Shown: positions 1 to 64,000, counted from the stretch's first letter. The stretch: DNA of 64,000 nucleotides from an uncultured Nitrososphaeraceae archaeon (GCA_963779615.1 CAVZZA010000001.1:352001-416000); one strand, 5' to 3'. Notes: generated by a model from the letters alone, not told the origin. Made by a program: numbers and translations.

Positions 1-193
1 GCTGTTTGCTAAAGTTTGGCCTGAATTTTGGCGCGTCCTAATATACAACGATCTAAACAAAAAATGTCTCAAAACGTATTGGGACAAGATATCAAACATA
101 CACAAAATAATGATACAGAAGAAAACGGTATTTTTTATTATCCCACCCATATACAGATCTAATATAAGACGCAGTGATTTGTAATCTTTTGAT

Positions 194-631
194 ATGGACA
201 TGAATTCATGCATTTTTTGTGAAATAATTAATGGAAAAGTCAAGTCAAGAAAAGTATATGAATCAAAGCATTCTTTAGCCCTCCTTGATGCATTCCCACT
301 TAAAGAAGGACACATATTGATAATCTCAAAGGCACATAAAACAAAGGTTCAAGAACTAGGTAAAGAAGAAAATAATGATATTTTTTCAACATTACACTTT
401 TTGACTAACCATATTGAAAAAACAGTGGAAAGCAATTCTACACTAATTGCCATTCATAACGGAAAAGAAGCAGGACAAGAAATCCCTCATGTTCATATTC
501 ATGTAATTCCCATAAAAAAAATCGATAAACCTACTCCAATTCACACCATGTTTAAAAAGGAAAAATTATCAGAAGCAGCACTTGATAAAGTTTGGAAAAA
601 AATGACAGAAAATATACAACAACAAGGCTAA
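194..631 (+). CDS. HIT family nucleotide hydrolase
   Basis: CIFCEI N-terminus, GQEIPHVHIHVIP histidine triad. Confidence 0.95.
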   Translation: MDMNSCIFCEIINGKVKSRKVYESKHSLALLDAFPLKEGHILIISKAHKTKVQELGKEENNDIFSTLHFLTNHIEKTVESNSTLIAIHNGKEAGQEIPHVHIHVIPIKKIDKPTPIHTMFKKEKLSEAALDKVWKKMTENIQQQG

Positions 632-1323
632 AAAACAGACGGCAAAATATCCGGTAATTCTGACAAAGAATTAATAGAGTACAAAGGTTCCTCTTTTCTA
701 CTTATTGGCTGTTGAACTTTATATATAGAATTTAAAGTTCTAATAGTTTTTATTCCAAGTTCGTTAGCAGGGCCTATATCTATATCCAATCTATCACCAA
801 TCATAACACAACATTGTTTAGTTATACATGAATCTTCTATAGCCTTTTTAAAAATTATAGGATTAGGTTTTTTAAAACCAATTTTTTCAGATAAACATAT
901 GGTTTTAAAATAATGATTAAGGTTATTTTTTACTAAAAGATCAGCAGAACCTGATGAATTGTTACTTATAATACCTAATGAATATGTCTCAGACAATAAT
1001 GGAATAACACTGGGAACCTCGCTATACAATTTAATTAACTTTTTCTTATTTTCTAACAGGTCACTTTTAAGCTTATTAAAAATTATTGAGTCATAACCTT
1101 TTGGAAGCATTAGTTGGGCCATAAATAAAACAATGTCCAAAAAACCTGAAGAACCGATTTTTCTATTAAAGAGGATATTATTTCTCAATGTGAAATAATT
1201 TCGATAATCTATTTTTGCACCATATCCATTGAGAGTTTCAAATAATAATTTGTCGAAATAACTAATATAATTCCACTCATCTATCAGCGTTTGTCCAAGA
1301 TCAAAAAAGATGAAAGGCTTCAT
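628..1323 (-). CDS. HAD-superfamily hydrolase
   Basis: FFDLGQTL motif I, KPNP, IGDRLDIDI motif IV. Confidence 0.9.
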   Translation of the reverse strand: MKPFIFFDLGQTLIDEWNYISYFDKLLFETLNGYGAKIDYRNYFTLRNNILFNRKIGSSGFLDIVLFMAQLMLPKGYDSIIFNKLKSDLLENKKKLIKLYSEVPSVIPLLSETYSLGIISNNSSGSADLLVKNNLNHYFKTICLSEKIGFKKPNPIIFKKAIEDSCITKQCCVMIGDRLDIDIGPANELGIKTIRTLNSIYKVQQPISRKEEPLYSINSLSELPDILPSVF

Positions 1324-1514
1324 TCTACTTTGATAATAACACTACAGGCCAATAATTATTGTTATTATGATAATCATCGGCGATAATCATCCATGATTAA
1401 CATGACAACATGCCAAAAAACATCAAAATCAATCCACATTCTTTGGCATTAATGGAAACAGTGTAGAAATATTATATCATGTCGCAATGATTTGTGCATA
1501 TTTCACAATGCGTA

Positions 1515-1530
1515 GTTTATATAATATATT
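1515..1530 (+). promoter_or_regulatory. TATA-box element upstream of amoC (GTTTATATAATATATT)
   Basis: TTTATATA ~35 nt upstream of ATG 1553; identical 16-mer at 4915-4930 upstream of the ferredoxin gene. Confidence 0.6.
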
Positions 1531-1552
1531 GCAGAAGCATATGTGAAGAAAC

Positions 1553-2116
1553 ATGGCCCAAATGCCAGCATTAATTCCAAAAGAAGTAGAGATTCAGAGG
1601 CTAAAGAAAATATACATAATGGTCATAATGTTGGGTTCAATTGCTGCATCAGTCGAGGTGGACAACTTCGTTGATGGATCATTGCACCAAACAGCCATTA
1701 GAGACAGCGCATTCACACCAGCACACTGGTGGCTGTACAGCCACTTTATCGCACTCCCATTAGGGTGGGGATTTGTTGCGATGTATGACAGGAGAGTTCC
1801 GGCTTTGAGAGGACCAAACAACTCAATGAACACAGGCCTTAAGATAACCATTATCGGTTACCTAGCAACCATGTTCACAATAGGCATCAACGAGTTGTGG
1901 CACTTTTGGTTCGTAGAAGAAATATTCTCAGTACCAAACCATTGGATGTTTAACATGGGTGTAGTGGTAGCCTTTATGGGTGCCCTAGCCTATGTGGTCA
2001 GAGTATACGCTCGTTTGGTAGAACTGGGAGCCGAGACACCAGCAAGGAACCCCTATGTGGCAGAAATGTACAAATTAGCACTCGAGGGAAAACTCTACAG
2101 CAGATCAATCCCATAA
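1553..2116 (+). CDS. amoC: ammonia monooxygenase subunit C (stand-alone copy)
   Basis: MAQMPALIPKEVEIQRLKK, EVDNFVDGSLHQTAIRDSAFTPAHWW, NELWHFWFVEEIFSVPNHW: archaeal AmoC. Confidence 0.98.
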   Translation: MAQMPALIPKEVEIQRLKKIYIMVIMLGSIAASVEVDNFVDGSLHQTAIRDSAFTPAHWWLYSHFIALPLGWGFVAMYDRRVPALRGPNNSMNTGLKITIIGYLATMFTIGINELWHFWFVEEIFSVPNHWMFNMGVVVAFMGALAYVVRVYARLVELGAETPARNPYVAEMYKLALEGKLYSRSIP

Positions 2117-2117
2117 A

Positions 2118-2151
2118 TTTTTTTTTTGATTTTTGTTTTGTTTTGTTTTTT
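2118..2151 (+). terminator. oligo-T archaeal terminator after amoC
   Basis: T11 followed by TTTTG runs immediately after the stop. Confidence 0.6.
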
Positions 2152-2184
2152 GATGTAGCCCCAATGGCACAAGCATAAAATAGA

Positions 2185-2703
2185 TTATTTGCTGAGTTTC
2201 ATTAACCAATATTGTAATTTAGATGGGTCCATTTCTAAAAGTTGCACATTTGCTTGTTTTAAAATTTCAGCCCCATCTTCCACATATTTAGAAAGAACAA
2301 CAATTTTACTTATTCCAACAGTAATAGCCATTTTGCTGCATTCAATGCACGGAGAGAGTGTGGAATACAATGTAGCATTCCCGGTATTACCTGCATTACC
2401 AAACATAACACACTGCATTATGGCATTTGCTTCCGCATGAACACATATACACCTTTCAAGAAATTCCCCTGATTTAATAACACCGTTAACCCTCTCAAAG
2501 CATCTTTTGCATCCCCCTTCAAAACAATTAATGATTCCCGAGGGAGTACCATTATATCCCGTAGATATTTGTCTATTATTTTTAACCAGAACAGCACCTA
2601 TTTGCCTAGTCAAACAATTCGATCTGGATTTTGCCAAAATAGCCTGAATCATAAAATAGCTATCCCAATTAGGCCTTTCAAAAGGTTCGTATGATTCTGT
2701 CAC
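2185..2703 (-). CDS. dCMP deaminase (ComEB/dCMP deaminase family)
   Basis: RPNWDSYFM, TGYNG, HAEANA, PCIEC zinc motifs. Confidence 0.92.
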   Translation of the reverse strand: MTESYEPFERPNWDSYFMIQAILAKSRSNCLTRQIGAVLVKNNRQISTGYNGTPSGIINCFEGGCKRCFERVNGVIKSGEFLERCICVHAEANAIMQCVMFGNAGNTGNATLYSTLSPCIECSKMAITVGISKIVVLSKYVEDGAEILKQANVQLLEMDPSKLQYWLMKLSK

Positions 2704-3028
2704 AGGTAGTAATTAAGACAACACAATAATATATAAAATATAACGCAATAACTAGATATTAGTAGTTAATTTTTTAATTTATATAAATTCTTTATTTATT
2801 TTTTAACAAGGAGTGAGCTAAAAAAAGTCATTTATAGAATTTTAATAAACGAGAAAGGCTCAAAGTTATAAAGTTTGAGCTGTGTCTAGATACTAATACA
2901 AAAGATTATTTACAAAGCGAGATACTAAGCGTATTAAGCATCGTATGAAATATTTTTTGCATAAGTATAATGCAATAAATCTAAAATATAATTATTTTAT
3001 ATAAATGGAATTAAACAAGTAAATTTGG

Positions 3029-3187
3029 TTATTTACTTTCTGTTTTTTTAATTCCTCCTATTTTAAACATTTTTGTATTACACACACTACATGTGCCTTG
3101 AGTAGCAGGTCTTCCATTTTTCATAGTAACTTGTTTTTCATCTTTCATTTCTCTTTTTGCTTTACATTTAACACAATATCCTTCCAT
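3029..3187 (-). CDS. small basic zinc-ribbon protein (DUF5679-like), 52 aa
   Basis: MEGYCVKCKAKREM...MKNGRPATQGTCSVCNTKMFKIG; start moved to ATG 3187. Confidence 0.8.
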   Translation of the reverse strand: MEGYCVKCKAKREMKDEKQVTMKNGRPATQGTCSVCNTKMFKIGGIKKTESK

Positions 3188-3341
3188 CTGATTAACCTTC
3201 TGCAAGTGTAGATAAAATACATGTGGTATAAAATTATTATCATAAAGATAAGCTAAAATTTTAGCAAAATAGCATCTATAAAAGATCAAATTAAAATTTA
3301 TTACGATATTTTAAAATAGTTATAATTTTAACAAAGGTATA

Positions 3342-4667
3342 GTGGAAACCAAAGAATTATACCATAATATTTTAAAGTTAATAAAAGACCATCATAACTG
3401 GTTCAATAATTCCATTCCATTAATAGCCAGTGAAAATATACCAAGCCCTGCGGTAAGAGAGGCAGTTGTATCGGATTTTGGAAATAGATATGCAGAAGGA
3501 TGGCCAGGTGAAAGAGTATATGCAGGCTGTACATATATCGATAAAGTTGAAAACATATGTAATGAATTAGCAAGAAAAGTCTTTAGATCTGAATTTGCTG
3601 ACTGCAGGGCGACATCAGGCGTTGTTGCCAATTTAGCAATTTATTCAGCATTCTCAAATCCCGGCGACCATATGATTGCATCATCCATACCTAGTGGTGG
3701 CCACATTTCCCATGGAAAAAAAGAACATTCAGGAACAGCAGGACTGGTACATGGTCTACTAATAGAGCATTTTCCATTTTCCAAAGAATATATGACCATA
3801 GATGTGGATCTGACCAAGAAAAAAATTGAAATTATGGCTCAAGAGGGAAAAGCTCCAAAAATTGCAATGTTTGGTGGCAGTCTTTTCTTATTCCCCCATC
3901 CAGTAAAAGAATTATCAGACTTTTTACGCAATTACAACATCTATATTAACTACGATGGGGCTCATGTAGCTGGGTTAATTGCAGGAAACCAATTTCAAGA
4001 CCCTTTGAGAGAAGGTGTGGATTCTATGACTATGAGTTCCCATAAAACTTTATGGGGACCGCAAGGAGGTATAATAGTTTCACTTGAGAAATATGGAGAA
4101 TCTATCAAAAAGGCGATATTTCCTGGTAACACGAGTAGTCATCATTTACACCATGTTGCTGGGAAAGCCATTGCTTTGGCAGAAATAATGGAATTTGGTG
4201 AACAATATGCAAAACAGGTTATCAAAAATGCAAAAATGCTAGCTTATTCTTTAGCAAATTTTGGATTTAACGTATTGGGTGAAAAAAGAGGATATACAGA
4301 ATCGCATCAATTAGCAGTAGATGTCTCCAAATATGGGGATGGGGGGAACATTGAAAAAAACCTTGAAAAATGCAATATAATATTAAATAGACAACTTCTG
4401 CCAGGAGACATAAAGGAAGGAAAAAACTATTTGCACCCTAGTGGAATAAGGATTGGAGTACCTGAGGTAACAAGACTGGGTATGAAGGAAAATGAAATGT
4501 ATGAAATAGCGACATTTATAAAAAAAATAGTTATTGATAAACAAGATAATGGTAAAGTTTTGCAAGACGTAATAGAATTTAGGAAAAACTTTCAAAAGGT
4601 ACAATATGCGTTTGATAATGAAACTGCAGCTTATGAGCATATACAATTAGTAAATAAGAGTAAATAA
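3342..4667 (+). CDS. glyA: serine hydroxymethyltransferase
   Basis: LIASEN, YAEGWPGERVYAGC, SSHKTLWGPQGG PLP lysine. Confidence 0.97.
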   Translation: METKELYHNILKLIKDHHNWFNNSIPLIASENIPSPAVREAVVSDFGNRYAEGWPGERVYAGCTYIDKVENICNELARKVFRSEFADCRATSGVVANLAIYSAFSNPGDHMIASSIPSGGHISHGKKEHSGTAGLVHGLLIEHFPFSKEYMTIDVDLTKKKIEIMAQEGKAPKIAMFGGSLFLFPHPVKELSDFLRNYNIYINYDGAHVAGLIAGNQFQDPLREGVDSMTMSSHKTLWGPQGGIIVSLEKYGESIKKAIFPGNTSSHHLHHVAGKAIALAEIMEFGEQYAKQVIKNAKMLAYSLANFGFNVLGEKRGYTESHQLAVDVSKYGDGGNIEKNLEKCNIILNRQLLPGDIKEGKNYLHPSGIRIGVPEVTRLGMKENEMYEIATFIKKIVIDKQDNGKVLQDVIEFRKNFQKVQYAFDNETAAYEHIQLVNKSK

Positions 4668-4914
4668 TACTTCTTTTATTTTAAAAATATTTGTTTTATA
4701 CATACAGATTTAGGTTAAATTTGCATTCACCACTTTCACAAATTTAACTAAAAGAATAAAAAACTGTGTGAGAACATAGTTTAAGAAAATCATTATTCCC
4801 TAAATAAAAAAACAATACATACGAAATTTATTTAAGATTAATTTAAAGAATCTTTTTCAAAGGCGAGATTGCATAATGAATAAAAATTTTTCATACAAAT
4901 ACTTTCTACACATG

Positions 4915-4930
4915 GTTTATATAATATATT
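4915..4930 (+). promoter_or_regulatory. TATA-box element upstream of ferredoxin
   Basis: same 16-mer as the amoC promoter, similar spacing to ATG. Confidence 0.55.
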
Positions 4931-4954
4931 AGGTCAACTACCCTTAGAAAAAAT

Positions 4955-5491
4955 ATGCCAATCGATCCAGATTTTCCAAAGAGTCATCAAGTAATCGGCC
5001 AAATAAAACACTCCGATGGTGAACATTATCACTATCTTTGGGGTCCAGGCAAGCTAGGCGAAGCGGCTGAAAACGCAGAAGTTAAAGAGGCTTTTCAAGC
5101 AAAAGGAGAACCGTTAGAGCCAATAGGCGTTAGTGGTACCATGGTTGCAGTAGATTGGGATTCATGTGTAGCGGATGGAGCATGCATAGAAGCTTGTCCT
5201 GTGCAAGTTTTTCAATGGTATAGGACTGAACATGACGTTCCAGCCAAAGAGGCAATAAATATGGAATTTGCAGGTGAGGGTTCATCAGTAAAAGAGGAAA
5301 GAAAAGATTTTACTGACAAAGCTGATCCAATTAGAGAGCATGATTGCATATGGTGTATGGCATGCGTATCCGTATGTCCCCCTCAAGCTATCAAAGTCGA
5401 TCAATCAAACCAGGAATTTCATGAAAAAGCCGCTGGAACATTTAATGAAGCATTGTCAAAAGGGAGTGCACCACCACCTCATGCACACTAA
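4955..5491 (+). CDS. zfx: zinc-containing dicluster ferredoxin
   Basis: MPIDPDF N-terminal His-rich extension, CVADGACIEACP and CIWCMACVSVCP motifs. Confidence 0.9.
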   Translation: MPIDPDFPKSHQVIGQIKHSDGEHYHYLWGPGKLGEAAENAEVKEAFQAKGEPLEPIGVSGTMVAVDWDSCVADGACIEACPVQVFQWYRTEHDVPAKEAINMEFAGEGSSVKEERKDFTDKADPIREHDCIWCMACVSVCPPQAIKVDQSNQEFHEKAAGTFNEALSKGSAPPPHAH

Positions 5492-5557
5492 AATATTTTT
5501 TAGTTTGCGTTAATTTAGTTCTAAAAATTTAAAACTAAATAATAAATTATATAATAT

Positions 5558-5899
5558 TTACCAAGTCATCCAAGATTCTAGAGACAGTAAAAAGGATTTT
5601 AGTATAGTTAGAGATCTTTTTGATAATGTTATTTCACTATCGGTGATAACTTTATCAATGCACCTAACAAATAAAATCAAAGGAGAAGAAAATGATTCTA
5701 ATTTTGTCCAATTATCGTCATTACAGGCGTTCAAGATTATATCAACTTTTTGATCATAATACTTGGATAACAAATCAACTATATTTTCAGTCTCTGCACA
5801 TGATACTGAATGATTCATTAAAAAAGATTTAAGGTTGTTTGAATTAATAATTAAAGAATCCTTATAATGGCATTGTATTGATTTAGGTTTACGAGTCAT
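5558..5899 (-). CDS. hypothetical protein
   Basis: ORF starting at ATG right after the gatE stop. Confidence 0.55.
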   Translation of the reverse strand: MTRKPKSIQCHYKDSLIINSNNLKSFLMNHSVSCAETENIVDLLSKYYDQKVDIILNACNDDNWTKLESFSSPLILFVRCIDKVITDSEITLSKRSLTILKSFLLSLESWMTW

Positions 5900-5900
5900 A

Positions 5901-7832
5901 TCATTCAGGCAATTCATTATTAATAAAGCGTTCTAGTTTCTTTTTCAAACATTCGTTGATTTTATATCCATCGACTTTTCCTCTTAATAGAACCATGCTT
6001 TTACCCATAAGGGCACCAATTGAATTAACGCCTTTTTCTTTAATAACACGAACATTGTCCTTTAATATTTCATCCAATACATTATTTAACTCAGCATCAT
6101 TTATTTCGTTTAAATTTAATAAATCAAGTGCATCTTTTACAGATCTGGATTCTTTTTTCATAATTTTTTCAAAGATCAAGTTTACAGACTCTTTAGCTAT
6201 AGAGCCTTTATCAAGTTTATCAAATATTTCAACAAGCATATCATCTGTTAGTAATGATTTATCCAGACTAGTTCTTGAAAGGCCCACTATGTCTTCTGTA
6301 AGTTTAGAAGCAATAAAAGTTGGTGTAATATTTTTTGAAACTGAAACGATTTTTTCGAAAATATCATAGTATTGAGAATCAAAAATATGTTCAGATAATT
6401 TCTTATTTAATGAATATTTCTGCATTATTTGATTAATCAATTCACTCCAAGACAAAGGGGTTTTTTGTTTAAGATCAAAGAGTAACTTTGAATCTACAGG
6501 AATAGGCAATATATCAGTTTCAGGATACATTCTAGATGAGCCAGGACGAGGTCGAGAAAAAATGGTAGAGCCATCCATAGTCGCAGACCGTGTTTCTGCA
6601 ATTACACCGTGCTTAAACTGACGTATTCGTCGTATTAACGGGTCGCATACAACATTTATTTTTTTTTCTTCACCTCCAATAATCAAAAAAGCATCACTAT
6701 CAGAGAGACCAAGTAGTTCTTTGACATTTTTAACATCGTTATCGCCAATCCCATAATTTGGCAATTCATCGGAATGAAAAATACCGCCCAAACCAAAAAA
6801 TCTAACATATTCACCTAATTCTTTGCCTAAACGAATACCACCAACGGGTTCATAGCCAATCAACCCACCTAATCCTCTAAGCCTGATTGCTAGGAAAATG
6901 GAATTTGAATCTTTTAAAATTTTCTTAACGATATTGGAAGACGAATTTTTGAATAAATAGGTTATATCTTTACTTCTGTCCCCTATAAATTCATCATCTA
7001 TATTCCTTTTCTTAAACTCCTCGGCGATTTTTATTAATCCAAATTGCCTCTTTGTTTCGTAATCTAGAACTTTGACTAGTTGGGATATTTGTTGAACGCC
7101 TTTAACTTCAACAACCTGTCCATCATTAACAGAGATATTTACATCTTGCCTTATACTCCCAAGTCCCCTCGACACACGCCTGCTACTACGTAACAATCTA
7201 CCGAGTGTTAACGCTACATTTACAATGTCATCGGGTTTTCCAGATACAGGTTCAAGAGCTATTTCCACTAATGGAATACCAAGCCTATCAAGACCATATT
7301 CCTTATACAATTTTGTATGAGGCAATAATTTTGCTGCATCCTCTTCTAAACAAATGCTTTGAACTCCTATCTCTTTAAAATTATCAACTTTTAAGTGGCC
7401 ACCAGATGAGATAAGCATAGTTCTTTGAAATCCACTAGTATTTGATCCATCAATTACAATTTTTCTCATGACATGAATTTCATCAACTACGTTTGAGTGC
7501 AAGGCAAGCGAAAACAATAAAACTGTTTCTAGCGCATCTCTATTGACATCATGAGGGGGCTCTTCATCGGCTTCTACCAAACAGCTTAACCCGATCCTAG
7601 AATAATACTTTATTGTGTTCATCTTTGAGTATTCGAATAATGCAGCTTTATCAAAATTACCTAATTCGCTTTTGGTAGGCCTTAAAATGCGTATAAAGTT
7701 ACAATCATAACTACCATTTGCTTCCATACATTTACAATTACAAAATAGTTTAGATTTCGTTTTTAATTGCTGATGTATTTCAAATCCAACCTTTACCTTT
7801 AACTTATCAAAATCAGAGTCCATTAAGGTCAT
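5901..7832 (-). CDS. gatE: Glu-tRNA(Gln) amidotransferase subunit E
   Basis: GFEIHQQL, RKIVIDGSNTSGFQRT, GSIRQDVNIS, RMYPETD. Confidence 0.97.
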   Translation of the reverse strand: MTLMDSDFDKLKVKVGFEIHQQLKTKSKLFCNCKCMEANGSYDCNFIRILRPTKSELGNFDKAALFEYSKMNTIKYYSRIGLSCLVEADEEPPHDVNRDALETVLLFSLALHSNVVDEIHVMRKIVIDGSNTSGFQRTMLISSGGHLKVDNFKEIGVQSICLEEDAAKLLPHTKLYKEYGLDRLGIPLVEIALEPVSGKPDDIVNVALTLGRLLRSSRRVSRGLGSIRQDVNISVNDGQVVEVKGVQQISQLVKVLDYETKRQFGLIKIAEEFKKRNIDDEFIGDRSKDITYLFKNSSSNIVKKILKDSNSIFLAIRLRGLGGLIGYEPVGGIRLGKELGEYVRFFGLGGIFHSDELPNYGIGDNDVKNVKELLGLSDSDAFLIIGGEEKKINVVCDPLIRRIRQFKHGVIAETRSATMDGSTIFSRPRPGSSRMYPETDILPIPVDSKLLFDLKQKTPLSWSELINQIMQKYSLNKKLSEHIFDSQYYDIFEKIVSVSKNITPTFIASKLTEDIVGLSRTSLDKSLLTDDMLVEIFDKLDKGSIAKESVNLIFEKIMKKESRSVKDALDLLNLNEINDAELNNVLDEILKDNVRVIKEKGVNSIGALMGKSMVLLRGKVDGYKINECLKKKLERFINNELPE

Positions 7833-7844
7833 TCCAAATATTGA

Positions 7845-9284
7845 TTAGAAAATCAGAGGGGATGTATCAGAGACTTCGTTTGATACATTGATTTTCATTA
7901 TTTCGACTAAATCTTTCATATTTGAACTGTTACTTAACGCCCACATAGCTTTGACTATTGCGGTCTCAGAACCCATATCCGATAATGGAATAATACCGAG
8001 ATCTAAAAGATCCCTACCTGTGTCATAAACAGTCATTTGCACTCTTCCATAAATACATTGAGACGTCATGAATATAACAATGCCAGCATTTATCAATTTT
8101 TCAAGGTAAGGAAAACAGTTTTTATTAATATGCCCAAGCCCAGTTCCCTCCAATATAATGACTTTATATTCGAAATTTAAAAAGTGATCCAGAAAAGCAG
8201 GGTCAAAACCAGGGTAGAATTTTAATAAAAACACTCTATCATCAAAGGATGTTTTTGAAATGAACTTTTTTGTGATATTACTACCTTCGCTAATTCTTTT
8301 TAAATCGGTGTTACATACAATCTCGGAATTATCAATTAATGCAAAAGGGATAGAATCTAACGATTGAAAAGCATTACGTTTGCTAGTATGATTTTTCCGT
8401 AATCTAGTTCCTAGATGGCATGCAATAATGTTATCTGATGGGGTATGGTGCATGCATACAAAAATGCCAGTAAATTTAGTTTTTGTAATAAATTTTATTG
8501 CGCCTAATAAATTAGTGAATGCATCCGATGAAGGCCTATCGGATGATCGTTGTGACCCTACTAAAACAACGGGAATAGACAAATTTTGTAGTGCAAAGCT
8601 CATTGCGGAAGATGTATAATGTATTGTGTCTGTTCCATGCGATACAATAATCCCATCGAAATGCTCATTTAGAATAGCATAGGATACTCTTTCTGATAAA
8701 AGAGACCAATGATTTGGAGTCAAGTTTTCGCTGTACTCATTAAATAAAAACTCTGGAAAAATTGATGCGTAATTGGAAATCTCAGGAAAAATCTCATAAA
8801 GCTCAGATGCGTTCAAAATAGAGGTAACTCCACCTGTTCTATAATCAATTTTGCTAGCAATAGTTCCACCTGTACTAAGAATCAAAATTTTTGGTAACGA
8901 TTCATGCGTATGGGATTCGTCACAACTATAATTATTTTCTTTTGGTTGAATAAAGTTTTTGGAATGCTCCTCAATTCGAGAATTATTATTTAACGAGACA
9001 TTCATAGAATCACTTAATGAATTATCACTTGTAATATTTTTAATATTTTCTATTAAAATGCCAATGTTATAACCACTTTTGAGTTTTATTACAATATAGT
9101 CATCATTAAAAGACTCATACCTAGGCATAATTATGCCATCATAGTCACCTTTAATTGACAGTAATTTAACGCTATCACCAATTTTTACCTTATATTTGTG
9201 TAACAATTGTTGAGATTTATTAATATAATCATCTTGTACATTATCAGAATTTAAGTCATATGTAAATTTTTTTTTCAACCACAT
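7845..9284 (-). CDS. gatD: Glu-tRNA(Gln) amidotransferase subunit D
   Basis: KLKSGYNIG, TGGTIASKIDYRTGGV, HGTDT, GSQRSSDRPSSDA. Confidence 0.97.
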   Translation of the reverse strand: MWLKKKFTYDLNSDNVQDDYINKSQQLLHKYKVKIGDSVKLLSIKGDYDGIIMPRYESFNDDYIVIKLKSGYNIGILIENIKNITSDNSLSDSMNVSLNNNSRIEEHSKNFIQPKENNYSCDESHTHESLPKILILSTGGTIASKIDYRTGGVTSILNASELYEIFPEISNYASIFPEFLFNEYSENLTPNHWSLLSERVSYAILNEHFDGIIVSHGTDTIHYTSSAMSFALQNLSIPVVLVGSQRSSDRPSSDAFTNLLGAIKFITKTKFTGIFVCMHHTPSDNIIACHLGTRLRKNHTSKRNAFQSLDSIPFALIDNSEIVCNTDLKRISEGSNITKKFISKTSFDDRVFLLKFYPGFDPAFLDHFLNFEYKVIILEGTGLGHINKNCFPYLEKLINAGIVIFMTSQCIYGRVQMTVYDTGRDLLDLGIIPLSDMGSETAIVKAMWALSNSSNMKDLVEIMKINVSNEVSDTSPLIF

Positions 9285-9327
9285 AATGTGAAATAATATA
9301 AATATATATATTTAGATATTAGATATC

Positions 9328-10443
9328 TTATTTTGGTTTAACCAATACCTTTCCAACCATCCAAGGATGAAATAAACAACTATATTCATAAAGGCCAGGT
9401 TTATTAAAAACTAGCGTAAAAAAATTACTGAAAGGGTAATCAAAATTTTGTTTTTTATTTAATGCAAGTAAAGGTCCTGAATTAACAAATGTTTCATTAC
9501 CTTGAAAAACATATTTAGAATCTGTGCCTAAATTCAATACCTTTTCATCAACTGTAATAGCGGTAGGATTCAAAGCTCTATAATTTAATAACATTACAAT
9601 CTGAGTTCCACTGGTTGTTTCAACCCATGGCTCACCTAGATTATCCATTACCGGTGTAAATGTAGTACCATGAGATACGTAAAAAGGGAGACTTATTTTT
9701 TCTATGTGATTTAATCCCTGAATAAATGTAACAGTATGAGGAAGAGGAACTTTTATTCCGTTATGCCATGTGATGCTATCACCCTGCGTAATCTCAATAT
9801 ATGAGGGATAATATTGATTATAAGATACAGAAGAATTGCCTTGACCTACCTTAATAATAAAATTTTTAGAGTTTGCAGAGGCAGCAGAACTGTTACCTTG
9901 GTTCAATAAACCAGTGGAGTTTGCAGGCGCAGCAGAGGCAGCAGAACTGTTACCTTGGTTCAATAAACCAGTGGAGTTTGCAGGCGCAGCAGAGGCAGCA
10001 GAACTGTTACCTTGGTTCAATAAACCAGTGGAGTTTGCAGGCGCAGCAGAGGCAGCAGAACTGTTACCTTGGTTCAATAAACCAGTGGAGTTTGCAGGCG
10101 CAGCAGAGGCAGCAGAACTGTTACTTGGGTATATCAAACCAGTGGAGTTTGCAGGCGCAGCAGAGGCAGCAGAACTGTTACTTGGGTATATCAAACCAGT
10201 GGAGTTTGCAGGCGCAGCAGAGGCAGCAGAACTGTTACCTTGGTTCAATAAACCAGTGGAGTTTGCAGGCGCAGCAGAGGCAGCAGAACTGTTACTTGGG
10301 TATATCAAACCAGTGGAGTTTGCAGGCGCAGACCCAAAAGATGGATTAATAGTTCCGTTTATGCAAGGTAAAAGAAAATTATAACAACCTAATGCAATTA
10401 CATTAAAGATAAGTAATATAATAAATGTTCTTAACAATATCAC
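9328..10443 (-). CDS. secreted/surface cupredoxin (plastocyanin-like) with Ser/Ala/Asn tandem-repeat linker
   Basis: N-terminal hydrophobic signal, PHTVT and YSCLFHPWMVG type-1 copper ligands. Confidence 0.85.
   Translation of the reverse strand: MILLRTFIILLIFNVIALGCYNFLLPCINGTINPSFGSAPANSTGLIYPSNSSAASAAPANSTGLLNQGNSSAASAAPANSTGLIYPSNSSAASAAPANSTGLIYPSNSSAASAAPANSTGLLNQGNSSAASAAPANSTGLLNQGNSSAASAAPANSTGLLNQGNSSAASAAPANSTGLLNQGNSSAASANSKNFIIKVGQGNSSVSYNQYYPSYIEITQGDSITWHNGIKVPLPHTVTFIQGLNHIEKISLPFYVSHGTTFTPVMDNLGEPWVETTSGTQIVMLLNYRALNPTAITVDEKVLNLGTDSKYVFQGNETFVNSGPLLALNKKQNFDYPFSNFFTLVFNKPGLYEYSCLFHPWMVGKVLVKPK
9875..10330. repeat. 57-bp coding tandem repeat x8 (APANSTGL[LNQG/IYPS]NSSAASA)
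   Basis: period 57 read directly; two unit variants. Confidence 0.97.
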
Positions 10444-10590
10444 AGATTTTCAGTTAATTAAACAGATTAAAATAATATAATGGTTTTTGTATACGCATCA
10501 GTTATTATTAGACCACACAATATTATTATGAAACAGATTATGCATATTATATTTAAACACTTATGAAAAAGCAAGTTTACCGGTAATTAA

Positions 10591-10854
10591 TTAGATTTCT
10601 TCATTGAGTGGTTTTGATTCGATTAGATCTTGAATCTCCTCATTCATCTTTAAAAAACGAATGCCTTTTTCGGTAGTTCGGTATTTTCCACCATCTTGAA
10701 GTTCCAGCAAATTGTTCTCTAAAAGCATAGGCAAATATTCTTTGATTTGAGCATAGGATAAAAAGGCTTTATACATGATTTTTGTTTTGGATGCACTTCC
10801 GTTGGCTGCGTACAAAATATTTGATATTATTTCCGGCCTATTGCGATATTTCAT
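10591..10854 (-). CDS. winged-helix transcriptional regulator (ArnR1-like/HTH_45)
   Basis: MKYRNRPEII...KTKIMYKAFLSYAQIKEYL...YRTTEKG. Confidence 0.88.
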   Translation of the reverse strand: MKYRNRPEIISNILYAANGSASKTKIMYKAFLSYAQIKEYLPMLLENNLLELQDGGKYRTTEKGIRFLKMNEEIQDLIESKPLNEEI

Positions 10855-11017
10855 GTGTTGTTTATAGAAGAAAGTAATATATAACTTGTATTATATATTA
10901 TACTATAATAAAATAGCACTGTTTGATAACTTTTAAAGCTCATTTAAATTAATTTATAATACTCAATATGAGATAAACATGATAAGTTAATAATAGTTTT
11001 TAGTAATTATTTACCTA

Positions 11018-11995
11018 TTGTCACATGAAACAAATATAATTCATAATTCATCTTGCGGTAAATATGATGCAATAATTTTTGATATAGACGGAGTTTTAAT
11101 TGATGTGGTTAACTCGTATAACCAGACAATAGAGAAAACAATACAACATGTTTTGAGTAATAATTTTAATACAAGCCCAGTTAAATTACCAGTAGACAAA
11201 CTAATTGATAAATTTAGATTTACTGGAGGGTTCAATAACGATATTGATACAGCATATTCAATAATTTTAATAACTTTATATTGTAAATCAATTAATAAAA
11301 ATGACATAAACGAAATTTTTATTTTTACTACCGACCTGTTAGAAAAAATAAATGATAAAGGAATATTTTCTGTTGAAAAGGAACTTGAGAAATTTGGAAA
11401 TATCAAAGACATCAAAACCAAATTAGGATATCCTAAAGATGACAACATCATTTCGTCGGTTTTTAATGAGATATTCTATGGCCCTGATCTTTTCAAAAGG
11501 CAGTTTAAGAAAAATCCATCACATTATTTGGATAAGCCATTTATAAATAACGATAAGATAATAATTAAAGAAAAAACAATACAAGATCTTTCAAAAGTAT
11601 TTAATGGAAAACTAATCTTAATGTCAGGTAGAAGTAAAGTAGCAGCGGAATTTACCCTAAATGAGCTTTTTGATTACTTTATAAAAGACGCCTGTATTTT
11701 TTTAGAAGACGAAAAAAGAGAATTTGCAAAACCGAATACCTACGGGATACATAGAATTTTTAATAAACTAAATTTAAAAAATGCCATTTATGTTGGAGAT
11801 TCCATAGAAGACCTTTTGATGATTGAAAAATTCAGGTATGAAACAGACAATACAAAAATTTTTTTTTGCGGAATATGCGGGACAAATACAAGTTCACCAG
11901 AGGGTTTAAGGAGGTTGTTTGAATTAAAAGGGGCTGACATTATTGTTGAAAATGTAAATAATTTACCACACATATTAAATAATACAAAAAAATAA
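11018..11995 (+). CDS. HAD-superfamily phosphatase (candidate histidinol-phosphatase)
   Basis: FDIDGVL, SGR, KP, VGDSIED; first gene of the hisBHAF cluster. Confidence 0.8.
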   Translation: MSHETNIIHNSSCGKYDAIIFDIDGVLIDVVNSYNQTIEKTIQHVLSNNFNTSPVKLPVDKLIDKFRFTGGFNNDIDTAYSIILITLYCKSINKNDINEIFIFTTDLLEKINDKGIFSVEKELEKFGNIKDIKTKLGYPKDDNIISSVFNEIFYGPDLFKRQFKKNPSHYLDKPFINNDKIIIKEKTIQDLSKVFNGKLILMSGRSKVAAEFTLNELFDYFIKDACIFLEDEKREFAKPNTYGIHRIFNKLNLKNAIYVGDSIEDLLMIEKFRYETDNTKIFFCGICGTNTSSPEGLRRLFELKGADIIVENVNNLPHILNNTKK

Positions 11996-12004
11996 AATCT
12001 TGTA

Positions 12005-12604
12005 TTGGTTAAAGAGGATAGGGAACGTGTAACCCATCTTGAAAGGAGAACAAAAGAGGTATCTATAGGCATAGAGATCAATCTTGATGGGACTGGAGCA
12101 TCGGACATAAAAACAAACATACCATTTTTAGATCACATCATAAATTCATTTGCAAGATATAGCAAAATTGACATTAATTTGACAGCAACTAGTGAAGACC
12201 ATATAAAGCATCACTTAATCGAAGATGTAGGCATAGTTTTAGGTCAAGCTATAAACAGAGCACTTGGAGAAAGAGAAAAAATATCTCGTTTCGGTTATTC
12301 ACTGATTCCAATGGATGAATCTATTTCAAAAGTCGCAGTTGATTTGATAAAACGGCCATATTCTCACATAGACCTAAAATTAGAAAGAGAGATGATTGAA
12401 AATATCTCAAAGGAAGATATAATGCATTTTATTCAATCATTTGTATCAAACTTAAACTGTTGTACACATATCATTGTGGAGTACGGAACAAATGATCATC
12501 ATAAAATAGAGGCTACAATGAAAGCATTTGCAATAGCATTAAAAACAGCCATGAAATTTGATCCCATTAATGAAGAAAAGCCTTCCACCAAAGGAATGAT
12601 GTAG
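12005..12604 (+). CDS. hisB: imidazoleglycerol-phosphate dehydratase
   Basis: HHLIEDVG, PMDE, NDHHKIEA, PSTKG. Confidence 0.97.
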   Translation: MVKEDRERVTHLERRTKEVSIGIEINLDGTGASDIKTNIPFLDHIINSFARYSKIDINLTATSEDHIKHHLIEDVGIVLGQAINRALGEREKISRFGYSLIPMDESISKVAVDLIKRPYSHIDLKLEREMIENISKEDIMHFIQSFVSNLNCCTHIIVEYGTNDHHKIEATMKAFAIALKTAMKFDPINEEKPSTKGMM

Positions 12605-12606
12605 AT

Positions 12607-13227
12607 ATGATTAGAATATCAATATTTGATTACGGGGCGGGAAATATTTTTAGTTTGGAATCATCACTAAAAAGAAATGGTGCAAAGGTCTCGATAATAA
12701 ATGACTTTAATGACGTAATTGAAGATTTTGACGGACTGGTTTTACCTGGAGTTGGGAATATTGATCCAGCATTAATATCAATAAATAAATGCAGAAAAAA
12801 GTTTTTAAATTGTATCGAAAAAAATATTCCCATATTGGGAATATGTTTAGGTATGGAAATGTTGTTTGAAAAAAGCGAGGAGGGAAATCTTGAGGGGCTG
12901 AAAATTATTAAAGGAGAAGTCCTATCCCTCCCAAAATCCATAATAAAAATTCCCCATATTGGATGGAATAACCTGGATATAGTCGATGGTAAGGGCAAAC
13001 TATTTGAAGGGGTGCCAAATAATTCATGGGTATACTTCGTTCATTCATACTACACAGTACCTGAAGATGCAAATGTAATAACAGCAAGGTCAAATTACGG
13101 AATATCAATTCCCGCATCCATTGAAAAAGATAACATTTTTTGTACGCAATTTCATCCAGAAAAGTCAAGTAAAATCGGAGAAAAAATGATAAAAAACTTT
13201 ATTAAAATCTGCGCGGGTTCAAAATGA
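12607..13227 (+). CDS. hisH: imidazole glycerol phosphate synthase glutaminase subunit
   Basis: DYGAGN, LGICLGM, YFVHSY, QFHPEKS. Confidence 0.97.
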   Translation: MIRISIFDYGAGNIFSLESSLKRNGAKVSIINDFNDVIEDFDGLVLPGVGNIDPALISINKCRKKFLNCIEKNIPILGICLGMEMLFEKSEEGNLEGLKIIKGEVLSLPKSIIKIPHIGWNNLDIVDGKGKLFEGVPNNSWVYFVHSYYTVPEDANVITARSNYGISIPASIEKDNIFCTQFHPEKSSKIGEKMIKNFIKICAGSK

Positions 13228-13940
13228 AAAGTATTGCTGCAATTGATCTAATAGATAATCAAGTAGTAAGACTGGTTAATGGCAAATTAGAAAACAAAAC
13301 AGTATATAGTAATGACCCTATAGAAACTGCAAAAAAATGGGAATCTGAAGGGGCTGATGGTCTTCACATAGTGGACCTCGACGCAGCTTTGAATACCGGA
13401 AAAAATAATACCGAACTAATCTTAAAAATTGTAGATTTAGTGAATATCCCAATCCAAATTGCAGGAGGAATCAGAACATTAAATAATGTAAATAAACTCT
13501 TGGAGAAAAAGCAATCTCTAAAGGTTGTTTTGGGGACAATGGCATTTAAAGATCCAGAATCCATAAAAAAAATAACCAAGAAAAAATTAGATCGCATAAT
13601 AATTGCAGTTGATCATGATAATGAAAATATAATGATATCAGGATGGAAGGAATTTTCAGGGATGAAACTTTTTAACGCAATTAAATTATTTAACGAATTT
13701 GGTATTAATAATTTCTTATTAACAAATATAAACAAAGATGGTACTCTCGAAGGACCAGATATAAACACACTTGTTAGGTTAAATGATATTTTTAAGGATA
13801 TCAAAATAATATCAAGCGGCGGAATAAGCAACATAACAGACATAATAAAATTAAGAAATACCAATTGTTATGCAGTAATACTTGGAAAAGCACTGTATGA
13901 TGAAAAACTAACACTAAACCAAGTACAAAAAGTGATTTGA
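13224..13940 (+). CDS. hisA: ProFAR isomerase
   Basis: AIDL, LHIVDLDAA, GGIR, DGTLEGPD, GKALY. Confidence 0.95.
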   Translation: MKSIAAIDLIDNQVVRLVNGKLENKTVYSNDPIETAKKWESEGADGLHIVDLDAALNTGKNNTELILKIVDLVNIPIQIAGGIRTLNNVNKLLEKKQSLKVVLGTMAFKDPESIKKITKKKLDRIIIAVDHDNENIMISGWKEFSGMKLFNAIKLFNEFGINNFLLTNINKDGTLEGPDINTLVRLNDIFKDIKIISSGGISNITDIIKLRNTNCYAVILGKALYDEKLTLNQVQKVI

Positions 13941-14752
13941 TAATGCCACTTGCAAAAAGAATTATCCCATGCCTTGACGTCAATAAAGGCAGAGTTGTAA
14001 AAGGCATTAATTTTAAAGAATTAAAAGATGCTGGAAATCCTGTCAAATTAGCAAAAAGATACAGCGAAGAAGGGGCTGATGAGCTGGTGTTTTTAGATAT
14101 TACCGCGGCAGAAGAACACAGGGAAATTATGAAAAACATCGTCAAAAATGTAGCAAGTGTCATAAATATTCCTTTTACAGTTGGAGGAGGAATAAAAAAA
14201 CTAGATGATGCTCGAAGTATCCTATTAAGTGGTGCGGATAGAGTTTCAATAAATACAGCAGCAGTAATAAAACCCATTTTAATTCAAGAATTAATGTCTA
14301 TTTTTGGCAGGCAATGCATAGTTGTTGCACTAGACGTTAAAAGAAATCATGGTAAAGGAGGCAAATACATTTTTTCCAAAGATGGAAAAAACTATTGGTT
14401 TGAAATAAAAACATTCGGTGGTAAAAAATCAACAGGAATAGACGCAATAGAATGGGCAAAAAAAGTAGAGGACCTTGGAGCAGGTGAAATACTATTAACT
14501 AGTATCGATACAGATGGTACAGAAAATGGTTATGATATTGAGTTGATTGACTCAATTTGTGATAAAATAAATATACCTGTGATTGCGTCAGGGGGTTGTG
14601 GCTCAAAGGAAGATATTTTAGAGTTATTCAAAAAAACACAGGTCGATGCAGCTTTAGCAGCTTCCTTATTCCATTTTAAAAAGGCAGGATTAAATGAAGT
14701 TAAAGAACATTTATCCAAAAATAACATATCGATTCGACCACAATGCATATAA
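13937..14752 (+). CDS. hisF: imidazole glycerol phosphate synthase cyclase subunit
   Basis: [28 protein letters not shown]. Confidence 0.97.
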
Positions 14753-15127
14753 TATTTTACGGCATATAATAACAAAGAATAATTAATTTTATCAATTTTA
14801 TGAAATCATATGTTTTATTCCCCCGTGGCCCTTTTTTCAATTTGGCCAACAGTTTATCATGTATGGTTGCATCATCGAATTTATAAGTAAATACTTTTTT
14901 TTAGGATTAGGTTCTGTTCACTAAATGAAAATCTTTTCTTTTGGTACCTGAATAGTGTTTTAAGTAAAATGCAAGTTGATTTTGTATTGATCCAGATTAA
15001 TTTAACTAAATGGTGTTCAATGTTTGAATCAGAATAATTGGATAAATCAAATGAACAGGATATTTCATAACACAAATAAAAAAATGGCTAAAAGCATTAT
15101 TTAATTAAATTCTAATGAGAGTAAAAA

Positions 15128-15412
15128 CTAAATTGTTGTTATAATTTGAAAGTCTGAAAATTCATTTTCATATGGCTCATTTACAATTTCCATGTTTTTT
15201 ACTATTGCATTTTTTGGGCCATCATTACACCAATCCACCAGTTTATTTACTTCTACTTTTTCACCTTCAAAAACAGCCTCGACTCGCCCATCTTTTAAAT
15301 TTCTAATCCAACCTAAAACATTTAATTCCTGTGCTTTACCTACTGTGTTTTGTCTAAAATACACGCCTTGTACTTTTCCACTAATAAAAACATGTACTCT
15401 ACAATATTGCAT
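15128..15412 (-). CDS. acyP: acylphosphatase
   Basis: GKVQGVYFR, GWIRNLKDGRVE. Confidence 0.95.
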   Translation of the reverse strand: MQYCRVHVFISGKVQGVYFRQNTVGKAQELNVLGWIRNLKDGRVEAVFEGEKVEVNKLVDWCNDGPKNAIVKNMEIVNEPYENEFSDFQIITTI

Positions 15413-15453
15413 TCAATTCACATCATCAATTACTTTTAAAATTATGAAAATCA

Positions 15454-16812
15454 TTATGATATTTGCCCTCCTTCTTCAATAAATAATTCTTCAAAAGAAG
15501 TACCTTTTCTAATTAATTTGAAATCATTATCAATTGTTTTCATCAAAACAGGAGGTTTTGTTTGACAATGAAATGGCATGTTAAAGACTAATGAATAAGC
15601 ACCTACATTATAGAACAAGACATAGTTCCCTACATATGCACAAGACAGGTCGGATATTTTAGATATTGGAAAAACATCAAGTGTATCGCATAATCTTCCC
15701 GCCAGACTAACATTCTTTACAGAAGGATGTTTCTTTACAGCATTAATGTTCACTTCATAGGCATAATTTTCACAAGGTATTACTTCTTGTGGATATTCTT
15801 GTTTGAGTAGGGCAGCGTCAAGTAAAAGATGATATCCTGTATCTAAAATAATTATTCTATGATCATTGTATTCTTTTATATTTACAATTTTAGATACCAT
15901 TACAGAAGATTCCGCAACAAGGAACCGCCCGCTCTCGATCATTAATGTGAAATTACCATGATCAGATACCAGGTTGTTTAGCTTTTCTACATATATTGAT
16001 GCCATTTCATCAGGAGTTGGAACAGGATCATTATAAAAAACTGGTGTTCCCCCGCCAATGTCTAAAATAGCGATAGAAAAATTATTAACTTCTTTTTTTA
16101 ATTTGTTTATAAGCGAATTAAGTCTCTCTAAAGCATTCACATAACATATAAAATTAGTTATTTGAGAACCAAGGTGAAAATGAAATCCTTCAAAGTTTAA
16201 TAAAGGATCATTAAATATGGCTTTAACAATAAAATACGCTGAATCGGTTTTTCCGCCATTAAAAGGCACGCCAAATTTCCCATTTTTGTAGGATGCTCGA
16301 ACTTCGGCCTTAACGCTCACTTCTGGATTAATACGCACCATTATTTTAGGTCGAATATTTACGATACGAACAGCTTTTGACAAATTAACAAACCCATAAT
16401 AAGAACTTACGACGATCCTTTTGACTCCGTTTTTTAACACTTCCACATATTCATCTAGTTCCTCCGTAACACTTGTATATACTATATTTTCGGGATCGCA
16501 TTTCAGTCGATTTATGAAATACAATTCTCCTATAGAAGTAAGATCAAAGGTTATGCCATCTTTCATAAAGGTTTTTAGGACGGATGGATTAAAATTAGCC
16601 TTAATAGAATAGGCAATTTTTACATCGCCTTGAAAGTTTTTATAAGCATGATGAAGCTCTAATACCTTGTCATGTAAAGTTTTTTCATCTACAACATATA
16701 AAGGTGTACCATATCTTTCTGCCAAAATATTGATTTCCTTATTTGACGCAAAACGCTTTGTTTTAGATAACGTTACTTTATTTTGAAATACCTGTAATAC
16801 ATTTTCTACCAT
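15454..16812 (-). CDS. lysA: diaminopimelate decarboxylase
   Basis: GTPLYV, YSIKAN PLP lysine, HFHLGSQ, DIGGG, ESGRFL, GRLCDTLD. Confidence 0.9.
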   Translation of the reverse strand: MVENVLQVFQNKVTLSKTKRFASNKEINILAERYGTPLYVVDEKTLHDKVLELHHAYKNFQGDVKIAYSIKANFNPSVLKTFMKDGITFDLTSIGELYFINRLKCDPENIVYTSVTEELDEYVEVLKNGVKRIVVSSYYGFVNLSKAVRIVNIRPKIMVRINPEVSVKAEVRASYKNGKFGVPFNGGKTDSAYFIVKAIFNDPLLNFEGFHFHLGSQITNFICYVNALERLNSLINKLKKEVNNFSIAILDIGGGTPVFYNDPVPTPDEMASIYVEKLNNLVSDHGNFTLMIESGRFLVAESSVMVSKIVNIKEYNDHRIIILDTGYHLLLDAALLKQEYPQEVIPCENYAYEVNINAVKKHPSVKNVSLAGRLCDTLDVFPISKISDLSCAYVGNYVLFYNVGAYSLVFNMPFHCQTKPPVLMKTIDNDFKLIRKGTSFEELFIEEGGQIS

Positions 16813-16970
16813 TCTTTTTGTGAAATTTATTCAAAGAGATTATACTTAAAAACATTGCCCTTTAAAATTATTTCATTTTGTTGGATTTATTAAATAATTT
16901 ATAAAATTTGTGATTAAACTAATATAAATAAAGTCACTTCTAAAGATTTTAATAAAAAAAAATAAAAAAA

Positions 16971-19197
<2,227 letters not shown>

Positions 19198-19342
19198 TCA
19201 AATAGTGAAATAACTTTAAACTCCAAGAAATTTGCATGATCACAATAACAAACAAGAAAAAATTACAGTCGGTTTATCGCAACCCCTATAAAAAGAGAAT
19301 AAATTTAAAAGCGGGTCTTATAGAATTAATGTTTAGATTTAA

Positions 19343-20074
19343 TTGGGTAAAAGGACACTAGTACGAAGAAGAGGAAAAGCGGGAAAGCAGTTTAGAGCAA
19401 TAATAGTTGGAAAAATAGCGCCCACCAAGTATCCTAATTTTAGCATTAATGAACTTCATTCTGGAGTTGTAATGGATATAATACATGAGCGTGGAAGGGA
19501 TGCGCCGGTGGCTAAAATTAAATTTGACAATGGCCTATATTCATATGTTCCAGCACCAGAGGGTACAGTAGTTGGAAGCAAGGTAGAAGTTGGTAATGGT
19601 GCAAATCCTTCGTCTAAAAACATTCTAGATTTAGAATCAATTCCAGATGGAACACTCATTTGCAATATAGAAAAAAATATTGGAGATGGTGGAAGGCTTA
19701 TCAAGGCGGCAGGTTCATCAGCAATAGTTTTTTCACATTCAATAGACAGTGTAAAGGTAAAGTTCCCATCAGGCACTATATTAAACATGAATCCAAAGTG
19801 CCGTGCGATGATTGGAGTTATCTCGGGCGGTGGAAAAAAAGAGAAACCATTCCTCAAAGCTGGAAATAAGGCAAAGTATATGCAATCAAGGGGGAGACTA
19901 TATCCCATAGTAAGAGGAATTGCCCAAGCCGCAGTTTATCATCCCCATGGAGGAGGAAGACACCAACATATTGGTCATCCATCATCCGTGGCAAGAAATA
20001 CTCCCCCTGGAGCAAAAGTAGGCAATATTGCACCAAGAAAAACAGGCAGGGCCAGATTAAAAAAGAGACAGTAA
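19343..20074 (+). CDS. rpl2: 50S ribosomal protein uL2
   Basis: MGKR...HPHGGGRHQH...PPGAKVGNIAPRKTG. Confidence 0.97.
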   Translation: MGKRTLVRRRGKAGKQFRAIIVGKIAPTKYPNFSINELHSGVVMDIIHERGRDAPVAKIKFDNGLYSYVPAPEGTVVGSKVEVGNGANPSSKNILDLESIPDGTLICNIEKNIGDGGRLIKAAGSSAIVFSHSIDSVKVKFPSGTILNMNPKCRAMIGVISGGGKKEKPFLKAGNKAKYMQSRGRLYPIVRGIAQAAVYHPHGGGRHQHIGHPSSVARNTPPGAKVGNIAPRKTGRARLKKRQ

Positions 20075-20106
20075 AACAGACAATTTTTTTACTTTTTTTA
20101 ACGCGA

Positions 20107-20769
20107 ATGACAGACTTAGTAGAGGTTCTGGAGGTTATGGAACAGACATTAAAGAATAATAAGTTTTTAAGATCAACTGCTTTAGATCAACTGCAAAAGC
20201 ATGAGGAAGGCAATCCCTTTAAGGTATTAATTGGAACCATTCTTTCTTCAAGAACAAGGGATGAACACACCACTAAAGCACTAATAAAATTATTTACAAA
20301 ATACAAAGGATCGCGAGAAATTGCAGATGCAGATATAGCAGATATCAAAGAAATGATATCATCAGTAGGTTTCCATAACACAAAAGCAAAAAGAATAAAA
20401 GAAGTTTCAGACATAATAAACAAGCAATATTACGGCAAAACACCAAACAATACTGAAGATTTATTAGAATTACCCGGTGTTGGAAGAAAGACCGCTAATT
20501 GTGTCCTAGTTTATGGATTTAACATTCCTGCCATTCCGGTTGATACCCATGTACATAGAATTTGCAATAGATTAGGAATAGTCAAAACAAAAGATCCATG
20601 CAATACTGAAGAAGAGTTGTCAAAGATACTGGATCAAAAACACTGGATCAAATTGAATTCCACAATCGTAAGATATGGACAAAATATTTGTCTTCCAATA
20701 AAACCACAATGTAGTCGCTGTAAATTAAAAGAAAACTGTAACTACTATAAAGAAAAAACTAGCAAATAA
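20107..20769 (+). CDS. nth: endonuclease III
   Basis: LPGVGRKTAN HhH, VDTHVHR, C-x6-C-x2-C-x5-C Fe-S motif. Confidence 0.95.
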   Translation: MTDLVEVLEVMEQTLKNNKFLRSTALDQLQKHEEGNPFKVLIGTILSSRTRDEHTTKALIKLFTKYKGSREIADADIADIKEMISSVGFHNTKAKRIKEVSDIINKQYYGKTPNNTEDLLELPGVGRKTANCVLVYGFNIPAIPVDTHVHRICNRLGIVKTKDPCNTEEELSKILDQKHWIKLNSTIVRYGQNICLPIKPQCSRCKLKENCNYYKEKTSK

Positions 20770-20799
20770 TAGTTTAAAGCAGTTTAGAAAATAACATGT

Positions 20800-21591
20800 T
20801 TATTTTGAGCGCCTTTTTTTGAACACCAATAAAAATAGTAGCAGCCCTCCAACACCTACTATCATTACCAATGGTAAATAATATAAAGGAGATTCAGAAG
20901 GGTTTCCAAAGAAAACCTCAAATTCAATAGATCCACTCAACGCGCTAGCTGGTAATTTGGCCTCGTCTTTCCCATAAACCTTGATAGAGCCAATATTGAA
21001 TCCATCCAATGACAATTTATCAATAATAGTTCTTTTACCATCGGCAACAGACAATCCCTGAACAATTGCATGTGTTAAAACAATAGGATTACCCGCAGAC
21101 CAGCCATTCATGTTATTTTGGTATAACTTCAGGTATCCAGTATCGTTAGTATTTACAGCTACATAGAATTTTCTGGACTTGTCCCCAAACATTGCTATTT
21201 CAATAAATTTTTCACTTGGATAGGGTTCTTTGATTTGTATAACGGTTTTTGCCTCAGGATTATCAGAATAGAATATCTTATTAGCAATTGTTAATATCCA
21301 ATTATTTAGTATAGGCTCTTTAAATACATATTCCAATGAATTTTGCCGTGCGAGGTTAGAAGCATTATAAGGCAAGGTAAATCGCTCATTGTTGTTTTTT
21401 TTCAATACCTGATATTTTTGAGAATCATTTGATTGGGAGAAAGTCAAACTTGGATAGAATATAACACTAAGTGTCAAAAACAAAAATAGCAGGAAAAGGC
21501 AGGAAAAGGTGCTTTGTCTACAATTAAACAACTTAATATTTCTTTTTAAAACAGTCATATATTTGTAAAAATCATTCACATAATATAACAC
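20800..21591 (-). CDS. membrane-anchored hypothetical protein
   Basis: N-terminal hydrophobic segment and C-terminal TM followed by KKRRSK. Confidence 0.7.
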   Translation of the reverse strand: MLYYVNDFYKYMTVLKRNIKLFNCRQSTFSCLFLLFLFLTLSVIFYPSLTFSQSNDSQKYQVLKKNNNERFTLPYNASNLARQNSLEYVFKEPILNNWILTIANKIFYSDNPEAKTVIQIKEPYPSEKFIEIAMFGDKSRKFYVAVNTNDTGYLKLYQNNMNGWSAGNPIVLTHAIVQGLSVADGKRTIIDKLSLDGFNIGSIKVYGKDEAKLPASALSGSIEFEVFFGNPSESPLYYLPLVMIVGVGGLLLFLLVFKKRRSK

Positions 21592-21592
21592 A

Positions 21593-22717
21593 TTACTCTA
21601 CGAAAGGATTTTGAAAAGAAGATATGATTTGAGAGATTTCAAAACGCATGAGGTGATTAGGCGGTACTTCTCTCGATAAAAACATTTTCCTCATTTTAGT
21701 GCCGCTTAATTCTTCTTTGAAATTTGAATCATGAGGGCAAGTTCTTTCATTTGCAAAATTCTCACATCTTTTACAATAATAAAAAGCAGGAAAAAATATC
21801 GGCTCTATTTCGAGATCCGGATAATCCTCAAAAATATCATGGGCAGCAAATGGAGCATAATAATCACCTACCCCAGCGTGATCTCTTCCTATTATAATAT
21901 GAGAACAGCCAAAGTTTTTGCGCATGATGGCATGATGAATTGCTTCTTTTGGCCCTGCATATTTCATTTCAGTATGTAAAGTGGAGAAAATAATTTTTGA
22001 TTTTGGGTAATAGTTATCTATTAGAGCACGATATGACTCCAAAATTACCTCATCTTTAAAATCTCCAGGCTTTTTTTTACCTATCAAAGGATTGATAAAT
22101 AAACCATCATAGATATTTAGCACAGCTTTCTGTAACATTTCATGCGCAACATGTGGAACATTTCTTGTCTGAAACCCTACAATACTTTTCCATCCACGAT
22201 TACTAATTTCGTTTCTGACTTGTGATGGCACCAAACGGATATTATCCAAATTGATGGTATTCAATGTTTTAACTTCCCCCGCAACAAGGGTGTCCCTCAT
22301 TTTAAGATAACTACCTACCCCAGGATGATATCGATCATCTGTTTGAAAGACCGACTTTGCTGATTGGAGTTTGTCAAAGGCATACAAATCCTTTGCATAC
22401 AATATTCCAAATATTTCACCATTATACCGTAAAGCAACCTCTGATTCATCTTTAACTTTTTTAGCAACATCATTATCCATATCCAGCACAATAGGAATTG
22501 TCCAAGGCAAACCGTTACTAAGGCGTCCTTGTTTTAAAACACTGAGAAAGTCATCCTCACCCATAAAACCATTTAATGGACTGAAAATACCAAAAGAGAT
22601 ATTTTCTGCTTCTTTTTTTAACCCAAGGTCTACATCCAATACAAACAAATCATCATCAATTTTAGATGAATCAAGAAAACTATTTACAAGAGTACCACCA
22701 TGTGGTTTTGGCATCAT
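21593..22717 (-). CDS. sat: sulfate adenylyltransferase
   Basis: PHGG, FQTRNVPHVAHE, YAGPKEA, GRDHAGVG, SGTKMR. Confidence 0.97.
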   Translation of the reverse strand: MMPKPHGGTLVNSFLDSSKIDDDLFVLDVDLGLKKEAENISFGIFSPLNGFMGEDDFLSVLKQGRLSNGLPWTIPIVLDMDNDVAKKVKDESEVALRYNGEIFGILYAKDLYAFDKLQSAKSVFQTDDRYHPGVGSYLKMRDTLVAGEVKTLNTINLDNIRLVPSQVRNEISNRGWKSIVGFQTRNVPHVAHEMLQKAVLNIYDGLFINPLIGKKKPGDFKDEVILESYRALIDNYYPKSKIIFSTLHTEMKYAGPKEAIHHAIMRKNFGCSHIIIGRDHAGVGDYYAPFAAHDIFEDYPDLEIEPIFFPAFYYCKRCENFANERTCPHDSNFKEELSGTKMRKMFLSREVPPNHLMRFEISQIISSFQNPFVE

Positions 22718-22760
22718 ATAACATAATAATAATGGTTATTTCTTTTTTTCTAGGCGAATT

Positions 22761-23501
22761 CTAATTTTTGTTCCAATGCAATCCGCATTCTTTGTGTAGA
22801 TCATTTTCCCACCACCATCGCCCTGATCGCATATCATCTTCTGGGGATATCGCGCGGGTGCAAGGGGCACAACCAATACTCGGATATCCTTTATCATGTA
22901 ATTTATTGTAGGGTATGTCGTTCTTTTTTATATGATCCCAAACCATGTCATTTGTCCAGTCCACCAGTGGATTAATTTTGATAACACCATGATTGGCTGA
23001 ATCTATTTCGACCTTTTTAGCATTTGCTCTCGTAAAAGTTTGATCTCGCCTCAAACCAGTTATCCAAGCATCCAAAGTTCTCAGAATTCTTTTCAAAGGG
23101 TGTATTTTTCGGACTTCACAACATAGCTTTCTATTTGGAACACTTTGGTACATCAAATTTATTCCCTTTTCATAAACCATTTCCTCAACCTCCAAATAAT
23201 CTGGGAATAATGTCTCTATAGATATTTGATATTTTTTTTTTATTTGATCCATAACATCATAGGTTTCTGGATTAAGTCTACCCGTATCCAAAGTAAAAAT
23301 TCTTGCATTACTTTTATCAATTTTGACCATTAAATCTATCAAAACTACGTCTTCAGCACCAAAACTAGACGCAAATGCAATTTTTGGGGAAAACTGTTCG
23401 AGCGACCAGGATAAAATATCATAAGCATTTTTTGTTTCAAATCCATCAAAATCTGTAGAAATGGATTTAGCAAAATTTGTTTTATTATCACCATTCAACA
23501 T
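22761..23501 (-). CDS. cysH: APS/PAPS reductase (CC...CxxC Fe-S type)
   Basis: SSFGAED, LDTG, CCEVRK, YPSIGCAPCT, RSGRW, KECGLH. Confidence 0.95.
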   Translation of the reverse strand: MLNGDNKTNFAKSISTDFDGFETKNAYDILSWSLEQFSPKIAFASSFGAEDVVLIDLMVKIDKSNARIFTLDTGRLNPETYDVMDQIKKKYQISIETLFPDYLEVEEMVYEKGINLMYQSVPNRKLCCEVRKIHPLKRILRTLDAWITGLRRDQTFTRANAKKVEIDSANHGVIKINPLVDWTNDMVWDHIKKNDIPYNKLHDKGYPSIGCAPCTRAISPEDDMRSGRWWWENDLHKECGLHWNKN

Positions 23502-23662
23502 ATGAATAAATAACCGTTTAACTCTTATAACTATTATTACAATAAAGTCTAAACATCCATTAACAAAAATTCATTATTTGTCACTAAAGCAATAATTTTA
23601 TCAAAGTTATTATAGTTTATTAAGAAGTATAGAGAAGTTATTAAAGCTCGTGGTGGAAAAGT

Positions 23663-25006
23663 CTGGAATTAGAAAATAAATGGAATTTATTTACAAAATA
23701 TCATAAAATAGGATTTGATCCTTTAAGATGGTTACCAGAATGCTCAAACGAGTTAAAATATAGTGTGTTAAGCGCTTTATCCGAAGAACTTAAAAGAAAC
23801 AATTTAAAAATCAGCCCAAACTATTACAGTTATTTCCACTATCCAGAAAAAAAATTTATAGAAATAATAAGAAGGCTGTATAGATCAAATGAAGAATTAA
23901 AGGCAGAGGACCTGAAAACAAAAAAAGCCATTTCAATAATGAAATGGGACAAAAATACAGTCTACGATAACAATCTGTTGATAAAAAAGATAAAAAAAAT
24001 TTCTGAAAGACTGAAAACCAAGGTAGAAATAGAAAAAGTTTCTATTATACCAACAAATAGTAACGAAGATTTTCAGTTCACGCTATTTGATCATATTAAA
24101 ACTCAAAGGGGAAACAGATCTGGCTATACCGTTGTTACTGCATCCAACACTCAAGCTACAGACGTTAGCCAAGACATAGAATCCCCAATCCATATGGAAA
24201 TATCACTAACAGAGTCTATAAATTTATTAAATTTAGTAGGGTCTTCAACGGATACAAGACTTTTTCCTATCTATGATGCACCCAATGATGATCTTCTAGA
24301 CAAGATTAGAAAAAATATAGATAATTTTACAGTAAAATACAACTATTCGTTTGAAGACTATAGTTCATTAAAACTAAACAGTCTCTTTTTTGGCACAACA
24401 GCTACCGGTAACACACACAAAGAGATTCCAAACAGGTTTGATTTGATAAAAGAAGATACACAGATAATAATTACTGACAAATTGGGTCTTTTAGCGTGCC
24501 TTAGTTTATACATAATTACAACCATTAATGAAAAAATATTCGAAAAATTAAACAAAAATGGCATACAAGAAACCAAATTAAAAGAGCTAAAAGATCTGGC
24601 TATCAAAAATCTAACCGAACCAAAGACTTCACTAGGTAAAACAATAACAAAGTTTTTACCGGACTTTGAAACCGAGTTTGACATTCAATCACACATACTA
24701 GCTACATACCCCATTTCGAAAAATGGGATTTCATCCTTCTATGAAATCTCAAAATTGACCAAAAGTGAATTAATCATAGACAATGTTCCTGTAATTGATA
24801 AAGACATTGCAAATTTTGTGTCAAAAGAATTTTTGATATCTAATTCCACAGCCTCAACACCCAATACCAACATGATTTTAGTATCCAAAGAACTATCTTC
24901 AACAGTTATTGATGAATTGAATAAAAGTAAGTTTAATCCCAGAGTTATCGGAAGGATTGGAAAAATGGGGGCAACGGGAATCACTTTTAACAAAAAGAAC
25001 GAGTAA
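23663..25006 (+). CDS. selenophosphate-synthetase-like (SelD-like/AIR synthase fold) protein; frame extends upstream to a CTG at 23663
   Basis: open frame from 23645: LELENKWNLFTKYHKIGFDPLRWLPECSNE..., then conserved-looking TQATD, PIYDAP, FGTTATG. Confidence 0.65.
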   Translation: MELENKWNLFTKYHKIGFDPLRWLPECSNELKYSVLSALSEELKRNNLKISPNYYSYFHYPEKKFIEIIRRLYRSNEELKAEDLKTKKAISIMKWDKNTVYDNNLLIKKIKKISERLKTKVEIEKVSIIPTNSNEDFQFTLFDHIKTQRGNRSGYTVVTASNTQATDVSQDIESPIHMEISLTESINLLNLVGSSTDTRLFPIYDAPNDDLLDKIRKNIDNFTVKYNYSFEDYSSLKLNSLFFGTTATGNTHKEIPNRFDLIKEDTQIIITDKLGLLACLSLYIITTINEKIFEKLNKNGIQETKLKELKDLAIKNLTEPKTSLGKTITKFLPDFETEFDIQSHILATYPISKNGISSFYEISKLTKSELIIDNVPVIDKDIANFVSKEFLISNSTASTPNTNMILVSKELSSTVIDELNKSKFNPRVIGRIGKMGATGITFNKKNE

Positions 25007-25090
25007 AAAGTAAAAATTGGTCAATACACAAGAAAAATGAAACCTTTTGACAATTATTGGTTGTGGATGATAAAAAGAGTTATTCCCAAG

Positions 25091-25576
25091 TTATTCCCAA
25101 GATGTACCCTTTAATTTAGAATACCTTAAAAATGCTTTATTTTTATCCAGACCAGAAGTGTTAGCATCAGTTAAATTTGCCTCAACAAATATTGTTTTAT
25201 TTATAATGCTTCCACGCAGATCGGATCTCTCCAAATCACCGCACATAAAATTAGCATTATCCAAATTACTTTTAGTTAGAAATGAATCCTTTAAATTAGC
25301 ATACATCATCAATGCATTAGATAAATCTGCACCGTCGAACTTTGAGTTCATTAAATTTGATTGAACCAAATTTGTGGTCCTTAGCCTGGAATTGGAAAAG
25401 TCAGAATTAATAAAAGAAACTCCATTAGTATATGCATTGGATATATCCATATTAGAAAAATCCTCTCCATCAAATACTAACTTTAGTGTAAGATTTTTCA
25501 TTCTCCATTCATTAAATTCATCAATCTGTTCATTTTGAAGCAATAACAATCCTTCGGCTTGTTTTGACTCGGACAT
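25091..25576 (-). CDS. pentapeptide repeat protein
   Basis: ADLSN/ANLKD/SNLDN/ANLTD pentapeptides. Confidence 0.9.
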   Translation of the reverse strand: MSESKQAEGLLLLQNEQIDEFNEWRMKNLTLKLVFDGEDFSNMDISNAYTNGVSFINSDFSNSRLRTTNLVQSNLMNSKFDGADLSNALMMYANLKDSFLTKSNLDNANFMCGDLERSDLRGSIINKTIFVEANLTDANTSGLDKNKAFLRYSKLKGTSWE

Positions 25577-25676
25577 ACAAATATCTTTTGCAATATCAAT
25601 ATTAATTTGTTGATTTCAAAAATGCATCAAATGATTATGACATCAACGACATCCAACTTGGAAAAACAAATAAATA

Positions 25677-26123
25677 TCAACCACCAGTCATTTTTGTAAA
25701 TTTATTGTTTCGTTTTACATAAGAAACATAATCAAGATTAGCAAGAGCAACCATAGCTGATTCTTGTACCTCTTGGCGTTCATCATCTAGGGCCCGTTTT
25801 AAGGTATTTCGAGACGCCTCGGATGCAATAACGCCTAAAGCAATAGCTGCTTCATGCCTTACAAAAAAGCTTGGATCAGATAAAACTGCCCTGGACAGAG
25901 CATTTATTCCGCTAGCATAGCCTAGCTGGCCAAGTGAGAAAGCTGCCTCGTGTCTTACTAAATGATCGTTATCGTTTAATAACACATCCCCAATTGATTC
26001 AACTGCACTTTCCCCAGAAATATCTGCAAGAATACAAACCGCTCTTGTCCTTACAACGTAATCCTCATGCCTTAACAATTTTTCAAAATAATCCTCATCT
26101 TGCAAATCAAAGTGCTTTTCCAT
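25677..26123 (-). CDS. HEAT/PBS-lyase repeat protein with two RHE motifs
   Basis: VRHEAAFSLGQ, VRHEAAIALG. Confidence 0.85.
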   Translation of the reverse strand: MEKHFDLQDEDYFEKLLRHEDYVVRTRAVCILADISGESAVESIGDVLLNDNDHLVRHEAAFSLGQLGYASGINALSRAVLSDPSFFVRHEAAIALGVIASEASRNTLKRALDDERQEVQESAMVALANLDYVSYVKRNNKFTKMTGG

Positions 26124-26243
26124 ATCAAGTAATAAGTGTACCTCTATTTTCCAACTGGATTATCAAAATAACAATCATTTATAATGGTTTTGCAAAGAAG
26201 GTTTTTCAAGTATTAAATATAGCTATTCATCCAAAGAGATACT

Positions 26244-26702
26244 ATGCGTGTAAGGTATTGGAGGCTTAATTTTGATGATTTAAAAAATGGCGAATATCCT
26301 GTAGAAAAGGTTAACCATTGGGAGATAAAATGCCTGCAAGGGGAGTATGAACATTTTGGAGTATTCTGGTACAAATACGGAACTCCATTTGATAAAGAGC
26401 CTGTAAATGGAGTATGCTTTTATTATAATGACATACCTTTGACCAAGGTTGAAGATATCGCCAATTTTTTGCATTCTAAGTTTGGAGGAAAAATAGCCTA
26501 TAGACAAACGCGGGTATTTTTGCAGGGCTCAAAAGAATTTGCAGACAAACAATCAATAGGCAATTTAGCAGAAGAATTAAGTTCAAGGTATAGCGCGCCT
26601 ATTGAAATGACAATGGAATTTGAGAAAATAGATAAAGAGACGCAGGAGAAGATCATAACACTTCCCCTAAACAAGGCTTTACCCATTGTAGGCCCAGACT
26701 GA
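26244..26702 (+). CDS. conserved hypothetical protein
   Basis: 152-aa ORF, TATA-like element upstream. Confidence 0.75.
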   Translation: MRVRYWRLNFDDLKNGEYPVEKVNHWEIKCLQGEYEHFGVFWYKYGTPFDKEPVNGVCFYYNDIPLTKVEDIANFLHSKFGGKIAYRQTRVFLQGSKEFADKQSIGNLAEELSSRYSAPIEMTMEFEKIDKETQEKIITLPLNKALPIVGPD

Positions 26703-26787
26703 CCAATAATCGGGCTGCTGCTACATATAGAGGTGTAAGATACCTATATATTATTTGGGTTTTACCTTTTAATACGCCTTATAACCA

Positions 26788-27621
26788 ATGGATAAAGAAG
26801 GTAGTTTGATAGAAAAAAAATTGAGGGGTTCTGGTGGGTACACCATTGCCAAGGTTAACGACAATGAGCAGAGAATGGCAAATTTGGGCGGTCCTGAATT
26901 ATTTTTAGCTGGAATAGGAAGGCTGGAAACTGACAGGTTTGTTAAATACCATTGCAATAAATGCGAAAAAGATTACCAAGGAGCTCCAAACATTCAATTT
27001 GAGAACCCTAATGAAGATTTAGGTGAAAACATAATATTAATTGAAAAAGGAGAATACAAATGCAAATTGTGTGATTATACCATTGCACAATACAGAAAAT
27101 TTAACGAGGCAAAGGAAAACAATGTTATTTCACAAGATAATAATGGTACAGAGGGAAAAACAGAGACAAAAGAAGAGCCATTGAAAAAATCAGCATCATC
27201 AGACGATCAAAAGACAAGAACAAGCCCGACAAATAACAACTCTAGAACAAGTGATCTAGAAATTGGGTACAGTCCAATTGAAAAAATAATAGGCATGTCC
27301 ACCTATAATAATAATGCACAATTAGTTGGTAAAATAAGCGAAATAGGTTTGAGAAAAACCTCGGAAGGAAAAGTTCAATTCAGTTTTAAAACAATCAACT
27401 CAAACAATGAAATCATGGAAGTTGAATGGGAAAATATCGACAAAATAGGAGACATAGTCATCTTGCATGATAAAGGTATTGACAACGAAGCGCACCCCAT
27501 TAAAGAAAAGACGGACACTAATAAAACAGTAGACCAGGATCATAAGATATGTGCGTATTGTAACCATAAAAATGACATAGAGTCTCTATTCTGTGAAGAA
27601 TGCGGTAAAAAAATAGAATAG
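26788..27621 (+). CDS. zinc-ribbon + PRC-barrel domain protein
   Basis: CNKC/CKLC, IIGMSTYNNNAQLVGKISEI...WENIDKIGDIVIL, C-terminal CAYC/FCEECG. Confidence 0.8.
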   Translation: MDKEGSLIEKKLRGSGGYTIAKVNDNEQRMANLGGPELFLAGIGRLETDRFVKYHCNKCEKDYQGAPNIQFENPNEDLGENIILIEKGEYKCKLCDYTIAQYRKFNEAKENNVISQDNNGTEGKTETKEEPLKKSASSDDQKTRTSPTNNNSRTSDLEIGYSPIEKIIGMSTYNNNAQLVGKISEIGLRKTSEGKVQFSFKTINSNNEIMEVEWENIDKIGDIVILHDKGIDNEAHPIKEKTDTNKTVDQDHKICAYCNHKNDIESLFCEECGKKIE

Positions 27622-27628
27622 GATCATC

Positions 27629-29743
27629 TCAGTTATTTGAAAGTCCGATTCTCACATCCACAACCCTTGAGCCTTTTCCTTCCTCTAGTACCAATAGGGG
27701 GTTTATGTCAAACTCTTCAATTTCAGGGAAATCAACAACCAGTTGGGACAAGCGCAGCAAGCAATCAACTATAGACGACAGATCGGAAGGCCTTTCGCCC
27801 CTGGCACCTTTTAACAAATCAATGGTTTTTATAGAATTAACCATGTCTTTTGCTTCTGGTTCAGAGATTGGCGCCAGTCTAAAGTTTACATCCTTTAAAA
27901 TTTCAACATAAATACCACCCAAACCAAACATTAGTAACGGTCCAAATAATTTGTCTTGTTTGGACCCAAGGATTGTCTCCCTTGATTTGGTTATCATTTC
28001 CTGAACGAGAATACCCTTAATATCCGCATTAGGGTGGCGGTCTTTTACATTAGACAGTATCAAATTAAAAGCATCTTTTACCTCGGCGTCATTTTTTAGC
28101 CCAACCCTTACGCCCCCCGAATCTGATTTGTGTATTACGTCTTTAGACGATATCTTCATCACCACAGGATAGCCAATGCTGTTTGAGGCGTTTACCGCAT
28201 CATTTTCATCATTTACAAGTATACTTTTAGGGACAGGAAACCCATATGCTTTAAGCACCTCATAACCCTCGTCTTCCAAAAGATTTGAACGTCCCTGCCT
28301 TTTTACATCCAACAAAATATCTTTAACCTTTTGTTTGTCTACAGGATACGATTTTACAGGCTCATTTTTGATATTTAGCCATCTGCTAAATCTATACATG
28401 GATTCAAGCGTTCGTATAGCTGGTTCGGCATACATAAAATGCGGTATTCCGCCTTCTGACAATATCTGTTTATTTTCCAACCCTTCAGCTAGACCCATCA
28501 AAGCCGCCAACATAGTTTTCCCCGTATTTTTTGAGGTTTTGATTACTGTTCTAGCCAATTCATTATAATCCAAAGTTGCCGATGGGGTGCACATTGTAAC
28601 AACCGATCCAACATTAGGATTGGACAAGATTTCCTGAAGAACCTTTTCGAATCTGTTATAATCCGCATCGCCTACAATGTCAATAGGGTTTCTTGAGGAG
28701 CCATGAGGAGGAATAACTTTGGATATAAAATCCTTAGAATCAGAAATGTCCGCCATTTGTAGTCCATATTTTGAGCAGGAGTCCGTCGATATAATTGCCG
28801 GTCCACCAGCATTAGAAACAATAACAACACCTTTACTATTCACAGGTAATGGTTGTTTGGAAAAGGCAGTGGCCAATTCAAATAGTTCCTGCATAGTATC
28901 TACCCGAATAACGCCGGATTGTTTAAAAACTGATTCGTATATCTCATCCGATCCCATCAGTGCGCCTGTATGGGACATAGCGGCTTTTGCACCTTCAGGA
29001 GTTCTACCAGCCTTTAAAACAATTATTGGTTTTCTTTTTTCAAAAGTAATCCTTTTTGCCACATTCATAAATCTACGGCCATCACGAATATCCTCTAAAT
29101 ACATCACAATTACTTTTGTGGATGGATCATCTTCAAGTAGTTCAAGAATATCGTTTTCATCCATATCAACTTTGTTTCCCATGCTAATTACTTTTGAAAA
29201 GCCTATTCCTTGAGCCATTGCGTCCTCCACCGTAGCCGCACAAATAGCACCGCTTTGAGAAACCAATGCGATTTCTCCATATTTAGGGGTAATTTTTAAA
29301 AATGTCAGATTCACAAGGTTTTGTTCTGTCAGGCTCATTATTCCAAGGCAATTCGGCCCTATTATTCTAATTCCATAGTGTTTTCCTATATCCTTAATTA
29401 TTTCCTCGAGTTTAGCGCCAGACTCATCCACTTCTCTAAAGCCAGCTGAAACAATTATTGATGCCTTTATTTTTTTTTTACCTATTTCTTCCATAACCGA
29501 AGGCACAATTTTACTTGGGGTTGCCACAACTGCCAAATCAATATCATCAACTACATCCAGGACACTTTTGTATGCCTTTATTCCAAATACAGAAGGACTG
29601 GTGGGCGTAACAGGGTAAATTTTCCCATTGTAACCATTTTTAATGTTTAAAAAAATGGCCTTTCCCACTCCAGGTCTTTCCGAGGCTCCTACTATTGCAA
29701 TAGAAGTTGGCGAAAGAAAAATATCTTTTATATTTTCAGGTAC
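27629..29743 (-). CDS. 4-hydroxybutyryl-CoA synthetase (ADP-forming), 3HP/4HB cycle; start ambiguous
   Basis: SPTSIAIVGAS, GPNCLG, SQSGA, AAMSHTGAL, HKSDSGGV; resembles recalled Nmar_0206; frame open 25 codons upstream of the GTG at 29668. Confidence 0.8.
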   Translation of the reverse strand, partial: VPENIKDIFLSPTSIAIVGASERPGVGKAIFLNIKNGYNGKIYPVTPTSPSVFGIKAYKSVLDVVDDIDLAVVATPSKIVPSVMEEIGKKKIKASIIVSAGFREVDESGAKLEEIIKDIGKHYGIRIIGPNCLGIMSLTEQNLVNLTFLKITPKYGEIALVSQSGAICAATVEDAMAQGIGFSKVISMGNKVDMDENDILELLEDDPSTKVIVMYLEDIRDGRRFMNVAKRITFEKRKPIIVLKAGRTPEGAKAAMSHTGALMGSDEIYESVFKQSGVIRVDTMQELFELATAFSKQPLPVNSKGVVIVSNAGGPAIISTDSCSKYGLQMADISDSKDFISKVIPPHGSSRNPIDIVGDADYNRFEKVLQEILSNPNVGSVVTMCTPSATLDYNELARTVIKTSKNTGKTMLAALMGLAEGLENKQILSEGGIPHFMYAEPAIRTLESMYRFSRWLNIKNEPVKSYPVDKQKVKDILLDVKRQGRSNLLEDEGYEVLKAYGFPVPKSILVNDENDAVNASNSIGYPVVMKISSKDVIHKSDSGGVRVGLKNDAEVKDAFNLILSNVKDRHPNADIKGILVQEMITKSRETILGSKQDKLFGPLLMFGLGGIYVEILKDVNFRLAPISEPEAKDMVNSIKTIDLLKGARGERPSDLSSIVDCLLRLSQLVVDFPEIEEFDINPLLVLEEGKGSRVVDVRIGLSNN

Positions 29744-29829
29744 TCAATAAAAAGTTTAATAGTCGTTGGTTATAAAAATATAACAAAAAAATCTAGTTTT
29801 TATATCAATAAACCATATCAAAACAATTA

Positions 29830-31220
29830 TTGAATGAGCATATGGACACGATTTTGAATGTCGATACCAACAAATTATTGGATGATCTTGTAAGACTGAT
29901 CAGAATTCCAAGTGTTTCTGCAAGGAATCAAAATTTAGAAGAGTGCGCCAAAGAGGTGGCACAAATTATGAAAGAAATTGGAATAGATTCAGAATTAATA
30001 TATTTTGATGAGGGGGACAAAAATGCTGGTCCGCTGCTCCACCAATAGTGTATGGAGAAGTAAAATCAAAATCAAATCCAAATGGAAAAACAATTTTGTT
30101 TTATAATCACTATGATGTTCAACCAGAGGACCCATTGGATTTATGGGACTGTAATCCATTTGAAGGAATAGTTAAAGGGGATAAAATTTTCGGAAGGGGC
30201 GCTTCGGATGACAAAGGAGAACTAATAACAAGATTAAACGCGGTAGAGTATTTCCTAAAACAAACAGGAGATGTCCCAGTTAACATAAAGTTTTTGGTAG
30301 AAGGCGAAGAGGAGGTTGGAAGTAATAGCATTTCAAAGTTTATAAACAAAGACAAAAAAAAATTCAAAACAGATCTGGTTATATGGGAATTTGGGTATAT
30401 CGACCAAAGAGAGCGTCCGATAATAAGCCTGGGCATGAAGGGGTTATTGTATGTGGAAATGACTGCTACTGGCCCCTCAAGGGACGTTCATTCAAGCTTG
30501 GCGGTATTGATTGAGAATCCCGCATGGAAGTTAGTCCATGCGCTATCATCATTGGTTAATGAAACGGGGACAATATTGATTGAGGATTGGTACGATGAAG
30601 TTAAAAAATTAACAGATGAAGAAATCACAATGATAAAGAATGAACCATTTGATGAAGAAAGTTTCAAAAAAGAATACGGAATCAGTAAATTTATCAACAA
30701 TATTGATGAAAAGGACATCAAAAAAGCACTTGTAAGCGAACCAACCTGCAACATTACTGGGTTGATTTCAGGATATACGGGAGAGGGAGCCAAAACAATA
30801 ATACCATCCAAGGCGTCGGTAAAAATAGATTTTCGATTGGTTCCCGACATGGATCCGGACCTTCAGTTTGAAAGATTAAAAAAACACCTGGAGAAAAACG
30901 GATTTGGAGACATTCAAATTACAAGGATCCACGGAGAGGCTGCTGGCAGAACAGACATAAACAATCATTATGTAAAGTTAGTTCAAGAGTCTGCAAACAG
31001 AGTTTTTGGAGAGTCAATAATATCTGTTTCTTCCGCAGGCACTGGCCCAATGTATGAATTTATTAATTTACTAAAAGTTCCCTGCATATCTATCGGCGGA
31101 ACATACATATTTTCCAGAATTCACTCCCCAAATGAATACGCCAGAATCGATCTGCTTGAAAAAACCACAAAGTGCATGATAACAATCATTGACAAAATAT
31201 CAAAAATCCAAAGTTATTGA
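29830..31220 (+). CDS. M20/DapE-ArgE family metallopeptidase, split by a frameshift near 30031
   Basis: RIPSVSA, YNHYDVQP, GRGASDDKG, EGEEE, HSPNE; adding one base joins GP-AAPPIVYGE. Confidence 0.88.
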
Positions 31221-31259
31221 ACTTATTATTTTTACTTATAAGTATGAAATGAGTTTTTA

Positions 31260-32135
31260 TTGACATTGGGTACTGAATATCATGACGACTACCTTATAAA
31301 AGACTGGGAGAAAAGCGTAGTAAAAAAAGTAAATGAAAAAGAGACAATAAAAGAAATTTCAGAGTATGCTCTACATCTCGCAAGAATTATCAACTATCCA
31401 AATCTAAACATTGATTATCACATAAAGCAGATTGAAGAGACAGGCGAAGAACTAAAGAGGAGGATAAAAAATCCAAAAGAGTTGAGACCTACTCACATTA
31501 TTGAAAAATTTAACGAGTTTTTTTTCGAGGATAAAAAATTTCAGCCAAACATCAATGATTATTACAACCCTGTCAACAATTACTTAAACATAGTTTTAGA
31601 GAAGAGGACAGGAATTCCAATAACTTTGTCTTTAATTTATATTCATTTGGCAAGTTTTTTAAATTTTGACCTGCAGCCAGTAAATTTTCCCTCACATTTT
31701 TTAGTAAAATACGTATTTGATGCAGATTTAAACGAAAACATAATAATTGATCCATTCAACAAAGGGAGAATTATTGATGACTACATACTTCAAGATTTAC
31801 TAAATAAAATAAACCCCAAATTGAATATTTCCGTCTCCAACAACATATTAGAAAAGGCAAGCACCTCTCAAATTTTAATCAGATTATTGAATAATTTAAA
31901 GAACGGGTATATAGAGGTGGATGACCTGGAGAAGGTCGAAATAATAAACGAGATGATATTGTCATTAGACAGGTTTAATCCGGAAGCGATAAGAGACAAG
32001 GGAATATTGTTGTACAGGTATAAAAAATTAAAAGAATCTCTACAAAGCTTTTACAAATACATAGAATTAAATCCGGAAGCAGAAGACATTGACAAGATTT
32101 TAGATTTAATAAGGCAGATAAGAGATACAACATAA
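31260..32135 (+). CDS. SirB1/transglutaminase-like protein with TPR
   Basis: YYNPVNNYL, RTGIPITL, NFPSHFL, IDPFN, RLLNNLK, RDKG. Confidence 0.9.
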   Translation: MTLGTEYHDDYLIKDWEKSVVKKVNEKETIKEISEYALHLARIINYPNLNIDYHIKQIEETGEELKRRIKNPKELRPTHIIEKFNEFFFEDKKFQPNINDYYNPVNNYLNIVLEKRTGIPITLSLIYIHLASFLNFDLQPVNFPSHFLVKYVFDADLNENIIIDPFNKGRIIDDYILQDLLNKINPKLNISVSNNILEKASTSQILIRLLNNLKNGYIEVDDLEKVEIINEMILSLDRFNPEAIRDKGILLYRYKKLKESLQSFYKYIELNPEAEDIDKILDLIRQIRDTT

Positions 32136-32310
32136 GGGAACAATAAACACAATTACACCATAAAAGCAATCCAAGTCAGGCAAACAATTCCCAACCATAC
32201 ACACAATGTATTAAATCACCATCATCCAATCAACAAAGAGGCACGTTACAAACGCAAAAAGGCTGATGTAGTTACGAAAAATCAAATGTACAAAAAAATA
32301 ACAGTATAAA

Positions 32311-32466
32311 TCAAACATTCTTGTTTATCTTAAGGTATAATTCTTTAGCATTTTTTCTGGCTTCTTCAGTAATTTCTTCATTGAAAATAGTATTGCTTAA
32401 AGAGTCCAAAACTATTTGCCATTCCCTTACACTCAACAGGATACTCTTTTTATCAGCACTGTCCAT
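32311..32466 (-). CDS. small hypothetical protein
   Basis: MDSADKKSILLSVREWQIVLDSLSNTIFNEE. Confidence 0.5.
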   Translation of the reverse strand: MDSADKKSILLSVREWQIVLDSLSNTIFNEEITEEARKNAKELYLKINKNV

Positions 32467-32581
32467 ATCAAATTTTTTTATGGTCTGTAATAAAACTCTA
32501 TTTACACAATCCATCTATAAATAGTATCACAGTCACTTTTACTAGCAAAAAGTAATTGAGAGAAAATCCTGTATTGCAGTG

Positions 32582-33121
32582 TCATGTTTTTTTTGAAATG
32601 ATAAAGAAGCCATGAGAAGAAATAATTAACGCTGCCAGGGACATTTTTGTAGCAAAAACCAAATTCCACGGGGTATGAGGGTTTGGGTAAGGCATGTACA
32701 GGTCATCCAATTTTAACTCCCCTTGAATCAGATCCGCGGTAATTAATGCATTCCAAATAATAAAATTGTAGAAGAATTCATATATTGCAATTATAAGTAT
32801 AACCAGAACAACCAACTGAAGCATGGTTTTTATGCTCTTTGGGACATTTTTTACCTTATCCCCTCCAAGTTTAGTAACACAATACCAGCCCACAACAGAT
32901 GTAATCATCAGATACGTTACTAGTTTAGCAAGCCCCTTAACAGGAACTTCTGTATTGACCAAAACCTCACCAATTATTACATTCCCAGTATCCAAATACT
33001 CATTTAAACTCACGTAAATGGAATAAAATGTAATCACAGCCATTATTGTTGCGCAAATATAAAAAACAACAAGGTAAAATTGCCTAGAAAGCAGTTCATC
33101 TCTTTCGACGGTCAAAGTCAT
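32582..33121 (-). CDS. multi-pass membrane hypothetical protein
   Basis: 4 hydrophobic segments, YPNPHTPWNLVFATK; TATA-like element ~25 nt above ATG 33121. Confidence 0.75.
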   Translation of the reverse strand: MTLTVERDELLSRQFYLVVFYICATIMAVITFYSIYVSLNEYLDTGNVIIGEVLVNTEVPVKGLAKLVTYLMITSVVGWYCVTKLGGDKVKNVPKSIKTMLQLVVLVILIIAIYEFFYNFIIWNALITADLIQGELKLDDLYMPYPNPHTPWNLVFATKMSLAALIISSHGFFIISKKT

Positions 33122-33153
33122 TACATAAATCCGTTCAAAGATCACATATATAA

Positions 33154-33198
33154 TAGATCTCTTGCATAATTGACCCTAAACAAATTTATGGTCATCAT
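33154..33198 (+). mobile_element. orphan second IS left end
   Basis: second TAGATCTCTTGCATAATT 45 bp upstream of the first, with a similar following sequence. Confidence 0.7.
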
Positions 33199-34230
33199 TA
33201 GATCTCTTGCATAATTACTCGCAAACAGCTTTATGACCATTAGTTCTCCATTATCCTGTTCTCTCTTTGCTTTCATACGAGAGATTATCCAAAAAACCAT
33301 TACTTTTCAAGTCATTCACCGGTCTCACAGTAGAAGAGTTTGATAATATCTACAGCAAGATAGAAAGAAAATATGAAAATCACGAGGTACAGCGCTTATC
33401 CAAAATAAAAGGTCGAAAAAGATACATTGGTGCCGGAAGATCTTTTAAACTTTACCTAGAGAATAGGTTTCTGATGCTTTTGGTCTACTACCGTCTTTGC
33501 ATAACCCACACTTTGGCCGGCTTTCTCTTTGATCTTGATCAGAGCAACATTTGCAGAGACATTCAAAAGATTGAAAGTCGCTGGGAAGGGAGTGTGCACC
33601 AACACCTCAGAAAGATGTGCAAGGTAACAAAAAGGCTGCGTACACCCCAAGAGGCTGAAAGGCATTTCCCGGGCTTTATAGCCTTCACAGACTGCACAGA
33701 ACAGCAGATACCAAGGCCTGAAAACAGGAGGAGAAGGAAGACATACTATTCTGGCAAGAGGAAAATGCATACCGTTAAGACACAGATTATGGTCAACGAC
33801 CAGGGCATAATCATTCACAAAGCAAGCCACAAGAAAGGAAGAAGGCATGGCTATGACATTCATGAGTCACTGTAACCCCCAAACAATTTGCCAGCGTGTT
33901 TGACCTTGGACACCTTGGAGGGGGAGAGGCTTTCCAGAGCAAATATCATCCCCGCCAAACAAAAAGAAACGAAACACAGGATTGCCTCAAGAGGAAAAAG
34001 ACTACAACAAAAGCCATTCTAAAAGAAGGATAGCAATAGGGCATGCTATCTGCAAGATAAAGAATTGCAGGATTCTTGCAGACATATTTAGAAGCAGACT
34101 AATAAAATACAACAGGCATCAGACATCGTGTCAGGCCTAGTAAACTATAGAACAATGGATCATCGTATCTAGAAACCTACACTACACCACACTAGACGGA
34201 CAGTTTGTTTCTAATAATGCAATAGATCTA
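33199..34230 (+). mobile_element. decayed IS5-family insertion sequence
   Basis: 16-bp imperfect TIRs TAGATCTCTTGCATAA (33199-33214) and TAATGCAATAGATCTA (34215-34230), 14/16 match, TA ends. Confidence 0.85.
33267..34172 (+). pseudogene. IS5-family DDE transposase, frameshifted
   Basis: FKSFTGLT, LVYYR, FDLDQSNICRDI, DCTEQQIPRP, YSGKRKMHTVKTQ; downstream frames give FDLGHLG, KDYNKSHSKRRI, DIVSGLVNYR. Confidence 0.9.
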
Positions 34231-34295
34231 ATATTGTGTTTTAAAAGATTAGACATATCAATCTTGTCAAAAACAATAATGATTTCTTAAAAAAA

Positions 34296-35417
34296 TCACA
34301 AGCAAGTTCCAAATACCTTTAAAATTTTATGCAGATCGTTTTCGGTTACCAAAGGGTGAACAGGCAATGACAAAGCATGATGGCAAGCCCAGTCAGTATT
34401 TGGTAATGTGCCATCATTGGAAAAAGACTGGAGATTTTTGTAGTATGGTGTTTTATGTACAGGGGGATCATAATATACCGTAGCGCCAATCCCCTCGTTA
34501 ATAAGACGATCCTTAACGATTTCCCTCTGGTTTTCGTTATTAAAACCAACGGTAAACAAATACCAATTAAATTTTTTATCCATGGTTTCCGTTGGCAAAT
34601 TAACAACAGACTTTACTTGTTCAAGTTTTTTTAATCCATCGAACAAAACTTCTGCGTTATTTCTTCTCATCTGTAGCATTTTATCTAATTTTCCCATCTG
34701 GATTTTTCCAATACCGGCGCTCAATTCAGGCAATCTCAAATTTAGACCGAATAACGCAGTGTCATATCCGTGAACCATGCCATGATTTCGGATCATTTTT
34801 AATTTTTCTGCCAAATTATCATTATTGGTAACAATGGCCCCTCCTTCCCCTGTTGTAATCACCTTGCTTGCATAAAAACTAAAACAGCCAATGTCACCAA
34901 AGGCTCCCGTTTGTTTTTGGAAATAGGTAGATCCCAAAGACTGACAGGCATCTTCTATCACACATAAGGAATGTTCTCTCGCAACAGAATTAATTTCACT
35001 CATATTTGAAGGGTGACCATAAAGGTGAACCGGAATGATGGCTTTAGTGCGGTCATTAATCCTCTTTTCCACATCAGCAACATCAACAGTGTAATCCTGT
35101 CCATTAATATCAGCAAAAACCGGTTTGGCACCAGCAGCAATCACAGAATTTGCAGTGGCAACAAAAGTAAAAGAGGGCAGAATAACCTCGTCTCCTTGTT
35201 TTATATCAATAGACAACAAAGACGCATGCAGGGCAGAGGTTCCAGAATTAACAGCAACTACATGCCTTACATCAAGGTACGATTGCAAAACATTTTCAAA
35301 CTCCTGGACTCTTTTCCCCCCAACATTAGCAGGAGAAGTTAACGCATTTTCTGCAAGTATATCCAACACCTCTTGTTTTTCTTCATCACCTAGCCAAGGT
35401 TTGTTTATAGGGATCAT
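34296..35417 (-). CDS. DegT/DnrJ/EryC1/StrS aminotransferase
   Basis: NSGTSALH, VHLYG, IEDACQSLG, SFYASKVITTGEGG. Confidence 0.95.
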   Translation of the reverse strand: MIPINKPWLGDEEKQEVLDILAENALTSPANVGGKRVQEFENVLQSYLDVRHVVAVNSGTSALHASLLSIDIKQGDEVILPSFTFVATANSVIAAGAKPVFADINGQDYTVDVADVEKRINDRTKAIIPVHLYGHPSNMSEINSVAREHSLCVIEDACQSLGSTYFQKQTGAFGDIGCFSFYASKVITTGEGGAIVTNNDNLAEKLKMIRNHGMVHGYDTALFGLNLRLPELSAGIGKIQMGKLDKMLQMRRNNAEVLFDGLKKLEQVKSVVNLPTETMDKKFNWYLFTVGFNNENQREIVKDRLINEGIGATVYYDPPVHKTPYYKNLQSFSNDGTLPNTDWACHHALSLPVHPLVTENDLHKILKVFGTCL

Positions 35418-35901
35418 TTCTCTGATAACAAAGAAATAACAACTATAAAAATTAGTAAAATGACTATAGACTGGGCGGCGGCCCGGTTTGAGAGTAAACC
35501 TAACTTTTTACTTTATTTTCAACATGCCCTCTAAAACACAAAACATAACTATTTATGCAATACCCCCTCCCTCCCCCTTTTTAAGATATTATAAACAAAT
35601 CAGGTCGCTGTATTTGAGGCCGATATTTCGAGTTTGCAGGGTATGCTTATCTACCACATAGTTTTTCTTGGTTCTTTCATTCCCCAATCTTTAGGAACAT
35701 CCAGTTTTTGTATTTTATATTTTACCACCCACCAGCATCACCGACTTAGGCTATTTTTATGCATGGATGGAAAAATGAGTTCCATAACACACATTCAGTT
35801 AATTATTTTACATGTTTTCGCTGCAGGTCGATTACCCCCTGGAGGGCTTCCATTGAGTGAGTGTGAAAATATAATAGAGGGAAACCCCAAGTAAATTTGG
35901 T

Positions 35902-36040
35902 GCAGATGTGGCAGAGTGGTCATCCTAAGTCAAAGAACTAGGACCACAATATTGCGTCGGCCTTGAGTCAACATCAAGGTTGGTTAAAAGTAAGCCGATT
36001 CGCCGTATGGCGAGCAGGAGTTCAAATCTCCTCATCTGCG
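35902..36040 (+). tRNA. tRNA-Ser(TGA) with two introns (D-loop 35922-35949; canonical 37/38 35968-35992)
   Basis: acceptor GCAGATG/CATCTGC-G, anticodon arm TCGGC-CTTGAG^A-GCCGA, long variable arm, AGGAG-TTCAAAT-CTCCT; BHB GTGG/CCAC with TCA and AAT bulges. Confidence 0.92.
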
Positions 36041-37132
36041 CTAATATTGTTTGTCTTTAAACTTATTTTCTACATTCTTTGAATGCAACTCTGTAATCTG
36101 TCTTTCTAATTTCTCAAGAACAAATTTAAAGGCTTTTAACGGATCATAATCATCAGAATGCGCATGAATGACTTGGTCTTTTGTAATTAGCCTGGTCCTA
36201 ATTGAGCATAACGTTTTATGCTTCTCAAAATAGATTACAACAGACTGTATATTGTCCAGTTTCCCTTCTATTTTTTTAATGAATCTCCCCATTTTATGGG
36301 ATATTTCGCTACGGATATTCTCGTCATCAAAATTGGCAGTATAGACTATAGAATCGGTTTTTTTTGAAATGGATATCTCCAATATGTCTTTTGAGGTAAT
36401 GATACCCACAGGTTTATTATTGGAAACTATTATCAATTCGTCATTATTTTTAAAACTATTAAGTATATTTTTAACATCAGAGCCGGTTTCAATGGTTACG
36501 GCATCCCTTACTATATCCTTTATAAGAACAGATCCCGATTTTGGTTTCCCTTTGAATCCAGGGTTTTGTGAATCTTTTTCATTTGGAATTGACAGGATTT
36601 TCAGAATGTCAAGTAAAGAGACAACGCCAACAATACCTGAATGACTGTTATTTGCAACAGGCAACCTAGAAACATTGTTTTTTCTCATCAAATTTAGCGC
36701 ATTGTCCAAATCTGAATTCTCATCTATAACCACAGGGCTGGACATTATATCATTGACTTTTAGGTTCCCCAGATCCACGTTCAATACGAGGTCCTTATCA
36801 ATAACAAGGCCTACAAATTCTTCCTTATCCACAACAGGAAGGCCGGTTTTTCCAGTGTTGATCATGTAATTAATACAAGTTTGCAAATCATCACTGGGTT
36901 TTAAAATGTGAGCGTCATTAGATATAAAATGTTTGATTTTTGATGAAGGTTGAAAATGGGCATTAATAAAATCCTTATAGTAAATTATTCCACGGTATTT
37001 GTTATTTAAATCAACAACTGGAATTTGTTTGATGGAATGGATATACATCAAATTAATAGCCTTTGAAACAAAATCGTCTAATGAAAGAGTAGGAACTTCT
37101 TTTCGCATTAAATTCACCATACTAATCATCAT
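36041..37132 (-). CDS. 4xCBS + C-terminal HPF/RaiA-like domain protein (Hib-type hibernation factor candidate)
   Basis: QIPVVD, GLPVVD, SRLPV, PVGIITSKD; C-terminus IHAHSDDYDPLKAFKFVLEKLERQI; ORF-track 5' extension overlaps the opposite gene and was trimmed. Confidence 0.8.
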   Translation of the reverse strand: MMISMVNLMRKEVPTLSLDDFVSKAINLMYIHSIKQIPVVDLNNKYRGIIYYKDFINAHFQPSSKIKHFISNDAHILKPSDDLQTCINYMINTGKTGLPVVDKEEFVGLVIDKDLVLNVDLGNLKVNDIMSSPVVIDENSDLDNALNLMRKNNVSRLPVANNSHSGIVGVVSLLDILKILSIPNEKDSQNPGFKGKPKSGSVLIKDIVRDAVTIETGSDVKNILNSFKNNDELIIVSNNKPVGIITSKDILEISISKKTDSIVYTANFDDENIRSEISHKMGRFIKKIEGKLDNIQSVVIYFEKHKTLCSIRTRLITKDQVIHAHSDDYDPLKAFKFVLEKLERQITELHSKNVENKFKDKQY

Positions 37133-37181
37133 AAGTAGTGTTTTGTAATAACTTAAAACCCTTTTGTAACCCCTTAACATT

Positions 37182-38286
37182 ATGAAAAAATCCACCGCAG
37201 TGATAATTGGAATTTTAATAATAGCGATAAGCATAATAACAATAAAAAATTCGCCTTCAGACACCACAATACTATTGCCAACTCCACCAAATGAAAAAAA
37301 AGACTCACCAATAAAGGTGATATCAGACAGCCTTGACTTTCCCACAGGCGCAGGCATTTTGCCTGATGGTAAGTTATTGGTAACAGAACAAAAAGGAAAC
37401 ATATTGCTTCTTGACAACAATGGAACTATACTCAACAAATACAGACTAAATGACAATTATTTTAACGAGGGCGCCGGGCTGCTAGGCCTAGCTTTGCATC
37501 CCAAATTTGATGTGAACAGCTATTTTTATATTTATTATTCGTACAAAAAACGACACAAAAGTATTCAACAAAATAGTGAGACTACAGGAAAAAAACAGCA
37601 CAATAACTGAAAACAAAACAATAATGGACAAGATTCCGGCTTTTCAGCTGCACAACGGAGGAGTATTAAAGTTTGGCCCAGACGGAAAACTGTATGCATC
37701 AGTTGGAGACAACACAATACCCGAATCATCCCAGGATCTCTCAAGCCTGAGGGGAAAAATTCTTAGGATTAACGATGACGGGACAATTCCTCAGGACAAT
37801 CCCTTCAAAAACTCCACGGTTTACTCATATGGACACAGAAATGTTGTTGGCCTGGCATGGGATTTTGATAACAGGGTACTATACGCAAGTGAGGCTGGAA
37901 GGATAGGAAACGACGAGATCAACATTATCAAACCCGGGCAAAATTACGGATGGCCTATTGAAGAATGCGGGAACCTGGAAAGATCCCAATTTGTTAAACC
38001 AGAGTTTTGCTTCACCCCTTCAATCTATCCGGCAGGAATGACAATAAGCCACTCCAAAAAGCTTGGTTATGAGGGCAAACTAATAGTCGCCACGTTAAAA
38101 GGTGAGCATTTAAGGGCAATTGACCTTTATTCAAAGGATCAAGCAACAATATTAACAGGATATGGAAAGTTAAAAGATGTGATAGAGGACAAAGATGGAT
38201 CACTGTACATAACAACCGGCAACAAAGAGTTCTTTCAGGGTTCAGGATCGGACAAGATTCTTAAAATAAACAAAAATGACTACTAA
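37182..38286 (+). CDS. PQQ-dependent glucose/sorbosone dehydrogenase, split by +1 frameshift in A6 at 37545-37550
   Basis: signal peptide, LPDGKLLVTE, GLLGLALHP, HNGGVLKFGPDGKLY, YGHRN, GQNYGWP. Confidence 0.88.
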
Positions 38287-39595
38287 TCCAATAGGAAAAA
38301 AATTCAGGAACATGAACCAGAAAGAGAGACTTGAACTCATCAAAAACAAAACAAAGCTGGATGACAAGGAAATTGCATTGTTCAACAATACATCAATTTT
38401 TAACTTTGATGAGATTAACAATATGGTAGAAAATGCGATTGGGGTTTTTCAGATACCCTTAGGGATAGCAAACAATTTTGTTATTAACGGTAAGGAATAT
38501 TTAATACCAATGGCAATTGAAGAGCCCTCTGTCATAGCGGCATCAAGCAATGCCGCAAAAATAGCCAAGAATGCAGGGGGTTTTAAAGCTAATGCAGACA
38601 AATCAATAATGATAGGCCAGATCCAACTGGTTTCCTTTGACAGCAGCAACAGCAACAACAAAATAGACAAAATAATAAAAACAATCGAGGAAAACAAACC
38701 CAAATTAATAAAGCTAGCAAACACTAAAAGCAAATTTGCCAGATGCATAGACATTCAGGTGAAGCAGGTTAATGATGAAAGCATCAACAACCTTGGACCA
38801 ATGATAATAATAGAAATTTATGTAGACACAAAGGATGCAATGGGGGCAAATATTGTAAACACCATGTGTGAAGTCACTGCCCCAGAAATAGAGGCATTAA
38901 CTGGCGGTCAGGTAATATTAAAAATATTATCAAACTACTCAACAAATCGTTTGGTAAGATGTAAAGGAATTTTCCCAAAAGAATCAATTGGTGGGGACAG
39001 AGTCTTAAAAAGGATTCTGTTTTCGTATGCTTTCGCTTATTCAGACACTTACAGGGCAGTAACCCACAACAAGGGGATTATGAACGGAATTGACAGCGTA
39101 GCAATAGCTACAGGGCAAGATTTCAGGGCAATCGAGGCCGGATGTCATGCGTACGCTTGCAGGGACGGCCAATACAGATCGTTAACCAAATGGTATAAAA
39201 ACCCAAATGGGGATTTGGTGGGTGAAATAGAAATACCTCTCGCAGTAGGAATAGTTGGTGGAATTACAAATACACATCCACTAGTAAAGGCATGCATAAA
39301 AATACTTGACATTTCAAGCTCACAAGAGCTAGCAATGATAATAGCTGCGGCAGGGCTGGCACAGAATTTTTCAGCAATTAGAGCACTATCTGACGAAGGG
39401 ATTCAAAAAGGGCACATGAAACTCCACTCAAAAAACATTGTAAAAATAGCAGCAGGAGAAGGAGCATCAAATGAACAGGTAGAGGAGGTTTCCAAGCAGA
39501 TGATCAAGGAGGGAAGGATATCGGTGTCAAGGGCCAAAGAAATTATGGAGAGCATCAATAAAACAAATAAACAACACGACAAGTACCATATTTGA
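38276..39595 (+). CDS. mvaA: hydroxymethylglutaryl-CoA reductase (class II)
   Basis: ENAIG, EEPSVIAA, DAMGAN, THNKGIMNG, GIQKGHMKLH. Confidence 0.95.
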   Translation: MTTNPIGKKFRNMNQKERLELIKNKTKLDDKEIALFNNTSIFNFDEINNMVENAIGVFQIPLGIANNFVINGKEYLIPMAIEEPSVIAASSNAAKIAKNAGGFKANADKSIMIGQIQLVSFDSSNSNNKIDKIIKTIEENKPKLIKLANTKSKFARCIDIQVKQVNDESINNLGPMIIIEIYVDTKDAMGANIVNTMCEVTAPEIEALTGGQVILKILSNYSTNRLVRCKGIFPKESIGGDRVLKRILFSYAFAYSDTYRAVTHNKGIMNGIDSVAIATGQDFRAIEAGCHAYACRDGQYRSLTKWYKNPNGDLVGEIEIPLAVGIVGGITNTHPLVKACIKILDISSSQELAMIIAAAGLAQNFSAIRALSDEGIQKGHMKLHSKNIVKIAAGEGASNEQVEEVSKQMIKEGRISVSRAKEIMESINKTNKQHDKYHI

Positions 39596-39609
39596 CATAG
39601 GTAACAAAT

Positions 39610-40596
39610 ATGGGTATTGTAAAGTTTGTAGTGCCCAAAGGCAGCATAGAGGAGGCGACATTTAAAATCATAGAACAAGCTTGGCAGGGAAGTATTAGTG
39701 GAAGGGGCAGGGTATATAGAGTTAAAATATCTGACCCGGATATAGAAGTTAAAATTTTAAGGCCACAGGAAATACCCACCTATGTTCAAGAAAAGTTTTA
39801 TGATGTTGGAATAACAGGCAGGGACTGGATAAAAGAAACAGATGCCGACATCAAAATATTACTGGATTTAGAGTATGGCAAAGTCAAGCAGGTTATAGCA
39901 ATCCCAGAGTCTTTTGAATTCAACAACCTTGACGAAATGATTGCACATTTTGCAGAGAGCGGCAAGATATTGCGATTCTCAACAGAATATCTCAAGTCTG
40001 CCTCCAAATACATCAAATCAAAGCAGAGCTATAAAAAACATTATGGAGATTTGGAGCCCACAATTATTACCCCATGGTTCAGAATGGGAAACAACAAAAA
40101 TGTAGAGATATTTTTATCGTTTGGGGCTACAGAGGCCAAACCCCCAGAAGATGTAGAGGCCATATTTGACATCACAGAAACTGGTACCACACTGATTCAA
40201 AACAACTTAAAGATCATAGACCAGGTAATGGAATCTACTGCGGTGTTTATTGCAAATAAAGACTCACTAAAGGATCCCGTAAAAAGGGAGAAAATATCAG
40301 ACATGATTGTGCTATTAAGAGGGGCGGTGGAGGCAAGAAAGAAATTGCACATATTTGTAAATGTGAATAAAGAAAACCTAGATGAGCTATTAAATATCCT
40401 TCCATCTTTAAAAGGCCCGACAGTTAGCAACCTAAGCAAAGAGGGCTGGTATGGCGTTAACACAATAATAAACAAACAAGACTACATCAGACTTATCCCA
40501 AACATTAGGAAAATCGCACAGGGTTTGGTCACACTAGAACCCAGTCAAATTTTATCGTTAGACAACATCATTATGGATGACGATGATAAAGATTGA
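39610..40596 (+). CDS. hisG: ATP phosphoribosyltransferase (long form)
   Basis: PKGS, RPQEIP, GITGRD, GATEAK, TETGTTL. Confidence 0.95.
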   Translation: MGIVKFVVPKGSIEEATFKIIEQAWQGSISGRGRVYRVKISDPDIEVKILRPQEIPTYVQEKFYDVGITGRDWIKETDADIKILLDLEYGKVKQVIAIPESFEFNNLDEMIAHFAESGKILRFSTEYLKSASKYIKSKQSYKKHYGDLEPTIITPWFRMGNNKNVEIFLSFGATEAKPPEDVEAIFDITETGTTLIQNNLKIIDQVMESTAVFIANKDSLKDPVKREKISDMIVLLRGAVEARKKLHIFVNVNKENLDELLNILPSLKGPTVSNLSKEGWYGVNTIINKQDYIRLIPNIRKIAQGLVTLEPSQILSLDNIIMDDDDKD

Positions 40597-41915
40597 TTGA
40601 CATCATTGATGTTAAGGAACCAACAAACGACGCCAACAAATTAAGGGAAAGAGCATGGAACAAGGATTTAGCAAATCCTACAAAAAACGCAATATCAATT
40701 ATCGATGAGATTAAAAAAGAAGGGGATGTGGCACTATTAAGATTTATTGAAAAATTTGATAACGTAAAAATAGATTCTTTTGCAGTTACAGAAAATGAGG
40801 TAAAAGAAGCCTACCTGAGCGTGACTTCAAGCCAGATAGACACCATAAAGTTTATGAAATCAAAGCTGGAGAAAAGCGAGCAGCACATAATGAACAACCT
40901 TAAAAACATGGAAACAGATTCTGGTGGAGACCATGATGGAGACCATGATGGAGATGTAAGGATAAACAAGAAAGTAACACCAATTTCAAGGGTAGGCTGC
41001 TATATTCCCGGCGGAAAAGCCAGGTATCCAAGCACGGTTGTAATGTGCGCGATACCAGCAAAGGTGGCCGGGGTTAAACAAATAGTAGCCATATCACCAC
41101 CCATGAAAAATGGAAAGATCGATCCGTTTACCCTGGTTGCTGCAGACATATGCGGGGTTGATGAGTTTTACAAGGTTGGCGGGGCCCATGGAATTGCGGC
41201 ATTGGCATACGGTACAAAAACCATCAAGAGGGTGGATAAAATTGTAGGTCCCGGAGGAGTATATGTTTCAGTAGCTAAATCAATAGTGTCAAAAGACACA
41301 GCAATTGACATGATAGCTGGACCAACGGAACTATTGATTTATGCAAATGAAAAAACCGATCCACAAATAATTGCACTGGATTTGATCTCCCAAGCAGAGC
41401 ACAGCGAGGATACCATATGCGGTGTGGTAACAAATTCAAATGCAATTGCAAAAAGAATAATTGAAGAAGTAGACAAAACCATCAGTTTTGGAAACATCTG
41501 CAGAAAAGAAATAGTAGAAAAGAGTTTAAACCAAAACGGCTTTATCGCCATATGCGACAACAATAAAAAGATAGTAGAGTTCATCAATGAATTTGCCCCC
41601 GAACACCTTGAAATACTAGCAAATAATGAAAGCGAAATTGTAAAAGAAATAAGCAATGCAGGTTTAATACTAATGGGGAATTACACCCCCTCATCTGTCA
41701 GCGATTATTGCCTGGGCTCAAACCACGTGCTGCCAACATACAAGTTTGCAAAGTCCCGATCATCTTTGTCTGTTTTGGACTTTGTCAAAATAGTTAACTT
41801 TGTGGAGATAGGCAATAGGCTAACGCTTGAAAAAATTACCCCAATGCTAAGAGAAATAACATTGATGGAAGGGCTATCCAACCACTATGAGGCGGCTATT
41901 GGAAGGATAAAATAA
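40593..41915 (+). CDS. hisD: histidinol dehydrogenase
   Basis: YIPGGKARYPST, DMIAGPTE, SQAEH, APEHLE, GSNHVLPT. Confidence 0.97.
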   Translation: MIDIIDVKEPTNDANKLRERAWNKDLANPTKNAISIIDEIKKEGDVALLRFIEKFDNVKIDSFAVTENEVKEAYLSVTSSQIDTIKFMKSKLEKSEQHIMNNLKNMETDSGGDHDGDHDGDVRINKKVTPISRVGCYIPGGKARYPSTVVMCAIPAKVAGVKQIVAISPPMKNGKIDPFTLVAADICGVDEFYKVGGAHGIAALAYGTKTIKRVDKIVGPGGVYVSVAKSIVSKDTAIDMIAGPTELLIYANEKTDPQIIALDLISQAEHSEDTICGVVTNSNAIAKRIIEEVDKTISFGNICRKEIVEKSLNQNGFIAICDNNKKIVEFINEFAPEHLEILANNESEIVKEISNAGLILMGNYTPSSVSDYCLGSNHVLPTYKFAKSRSSLSVLDFVKIVNFVEIGNRLTLEKITPMLREITLMEGLSNHYEAAIGRIK

Positions 41916-42991
41916 TGGACTGGTTAAGTAAAGAGTTATTGCGCATTAAGGATTACAGCCCTTATAAAAGACCCGGAAGCCTACAGGATTACCACAAGCT
42001 AGACTCCAATGAAAACACCGTATTAGAAAAAAAATTCATCAGAGCGATAGCATTAAAATCACTTTCTGACAATGACCTTAGGGAATACCCACTAAAGCAT
42101 TTTGATTTGTTATTTGGCAAAATAGCAAAATACGCCAATACAGATACAAAAAATGTAGGGATAGGAAGTGGTTCAGATCAGATAATGGATCTGTTGTTGT
42201 CGACCATTTGTAAAGAGAAAAGCGCGATTACAATCAACCCTACTTTTTCCTATTTCATAGACAGGTGCAATATGCACAAAATACCCATCAAACTAATCAA
42301 CCTGTCACCCTCAAACAACTCTTTGGATTTTGATTTATTTATCAGTGAATCCAAAGACAGGGACATAATATACATAGCATCCCCAAATAACCCCACAGGC
42401 AACCAGTTTAAAATTGAGGATATAATCAATTTGATCGAAGTTTCAAAATACAAGCTGATAATCATAGATGAAGCATATGTGGAATTTGCAGGCTATTCTT
42501 TATCAAATCTTGTAAACAGATATAACAACCTGATTGTAATGAGAACCTTTTCAAAAGCATTTGGTTTAGCTGGCGCAAGAATTGGCTATATTTTAGCTGC
42601 TGAAGAGATTATAAATATTTTTAACCAATTCATACAGCTGCCATATCCATTAAGCAGTTTCTCCATGCAATTAGCAATAGAGGCGCTAGAAAATATCGCG
42701 ATAATCAAAAGGAGCATAGAAGTCATAAAGCAAGAGAGATGCAGGATGTATGATAGGCTAAACCAAATAAAAGAGATTGCAACATACAGTCCTGACGCCA
42801 ACTTCTTTTTCCTTCAAACATTCAATCACCTTGATAAAATAAAGGACCTATTGACTCATGAAAGGATACTAATCAAGTATTTTGGAAACATAGGAAATTA
42901 CAAAGGAGCATTACGAGCAACAATCGGGACCAGAGAGATAAATGACAAACTAGTATCGGCATTTGAAAACCTGAAAGAAAGGCAACAATAA
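41915..42991 (+). CDS. hisC: histidinol-phosphate aminotransferase
   Basis: LDSNEN, SPNNPTG, DEAYVEF, RTFSKAFGLAGARIG. Confidence 0.95.
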   Translation: MDWLSKELLRIKDYSPYKRPGSLQDYHKLDSNENTVLEKKFIRAIALKSLSDNDLREYPLKHFDLLFGKIAKYANTDTKNVGIGSGSDQIMDLLLSTICKEKSAITINPTFSYFIDRCNMHKIPIKLINLSPSNNSLDFDLFISESKDRDIIYIASPNNPTGNQFKIEDIINLIEVSKYKLIIIDEAYVEFAGYSLSNLVNRYNNLIVMRTFSKAFGLAGARIGYILAAEEIINIFNQFIQLPYPLSSFSMQLAIEALENIAIIKRSIEVIKQERCRMYDRLNQIKEIATYSPDANFFFLQTFNHLDKIKDLLTHERILIKYFGNIGNYKGALRATIGTREINDKLVSAFENLKERQQ

Positions 42992-43116
42992 CTTTGCCTG
43001 CAAAAACGGACAAAAATTCGATTTTTACTCAAATATTTAACCACCGCTGCAACCACTACTACCTCCACAATACCAATATCCCTCTACCACTTTTGAATGA
43101 CATCAAAAACAAGACT

Positions 43117-43908
43117 CTATCCCCTATTTGAGGCAACAGCCTCACCTCCACCGCCACCATCGCCGGAGCCTAAATCATCATCGTTGGTATTAACAACCAA
43201 CCTAGTTTGCGCGTTATTTAAAAAACCACCAGATGCGCAGGTGTCCAGTATCTTTTTAATTTTTTCTGCCCGCATGTTACCTAAACCCGGCACCCGCGCA
43301 AGCTCCGCCATTGACGCGTTTAACACGTTTTTAGGTGAATGAAACTTGTCCAATAGCCTTGTGGCCAATTTTGTCCCTATCCCGGGTAATGAGGTGAGAA
43401 CATACAGCTGTTGGATGTAAAATGGATTTGACTTTTTTATTTTTTTTAAAAGAGGGCCATCATCTTTATCCTTAAAGCGATTGGACGCCAAATGCACCAA
43501 TAATTCAGCGGTATAATATATTGAAGGGGTATACAAAATCGGTATCCGGAAATCCAGTGCTATTTTCATCAAAGTATCATAAGCCACACGTACCTTGTCT
43601 ACAATTAATTTAGAGTCAGGATCTGTTTTTTCCCTGCTGTCCAGGTCCGTAATATTGCCCTCGATAAGCACAAGAGGTTTTGAATAGTGGTTAACTAGAT
43701 CTGAACACTGTACAAAAAGGCGCCCATCATAAACAGAACTTATCAAATCATAAACTGTTTTTCTCTCAATTACTGTTTCAGACGATACAATATAATCCCC
43801 AACCGCCAATTGCTCATAATCCACAAAAACCCCCATAATTTTAAGCAAATTAGGGACCTGGCTATTTTTTTCTCTTTCGTCAGCAACAATACGGACAGTC
43901 AATGACAC
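43117..43908 (-). CDS. xpf: XPF/ERCC4 nuclease with HhH2
   Basis: VADERE, GDYIV, IERK, LPGIG, VPGLG. Confidence 0.92.
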   Translation of the reverse strand: MSLTVRIVADEREKNSQVPNLLKIMGVFVDYEQLAVGDYIVSSETVIERKTVYDLISSVYDGRLFVQCSDLVNHYSKPLVLIEGNITDLDSREKTDPDSKLIVDKVRVAYDTLMKIALDFRIPILYTPSIYYTAELLVHLASNRFKDKDDGPLLKKIKKSNPFYIQQLYVLTSLPGIGTKLATRLLDKFHSPKNVLNASMAELARVPGLGNMRAEKIKKILDTCASGGFLNNAQTRLVVNTNDDDLGSGDGGGGGEAVASNRG

Positions 43909-43991
43909 AATAAAAAGAAAACATATTCTTAATTAAGATTAAGAAAAAGGGACAATGCCCAAAAAACAAACAAACAATTAGACAGCAAACA

Positions 43992-44438
43992 TTATTTTGG
44001 TTGTGATTGGCCAAACGGATTATTGGTGGATGACGGGCCAAACGGATTATTGGTGGATGAGGAGGAGGAGGAGGGCGATGACCCTGCTTGTGCCATTTGC
44101 ACCATTTGATTGATTTTGTGCTCCACTTCTTTCAGGTTTTCTTTTACTCTTGATTCTTGTTTGCCCAGCACCACGACCCTAGTATTGGATAACTCTTTTT
44201 TTTCATCCAGCTCTTTTATTAGTTCATCACGATTTGATTTTACTAATAGTGGGCCAGCAAGTTTATAGACTGTGTCATCAGATGTTGTTTTTTTTAACTC
44301 ATCCAAAGCTCTTTCTGTTTCAACTTTTTCTATCTCTACTTGCTGTTTTTGCATCATTATTGCCTGAAGATTCTGCTGCAACTGTTGTAGTCTAGCAAGT
44401 TGTTCTTTTAGCCATGGGGGAAGCTCTTGTTCACTCAT
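43992..44438 (-). CDS. pfdB: prefoldin beta subunit
   Basis: ELPPWL, coiled coil, VYKLAGPLLVK. Confidence 0.93.
   Translation of the reverse strand: MSEQELPPWLKEQLARLQQLQQNLQAIMMQKQQVEIEKVETERALDELKKTTSDDTVYKLAGPLLVKSNRDELIKELDEKKELSNTRVVVLGKQESRVKENLKEVEHKINQMVQMAQAGSSPSSSSSSTNNPFGPSSTNNPFGQSQPK
44009..44060. repeat. 27-bp-period duplication encoding SSTNNPFG twice
   Basis: GGCCAAACGGATTATTGGTGGATGA at 44009 and 44036. Confidence 0.85.
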
Positions 44439-44504
44439 TGTATAAAGTATTAAATAAATACCAAGATAAAAATTGTTATGATAGCAGCACCCATCGCAAA
44501 TTAA

Positions 44505-44810
44505 TCAGCTATTGATAAAAAGGGTTGTACAAACAAGATCTATCATTCTTAAAAAAGACAAAATAGAAGCACGAAACTTGGATTGATCACTACCGGATAT
44601 GCAAAGCACAATACGATGATTCACCATGGAAACATTTACAGTAGTGCCAAAATCAGGAGAAGAATAAATATCGCCCTTTAAAGCAACGTAAATGGCATTC
44701 AATAATTTTTTAAATTTGTCTTGGTTTTCGATCGAGTCGTTTTTTAAACATAAACTAGAATCATATGGATCGTTGAAAAAAATGCAGAAATTAGCGTTGT
44801 AGCTTTCCAA
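44505..44810 (-). CDS. KEOPS subunit Pcc1-like
   Basis: position between eL43 and prefoldin, C-terminal FRASILSFLRMI; TTG start inferred. Confidence 0.65.
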   Translation of the reverse strand: MESYNANFCIFFNDPYDSSLCLKNDSIENQDKFKKLLNAIYVALKGDIYSSPDFGTTVNVSMVNHRIVLCISGSDQSKFRASILSFLRMIDLVCTTLFINS

Positions 44811-45033
44811 GGTTAATATCGTAGGCGCCTCCCGCAACTTTATATTCACACTTATTGCATTGCCAAATTCCAATCGCTATTCTCCGAAATTTTAGTGAAG
44901 TACAGCTAGGGCACCTTCTCTTTAGTTTTAATGTTCTGTAGACCTTACCATACCTTTTTCGTACCGTAGCGCCGAATTTTACACCAAGACCCTTTAATGC
45001 AGTAGACCCCTTTCTTCTTTTAGCCAGATCCAT
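44791..45033 (-). CDS. rpl37ae: 50S ribosomal protein eL43 (L37ae)
   Basis: KFGATVRK, CPSC, GIWQCNKC, AGGAY. Confidence 0.95.
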   Translation of the reverse strand: MDLAKRRKGSTALKGLGVKFGATVRKRYGKVYRTLKLKRRCPSCTSLKFRRIAIGIWQCNKCEYKVAGGAYDINLGKLQR

Positions 45034-45844
45034 TCAACCCCTTTATTTTAGAGCGATTTTCCTCTCCTTTATTTCTTGCTGTTTCAACGGCCTGGATAAT
45101 TTGGTTTATTGTGAAAGGGCCGGTATAGCCTTTTTGTATTGCCACCAGGCTTCCGTCTGATTGTGTAGTAATGGTTATTCGCGCATCCATGCAAGCCTCC
45201 TCCTCCATAGTTGGATCAAGCAAAACCGAGTCACCTATTCTGACAGCTGTAACAGAAATAGGAATGGTGGTTAGTGGAGGGGGCATGACATTTCCAGTAT
45301 CGACAACCTTATCGTTTTGAACCTCAAAAACAGGGAACTTGGATGTTAAGAGGGCAGCAACCACAGCATAGGAAGTCGCATCCAACAAGTTACCATCGCT
45401 GTTAATAATGCTGCAATCAACAAAAATGGTATAAACTATTTTTCCCGGAATCAAAGCTAATTTGCTCAAGTCAAGCATTTGGGATTCCCTTATGCCCCTA
45501 TCAACCACTCTAGACAATTCTATTGCCTCCTCGTCAGGTGGCCCAGGCTCCACATGAGACGAAGCTGTGGGCAGCACCTCTGCAGACATTATCAACGCGC
45601 CTTTGTTTTCCAAGCCCTCAAACGGCTCACCCGTTTCAACTTTAACGCCAGCCAAGACTTCAGTATTACCCAATTTTACTTTTGCAGAACCGTTAGCTTT
45701 ATCTATAATACCTATTTCGATTTCTAAATCCCTATAAGATTCAAAATTGCGACCATCCAATCTTTTCCCCCTAGACAAAGCTTCTAGCATTTGTTGTTTA
45801 CGCAACTGCTCAACTATTATTGTAGAACGTTTTGATGAGCTCAT
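45020..45844 (-). CDS. rrp42: exosome subunit Rrp42
   Basis: [30 protein letters not shown]. Confidence 0.96.
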
Positions 45845-46578
45845 GCTTCTTCCCTCAACTCCGTTTCATTGCCAAAATATTTTTTCATTAGTGCCTCTTT
45901 TTGTATTTCATGCACCAATTTACAACCATGAATTGCCTTACTCAAGCATTCATTGAATTGAGTTGGGGACAATTTTCCATCGAGTTGAAGCAATGTGACT
46001 TGATCCATGTTAGGTAGATACGCAACCGGCATATCTGCATCACCCTCCTTATCTTCCAAGTCATTAATATCCAATACGATATTGTCCCCCAAACGCCCTG
46101 CTGCGCATGCAGACACCAAATCACGCATATTAATTCCTGCATCGGCCAGTGCCACAGACGCGGCGATAATACCGGCACACCTTGAGCCGCCATCTGCTTG
46201 TAAAACCTCCACAAAAACATCAATAACTGCACGAGGATAATCACTCAATATCAATGATGGCTCCAAGGACTCCCGTATCACTTTGGATATTTCCACCTCC
46301 CTTCGGGATGGAGCAGGGTTTTTTCTAGTATCGGTTGAAAAAGGCGACATGTGATATCTGCACCTTAAAACACAACGGTCTGGGAGAGCCATATGTTTTG
46401 GGTGAACCTCTCGCGGTCCATATACAGCAACAATTATTTTATTTTTTCCAAATTCAATATATGCGGAACCGTCAGCATTCTTAAGCACACCTACAGCGAT
46501 CTTGATCTGCCTTAAGTCATCTATTCCACGGTTATCGGATCGTTTTCCATTTTGATCTATTAATACTAATTCATTCAA
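45841..46578 (-). CDS. rrp41: exosome subunit Rrp41
   Basis: [29 protein letters not shown]. Confidence 0.97.
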
Positions 46579-46581
46579 TTT

Positions 46582-47811
46582 TTATGCATCCTCCTCACTT
46601 ATCAAATCGTGTTTTTTTTCCTTTTGCTCTGTATTGATCAAATTGTTAGAAAGCTGACTTTCCGATTGCCCTTCATCGATTATTGAAGCATTTGAGGGAT
46701 CTTCATTCGATGAATTTTGTTGTTGTGGCTGTTGCTCCGGCTCCGTGGTTGGCTGTTGTGGCTGTTGCTCCGGCTCCGTGGTTGGCTGTTGTGGCTGTTG
46801 CTCCGGCTCCGTGGTTGGCTGTTGTGGCTGTTGCTCCGGCTCCGTGGTTGGCTGTTGTGGCTGTTGCTCCGGCTCCGTGGTTGGCTGTTGTGGCTGTTGC
46901 TCCGGCTCCGTGGTTGGCTGTTGTGGCTGTTGCTCCGGCTCCGTGGTTGGCTGTTGTGGCTGTTGCTCCGGCTCCGTGGTTGGCTGTTGTGGCTGTTGCT
47001 CCCCAGTTGCCGAATCAACGCCGGATGGCAAACCGGAAGAGGAGTTTGATTGAAAATTGGATGCCTGAGAAGGCGTAGGATCAATACCGTCACCAGAAGA
47101 GATGTTTATGTTCTCAGATTTTTCTAATTCCACAGGATCTTGCACATTTAACAATGTTTTAACTTTTTGAGTAAGGTTATTAGTGTGAGATTCCTCCTCT
47201 ACCATTTTTATGGCCTTGACTGCCAAACTCAAACCATCAATGTCTCTTCCAGTGACAACTACAATACCATTCTGACCTATTATCACTCGGGTTAGTGTTG
47301 CTTGCTCTATAGTTTGAATCATAGAACCCCTTTTGCCAATTAGCCGTGGAACACGGGTAGGGGAAATTTTGATAAACTCCCCATAGGGGATTTTTCCTAG
47401 ATCCTTATCCTGAACTGTCAGCATCGGGTCCCTGGTTCGGTCAAAAGAGACGATTCGGGCAATAATCAAGTCACCGATACTAAGCTGCCTTCCCATGTCA
47501 TCCCTTGCGGGGGAGAAATCCCTTCCAAAAACATCCTGTGCAGGCAGGTGGGCAAAAAAGCAGGAGTTGATATCAATATCCCAAGACAAAGAGGAGCGAT
47601 CAACAACTTTTCCTATTACCAAGTCATTGACTCGGGGGATATACACACCAGACAAAGGTATGACTTTTACGCCTTCTTTGCCTGCCTCTGCAATTCCAAC
47701 TCTTGTAGAGATTAAATAATTACCATTTTTAATAACATTCATCAAAGGCCTATAGTTACCTTCCACGATTTTATCTCCAGGTATAACATACCTTTTCTTA
47801 ATCTCCTGCAT
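46582..47811 (-). CDS. rrp4: exosome RNA-binding subunit Rrp4 with long acidic repeat tail
   Basis: YIPRVNDLVIG, VPRLIGKRGSM KH motif, GQNG. Confidence 0.95.
   Translation of the reverse strand: MQEIKKRYVIPGDKIVEGNYRPLMNVIKNGNYLISTRVGIAEAGKEGVKVIPLSGVYIPRVNDLVIGKVVDRSSLSWDIDINSCFFAHLPAQDVFGRDFSPARDDMGRQLSIGDLIIARIVSFDRTRDPMLTVQDKDLGKIPYGEFIKISPTRVPRLIGKRGSMIQTIEQATLTRVIIGQNGIVVVTGRDIDGLSLAVKAIKMVEEESHTNNLTQKVKTLLNVQDPVELEKSENINISSGDGIDPTPSQASNFQSNSSSGLPSGVDSATGEQQPQQPTTEPEQQPQQPTTEPEQQPQQPTTEPEQQPQQPTTEPEQQPQQPTTEPEQQPQQPTTEPEQQPQQPTTEPEQQPQQPTTEPEQQPQQQNSSNEDPSNASIIDEGQSESQLSNNLINTEQKEKKHDLISEEDA
46721..47002. repeat. 33-bp perfect coding tandem repeat x8.5 (EQQPQQPTTEP)
   Basis: TGTTGTGGCTGTTGCTCCGGCTCCGTGGTTGGC repeated identically. 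Confidence 0.97.
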
Positions 47812-47921
47812 ACTAAAAAATAACTACCTCCAATAACATAAGATACGCATAATGTGATGATGATTTCATATTCTATATCTAATTATTTAGAAATTGTTCT
47901 ATAATATAATCTGTCAGTCCA

Positions 47922-48608
47922 TTACTCTTTAACCTGTGCCGAGCCTTTGGTTAATGAGCCTATACGATCAAGAAAATTCCCTTTCATGCCAGCGTTTATC
48001 TCTATTCTTGCCTTTAATGATCCGTCAGAGAGCCATTCCTCAGACTTTAGAAACCCGGACGATTTCAGAAAATTATAACTATTAGACGCAGAGGATTTTG
48101 GTATGCTAATGGTTAACTGCACCATTTCAGACGCCAAAGGAAGAATTTTTCTAAGTGCATCAACAACAGATTTTATTTGGTCTTCTGGTTTTTTAAAGGG
48201 ATCGATAACCACCCTGACATCTTGCAAGCCGTTCTCTATTCGGGGGATGGGATGGGGCAGCTTGGTTTTTGGATCTACAAAGTTTTTATTTATATACTGA
48301 ATTATCTGTTTTCTTTTCTCTTCAACCATTTTTCTCCTTTGGTCTGTGGTGAGGTTCAACTCCCCTTTAAGTAAAATTTGTTTTATAACCTCATTGGAGT
48401 TGGTGGTCTTGAAGTGTTTATTTAGTTTTTCATCACTTACCCTTGAACCCTTATTAGCATCAGAGTAGATCTCATCTGAAATCAGGATAGAGGAAAGATC
48501 ACTTCTCTTGCCTAACTTGTATTCAAGCGCAAGATCAGGTTTCACCAATATCTCAAACTTATCATTACCTACAATTAATTTAACAGTGGTACTCTTGGAA
48601 TCGCCCAT
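47922..48608 (-). CDS. sdo1: ribosome maturation factor SBDS/Sdo1
   Basis: FEILVKPD, LTTDQRRKM, DPKTKLPHP. Confidence 0.95.
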   Translation of the reverse strand: MGDSKSTTVKLIVGNDKFEILVKPDLALEYKLGKRSDLSSILISDEIYSDANKGSRVSDEKLNKHFKTTNSNEVIKQILLKGELNLTTDQRRKMVEEKRKQIIQYINKNFVDPKTKLPHPIPRIENGLQDVRVVIDPFKKPEDQIKSVVDALRKILPLASEMVQLTISIPKSSASNSYNFLKSSGFLKSEEWLSDGSLKARIEINAGMKGNFLDRIGSLTKGSAQVKE

Positions 48609-48888
48609 AATATAGGAAATTTATTTGTGATATATTAATATACTATAATATTTTTTGGGTTCTGTAAAGTTAAGAAAAAATTATTTCCACAAAACATTTT
48701 GATCATAAGGGTCAAACAAAAATTCGATTTGAACACTAAAATTAAGTTCACTTTCCCAAAATAGTTTGTATAGCAAGATACAAAACCAAATTCATCTGAT
48801 TAAAAACATTATGCAAAATCCTTAACTTTACAGAGCAATTTCTTGATTCACTACATTTTTAATATACAATAGAATAAAATAATCTGAT

Positions 48889-49545
48889 TTGATCTCAATA
48901 GATTTAAAGGTTATTGAGAAACAGGATGAAAGAATAACCGTTAAATTTAACAATGTACCGCGCCAATATGTAAACGCATTAAGGCGGTTATCAATAAGTG
49001 AAGTACCCACTTTTGCCATTGATGATGTAGTCATTTTGGAAAATTCATCAGTTATGCACGATGAAGCCGTTGCCCACAGACTGGGGCTCATTCCATTAAG
49101 AACGGATTTAAAAAGGTTTTACCTACCCAACGAGTGCAGTTGCAAAACCACATTGGGATGCACAAATTGCAGGGTATTGCTGCAACTTGATGCAGAAGCC
49201 AAAGACAAGACCAAAACAGTTACCACGTCTGAACTAGTTTCGGAGGACGACTTTGTTAAACCGGTTAACCAAGAAATACCCATAATAACACTGGCTCCGG
49301 GTCAAAAGATAAAGTTCGAGGCATACGCAAGGTTGGGGCTTGGCAAGGATCACGCAAAATGGCAGCCAGCTACAATGTCCGTGGTAAAGTATGGTGAAGA
49401 TGAAAACGAGATTTATCTGACCATTGAAACCAACGGGGCGCTAACTGCCGAAGAGATAATAATAGCCGCGGCCGAAAAGCTTAACGCAAGCATCAAAAAT
49501 TTTGGCGAAAACATAAGCTCTGTCAAACCAATAACCAACCTCTAG
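48889..49545 (+). CDS. rpoD: RNA polymerase subunit Rpo3 (D)
   Basis: NALRR, EVPTFAID, DEAVAHRLGLIP, HAKWQP. Confidence 0.96.
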   Translation: MISIDLKVIEKQDERITVKFNNVPRQYVNALRRLSISEVPTFAIDDVVILENSSVMHDEAVAHRLGLIPLRTDLKRFYLPNECSCKTTLGCTNCRVLLQLDAEAKDKTKTVTTSELVSEDDFVKPVNQEIPIITLAPGQKIKFEAYARLGLGKDHAKWQPATMSVVKYGEDENEIYLTIETNGALTAEEIIIAAAEKLNASIKNFGENISSVKPITNL

Positions 49546-49593
49546 GTAAATTTATTTGGTACTGTATAACCCTTATAAGTAGAACGGCAGATA

Positions 49594-49944
49594 ATGTTTA
49601 ACGATAGTTTAATAGATAACACAATATGGATGCTCCGCAAAGCGTTCAAAAACAACAAGGCACAGATTTGGAAAGCCTTAGAGAAAGAATTTTCAAAATC
49701 CAGATCAAACAGGAGAAGGGTTAACATTGAAAAATTAAACAAAGTTACTAATAATGGGGATGTGATATTTGTCCCAGGCAAAATTTTAGGGAATGGAAAT
49801 TTAGGGCACAAGCTAACGGTTTATGCATATTCATTTTCAGAAACCGCATTAAGCAAACTTAATGCATCTGGCACAGAAGTTCTCTCATTGCAATCACTAA
49901 TTGACAGATACCCTGACGGAAAAGGTGTAAAGATAATTGGATAA
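49594..49944 (+). CDS. rpl18e: 50S ribosomal protein eL18
   Basis: VPGKILG, FSETA, conserved operon order. Confidence 0.95.
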   Translation: MFNDSLIDNTIWMLRKAFKNNKAQIWKALEKEFSKSRSNRRRVNIEKLNKVTNNGDVIFVPGKILGNGNLGHKLTVYAYSFSETALSKLNASGTEVLSLQSLIDRYPDGKGVKIIG

Positions 49945-50437
49945 AAAAGAACAAAAGCAGCAGCAGCAGCAAAAAGAGGAGTCAAGCCCCCAGCAAAACA
50001 AGCTCATAGTTGTTGACGGCACAAACTGCATCTCAGGAAGGCTATGCTCCAAGGTGTCAAAGCTATTGCTGCAGGGAAACAGGGTTTCGGTGGTCAACTC
50101 TGAAAAGGTCATGGTGTCTGGCAACAAATATGAGGTTATTGAGAGCTACAAAAAGCAATTGGAGGTATCATCAGCAACAAACCCAATCCACGGCCCGTTT
50201 CACCCAAGAAGGCCCGACACAATAATCACCAGGATGATCAGGGGAATGGTTCCCAAGAGAAAGCCCAGCGGAATACAGTCCTTTAAGAGGTTAAGGGTAT
50301 ACATAGGCGTTCCCGAAGAGCTAAAAAACTCAACAATGCAAACGTTCGATGACGCAAAAATCACCAGGCAGGAATCATTTTATATATCGATGGGTGATGT
50401 AGCAAAACAGATAGGATGGAAGGGAGTGCTTAATTAG
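49937..50437 (+). CDS. rpl13: 50S ribosomal protein uL13
   Basis: GRLCSKV, GPFHPRRP, IRGMVP. Confidence 0.95.
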   Translation: MDKKEQKQQQQQKEESSPQQNKLIVVDGTNCISGRLCSKVSKLLLQGNRVSVVNSEKVMVSGNKYEVIESYKKQLEVSSATNPIHGPFHPRRPDTIITRMIRGMVPKRKPSGIQSFKRLRVYIGVPEELKNSTMQTFDDAKITRQESFYISMGDVAKQIGWKGVLN

Positions 50438-50881
50438 ATGAACAAGACAGATCTTTATCCGGGACAAAGGAAAACATGCAGGGCTGTTGCCACAATAGTC
50501 AAAGGCAATGGAAAAATAAGGATAAACAACATTCCAGCGGAGGTCATTCAACCAGAGCTTGCAAAGGAGCTGATTTTGACACCCGCTCACATAATTGGTG
50601 AATTGAGAGACAGGGTGGATGTCAGTGTTCACGTAAACGGTGGGGGCTTTATGGGCCAAGCATTCGCAAGTGCGGTAGCCATTTCACGAGCACTCACAGG
50701 CGAGACAAAGGGAGCCAAAGAGCCAAGGGAGCACCCATTCACAAAAAGCGTAAGGGAAGAGATAAAGAGGAAAATCATTGATTTTGACAGGCACTTGTTG
50801 GCTGGAGACCCAAGGCAAACAGAATCAAAGAAATACGGCGGTCCGGGAGCAAGAAGAAGAAAACAGAAATCATACCGTTAA
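50438..50881 (+). CDS. rps9: 30S ribosomal protein uS9
   Basis: GGGFMGQA, DPRQTESKKYGGPGARRRKQKSYR. Confidence 0.97.
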   Translation: MNKTDLYPGQRKTCRAVATIVKGNGKIRINNIPAEVIQPELAKELILTPAHIIGELRDRVDVSVHVNGGGFMGQAFASAVAISRALTGETKGAKEPREHPFTKSVREEIKRKIIDFDRHLLAGDPRQTESKKYGGPGARRRKQKSYR

Positions 50882-50922
50882 ATTTTTTAAATTTATTTTT
50901 TAACAAACAAAATCAGTTTAAA

Positions 50923-51237
50923 ATGTCACACAATGGCATAGACATAGATCAATACATATTGTTGGTTATTTATCCCAGCATCGCATTTTTTTTAATAGGG
51001 TTCATCACAAAAAAAAAGAATGTCAGGAAATCAATAACATACATTATCCAATCATTAATCTGCTTCTCCTTTTCCATTGCGTATTACCTTCTTATACCCC
51101 ATGGGGGGGCGCAAGGCCTTTCACTTGTACTGGGTCTGTTTGGGGTCATGCTTTTGGTCCTGGCGAGAAAGGAAAGGGTTAACCCGGCAGAAGAGGAGGG
51201 GGAGGATCAGGAGAAGAAGGAAACCTCGCAGAAGTAG
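50923..51237 (+). CDS. small membrane protein
   Basis: three hydrophobic segments, charged tail. Confidence 0.7.
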   Translation: MSHNGIDIDQYILLVIYPSIAFFLIGFITKKKNVRKSITYIIQSLICFSFSIAYYLLIPHGGAQGLSLVLGLFGVMLLVLARKERVNPAEEEGEDQEKKETSQK

Positions 51238-51295
51238 AACAACGGGATAAAGGCCAATAATTTTTTTAGGTTACTACCCCACACACAACTACAAC

Positions 51296-52099
51296 ATGCA
51301 GCTGACGTCCAGGTTCAAAATCGGGCAAATGAAAAGCATTGTCCAGTTTCTCAATGAGAACAACGTTGGGAGGATATCCACAATAGACATTGAGGGGTTC
51401 CCACAAATAATACCCATGAATTTTGTGTGCGCACCTGATTTTTCGGGAAACAACCCTAACAAAGGCGATGATGGTGAAGGTGATGGCGGTGACAAAACAG
51501 CAGCAGCAGCACTAGCGCATCAGCAAAATGGAGGGGGAGAAGAAGGGGAAAAAAATAAATGGGAATCGGGATTGAGAAACGACAAAGTTTTTGCCGGCAG
51601 CCACGCAATCTACATGCACTCCCACCACAGGGGTGAAAAACTGGACAACCTGAAAAGGAACCCGAAGGTTGGCTTTGAGGCCGACAGGGAGGTTTGTTTT
51701 TTGCCGTCATATTATTTTCACCCAACGGACGCATCTTTTGCAGACACGCTATACATCAGCATAGTAATCAAGGGAAAGGCGTCGATTGTAACAGACAACA
51801 GGGAAAAGGCGTTCGCAATGAACGCAATGATGCAAAAGTATCAGGGGGAGGGTGGATACACGCCATTAACCGAAGGCATGAAATCCATACAGCACCTTAC
51901 GGTGCTCAAAATAAACCCAGAAAGCATGACAGGAAAGTACAAAATCGGGCAGGAATGGACAGCCAAGTACAAGTCAAACATCGCCAGGAAGATTATCGAA
52001 AGGGAGGGAATGGCAAGGGCCAAAGAGATTCTTCAGCAAATGAAAATAAAAACACTGGCAGACGGGGGGCTGGAGATAACGGATCCGGTGGCACTGTGA
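51296..52099 (+). CDS. pyridoxamine 5'-phosphate oxidase-like flavin-nucleotide-binding protein with low-complexity insertion
   Basis: VGRISTID..PQIIPMNF, YMHS..GEKLDNLKRNPKVGFE, GKYKIGQ. Confidence 0.85.
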   Translation: MQLTSRFKIGQMKSIVQFLNENNVGRISTIDIEGFPQIIPMNFVCAPDFSGNNPNKGDDGEGDGGDKTAAAALAHQQNGGGEEGEKNKWESGLRNDKVFAGSHAIYMHSHHRGEKLDNLKRNPKVGFEADREVCFLPSYYFHPTDASFADTLYISIVIKGKASIVTDNREKAFAMNAMMQKYQGEGGYTPLTEGMKSIQHLTVLKINPESMTGKYKIGQEWTAKYKSNIARKIIEREGMARAKEILQQMKIKTLADGGLEITDPVAL

Positions 52100-52208
52100 C
52101 AAAAAAACTACTGTCTACGCCCCTGCCACTTAATCACGTTATAACGCACAAATAAAAAAAGGGGTAGGCAGGCGGCAAAACACAATTTAATTTAACTGAT
52201 TTAATTAA

Positions 52209-52649
52209 TTAATCAGAGGGAATGTCCTTTTTTCCGCACATCTCAAACGCAAACGCGATGGACCCTACAACCGAACTGTCCTTTCTAAACGGGTAAAAGT
52301 TGTCGTTTTCTTTGGGCAGCAACTCCTGTTTTAGGGACAAAATGTCTTCCGGAGGCGAATCCACCCTGAGCATGTCCCTTCCCAAAACTGTGTCCCATAC
52401 CGCAATGTCCATGTCGCTTTTTATTGCGACAAAGGAAATCACCCTGTTGTTGTCTGATTTTTCAACCACAATAAAATAGTTAAAGCCGTCTTGTACTGGA
52501 AAGGGATCGGGCATCGTAAATGAGTCTACCTTGAAATATGGAGACATTCTTTTCTTTAGCTCATAGGACATAAACGACATGAGGGAAAAATCCAAAACCG
52601 ACAAATCCTTGGTGCTTACCACAATGTTTTTTGGGTTTGTTGCCAGCAT
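52209..52649 (-). CDS. conserved hypothetical protein
   Basis: 146-aa ORF with normal composition. Confidence 0.7.
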   Translation of the reverse strand: MLATNPKNIVVSTKDLSVLDFSLMSFMSYELKKRMSPYFKVDSFTMPDPFPVQDGFNYFIVVEKSDNNRVISFVAIKSDMDIAVWDTVLGRDMLRVDSPPEDILSLKQELLPKENDNFYPFRKDSSVVGSIAFAFEMCGKKDIPSD

Positions 52650-52907
52650 AAGATAGTAGGTTAAACTGTAGGATATTAATTTTTTTTGTAAAATGAGGTT
52701 TTTATGCCAATGAAACTAGCCAAACCCAACCAACCAACCAACCAAACCAGAAGGCAAATCGGACATAGGCTCTTTGTGAGGAACTAGATCATTTGCAATA
52801 AAAAAGCAAAACATCCCCAAACAACCTTTCAATTAAATCATGGAAAACCAATGGGCAATAGCATAAGTTTAAAAAGATATTACAGTGAATCTAGAAATGC
52901 GTCAAAG

Positions 52908-53031
52908 GCCGGGGTACCGAAGCTAGGTAAGCGTCAAAGGCCCTAAAAGGGGTCAGCCTCGAGATCACACAAAAAAAAATAAGACAGCTGATGTCCTCTT
53001 GGACTCGTGGGTTCAAGTCCCACTCCCGGCG
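52908..53031 (+). tRNA. tRNA-Ser(CGA) with two introns (D-loop 52930-52947; canonical 37/38 52964-52985)
   Basis: GCCGGGG/TCCCGGC-G, TCAGC-CTCGAG^A-GCTGA, variable arm GTCC-TCTT-GGAC, GTGGG-TTCAAGT-CCCAC; BHB TAGG/CCTA with TAA and AAA bulges. Confidence 0.9.
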
Positions 53032-53182
53032 CCCTACTTGTGAATTCTTTCACTAATCTTAAATATTCAGACGAATTACGTTATAATGTCTGGATTGGTA
53101 TCTACTGAAGAAAATTGCAATTAGCTAATAGGTTTACAATTTCTAAAATAGCAATAAATATGATTTATATCCATTTTTTGTA

Positions 53183-53911
53183 ATGATAGACAAGAAATTA
53201 TCGCTTATTACCATTCATGATGTAAACCCCTCATGCGCCGAAAAATTGCAAATAATAACAGATGAACTCAACAAGTTAAATGTAAAATACAATCTAAGTA
53301 TTGTTCCGAATTACAATAAAAAGCATAATTTGAAGGATAACCCTGCTTTTTGTAATCAAATATCTACGTTACTACAATCAGATAATATAGAACTCACTTT
53401 ACATGGGCTATACCATCAAATAGATGGAAAAATGGAAGATTTTGATTCCCAATCAAAAGAGGAAGAAATAAAAGATATAAAACAAGGTTTAGATATCCTA
53501 TCTTCAGTAAAGCTGCCAACACCTTCAACATTTATACCACCAGCATGGTATTTGAGCCGCCAAGCTATAGAAGCACTAAAGGATTATGAATTTGATATAG
53601 CAGAGGCAAGGTCGGATTTAGAATTCATAAAGAGGGGCAAGAAGTATATAATTTCCCCGGTTATGAATTGGGACCAACAGGGAGACAAAGAAAAAAACAA
53701 AAAAATATTGGATCCGAATAAAAAAGAGTTTTACACTCATTTGTTTAATATTGGTGGAGAGTCATATGGACTGTTTAGGATGGCCATTCATCCTCCGTAT
53801 GATCCTGACGGTGCATTAGCAGATCAGATTGAAATGATAAAATATCTAAAAGAAAAAGAAGGCTATAATTTTGTTAACTATTCTGACTTAGTTCAAATAG
53901 AGGAATCCTGA
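53183..53911 (+). CDS. polysaccharide deacetylase-like protein (DUF2334)
   Basis: TIHDVNP, LHGLYH, FIPPAW, RMAIHP. Confidence 0.85.
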   Translation: MIDKKLSLITIHDVNPSCAEKLQIITDELNKLNVKYNLSIVPNYNKKHNLKDNPAFCNQISTLLQSDNIELTLHGLYHQIDGKMEDFDSQSKEEEIKDIKQGLDILSSVKLPTPSTFIPPAWYLSRQAIEALKDYEFDIAEARSDLEFIKRGKKYIISPVMNWDQQGDKEKNKKILDPNKKEFYTHLFNIGGESYGLFRMAIHPPYDPDGALADQIEMIKYLKEKEGYNFVNYSDLVQIEES

Positions 53912-53970
53912 CTACTTAAAGCCCTGTATTGTCAAAATTAATATTCTATATCCATATATCCCCTTAGTAT

Positions 53971-54411
53971 TTGGTAACCATACGTGAAATAGAAAATGAG
54001 GATATAGATAGAGGGTTTTTGGAGGTCCTAGATAATTTACTTTCTCCGGACATTGATAATAAAACTGCTAAAAACATATTAAAAGAAATAAAATCAAATC
54101 CATTGCATAAAACATTCATTGCAAAAGATGATGTAACCGATAAAATAGTAGGAACAACAACATTGCTTGTAGAGCCTAAATTTATCAATAAAGGTATGAT
54201 AGTAGGATATATCGAAGATGTGTCGATAAATAAGGACTATGAAGGATTAGGAATTGGACGGCAAATTGTGGATCATGTAACTAATTACGCCAAAACAATA
54301 CAACAATGCAAAAAAGTAATACTATACTGTTCAGAAAAGAATAAGCCATTCTATGAAAAGTTGGGCTACAAGTCAGCTAATGATACATTTGTTATGACGT
54401 TAGAATTTTAA
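53971..54411 (+). CDS. GNAT acetyltransferase (glucosamine-6-phosphate N-acetyltransferase-like)
   Basis: EPKFI, GYIEDV, EGLGIG, KVILYCSEKNKPFYEKLG. Confidence 0.88.
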   Translation: MVTIREIENEDIDRGFLEVLDNLLSPDIDNKTAKNILKEIKSNPLHKTFIAKDDVTDKIVGTTTLLVEPKFINKGMIVGYIEDVSINKDYEGLGIGRQIVDHVTNYAKTIQQCKKVILYCSEKNKPFYEKLGYKSANDTFVMTLEF

Positions 54412-54822
54412 TCTATTTTGGCATACCCTAGACAAAAGAAAATAAAACATCCTTCAATAACATAGTTATTAGAATAAATTAAGTTTTTACTTAAACTAAT
54501 AATGATCTCAAATATTGATTGGAATTGCTTAAACCTATCCAATAAGAATGCCCTATTTTTGGACTACATTCGGTTCAAGTATTATATAATAATTGAATTC
54601 CAATTTATCCCCTATTATTAAAAATTTGCAATATATGTCAACCTATTGTATGTTCTCAACCAAGTTTCAATGTTATCAATTGTTTTCAATCTGTTGTATC
54701 ACTCCCATCAACCTCCAAGCATTAATCAATTAGCCATATAATCAACTTTTTTGATTTTTTCATTTTTTAAAAAGCAATACGATTTATCTCCTCATCTAAT
54801 GACGTACTAAAATATAATAGGA

Positions 54823-55884
54823 ATGATAACGAGATATGTCCTTATGAGTATCAATAATATCAATAATTATTTATTTCAAAATCAAACTATTATCAATCTT
54901 TACGAATCAGGCATTCCGTCAGATGTTATTGCCTCTCAGCTAGATATAAACACAGTGGATGTTATGGATACACTCACAAATAGACAGAAGGACATCAAAA
55001 GAAAGGAAAAATCAGTTATGGATGCATCCTTAACACCAAAAATAGGAATGATGTATTTAGACTCAGTTTTTGATGTGGAGTCTGCGATAAAGGAAACCCA
55101 AAAAAGAATATGGAGGGAATTAAAAGTGGAGCCAAAGTTCAGCATACCTTTAGAAAGCTCCAATGGACTGCTCGAGAAATTTGTGAATACCAATGTAGAC
55201 CTTGTAATTCTATATGTTGATTTGGTAAGTTCTACAAAGCTTTCTATGAATTTGCCCTTGAAGAGATTGGCTCCAATAATACAAGCGTTTACCCAAGAAA
55301 TGTCTATTATTGTAGACGCATACGGGGGTTATGTCCTTAAATATGTAGGAGATGCGGTAATAGCTTTCTTTTTCACAGAAAAGGATAATTTGCATTTGCC
55401 CTGTATTAATGCAGTTAATTGCGGGTATTCCATGGTAAAGATCATAAATGAAGGCATAAACCCTATTTTGGAAGAATACGGCTATCCCGAATTAGGCATA
55501 AGAGTTGGCATTGATGTGGGTGAAAATGCAGTAGTTCAATATGAGTTCAAAACAAAGACATATGATATTGCTGAAGAACAGAATCTAAAGGAAAATGCAT
55601 TGAATAATGACCGTAACAAAAAATATAATACAAATACATTGCAGGAGCCGCATTTGGATGTTTTAGGATATACAATTAATATTGCGACAAAAATGACATC
55701 GTTTGCAAGTCCAAATCAAATCATTATCGGAGAAGCGGTATACGATAAATTAGATGGTAAAAAGCAAAATCGATTCAATAAATTACACATCGATAACAAA
55801 TCATGGAATTTCCTAGATACTACTACTGGAAATATTTATGGCGTATATGGTAATTCAGTGCAATTTCCAAATGTATACGAATGA
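54823..55884 (+). CDS. class III adenylate/guanylate cyclase
   Basis: YVDLVSST, KYVGDAV, IRVGID, LDVLGYTINIATKM. Confidence 0.9.
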   Translation: MITRYVLMSINNINNYLFQNQTIINLYESGIPSDVIASQLDINTVDVMDTLTNRQKDIKRKEKSVMDASLTPKIGMMYLDSVFDVESAIKETQKRIWRELKVEPKFSIPLESSNGLLEKFVNTNVDLVILYVDLVSSTKLSMNLPLKRLAPIIQAFTQEMSIIVDAYGGYVLKYVGDAVIAFFFTEKDNLHLPCINAVNCGYSMVKIINEGINPILEEYGYPELGIRVGIDVGENAVVQYEFKTKTYDIAEEQNLKENALNNDRNKKYNTNTLQEPHLDVLGYTINIATKMTSFASPNQIIIGEAVYDKLDGKKQNRFNKLHIDNKSWNFLDTTTGNIYGVYGNSVQFPNVYE

Positions 55885-56660
55885 TAACCATATCCATGCT
55901 ATAAAATTTACTCAATCTAATGGAATATCCGGATTCCCAAATGAATAGAAAAAGAAGTAAAGTTCCTCATAATATTTGGCATTTAATGTATTTAGGCATT
56001 TATTGAATAAATCCAAATACATTTCATAAAATATGGGCTGAAGACTATATAATTCAGATCATTAGGGCATTTATTGCAACCATTGATAAATTATTCAATT
56101 ATTTGCATAACCAGTAAATATTTTGGATTTTATAAGGTAATCGGGCAACGACAAATCTGAACAAAAGCCTTACTCACGTTAATTTTTAAATGTAATGTAG
56201 AATTATGTCAAATAACCTTCTTAGTCATGCAGATAAACTTACTAGTTTAGGTTTCCATTCATTGTTCAATCACATCCCACTCGGTCCACTTATGGTACTA
56301 ATATACGTTCACAAGAATAATGATATATCAACAATGCCTTACAACTCAATGGAATTAGATCTCTTTACTGGTTTCAAATGCCATAAGGTCCACTCAAACG
56401 AAACAGAGACATTAAGAAGATTGGTGATATTTTTTGATTTTATTGCTACCACAAGTTAATCTAAATGAAGGATGTAAAATTTTTATAAAAGACAGCCAAG
56501 AGAATGCAATTTATCCATTGTACACTACTTTTCAATTGTATATATCAAAAAGAAAGACTAGAAGGATCCAATTAGAGAATCAAGGTTAAATCCTGTATTT
56601 ATTGGATAACTGCATTAATGACTATACCAATATGATAATTGAGAACTAGGTGAATATATT

Positions 56661-56701
56661 TTCATAAATCCTTGAATGCAAATATATGGTTCAAATCCTA
56701 T
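56661..56701 (+). repeat. att-like repeat copy R1 (arm + tRNA T-loop)
   Basis: 35/41 ungapped identity to 57221-57261. Confidence 0.8.
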
Positions 56702-56733
56702 TCTCTCTTTTTATGTTAATAGGTATAATAGAC

Positions 56734-56778
56734 GAATATGCGAGTATACTATATGGATTCAAGTCCTAATCTTCGTCC
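56734..56778 (+). repeat. att-like repeat copy R2
   Basis: 26/33 ungapped identity of 56734-56766 to 62398-62430. Confidence 0.7.
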
Positions 56779-56900
56779 ATAGTTTGATTATCTAAAAACA
56801 AGTTTGGAGCATTAGTTACCATACACATTAACAATCATTATAATCACGACAAAGATGATAGAATTAGAATGGGATGAAATGGTATTTAGATTTTCTTTTT

Positions 56901-57089
56901 CTATTTCATATCCACGCCTATAATTCCCCCGTTTCCCCAATTCTCTTTGGAAATCTCATAGATCAAGATTCTTACCTTTTCCTCTTGTGTTTGCATAATC
57001 CTAGCGGTCTCTCTTGTCAACGCCTTGATCAACTCTCTCTTCTGCTCTACAGATCTTCCTTGGCTTATAGTAATTTCAATTACAGGCAT
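56901..57089 (-). CDS. 4-oxalocrotonate tautomerase family protein
   Basis: MPVIEI (catalytic Pro1), GRSVEQKREL, ENWGNGG. Confidence 0.92.
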   Translation of the reverse strand: MPVIEITISQGRSVEQKRELIKALTRETARIMQTQEEKVRILIYEISKENWGNGGIIGVDMK

Positions 57090-57220
57090 TTTTATCATTT
57101 ATTTTAAAATTATTTATTATTATATTATCCCCTGTTTTTACAACAGGGGTTCAGGCCCTGCTCCCTAAGAATATTTTAAATGACTAGACTAACACGATAA
57201 TTGAAAATTAAATAACATAC

Positions 57221-57268
57221 TTCATAAACCCGTGAATGCAAGTAGAAGGTTCAAATCCCATGCCTCCA
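57221..57268 (+). repeat. att-like repeat copy R3
   Basis: AAACCCGTGAAT-N10-GGTTCAAATCCCA. Confidence 0.85.
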
Positions 57269-57395
57269 TTGTGTACCCTATATTTACATAACAGGAAAAC
57301 AAGAGAGGTTATGACAATCAAGTATGGCAATTCATGCCCACTAAACTATGAACTACTACTTTATTTAAATAATATTTTTATTTGATTTATTTCAG

Positions 57396-58421
57396 ATGCA
57401 AGTAGGAATTGACAGTTTTGCGGCTTTTCATAATGATACCAAGAAATCAGTAAGCTCATCCGAACGCTTGCAAAGATTGGTTGAACAAATTGAACGGGCC
57501 GATCAAATTGGATTGGACGTATTTGGAGTAGGCGAGCATCACCGTCAGGGATTCCTTGATTCTGCTCCAGCCGTCATCCTGGGAGCGGCGGCAGCACGAA
57601 CTAAACGCATACGCCTCACCAGTGCAGTAACGGTATTGAGTGCAGCCGATCCAGTAAGGGTGTTCCAAGAATTCGCAACTTTGGATCTCCTGTCTCAAGG
57701 TAGGGCGGAGATGGTAGTGGGTCGCGGCTCATTCATAGAGGCATTCCCATTGTTTGGCCTGAGGTTGGATGACTACGACTCCCTTTTTTCAGAGAAGATA
57801 GATTTGCTCTTAAAGGTTCGTGACAATGAGCATGTCCATTGGTCCGGCAAATATCGACCTCCTCTAACTGGACAGGGAATCTATCCAAGGCCGATGCAGG
57901 AGCCTCTGCCGATATGGATAGGCGTGGGTGGAACTCCGGAATCTTTTGTTAGGGCTGGCTTACTAGGGTTACCACTGATGGTCGCAATTATCGGCGGCGA
58001 AACTCGCAGTTTCAAACCATTAATAGATCTCTACAGAGAGGCAGGAAAAAGGGCCGGCCATTTACCACATAAGCTGAAGGTTGGGATACATTCACTTGGA
58101 TATGTAGCAGGGAGCACTCAAAAGGCGGTTGATGACTTTTTTCCAGGCTATGCACGCAGCATGAACGAAATCGGAAAGGAACGCGGCTGGCCTCCGATAA
58201 CCCGTATGGATTTTGAAGCCCAGCGGGGTCCCAACGGCGCGCTACTCATAGGCAATCCGGAAGAAGTTACAGAGAAAATCATCAGACACAGTCAAGGCCT
58301 CGGTGGTATATCTCGCATTACTTTCATGATGAACCCCGCATCGTTACCTCACGAAAAGCTCATGCAAGCTACGGAATTAATAGGTTCACGCGTAGTTCCT
58401 GTCCTACATGAACTCGGTTAA
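57396..58421 (+). CDS. luciferase-like (LLM class) flavin-dependent oxidoreductase
   Basis: GVGEHHR, LTSAVTVLSAADPVRV, GRGSFIE, GVGGTPES; visibly GC-richer than the host. Confidence 0.93.
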   Translation: MQVGIDSFAAFHNDTKKSVSSSERLQRLVEQIERADQIGLDVFGVGEHHRQGFLDSAPAVILGAAAARTKRIRLTSAVTVLSAADPVRVFQEFATLDLLSQGRAEMVVGRGSFIEAFPLFGLRLDDYDSLFSEKIDLLLKVRDNEHVHWSGKYRPPLTGQGIYPRPMQEPLPIWIGVGGTPESFVRAGLLGLPLMVAIIGGETRSFKPLIDLYREAGKRAGHLPHKLKVGIHSLGYVAGSTQKAVDDFFPGYARSMNEIGKERGWPPITRMDFEAQRGPNGALLIGNPEEVTEKIIRHSQGLGGISRITFMMNPASLPHEKLMQATELIGSRVVPVLHELG

Positions 58422-58531
58422 ATCGATCGAAAGCATAGTTTTCGACGCGACAATAAAATTTCGAAGCGTACATTTAATATTTGAAACAGCCATTTAATTC
58501 GTCTTTTTATTTGTATTGGTATACATATATC

Positions 58532-58573
58532 AAACCCGTGAATAAAAGATGGTTCAAATCCCACCCTATTCCA
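58532..58573 (+). repeat. att-like repeat copy R4
   Basis: AAACCCGTGAAT-N7-GGTTCAAATCCCA, both blocks identical to R3. Confidence 0.85.
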
Positions 58574-58589
58574 CCTGTAACTCTATTAC

Positions 58590-58892
58590 CAGATTATTGG
58601 TTGATTGAATTCCATTCAAATGAGAAGGTTTGTATAAATCTGTTTGATGCAATCATGGAAAATTTTAATGTACGACTCCATGATTATACAGTATGGAGTC
58701 CCAACCTTCAGCATCATTAAGCTGAAAGATCTATATGCCTAAAGCTCCATGTCTTTTAAACATATGAGTTGCATTTTTAATAATCGATACCATTTTATCG
58801 CGATTCTTTTTTGGTAACCGGTGTATTGTTATTAAATTATGTTTTCTATTTGTAAGTTCTTCTTCTGGCAGAGTTAAATTTAGATCACTCAT
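58590..58892 (-). pseudogene. DUF1428-like gene remnant
   Basis: ATG overlapping the SRPBCC end; HRLPKKNRDKMV...MFKRHGALGI*IFQL, in-frame TAG at 58731-58733. Confidence 0.55.
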
Positions 58893-59349
58893 TACTTCCA
58901 TTTACCTCCGTCTTAATAAAATTCTCAAGTCTTTTGACATACCAATCCCAGCCCTCATTGTGCTCATCATATTGCAACCGATCCGCATTTGTAAACCCGC
59001 TATGGGTTAAAGTTAATTTCGTTTTATCCCTCTCTAGTTGATAAAGCTTCCAGGTAACAATAGTGTCTTTACTGTAATCAGGTTTTGTTGTAAATTTCCA
59101 AGTGTAAGATAGCTCTTTATTTGGGATGATACTAATAATTGTTCCAACAACATCATGATCTTTTTTTTCTTTTGTAACTTCCTTTGAAAACCTAAAAAAT
59201 ATTTTTCCTCCAACTCGTGGTTCTACGGTTGCTATGTTGGGGAACCACTGAGCCAGCCGCTCAGGGTTAATTAGAGCTGAATACACTTTGTCCACCGATG
59301 CATTTATTACTATTTCTTTTTTGATTGTGTCATAATCTGTATCATTCAT
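58885..59349 (-). CDS. SRPBCC/AHA1-like ligand-binding protein
   Basis: INASVDKVYSAL...QWF, LSYTW, TKLTLTH, GWDWY. Confidence 0.92.
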   Translation of the reverse strand: MNDTDYDTIKKEIVINASVDKVYSALINPERLAQWFPNIATVEPRVGGKIFFRFSKEVTKEKKDHDVVGTIISIIPNKELSYTWKFTTKPDYSKDTIVTWKLYQLERDKTKLTLTHSGFTNADRLQYDEHNEGWDWYVKRLENFIKTEVNGSNE

Positions 59350-59672
59350 CCCTTTTCCTTTTCCTTTTCCTTATTACTTGTATTCTCTACAAACTCTTTA
59401 AGATTTTCGAGACTATGCCCCCACATTTTATCAAAAAAATCCTTTATTTCTATAGTTGTTTTAGGGTTAATTGAATACCTTTTTTTCTGTCCCTCTCTGG
59501 TTTCCTTTATCAGGTCTGCATCCTTTAAAATCCTTAAATTGGTAGATACAGCAGCCAACGTTGTATCAAAATGCTTGGCTATCTCTGAAGGATACATTTC
59601 GTGTTCCCTTAGTAGCAATAAAATTCGCCTTCTATTATCTTCAGCTAGCGCTTTCCAAAGCGAACCTGTCAT
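59346..59672 (-). CDS. ArsR/SmtB family regulator
   Basis: KALAEDNRRRILLLL, AAVSTNLRILKDADLI, GQKKRYS. Confidence 0.92.
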   Translation of the reverse strand: MTGSLWKALAEDNRRRILLLLREHEMYPSEIAKHFDTTLAAVSTNLRILKDADLIKETREGQKKRYSINPKTTIEIKDFFDKMWGHSLENLKEFVENTSNKEKEKEKG

Positions 59673-59697
59673 TATAATAATAAAATAGTTGTATAGT

Positions 59698-59715
59698 TAT
59701 TTAAATATTTAAATA
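59698..59715. promoter_or_regulatory. perfect 18-bp palindrome TATTTAAATATTTAAATA (divergent TATA boxes/operator)
   Basis: lies between divergent arsR and DUF899 starts. Confidence 0.55.
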
Positions 59716-59737
59716 TAATCGATTCTATCTTATCCCA

Positions 59738-60496
59738 ATGTCTATAGAAGAGCAAAAAGAAAGAAATGAAAATGACGAAAGGAATGTCTTTGATAATCAT
59801 AAAATTGTTTCGCAAAGTGAATGGATGGAAGCTCGCAAAGATCTATTAACAAAAGAAAAAGAATTTACCATTCTACGTGATCAACTTAATCAAAAGATAC
59901 GAGACCTGCCATGGGTCCAAGTTGATAAAGAGTATGTATTTGATGGACCCACCGGAAAACAAACTTTGTCAGAACTTTTTGATGGCAGAAGTCAATTAAT
60001 TGTATATCATTTTATGTATGGTCCTAGTTGGGATGCAGGATGCCCATCATGTTCCTTTTGGGCAGATAACTTTAACGGAATAGGTATGCATTTGAACCAA
60101 AGAGACGTTACTATGATAGTCGTGTCCAGAGCACCCTATAACAAGATAGATGCATACAAGAAACGCATGGGTTGGAAGTTTAAGTGGGTTTCTTCTTACG
60201 ACTCTGACTTCAATTTCGACTACCATGTATCTTTCACACAGGAAGAGTTAGATAAGAAGGAAGCCTTCTACAACTATATTGCACAAGACACACAAAGTCC
60301 AGAGAAGGAGGGAGTCAGCGTATTTTTCAAAGACCATGAAGGTCGTGTGTTTCACACCTATTCAACATATGCGCGCGGCATCGACATGTTGAATGTGGCA
60401 TATAACTACCTTGACCTAGTTCCCAAGGGACGAGATGAGGCAAATAACGAATTTCGCCAATATTGGGTTCGCCGTCATGATGAATATGGCAAATAA
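59738..60496 (+). CDS. DUF899 thioredoxin-like protein
   Basis: KEKEFT, LFDGRSQLIVYHFM, GCPSCS, HTYSTYARG, WVRRHDEY. Confidence 0.93.
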   Translation: MSIEEQKERNENDERNVFDNHKIVSQSEWMEARKDLLTKEKEFTILRDQLNQKIRDLPWVQVDKEYVFDGPTGKQTLSELFDGRSQLIVYHFMYGPSWDAGCPSCSFWADNFNGIGMHLNQRDVTMIVVSRAPYNKIDAYKKRMGWKFKWVSSYDSDFNFDYHVSFTQEELDKKEAFYNYIAQDTQSPEKEGVSVFFKDHEGRVFHTYSTYARGIDMLNVAYNYLDLVPKGRDEANNEFRQYWVRRHDEYGK

Positions 60497-60808
60497 CCGC
60501 TATCCATCAATTCTCTCAAACGATATCTTCATTTAATTTTTACTTTTGTATAATTATAATTGACTTTCCTTTCCTAATGCGGACAACCTAATTCTAAAAG
60601 GTTTGTTCTAATGAGAAAGACATCGAGAGATTTTGATACTTTGTCAAACGAAACCACTTTTTAGTATAGGGTATAGATAAGAAATAGATTCAGAAATACA
60701 GGTCCAATATACCATAAGAAGAAAAAGAATTTCCAGGTATTATGTTGACTAAAAATCAAACCTTGTAGTCATTATTTTCTCCCTGATCATATCCTTTTTC
60801 ATCTTAGC

Positions 60809-61158
60809 AAGCATATCAACTGCTCCTTTGGCATTATTGTAAAAGTTATGATGTTTGGAAAAAGATTTGAAATTAATGTGTCAAATTTAGGTTTCAAGTA
60901 ACTGGCCCATTGGATTTTAGATAAAATTATTTTATATTATATTTACAAACCAGCAAATTTCGTGTAATTAAAAAAAGATTTTATTTAGAAGCATATCAAC
61001 TGCTCCTTTGGCATTATTGTAAAAGTTATGATGTTTGGAAAAACATTTGAAATTAATGTGTCAAATTTATGTTTCAAGTAACGGGCCCATTGAATTTTAG
61101 ATAAAACTATTTTATATTATATTTACAAACCAACAAAATTTCGTGTAATTAAAAAAAG
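60809..61158. repeat. tandem duplication of ~170 bp (period 180)
   Basis: AAGCATATCAACTGCTCC...CGTGTAATTAAAAAAAG at 60809-60977 and 60989-61158, few substitutions. Confidence 0.95.
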
Positions 61159-61217
61159 GAGTGAAAAATTATTTTGGGATTCATCCTTATTTATTATTTA
61201 ATCCACATTACCTTTCG

Positions 61218-62107
61218 TTATACCCTGTTGGTATTTTTGTAGGTTTGGGTTTCCCCCTCTCCTATGGTACCTGCGGCGGTATGCGGACCCACTTGACTGC
61301 AGCCACCTTCAAATCCATCAGCAACGAATGTGACTCCTGAGGCAAATTCACTTAGGCCATAGTCTCCGCCCTTAATGTAACGGTGGACAATTCTCGTCAC
61401 CTAGGAATGTGTTGGGATCAGCACTGGAAGCAGGAAAAACTAAAAATGTAAAGTCCGAAGGCTGCACATTGCTCCCCGTTGGGTCGACTACCTCCTTGCA
61501 AACGTTTAAGGTTGCTATTGATTCTGGCTTGATGGTGTTGACAATGGTAATGTGGGTTTCCCCTTCTGATATGTTGCCGATGAAGGTTACCCTTGTAGAA
61601 ATACTGCAGTCACCTGATATACTTAGTAAAATTTATGCCTGCTGAGCCTGTTTCGGAAAACTCATATTGACTTGAGGCTGCCGTGACTGCATCACAATTC
61701 TCGTCACCTAGGAATGTGTTGGGATTTGCAAGTGTGCTAAGAGTGAACTTAAAGTCCGAAGGCTGCAAATTTCTCCCTGTTGGGTCGACTACCACTTTGC
61801 AAACGTTCAAGTTCGTTGTTGTTGTTGTTAGTTTAGTTTCATTGCCCGTCTCGGGGGATGAAGCAGCAGACGTTACGGTGTTGGTGCTCTGATCGTTAAA
61901 TCCATTTACCGAGTTATCGTTTCCCTGGACAAGGGGTCCCTCATTCGATTGTCGGCATTCCTCGGATGTGTTACAAAGGTTACCCTGGCTTGAATGCAAA
62001 TCAGAATATGATTGCATGACAGTGATGCTTGTTCCTGCAAATAATAATGATATTACTGCAAATATCATGAGTAAATAATTTAAATTACGCATATAACAAA
62101 ATACCAA
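61218..62107 (-). pseudogene. secreted protein with two internal beta-sandwich (SpaA/prealbumin-like) repeats, frameshifted at least twice
   Basis: signal peptide; LNVCK.VVDPTG...QPSDF.F...PNTFLGDENC present twice; breaks near 61620 and 61380. Confidence 0.7.
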
Positions 62108-62396
62108 AATATGTCATAATATATTTGAGGTAAGTAGATTACTATGTCAATTTTTTTAGGAGTTTATCAAACTGAAAAGAATTGCATACTAAAATGATAT
62201 GGATCTAATATCAAATATTTGATATGTAGTTTAACTATGTTTTAACGATGTGATTGTTTCACCATTTTAATGTATAGTGATTAAAGGGATTATCATATTT
62301 ACAGAAACCCTCTAACAAAGCTTCAATCTGATATCCTTCACAATTATCTTGTTATCAACATAATGGTGAGATTTAGTATAATAATTTTTTTATATA

Positions 62397-62440
62397 TGAA
62401 TCGGTGAGTATAGGGTATGGCTTCAAGTCCCACTCCTGGC
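62397..62440 (+). repeat. att-like repeat copy R5 (attR-like duplicate of tRNA-Ser(CGA) 3' end)
   Basis: TGGcTTCAAGTCCCACTCCtGGC vs tRNA TGGGTTCAAGTCCCACTCCCGGC. Confidence 0.85.
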
Positions 62441-62559
62441 CTCAAAGATGTGTTCTTCCCATATTGTTAAATACCCAAAAGGCGAAAACTGCAATAGTTG
62501 AATCTTCATAACATTTCCAACACTCTTCAATATGAGACTGTACCTGAAACAAATCACAC

Positions 62560-62853
62560 AGATTTGAAAGGAAAATAGATTCCATAACAAAAACTATACC
62601 AAAACCTTATTTTAAAAAACACCAATAAAACTTTTAGAGAATATCCCAACCAACACCAAAATAATTTATGAGTATATTATTGCAGAACAAACCGAATTAA
62701 GTATCAAGGATTCTACTAAGGTAGGCAAGACAAAGATATTAGTTTGGCTTTCAAATTTTCATGAAAATAGTCCTTTAAAGAAGTGACCAAGCAGGAATAA
62801 TTGAATATTTCAACAATTTGCGAAAATCAAATGAAGAATCCCCTGCAATATAA
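62560..62853 (+). pseudogene. N-terminal relic of a Nitrososphaerales-type tyrosine integrase
   Basis: joined frames RFERKIDSITKTIPKPYF / KIIYEYIIAEQTELSIKDSTKVGKTKILVWLSNFHEN / SFKEVTKQ / IIEYFNNLRKS; recalled family similarity, no catalytic domain seen. Confidence 0.7.
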
Positions 62854-62895
62854 AAATATTAATAAATTCTTTAGGCCTCAAACCAAAAGATACCA

Positions 62896-63228
62896 TTAAC
62901 CAGTACTATTTGTGCCTCCTGTTTCAAGTGCCTGGTACTCCTGTAGGTTTCTCAATATGTGGAAGGCTGCAAGTGTTTTTAGTGCATTGTCTTTATCCAA
63001 ACCCTGAACTTTGTGAATTACATCACTCACTGAGGTATCCTGGCTTAACAACGGAAATTGCGATTTTATTTCACTTATTTTTTGTTCTACATTGATGTTG
63101 GGTTGATTTGTCCCGGTTGCGTTCAAGGGTTGCTGGGCAGCCGCCATGCTTAGGGGGTTGGCCACAAGTATTGTGGTTGCCAACAATATTACTGATGCAA
63201 TTGCGAAATAGTCTTTTGTGTTTGACAT
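62896..63228 (-). CDS. secreted hypothetical protein
   Basis: signal peptide, 110 aa. Confidence 0.7.
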   Translation of the reverse strand: MSNTKDYFAIASVILLATTILVANPLSMAAAQQPLNATGTNQPNINVEQKISEIKSQFPLLSQDTSVSDVIHKVQGLDKDNALKTLAAFHILRNLQEYQALETGGTNSTG

Positions 63229-63633
63229 TACCTTATTATGGTGATGTTCTGTATTAGAGTATTTTTAAATGCGCAAATAATTATAATTATGTGTGTATTT
63301 GTTGCCCAAATAATTAATACTGTCAACGAATAAAAATTTTCTTGTGAATAAAAAATATTATTCCATTTAATAAATACCAGTTTCATTTGAGAATGTTGTT
63401 AGAATGGATAAATTATGTTAAAAAACAAAATGTAATTATTTTGTTAATACCAGGGAAAAGGGTTCTATAGTAACAGGCACAAACAAATCGTATGAACTAT
63501 TAATTTATAATTTAACTTAAATTTCGGGAAATTGGTTTAAAATAACCAAACTGTTGTTGCAAACAGTTTGGGTGGATAATATGTTATTTGGATTATTTGT
63601 AACATTTACTCAATTTAAAAAAAGAGAAACAAT

Positions 63634-63864
63634 TCATGAGATTATCCTTGCTATCGCCGATTTTATTTCTCTCTCTTTGCACACGGGACATCGCATATTT
63701 TCACTGTTAAGACGTATACTACCTGTTAATTCGTAAAAAGTTATCTTCCACAAGCAAGATTTACACTTTATAAGATGTTTAAATGGCAGATTAATGCCAT
63801 TATTGTTTGAATCATTTGTTTCCAATAAGGTATTTATTTGTCTATGGACAAGACTCAATTGCAT
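63634..63864 (-). CDS. small zinc-finger hypothetical protein
   Basis: CKSC...CPVC. Confidence 0.5.
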   Translation of the reverse strand: MQLSLVHRQINTLLETNDSNNNGINLPFKHLIKCKSCLWKITFYELTGSIRLNSENMRCPVCKEREIKSAIARIIS

Positions 63865-64000
63865 CTTATGTACTGTACTTTGACAATATAACTAATTTCT
63901 AATGGGCCATTTTGCCATGAAATGCGCCATTTATGTCTACTAGTCAAAACAGATTTGTCAAAGCCACAGATCAAAGATAAACTGCAGATCATTACTTTTG

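Follow-up and report, generated by a model that had tools for sequence, protein, structure and literature searches.

A tRNA-Ser gene followed by small gene blocks

The window analysed here is a 64,000-nt stretch from an uncultured Nitrososphaeraceae archaeon (GCA_963779615.1, CAVZZA010000001.1:352001-416000), and the feature under study lies within its positions 52,908-62,853. The feature is anchored by a tRNA-Ser(CGA) gene that contains two introns, one in the D-arm and one of 22 nt at the canonical position. The unedited gene is not called by ARAGORN and has no match in Rfam; once a D-arm segment of 15-19 nt is deleted in silico, ARAGORN returns tRNA-Ser(cga) with the 22-nt canonical intron. 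Together with the conservation of the gene across the genus (75-88%, synteny kept), this result upholds the identity proposed for the gene in the first-pass annotation of this DNA. The 14 nt that follow the gene, read as the remnant of the right-hand arm (P') of an element, are alike at about 9/14 positions by eye to the flank 3' of tRNA-Ser in relatives, and in one relative, G012, this flank repeats the attR arm perfectly in inverted orientation over 11 nt. No integrase comes after this remnant, the first gene past the tRNA encoding a DUF2334 protein.

Downstream, the plus strand carries a series of short units (R1-R5 and others) between blocks of one to several genes (Table 1). Pfam searches confirmed the gene identities first proposed for these blocks, namely the tautomerase (on the minus strand), the luciferase-like monooxygenase, ArsR, AHSA1/SRPBCC and DUF899. 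The surface-like gene has no match in Pfam; its ORFs of 165 and 60 aa lie in separate frames, and the copies of its 72-nt internal repeat agree at 86%. The GC content of block 1 is 0.26-0.36, compared to 0.42-0.47 upstream of tRNA-Ser. The array runs on past the window, with further units at 422,073, 423,427, 425,163 and ~426,520 of the contig (C1). A frameshifted membrane-protein gene is found just past the window edge.

Table 1. Features of the array in window coordinates. CM, covariance-model score in bits or, where marked, E value; HMM, E value of models trained on units of other species.
Feature	Position	Strand	Evidence or remark
tRNA-Ser(CGA) gene, two introns	52908..53033	+	Array anchor, attL-side site
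Putative right-hand arm (P') remnant of element	53034..53047	+	Read by eye, directly 3' of tRNA-Ser
Block 1 cargo: DUF2334 (53183-53911), GNAT acetyltransferase (53971-54411), cyclase-domain protein (54823-55884), 84-aa ORF (56205-56459)	53183..56459	+	ORFs, Pfam
R1, type-1 (arm, T-loop core, degenerate Val-like tail)	56664..56706	+	CM 27.5 bits; HMM 0.07
R2, type-2, non-tRNA C-tail (…CTTCGTC)	56732..56782	+	CM 27.6 bits; HMM 1e-3
Block 2 cargo: 4-oxalocrotonate-tautomerase-family gene, 65 aa	56901..57098	-	Pfam PF01361, 3.3e-12
Type-4 unit (palindromic arm, degenerate core, Ser-like tail)	57123..57166	+	CM E 0.11; type-4 HMM
R3, type-1, Val-like tail	57224..57270	+	CM 33.8 bits; HMM 2e-9
Monooxygenase module (att-like relic, conserved upstream region, luciferase-like monooxygenase ORF)	57301..58441	+	Nucleotide homology, Pfam
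R4, type-1, arm-to-core spacer shorter by 3 nt	58532..58575	+	CM 27.2 bits; HMM 2e-5
R4b, type-2, ~5 nt of core deleted, C-type tail	58670..58708	+	CM E 0.0066; HMM 4.8e-7
Block 4 cargo: AHSA1/SRPBCC (58885-59349), ArsR (59346-59672), DUF899 (59738-60496)	58885..60496	-, -, +	Pfam
Secreted or surface-like gene, internal repeat, apparently disrupted	61218..62107	-	ORFs
R5, type-2, tRNA-Ser-like tail	62395..62443	+	CM 37.6 bits; HMM 6e-7
Integrase pseudogene fragment (N-terminal region)	62652..62847	+	tblastn, same family as tRNA-Val integrase

The monooxygenase module (ORF at 57396-58421; PF00296, 3e-54; GC 0.49-0.51) shares 89-90% nucleotide identity with five relatives (G021, G044, G046, G020 and G013). 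Homology ends at 57301-57320 on the left and at 58441-58454 on the right (58801 in G021); the att-like relic at ~57310-57353 was seen by eye only and is matched by no model. As baseline for core-genome divergence a single neighbouring gene was used, the one upstream of tRNA-Ser, with identities of 71% (G021), 68% (G013) and 64-75% (G020). Set against this 64-75%, the identity of the module supports a horizontal spread of the monooxygenase cargo.

A repeat family of arm, T-loop core and tail

All five units R1-R5 are present where they had first been placed, and the similarities originally given for them were reproduced exactly: 35/41 for R1/R3, 26/33 for R2/R5, and common exact 12- and 13-mers for R3/R4. 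Random window pairs scored even 25/41 in only 3 of 200,000 cases. The T-loop motif GKNTTCAARTCCYA, with at most one mismatch, occurs 7 times in the window against 1.0 expected, always on the plus strand and between 53,009 and 62,432, and none of 100 shuffled windows contained 7 matches; the match at 56,370, within an ORF, is probably due to chance. The 12-mer arm alone, with up to two mismatches, is not enriched in the window (8 observed, 7.2 expected), so the signal is that of arm and core at a fixed spacing.

A sequence-only covariance model seeded with 25 units placed its 8 best window matches (E < 0.2) on the plus strand within 53,005-62,439, including two outside the seed at 58,672-58,708 (E 0.0066) and 57,123-57,166 (E 0.11). 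HMMs trained only on units of other species, this genome's units being left out, recovered six window units, R1, R3 and R4 with arm class 1 and R2, R4b (at 58,670-58,706) and R5 with the second arm class, as well as a seventh of a different arm type. This last unit, matched by the third class (type-4) at 57,128-57,152 with E 5e-5 within the window and 0.0026 genome-wide, was missing from the first-pass annotation. Accordingly, the five listed units stand and the total of five does not: at least seven are supported in the window, and the array is longer than described. Across 8 species, 25 units form a near-gapless alignment with a fixed arm-to-core distance. Taken together, these data confirm that the units are one repeat family, with an element arm set at a fixed distance from a tRNA T-loop core and a tail behind the core.

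Composites occur twice, as R1+R2 and R4+R4b, with a second unit 70-140 nt after the type-1 unit. R1 opens a composite right end, while R2 and R4b, as second halves, form the left boundaries of blocks 2 and 4, respectively. Such double-core right ends, with the type-1 unit 60-140 nt before the second unit, are also found in 11 other species. The tail of R2 differs from a 20-mer conserved in the genus by 2 mismatches, and that of R5 matches the tRNA-Ser 3' end at ~19/23 positions by eye. The homologue of R4 in G021 likewise comes after the monooxygenase gene. Several window units are degenerate, namely R4b, whose core is partly lost and which is probably inactive, the unit at 57,123 with its degenerate core, and the weak R1. 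Present-day mobility of the array is therefore doubtful, and the window array is largely a fossil.

Units were found in 34/34 genomes of the genus, which are non-independent samples, and the associated integrase family in 32/34, as intact and broken copies. In an order-wide sample, units are present in all 3 genomes of this genus and both genomes of its sister genus, and in none of the 75 others sampled, of which 2 represent two further genera of the family and 73 represent 19 different families. Both in this genome and in relatives they cluster 3' of tRNAs in one orientation, a pattern that had been proposed as a check on the first reading; in the 66-kb array of G041, the longest, 17/17 matches lie on the same strand. 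Blocks of 0.35-6 kb recur in the arrays of many species.

Being short and present in many copies per genome, the units might instead be transposon or MITE termini. We consider this extremely improbable: copies are direct rather than inverted and keep a single orientation per array, they lie downstream of tRNAs and have tRNA 3' sequence in common, no transposase is associated with them, and no target-site duplications were seen in the sequences read.

Integrases, block boundaries and the origin of the array

A family of tyrosine integrases of 490-515 aa with a C-terminal zinc ribbon accompanies the units. In this genome, an intact member, encoded by an open PF00589 frame of 515 codons, lies 55 bp past tRNA-Val(TAC) within a 29-kb element, the attR of which consists of a type-1 arm, the class of R1, R3 and R4, and 23 bp of identity with the tRNA 3' end; in side-by-side sequences R3 is nearly identical to this attR. 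In G012, an integrase 56% identical to the tRNA-Val integrase adjoins the orthologous tRNA-Ser, and its element ends 14.8 kb away in an arm, a core and a Ser tail. The arms of both elements are inverted repeats around the T-loop (11/11 nt in G012, 11/12 nt in the tRNA-Val element) with their symmetry centre at loop position 6/7, and the arm HMM also matches the tRNA-Val attL flank in reverse orientation.

Integrase genes or fragments, intact or broken in the relatives, lie directly right of tRNA-Ser at 7/10 loci examined. Integrase sequence is also found right of the unit at ~426,520 on C1 and right of R5, where the fragment matches the tRNA-Val integrase (58% over 36 aa and 40% over 20 aa, E 1.9e-4) and the G012 integrase (56% over 61 aa). 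R5 joins block 4 to a decayed integrase-bearing element. The window array neither contains nor adjoins an intact integrase of the family; the sole intact copy is 104 kb off and has Val-type sites.

The Val attR arm, the integrases and the fragment past R5 support the original proposal of repeated integration of one element family at the tRNA T-loop, and with it the view of the units as att-type junctions of arm, T-loop core and tail. On this reading, small gene blocks line the region downstream of tRNA-Ser, with old att sites of the family left between them. It is highly unlikely that duplication of tRNA genes spread the units instead, as pseudo-tRNAs, tRNA-fragment genes or small structured RNAs. 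Every unit has a T-arm-like segment and an acceptor-like tail, and a 6-7 nt 5' segment of R2 is complementary to its tail as read from the sequence. Nevertheless, the arms have no tRNA counterpart and in intact elements are inverted repeats of the sequence past the tRNA 3' end, the T-stems of R1, R3 and R4 read as unpaired, the units lack Rfam matches, and they co-occur with integrases.

We think it fairly probable that the region is a tRNA-anchored accretion island built by lineage-specific integrative elements, with partly non-autonomous modules. The elements would recombine at tRNA T-loops (Ser-CGA, Val-TAC and a Gly-CCC-type tail in this genome), with the crossover presumably inside the 21-23 bp identity block and the arms as putative binding sites of the integrase. 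Each integration would set the left end of an element (tRNA-like tail, right-hand arm, integrase) beside the tRNA and displace older insertions outward, and the right end would leave a junction of arm, T-loop core and the tail of the right-hand neighbour; R1-R5 and at least two more window units would be such junctions. Unit tails would differ because they have three sources: the true tRNA-Ser 3' end (R5), a Val-like relic of the conserved double-core right end (R1, R3, R4), and a conserved non-tRNA C-tail that forms the left end of integrase-less blocks (R2, R4b). The small blocks would all be non-autonomous: some, namely block 1 and the one right of R5, as decayed integrase-bearing elements, and others, the tautomerase and ArsR-SRPBCC-DUF899 blocks, with the ends of integrase-less modules. 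Such modules may have been joined into arrays via recombination at the T-loop core, with the integrase supplied in trans by another family member, and later eroded by ordinary deletions. Simple tandem integration does not predict the double-core right end, which counts against accretion.

The C-tail, a conserved 20-nt non-tRNA left tail, opens integrase-less blocks across the genus. Its pattern, allowing two mismatches, has 48 matches in 19/34 genomes compared to 0 for the reversed control. Arms of four different types come before it, and no copy falls within a tRNA. Block boundaries were assessed by comparison of related arrays. The G041 array contains one segment twice (996 bp, 99.6% identity); both copies start at TTCGAG with different left arms, and the duplication ends on the right inside an ORF. 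G004 and G044 have 4.2 kb in common at 86%, starting from the first core base, again with different left arms; homology stops ~0.6 kb short of the next unit, and the arms of the next units differ. The homology with G021 continues through R4+R4b and 93 bp further, and in four species the monooxygenase module has its limits ~35 bp right of the R3 tail and ~90 bp left of R4. In G011 the monooxygenase gene is opposite in orientation to the neighbouring unit. The expectation that blocks begin and end at the T-loop is supported on the left in two comparisons, where shared DNA starts exactly there, and fails on the right, where no shared segment ends at a unit.

The first pass suggested an integron-like system. 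A platform of this kind, where a dedicated integrase beside a primary site takes up promoterless cassettes with folded sites for expression from a common promoter, is very improbable. Single-gene blocks with related sites in one orientation resemble such a platform in superficial anatomy only. The array head has neither an integrase nor an attI-type site, and right ends lie off the units. Three genes, those for the tautomerase, SRPBCC and ArsR, run on the other strand. The monooxygenase gene moreover keeps its own conserved upstream region in six species, and the anchor is a tRNA gene, the sites being T-arm derivatives with flanking arms.

A rather unlikely alternative is pure decay, in which each small block is what deletions left of a complete element of 15-30 kb with its integrase, the integrase moved only full elements, and the C-tail survives as the left end of an autonomous subfamily now extinct. 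Deletion remnants are demonstrably present, and decay is favoured by the integrase fragments, the frameshifted gene past the window, the disrupted surface-like gene, the unit with a deleted core, the truncation of the duplicated G041 block within an ORF, right-hand breakpoints away from units, and the existence of intact 14.8- and 29-kb elements. Against it, integrase sequence within 1.5 kb right of the C-tail was found at 0/29 loci from relatives, compared to the 7/10 tRNA-Ser sites, and small blocks are recurrent in many species. Furthermore, an exact, unambiguous C-tail 20-mer kept in 12 species with four arm types requires many separate core joins and a constraint on the tail. At the genus level, the C-tail, the absence of integrases near it and the T-loop starts thus lend comparative support to accretion with integrase-less modules that may be mobilised in trans.

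Comparison with known systems

Scar arrays are a known route of genomic island building; the present one has unusual, possibly cassette-like features. Its closest analogues are tycheposon islands and bacterial cis-mobilisable elements (CIMEs). CIMEs, known from streptococcal ICEs, are att-flanked segments without integrase that have att sites in common with an autonomous element; tandem arrays arise by integration into a resident att site, and mobilisation was shown experimentally in bacterial conjugative systems. The array described here likewise combines integrase-less att-flanked segments in tandem, but its mobilisation is inferred only, and the blocks are much smaller and more numerous, in arrays of up to 66 kb.

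Tycheposons of Prochlorococcus are tyrosine-recombinase elements that enter at tRNA genes, successive integrations displacing older ones; in their islands, which carry niche genes, a partial tRNA copy alone divides neighbours, and integrase fragments and partial tRNAs are scattered (bioRxiv 10.1101/2020.12.28.424599). Both systems have in common the tRNA-adjacent position, a tyrosine recombinase, accretion, broken integrases and niche genes; the inverted-repeat non-tRNA arms, double-core right ends and C-tail blocks have no counterpart in the relevant passages of that account. The host here is an archaeon, the integrase looks unrelated, and no replication module was identified.

Thaumarchaeota contain cryptic integrated elements with tRNA-targeted tyrosine recombinases, intron-bearing tRNAs included (Krupovic et al. 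2019, PMC6563490), and some archaeal tyrosine recombinases leave their gene whole upon integration (review PMC8371274). The relevant passages of these sources mention short att repeats and unknown backbone genes, as here, together with tandem integration and integrase loss after integration; they describe whole multigene elements rather than long arrays of integrase-less blocks of 0.3-6 kb with conserved junction arms (PMC6563490, PMC8371274).

Integrons resemble the array in their ordered small gene blocks, related sites and tyrosine recombinase. They differ in that here there is no array-linked integrase, attI or common promoter, genes point both ways and have upstream regions of their own, and recombination sites are double-stranded cores derived from a tRNA instead of folded attC sites. 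T-loop and anticodon-loop crossovers reportedly define distinct classes of tRNA-targeting integrases, as set out by Williams in 2002. Like a lambda-type attP, the sites described here place the core in a symmetric tRNA arm with extra conserved element sequence on both sides; unlike it, their arms, as putative arm-type sites, are just two inverted repeats placed symmetrically about the T-loop, and 60-140 nt upstream arm and core occur again as a second complete copy.

Att-like units and the anchor tRNA

The five units that the first-pass annotation placed 3' of tRNA-Ser(CGA) (R1 to R5, each consisting of an arm, a tRNA T-loop core and a tail) are present at the positions reported, and their similarities were reproduced exactly, with 35 of 41 positions identical between R1 and R3, 26 of 33 between R2 and R5, and exact 12- and 13-mers common to R3 and R4. 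An identity of at least 25/41 is reached by only 3 of 200,000 random window pairs. The T-loop motif occurs seven times in the 64 kb, always on the forward strand and between 53,009 and 62,432, against 1.0 expected; seven copies were reached in none of 100 shuffles. The copy lying within an ORF is probably due to chance. Taken by itself, the 12-mer arm shows no enrichment in the window at two mismatches.

A sequence-only covariance model gave eight best window matches (E < 0.2), all on the forward strand between 53,005 and 62,439 and two of them outside the seed. As a non-circular test, the window units were searched with HMMs trained exclusively on units of other species, which assigned them to arm types 1, 2 and 4 (see table). 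The likenesses of R1 to R3 and of R2 to R5 therefore reflect two arm classes. Thus all five units of the proposed array are real, and the array itself is longer, with more copies than the earlier description gave. More specifically, R1 with R2 and R4 with R4b (an additional type-2 unit) are composites, in which a type-1 unit is followed by a second unit 70–140 nt on, and the array extends past the window, where the unit furthest right is followed by a further integrase fragment. Units of eight species align almost without gaps and with a fixed distance from arm to core. When the whole genome was scanned for T-loop motifs lying outside tRNAs, the same design of arm, core and tail also came up at other loci. 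Readings of the units as pseudo-tRNAs or small RNAs, and as MITEs, were minor rivals and were rejected.

Coordinates of the features in the window and elsewhere in the genome (C1 and C3, contigs)
Feature	Sequence	Position	HMM E-value	Detail
12-nt direct repeat, first copy	window	52901-52912		exact; overlaps tRNA-Ser 5' end
12-nt direct repeat, second copy	window	52932-52943		inside extra D-arm segment
T-loop motif within ORF	window	56,370
R1	window	56,661	0.07	type-1 arm
R2	window	56,734	1e-3	type-2 arm; C-tail
Type-4 unit	window	57,123	5e-5	HMM match 57,128-57,152
Type-4 arm	window	57128-57148		near-perfect palindrome
R3	window	57,221	2e-9	type-1 arm
R3b (by eye)	window	about 57,310-57,353
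R4	window	58,532	2e-5	type-1 arm
R4b	window	58,670-58,708	5e-7	type-2 arm; HMM match 58,670-58,706; C-tail
Tandem duplication	window	60809-61140		152 nt, 95% identity, spacing 180 nt
R5a (by eye)	window	about 62,305-62,345
R5	window	62,397	6e-7	type-2 arm; Ser tail
Cons_hypoth698 gene	C1	about 417,150-418,640		L020 12350-13840
Unit past window	C1	422,073		C-tail
Unit past window	C1	423,427
Unit past window	C1	425,163
Unit past window	C1	about 426,520		integrase fragment after
tRNA-Val(TAC) insertion	C1	489,816-518,706		L087, L088
~175-nt module	C3	166,299-166,476		reverse strand
tRNA-Gly GCC 3' part, two copies	C3	265,803 / 284,903		19 kb apart
tRNA-Glu CTC 3' part, two copies	C3	368,751 / 375,195		6.4 kb apart
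~175-nt module	C3	821,693-821,867		reverse strand
~175-nt module	C3	967,963-968,144		reverse strand

Two further att-like relics, R3b and R5a, were detected by none of the models and stand as by-eye remarks only. A homologue of R3b accompanies the monooxygenase gene in five species; R3b is therefore part of that module rather than a junction formed locally. The type-4 arm is a near-perfect palindrome of the form CCCTGT…ACAGGG, unlike arm types 1–3. Cargo assignments made in the annotation agree with Pfam. A non-coding tandem duplication lies between the DUF899 gene and the surface-like gene, and the block right of R5 contains, past the window, a probable pseudogene for a membrane protein (Pfam Cons_hypoth698), its coding sequence broken up among three overlapping frames.

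The anchor tRNA-Ser was called neither by ARAGORN nor by Rfam, in gathering or in E-value mode. Its identification as tRNA-Ser(CGA) with a 22-nt canonical intron is nevertheless borne out, as ARAGORN calls it after an in-silico cut of a 15–19 nt D-arm segment. The gene is 75–88% conserved across the genus and syntenic with its upstream neighbours. The 12-nt direct repeat, with one copy over its 5' end and the other in the D-arm segment that has to be cut, may be related to the non-canonical intron.

Intact elements and the probable recombination site

An insertion of 29 kb at tRNA-Val(TAC) in the same genome ends on the right in a type-1 arm; the adjoining 23 bp repeat without a mismatch the stretch of the tRNA that extends from T-loop to 3' end. 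At 55 bp past tRNA-Val there is an open frame of 515 codons, with its integrase at C1 517,032-518,564, that matches PF00589 with 27.5 bits (cut-off 27.1). In the relative G012, an integrase of 491 aa is encoded after the orthologue of tRNA-Ser and shares 56% identity with this frame (PF00589, 34.3 bits), and arm, core and Ser tail appear 14.8 kb on, with 21 bp of identity starting at the T-loop. Both elements (Val 29 kb, G012 14.8 kb) are bounded by att direct repeats containing the tRNA 3' part. The tRNA-Val element carries a whole PF00589 recombinase gene in the integrated state; the window locus holds a fragment only. In the window, the R5 tail agrees by eye with the tRNA-Ser 3' end at about 19 of 23 positions. 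An alignment of three integrase sequences, inspected by eye, shows the invariant R, R-H (H-x-x-R-type) and Y positions together with a C-terminal Cys4 ribbon. Neither one integrase nor the alignment of three picked up a relative of the element when viral contigs were scanned.

In both elements, the arm on the left side of the core recurs in inverted form just past the tRNA 3' end (11/11 nt in G012, 11/12 nt in the Val element). The symmetry centre is T-loop position 6/7 in each, although the inner distances are unequal, at 40 and 34 nt. Independently, the arm HMM matches the attL flank at tRNA-Val in reverse orientation. Inverted arms around position 6/7 are the layout expected of a recombination site with the T-loop at its centre; the crossover can be placed only within the identity block, of which the left limit is the loop start. 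Taken together, the att repeats and the family integrases at the same tRNA uphold the proposal that one element family integrated repeatedly with crossover at the tRNA T-loop.

Pfam gives no match for the majority of the backbone genes in the tRNA-Val element, which also encodes DUF5131, a weak D12-methyltransferase-like match, a CitMHS/ArsB-type transporter and a metallo-beta-lactamase-fold protein. Elsewhere in the genome, long 3' parts of tRNA-Gly GCC and tRNA-Glu CTC (ARAGORN) are duplicated. These duplications start near the anticodon arm, are free of the arm of the unit family at tRNA-Ser, and probably belong to a second integrase family (426–462 aa) that is also found beside tRNA-Arg and tRNA-Ala.

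Distribution, tails and blocks devoid of integrase

An integrase or fragments of one lie directly right of tRNA-Ser at 7 of the 10 loci examined: the gene is intact in G012, fragmented in G011, G004, G020, G015 and G024, and reduced to a 25-aa trace in G041. Neither gene nor fragment was found there in this genome, G018 or G007. The fragment right of R5 is 58% identical to the family integrase over 36 aa. Cargo 3' of tRNA-Ser differs almost wholly between species, and this together with the integrases marks the locus as a long-standing integration hotspot. In G008 (C40, locus L052), the insertion beside tRNA-Ser is an integrase gene alone (about 1.7 kb), followed at once by a junction of arm, core and C-tail.

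The unit family is present in 34/34 genomes of the genus with 1–17 matches each, and the integrase family, as intact genes and many fragments, in 32/34, counts that come from one genus and hence not from independent samples. This genome has 13 unit matches, six of which fall within 14 kb on one strand. In an order-wide sample, the units were found in all three genomes of this genus and both of the sister genus, and in none of the 75 other genomes sampled (two represent two further genera of the family, and the remaining 73 represent 19 other families). Arrays like that of the window are common among relatives. The complete genome G041 has a tRNA-Ser array of 17 matches on one strand over 66 kb, which contains just two tiny integrase traces; an intact family integrase is encoded 1.8 Mb off. 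One-way clustering 3' of the tRNA, a check put forward with the initial proposal, is thus seen both in the window (all eight best matches) and in G041 (17/17). Searched with the gene on the 5' side of the tRNA, metagenomes yielded seven loci and no closer strain with a long contig, the closest being 89% identical on a 1.2-kb contig.

Unit tails, like the arms judged in several respects by eye from aligned sequences, fall into three classes: the Ser 3' end, a Val-like tail, and a conserved 20-nt non-tRNA tail (C-tail). The first of these, the genuine Ser end found at R5, tends to precede a right-hand arm and integrase. The Val-like tail always belongs to type-1 units 60–140 nt ahead of another unit. 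Such a double-core right end recurs at loci of 11 other species and is not predicted by simple tandem integration; it could survive in the right end as a relic from an ancestor that targeted Val, serve as an accessory binding site, or act as a second functional core. The C-tail pattern has 48 matches (≤2 mismatches) in 19 of the 34 genomes and none with the reversed control, and its unambiguous 20-mer is exact in 12 species. At the loci fetched, it always stands behind an element arm, of four arm types. An origin from a tRNA was rejected, as no tRNA covers the site at any of 30 loci. No integrase lies within 1.5 kb right of the C-tail at any of 29 loci of relatives; at two C-tail loci the integrase match to the left is that of the neighbouring element.

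A C-tail subfamily has a further non-coding left end of ~240 nt in common, followed by unrelated cargo; this module is not present in the window. Its inner ~175 nt also occur in relatives (L014, L036, L040) at the left end of integrase-less blocks, and in this genome at three places away from any unit. This non-coding module might be a small RNA, an origin or a regulatory region.

The genus-wide conservation of the C-tail and its context argue for a putative class of integrase-less modules joined at cores. In the window, blocks bounded by family att sites and free of any integrase match run from R2 to the type-4 unit and from R4b to R5. On the other side stand several degenerate units, the lack of an integrase nearby and untidy breakpoints on the right, which speak for the window array being mostly fossil. 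The alternative, in which every block is what decay has left of a full element, we regard as rather unlikely. The better-supported reading is accretion by an integrase family together with non-autonomous modules, later eroded, which we hold to be probable.

Movement of blocks and comparison with known systems

Within the G041 array, 996 bp occur in two places at 99.6% identity, starting exactly at TTCGAG behind left arms of different types; the identity ends on the right within an ORF, not at a unit. G004 and G044 have 4.2 kb in common at 86% from the first core base, again with different arms on the left, and this homology ends about 0.6 kb before the next unit in both, the next units being different. 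Homologies that start at the core indicate that recombination at cores has repeatedly put left ends beside new neighbours. Set against the expected coincidence of block boundaries with the T-loop core, the left ends agree in two comparisons and the right ends fall at units in none. G044 C23 and G004 C5 (L055 and L060) hold an integrase-less block common to both species, in which, by eye, one ORF resembles an aquaporin/MIP-type channel and another an ArsC/low-molecular-weight phosphatase; this would suggest arsenic-resistance cargo.

The window monooxygenase belongs to a clade at 87–94% amino-acid identity that is found in such arrays wherever contigs permit the check. Its segment is 89–90% identical in nucleotides to five species, compared with 71% (G021), 68% (G013) and 64–75% (G020) for one gene upstream of the tRNA. 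In four species, the shared segment runs from 57,301–57,320 to 58,441–58,454, between R3 and R4 and reaching neither. In G021 the homology continues through R4 and R4b to 58,801, and in G011 the gene points the other way from the nearest unit, with flank homology limited to the upstream region and the ORF. Cargo does travel between species. The shared pieces are not clean core-to-core cassettes, and ordinary deletions and rearrangements overlie the site-specific joins.

The integron-like organization suggested at first did not hold on the features examined. An integron would have an integrase gene next to a primary recombination site, and promoterless genes pointing one way that share a promoter. 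Here, the array head has no integrase (between the tRNA and R1 nothing matches, and in the whole window only the fragment after R5 does), both strands carry genes, with tautomerase, SRPBCC and ArsR on the reverse, and genes keep their own upstream regions, that of the monooxygenase being kept with the gene in six species. With regard to attC-type imperfect palindromes, the units consist of an arm and a core derived from the T-arm, and only the type-4 arm is palindromic.

A more ambitious possibility, which we put forward tentatively and consider rather doubtful, is a gene-capture system proper to the two genera, in which integrase-less modules of ~0.3–6 kb are moved at T-loop cores by integrases encoded elsewhere. 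A module may start with the 20-nt C-tail, to which a subfamily adds the ~240-nt non-coding left end, and may close with a double core. Integrases may insert, duplicate and shuffle such modules, with tRNA-Ser arrays reaching tens of kb, and single adaptive genes may be exchanged between species, for example the monooxygenase or the putative arsenic-resistance pair in relatives.

Genomic islands adjacent to tRNAs are a main store of flexible genes. To our knowledge, their piecewise assembly is understood in no more than a handful of bacterial systems, and scarcely in archaea; streptococcal cis-mobilisable elements are a related phenomenon. The present lineage offers a well-marked case, in which one tRNA is used in 30-odd species and single genes are seen moving between species within arrays. 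Because the junctions keep recognisable arms, every past join can be read. Should the blocks be remnants only, the locus would be an ordinary fossil integration hotspot, and its value would lie in better annotation of att sites and intron-bearing tRNAs.

Among the partial texts available, the closest description found is that of the tycheposon islands of Prochlorococcus, which are proximal to tRNAs, with neighbouring elements parted only by a partial tRNA and with fragmented integrases and partial tRNAs scattered (10.1101/2020.12.28.424599). The window is likewise tRNA-proximal and tandem, with partial-tRNA junctions and integrase fragments, a likeness of island layout. The matches listed for the tycheposon literature included none on archaea. 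Tandem integration and integrase loss in archaea are mentioned in the available parts of two reports (PMC6563490, PMC8371274). We found no paper on Nitrososphaerales genomic islands with integrase and tRNA; the supplementary att tables of PMC6563490 might list such arrays for related genomes. If the modules are mobilised in trans, archaea would have in them an equivalent of integron cassettes, tycheposon cargo or cis-mobilisable elements, with a site architecture in which the arms are inverted around the T-loop and a further core lies upstream.
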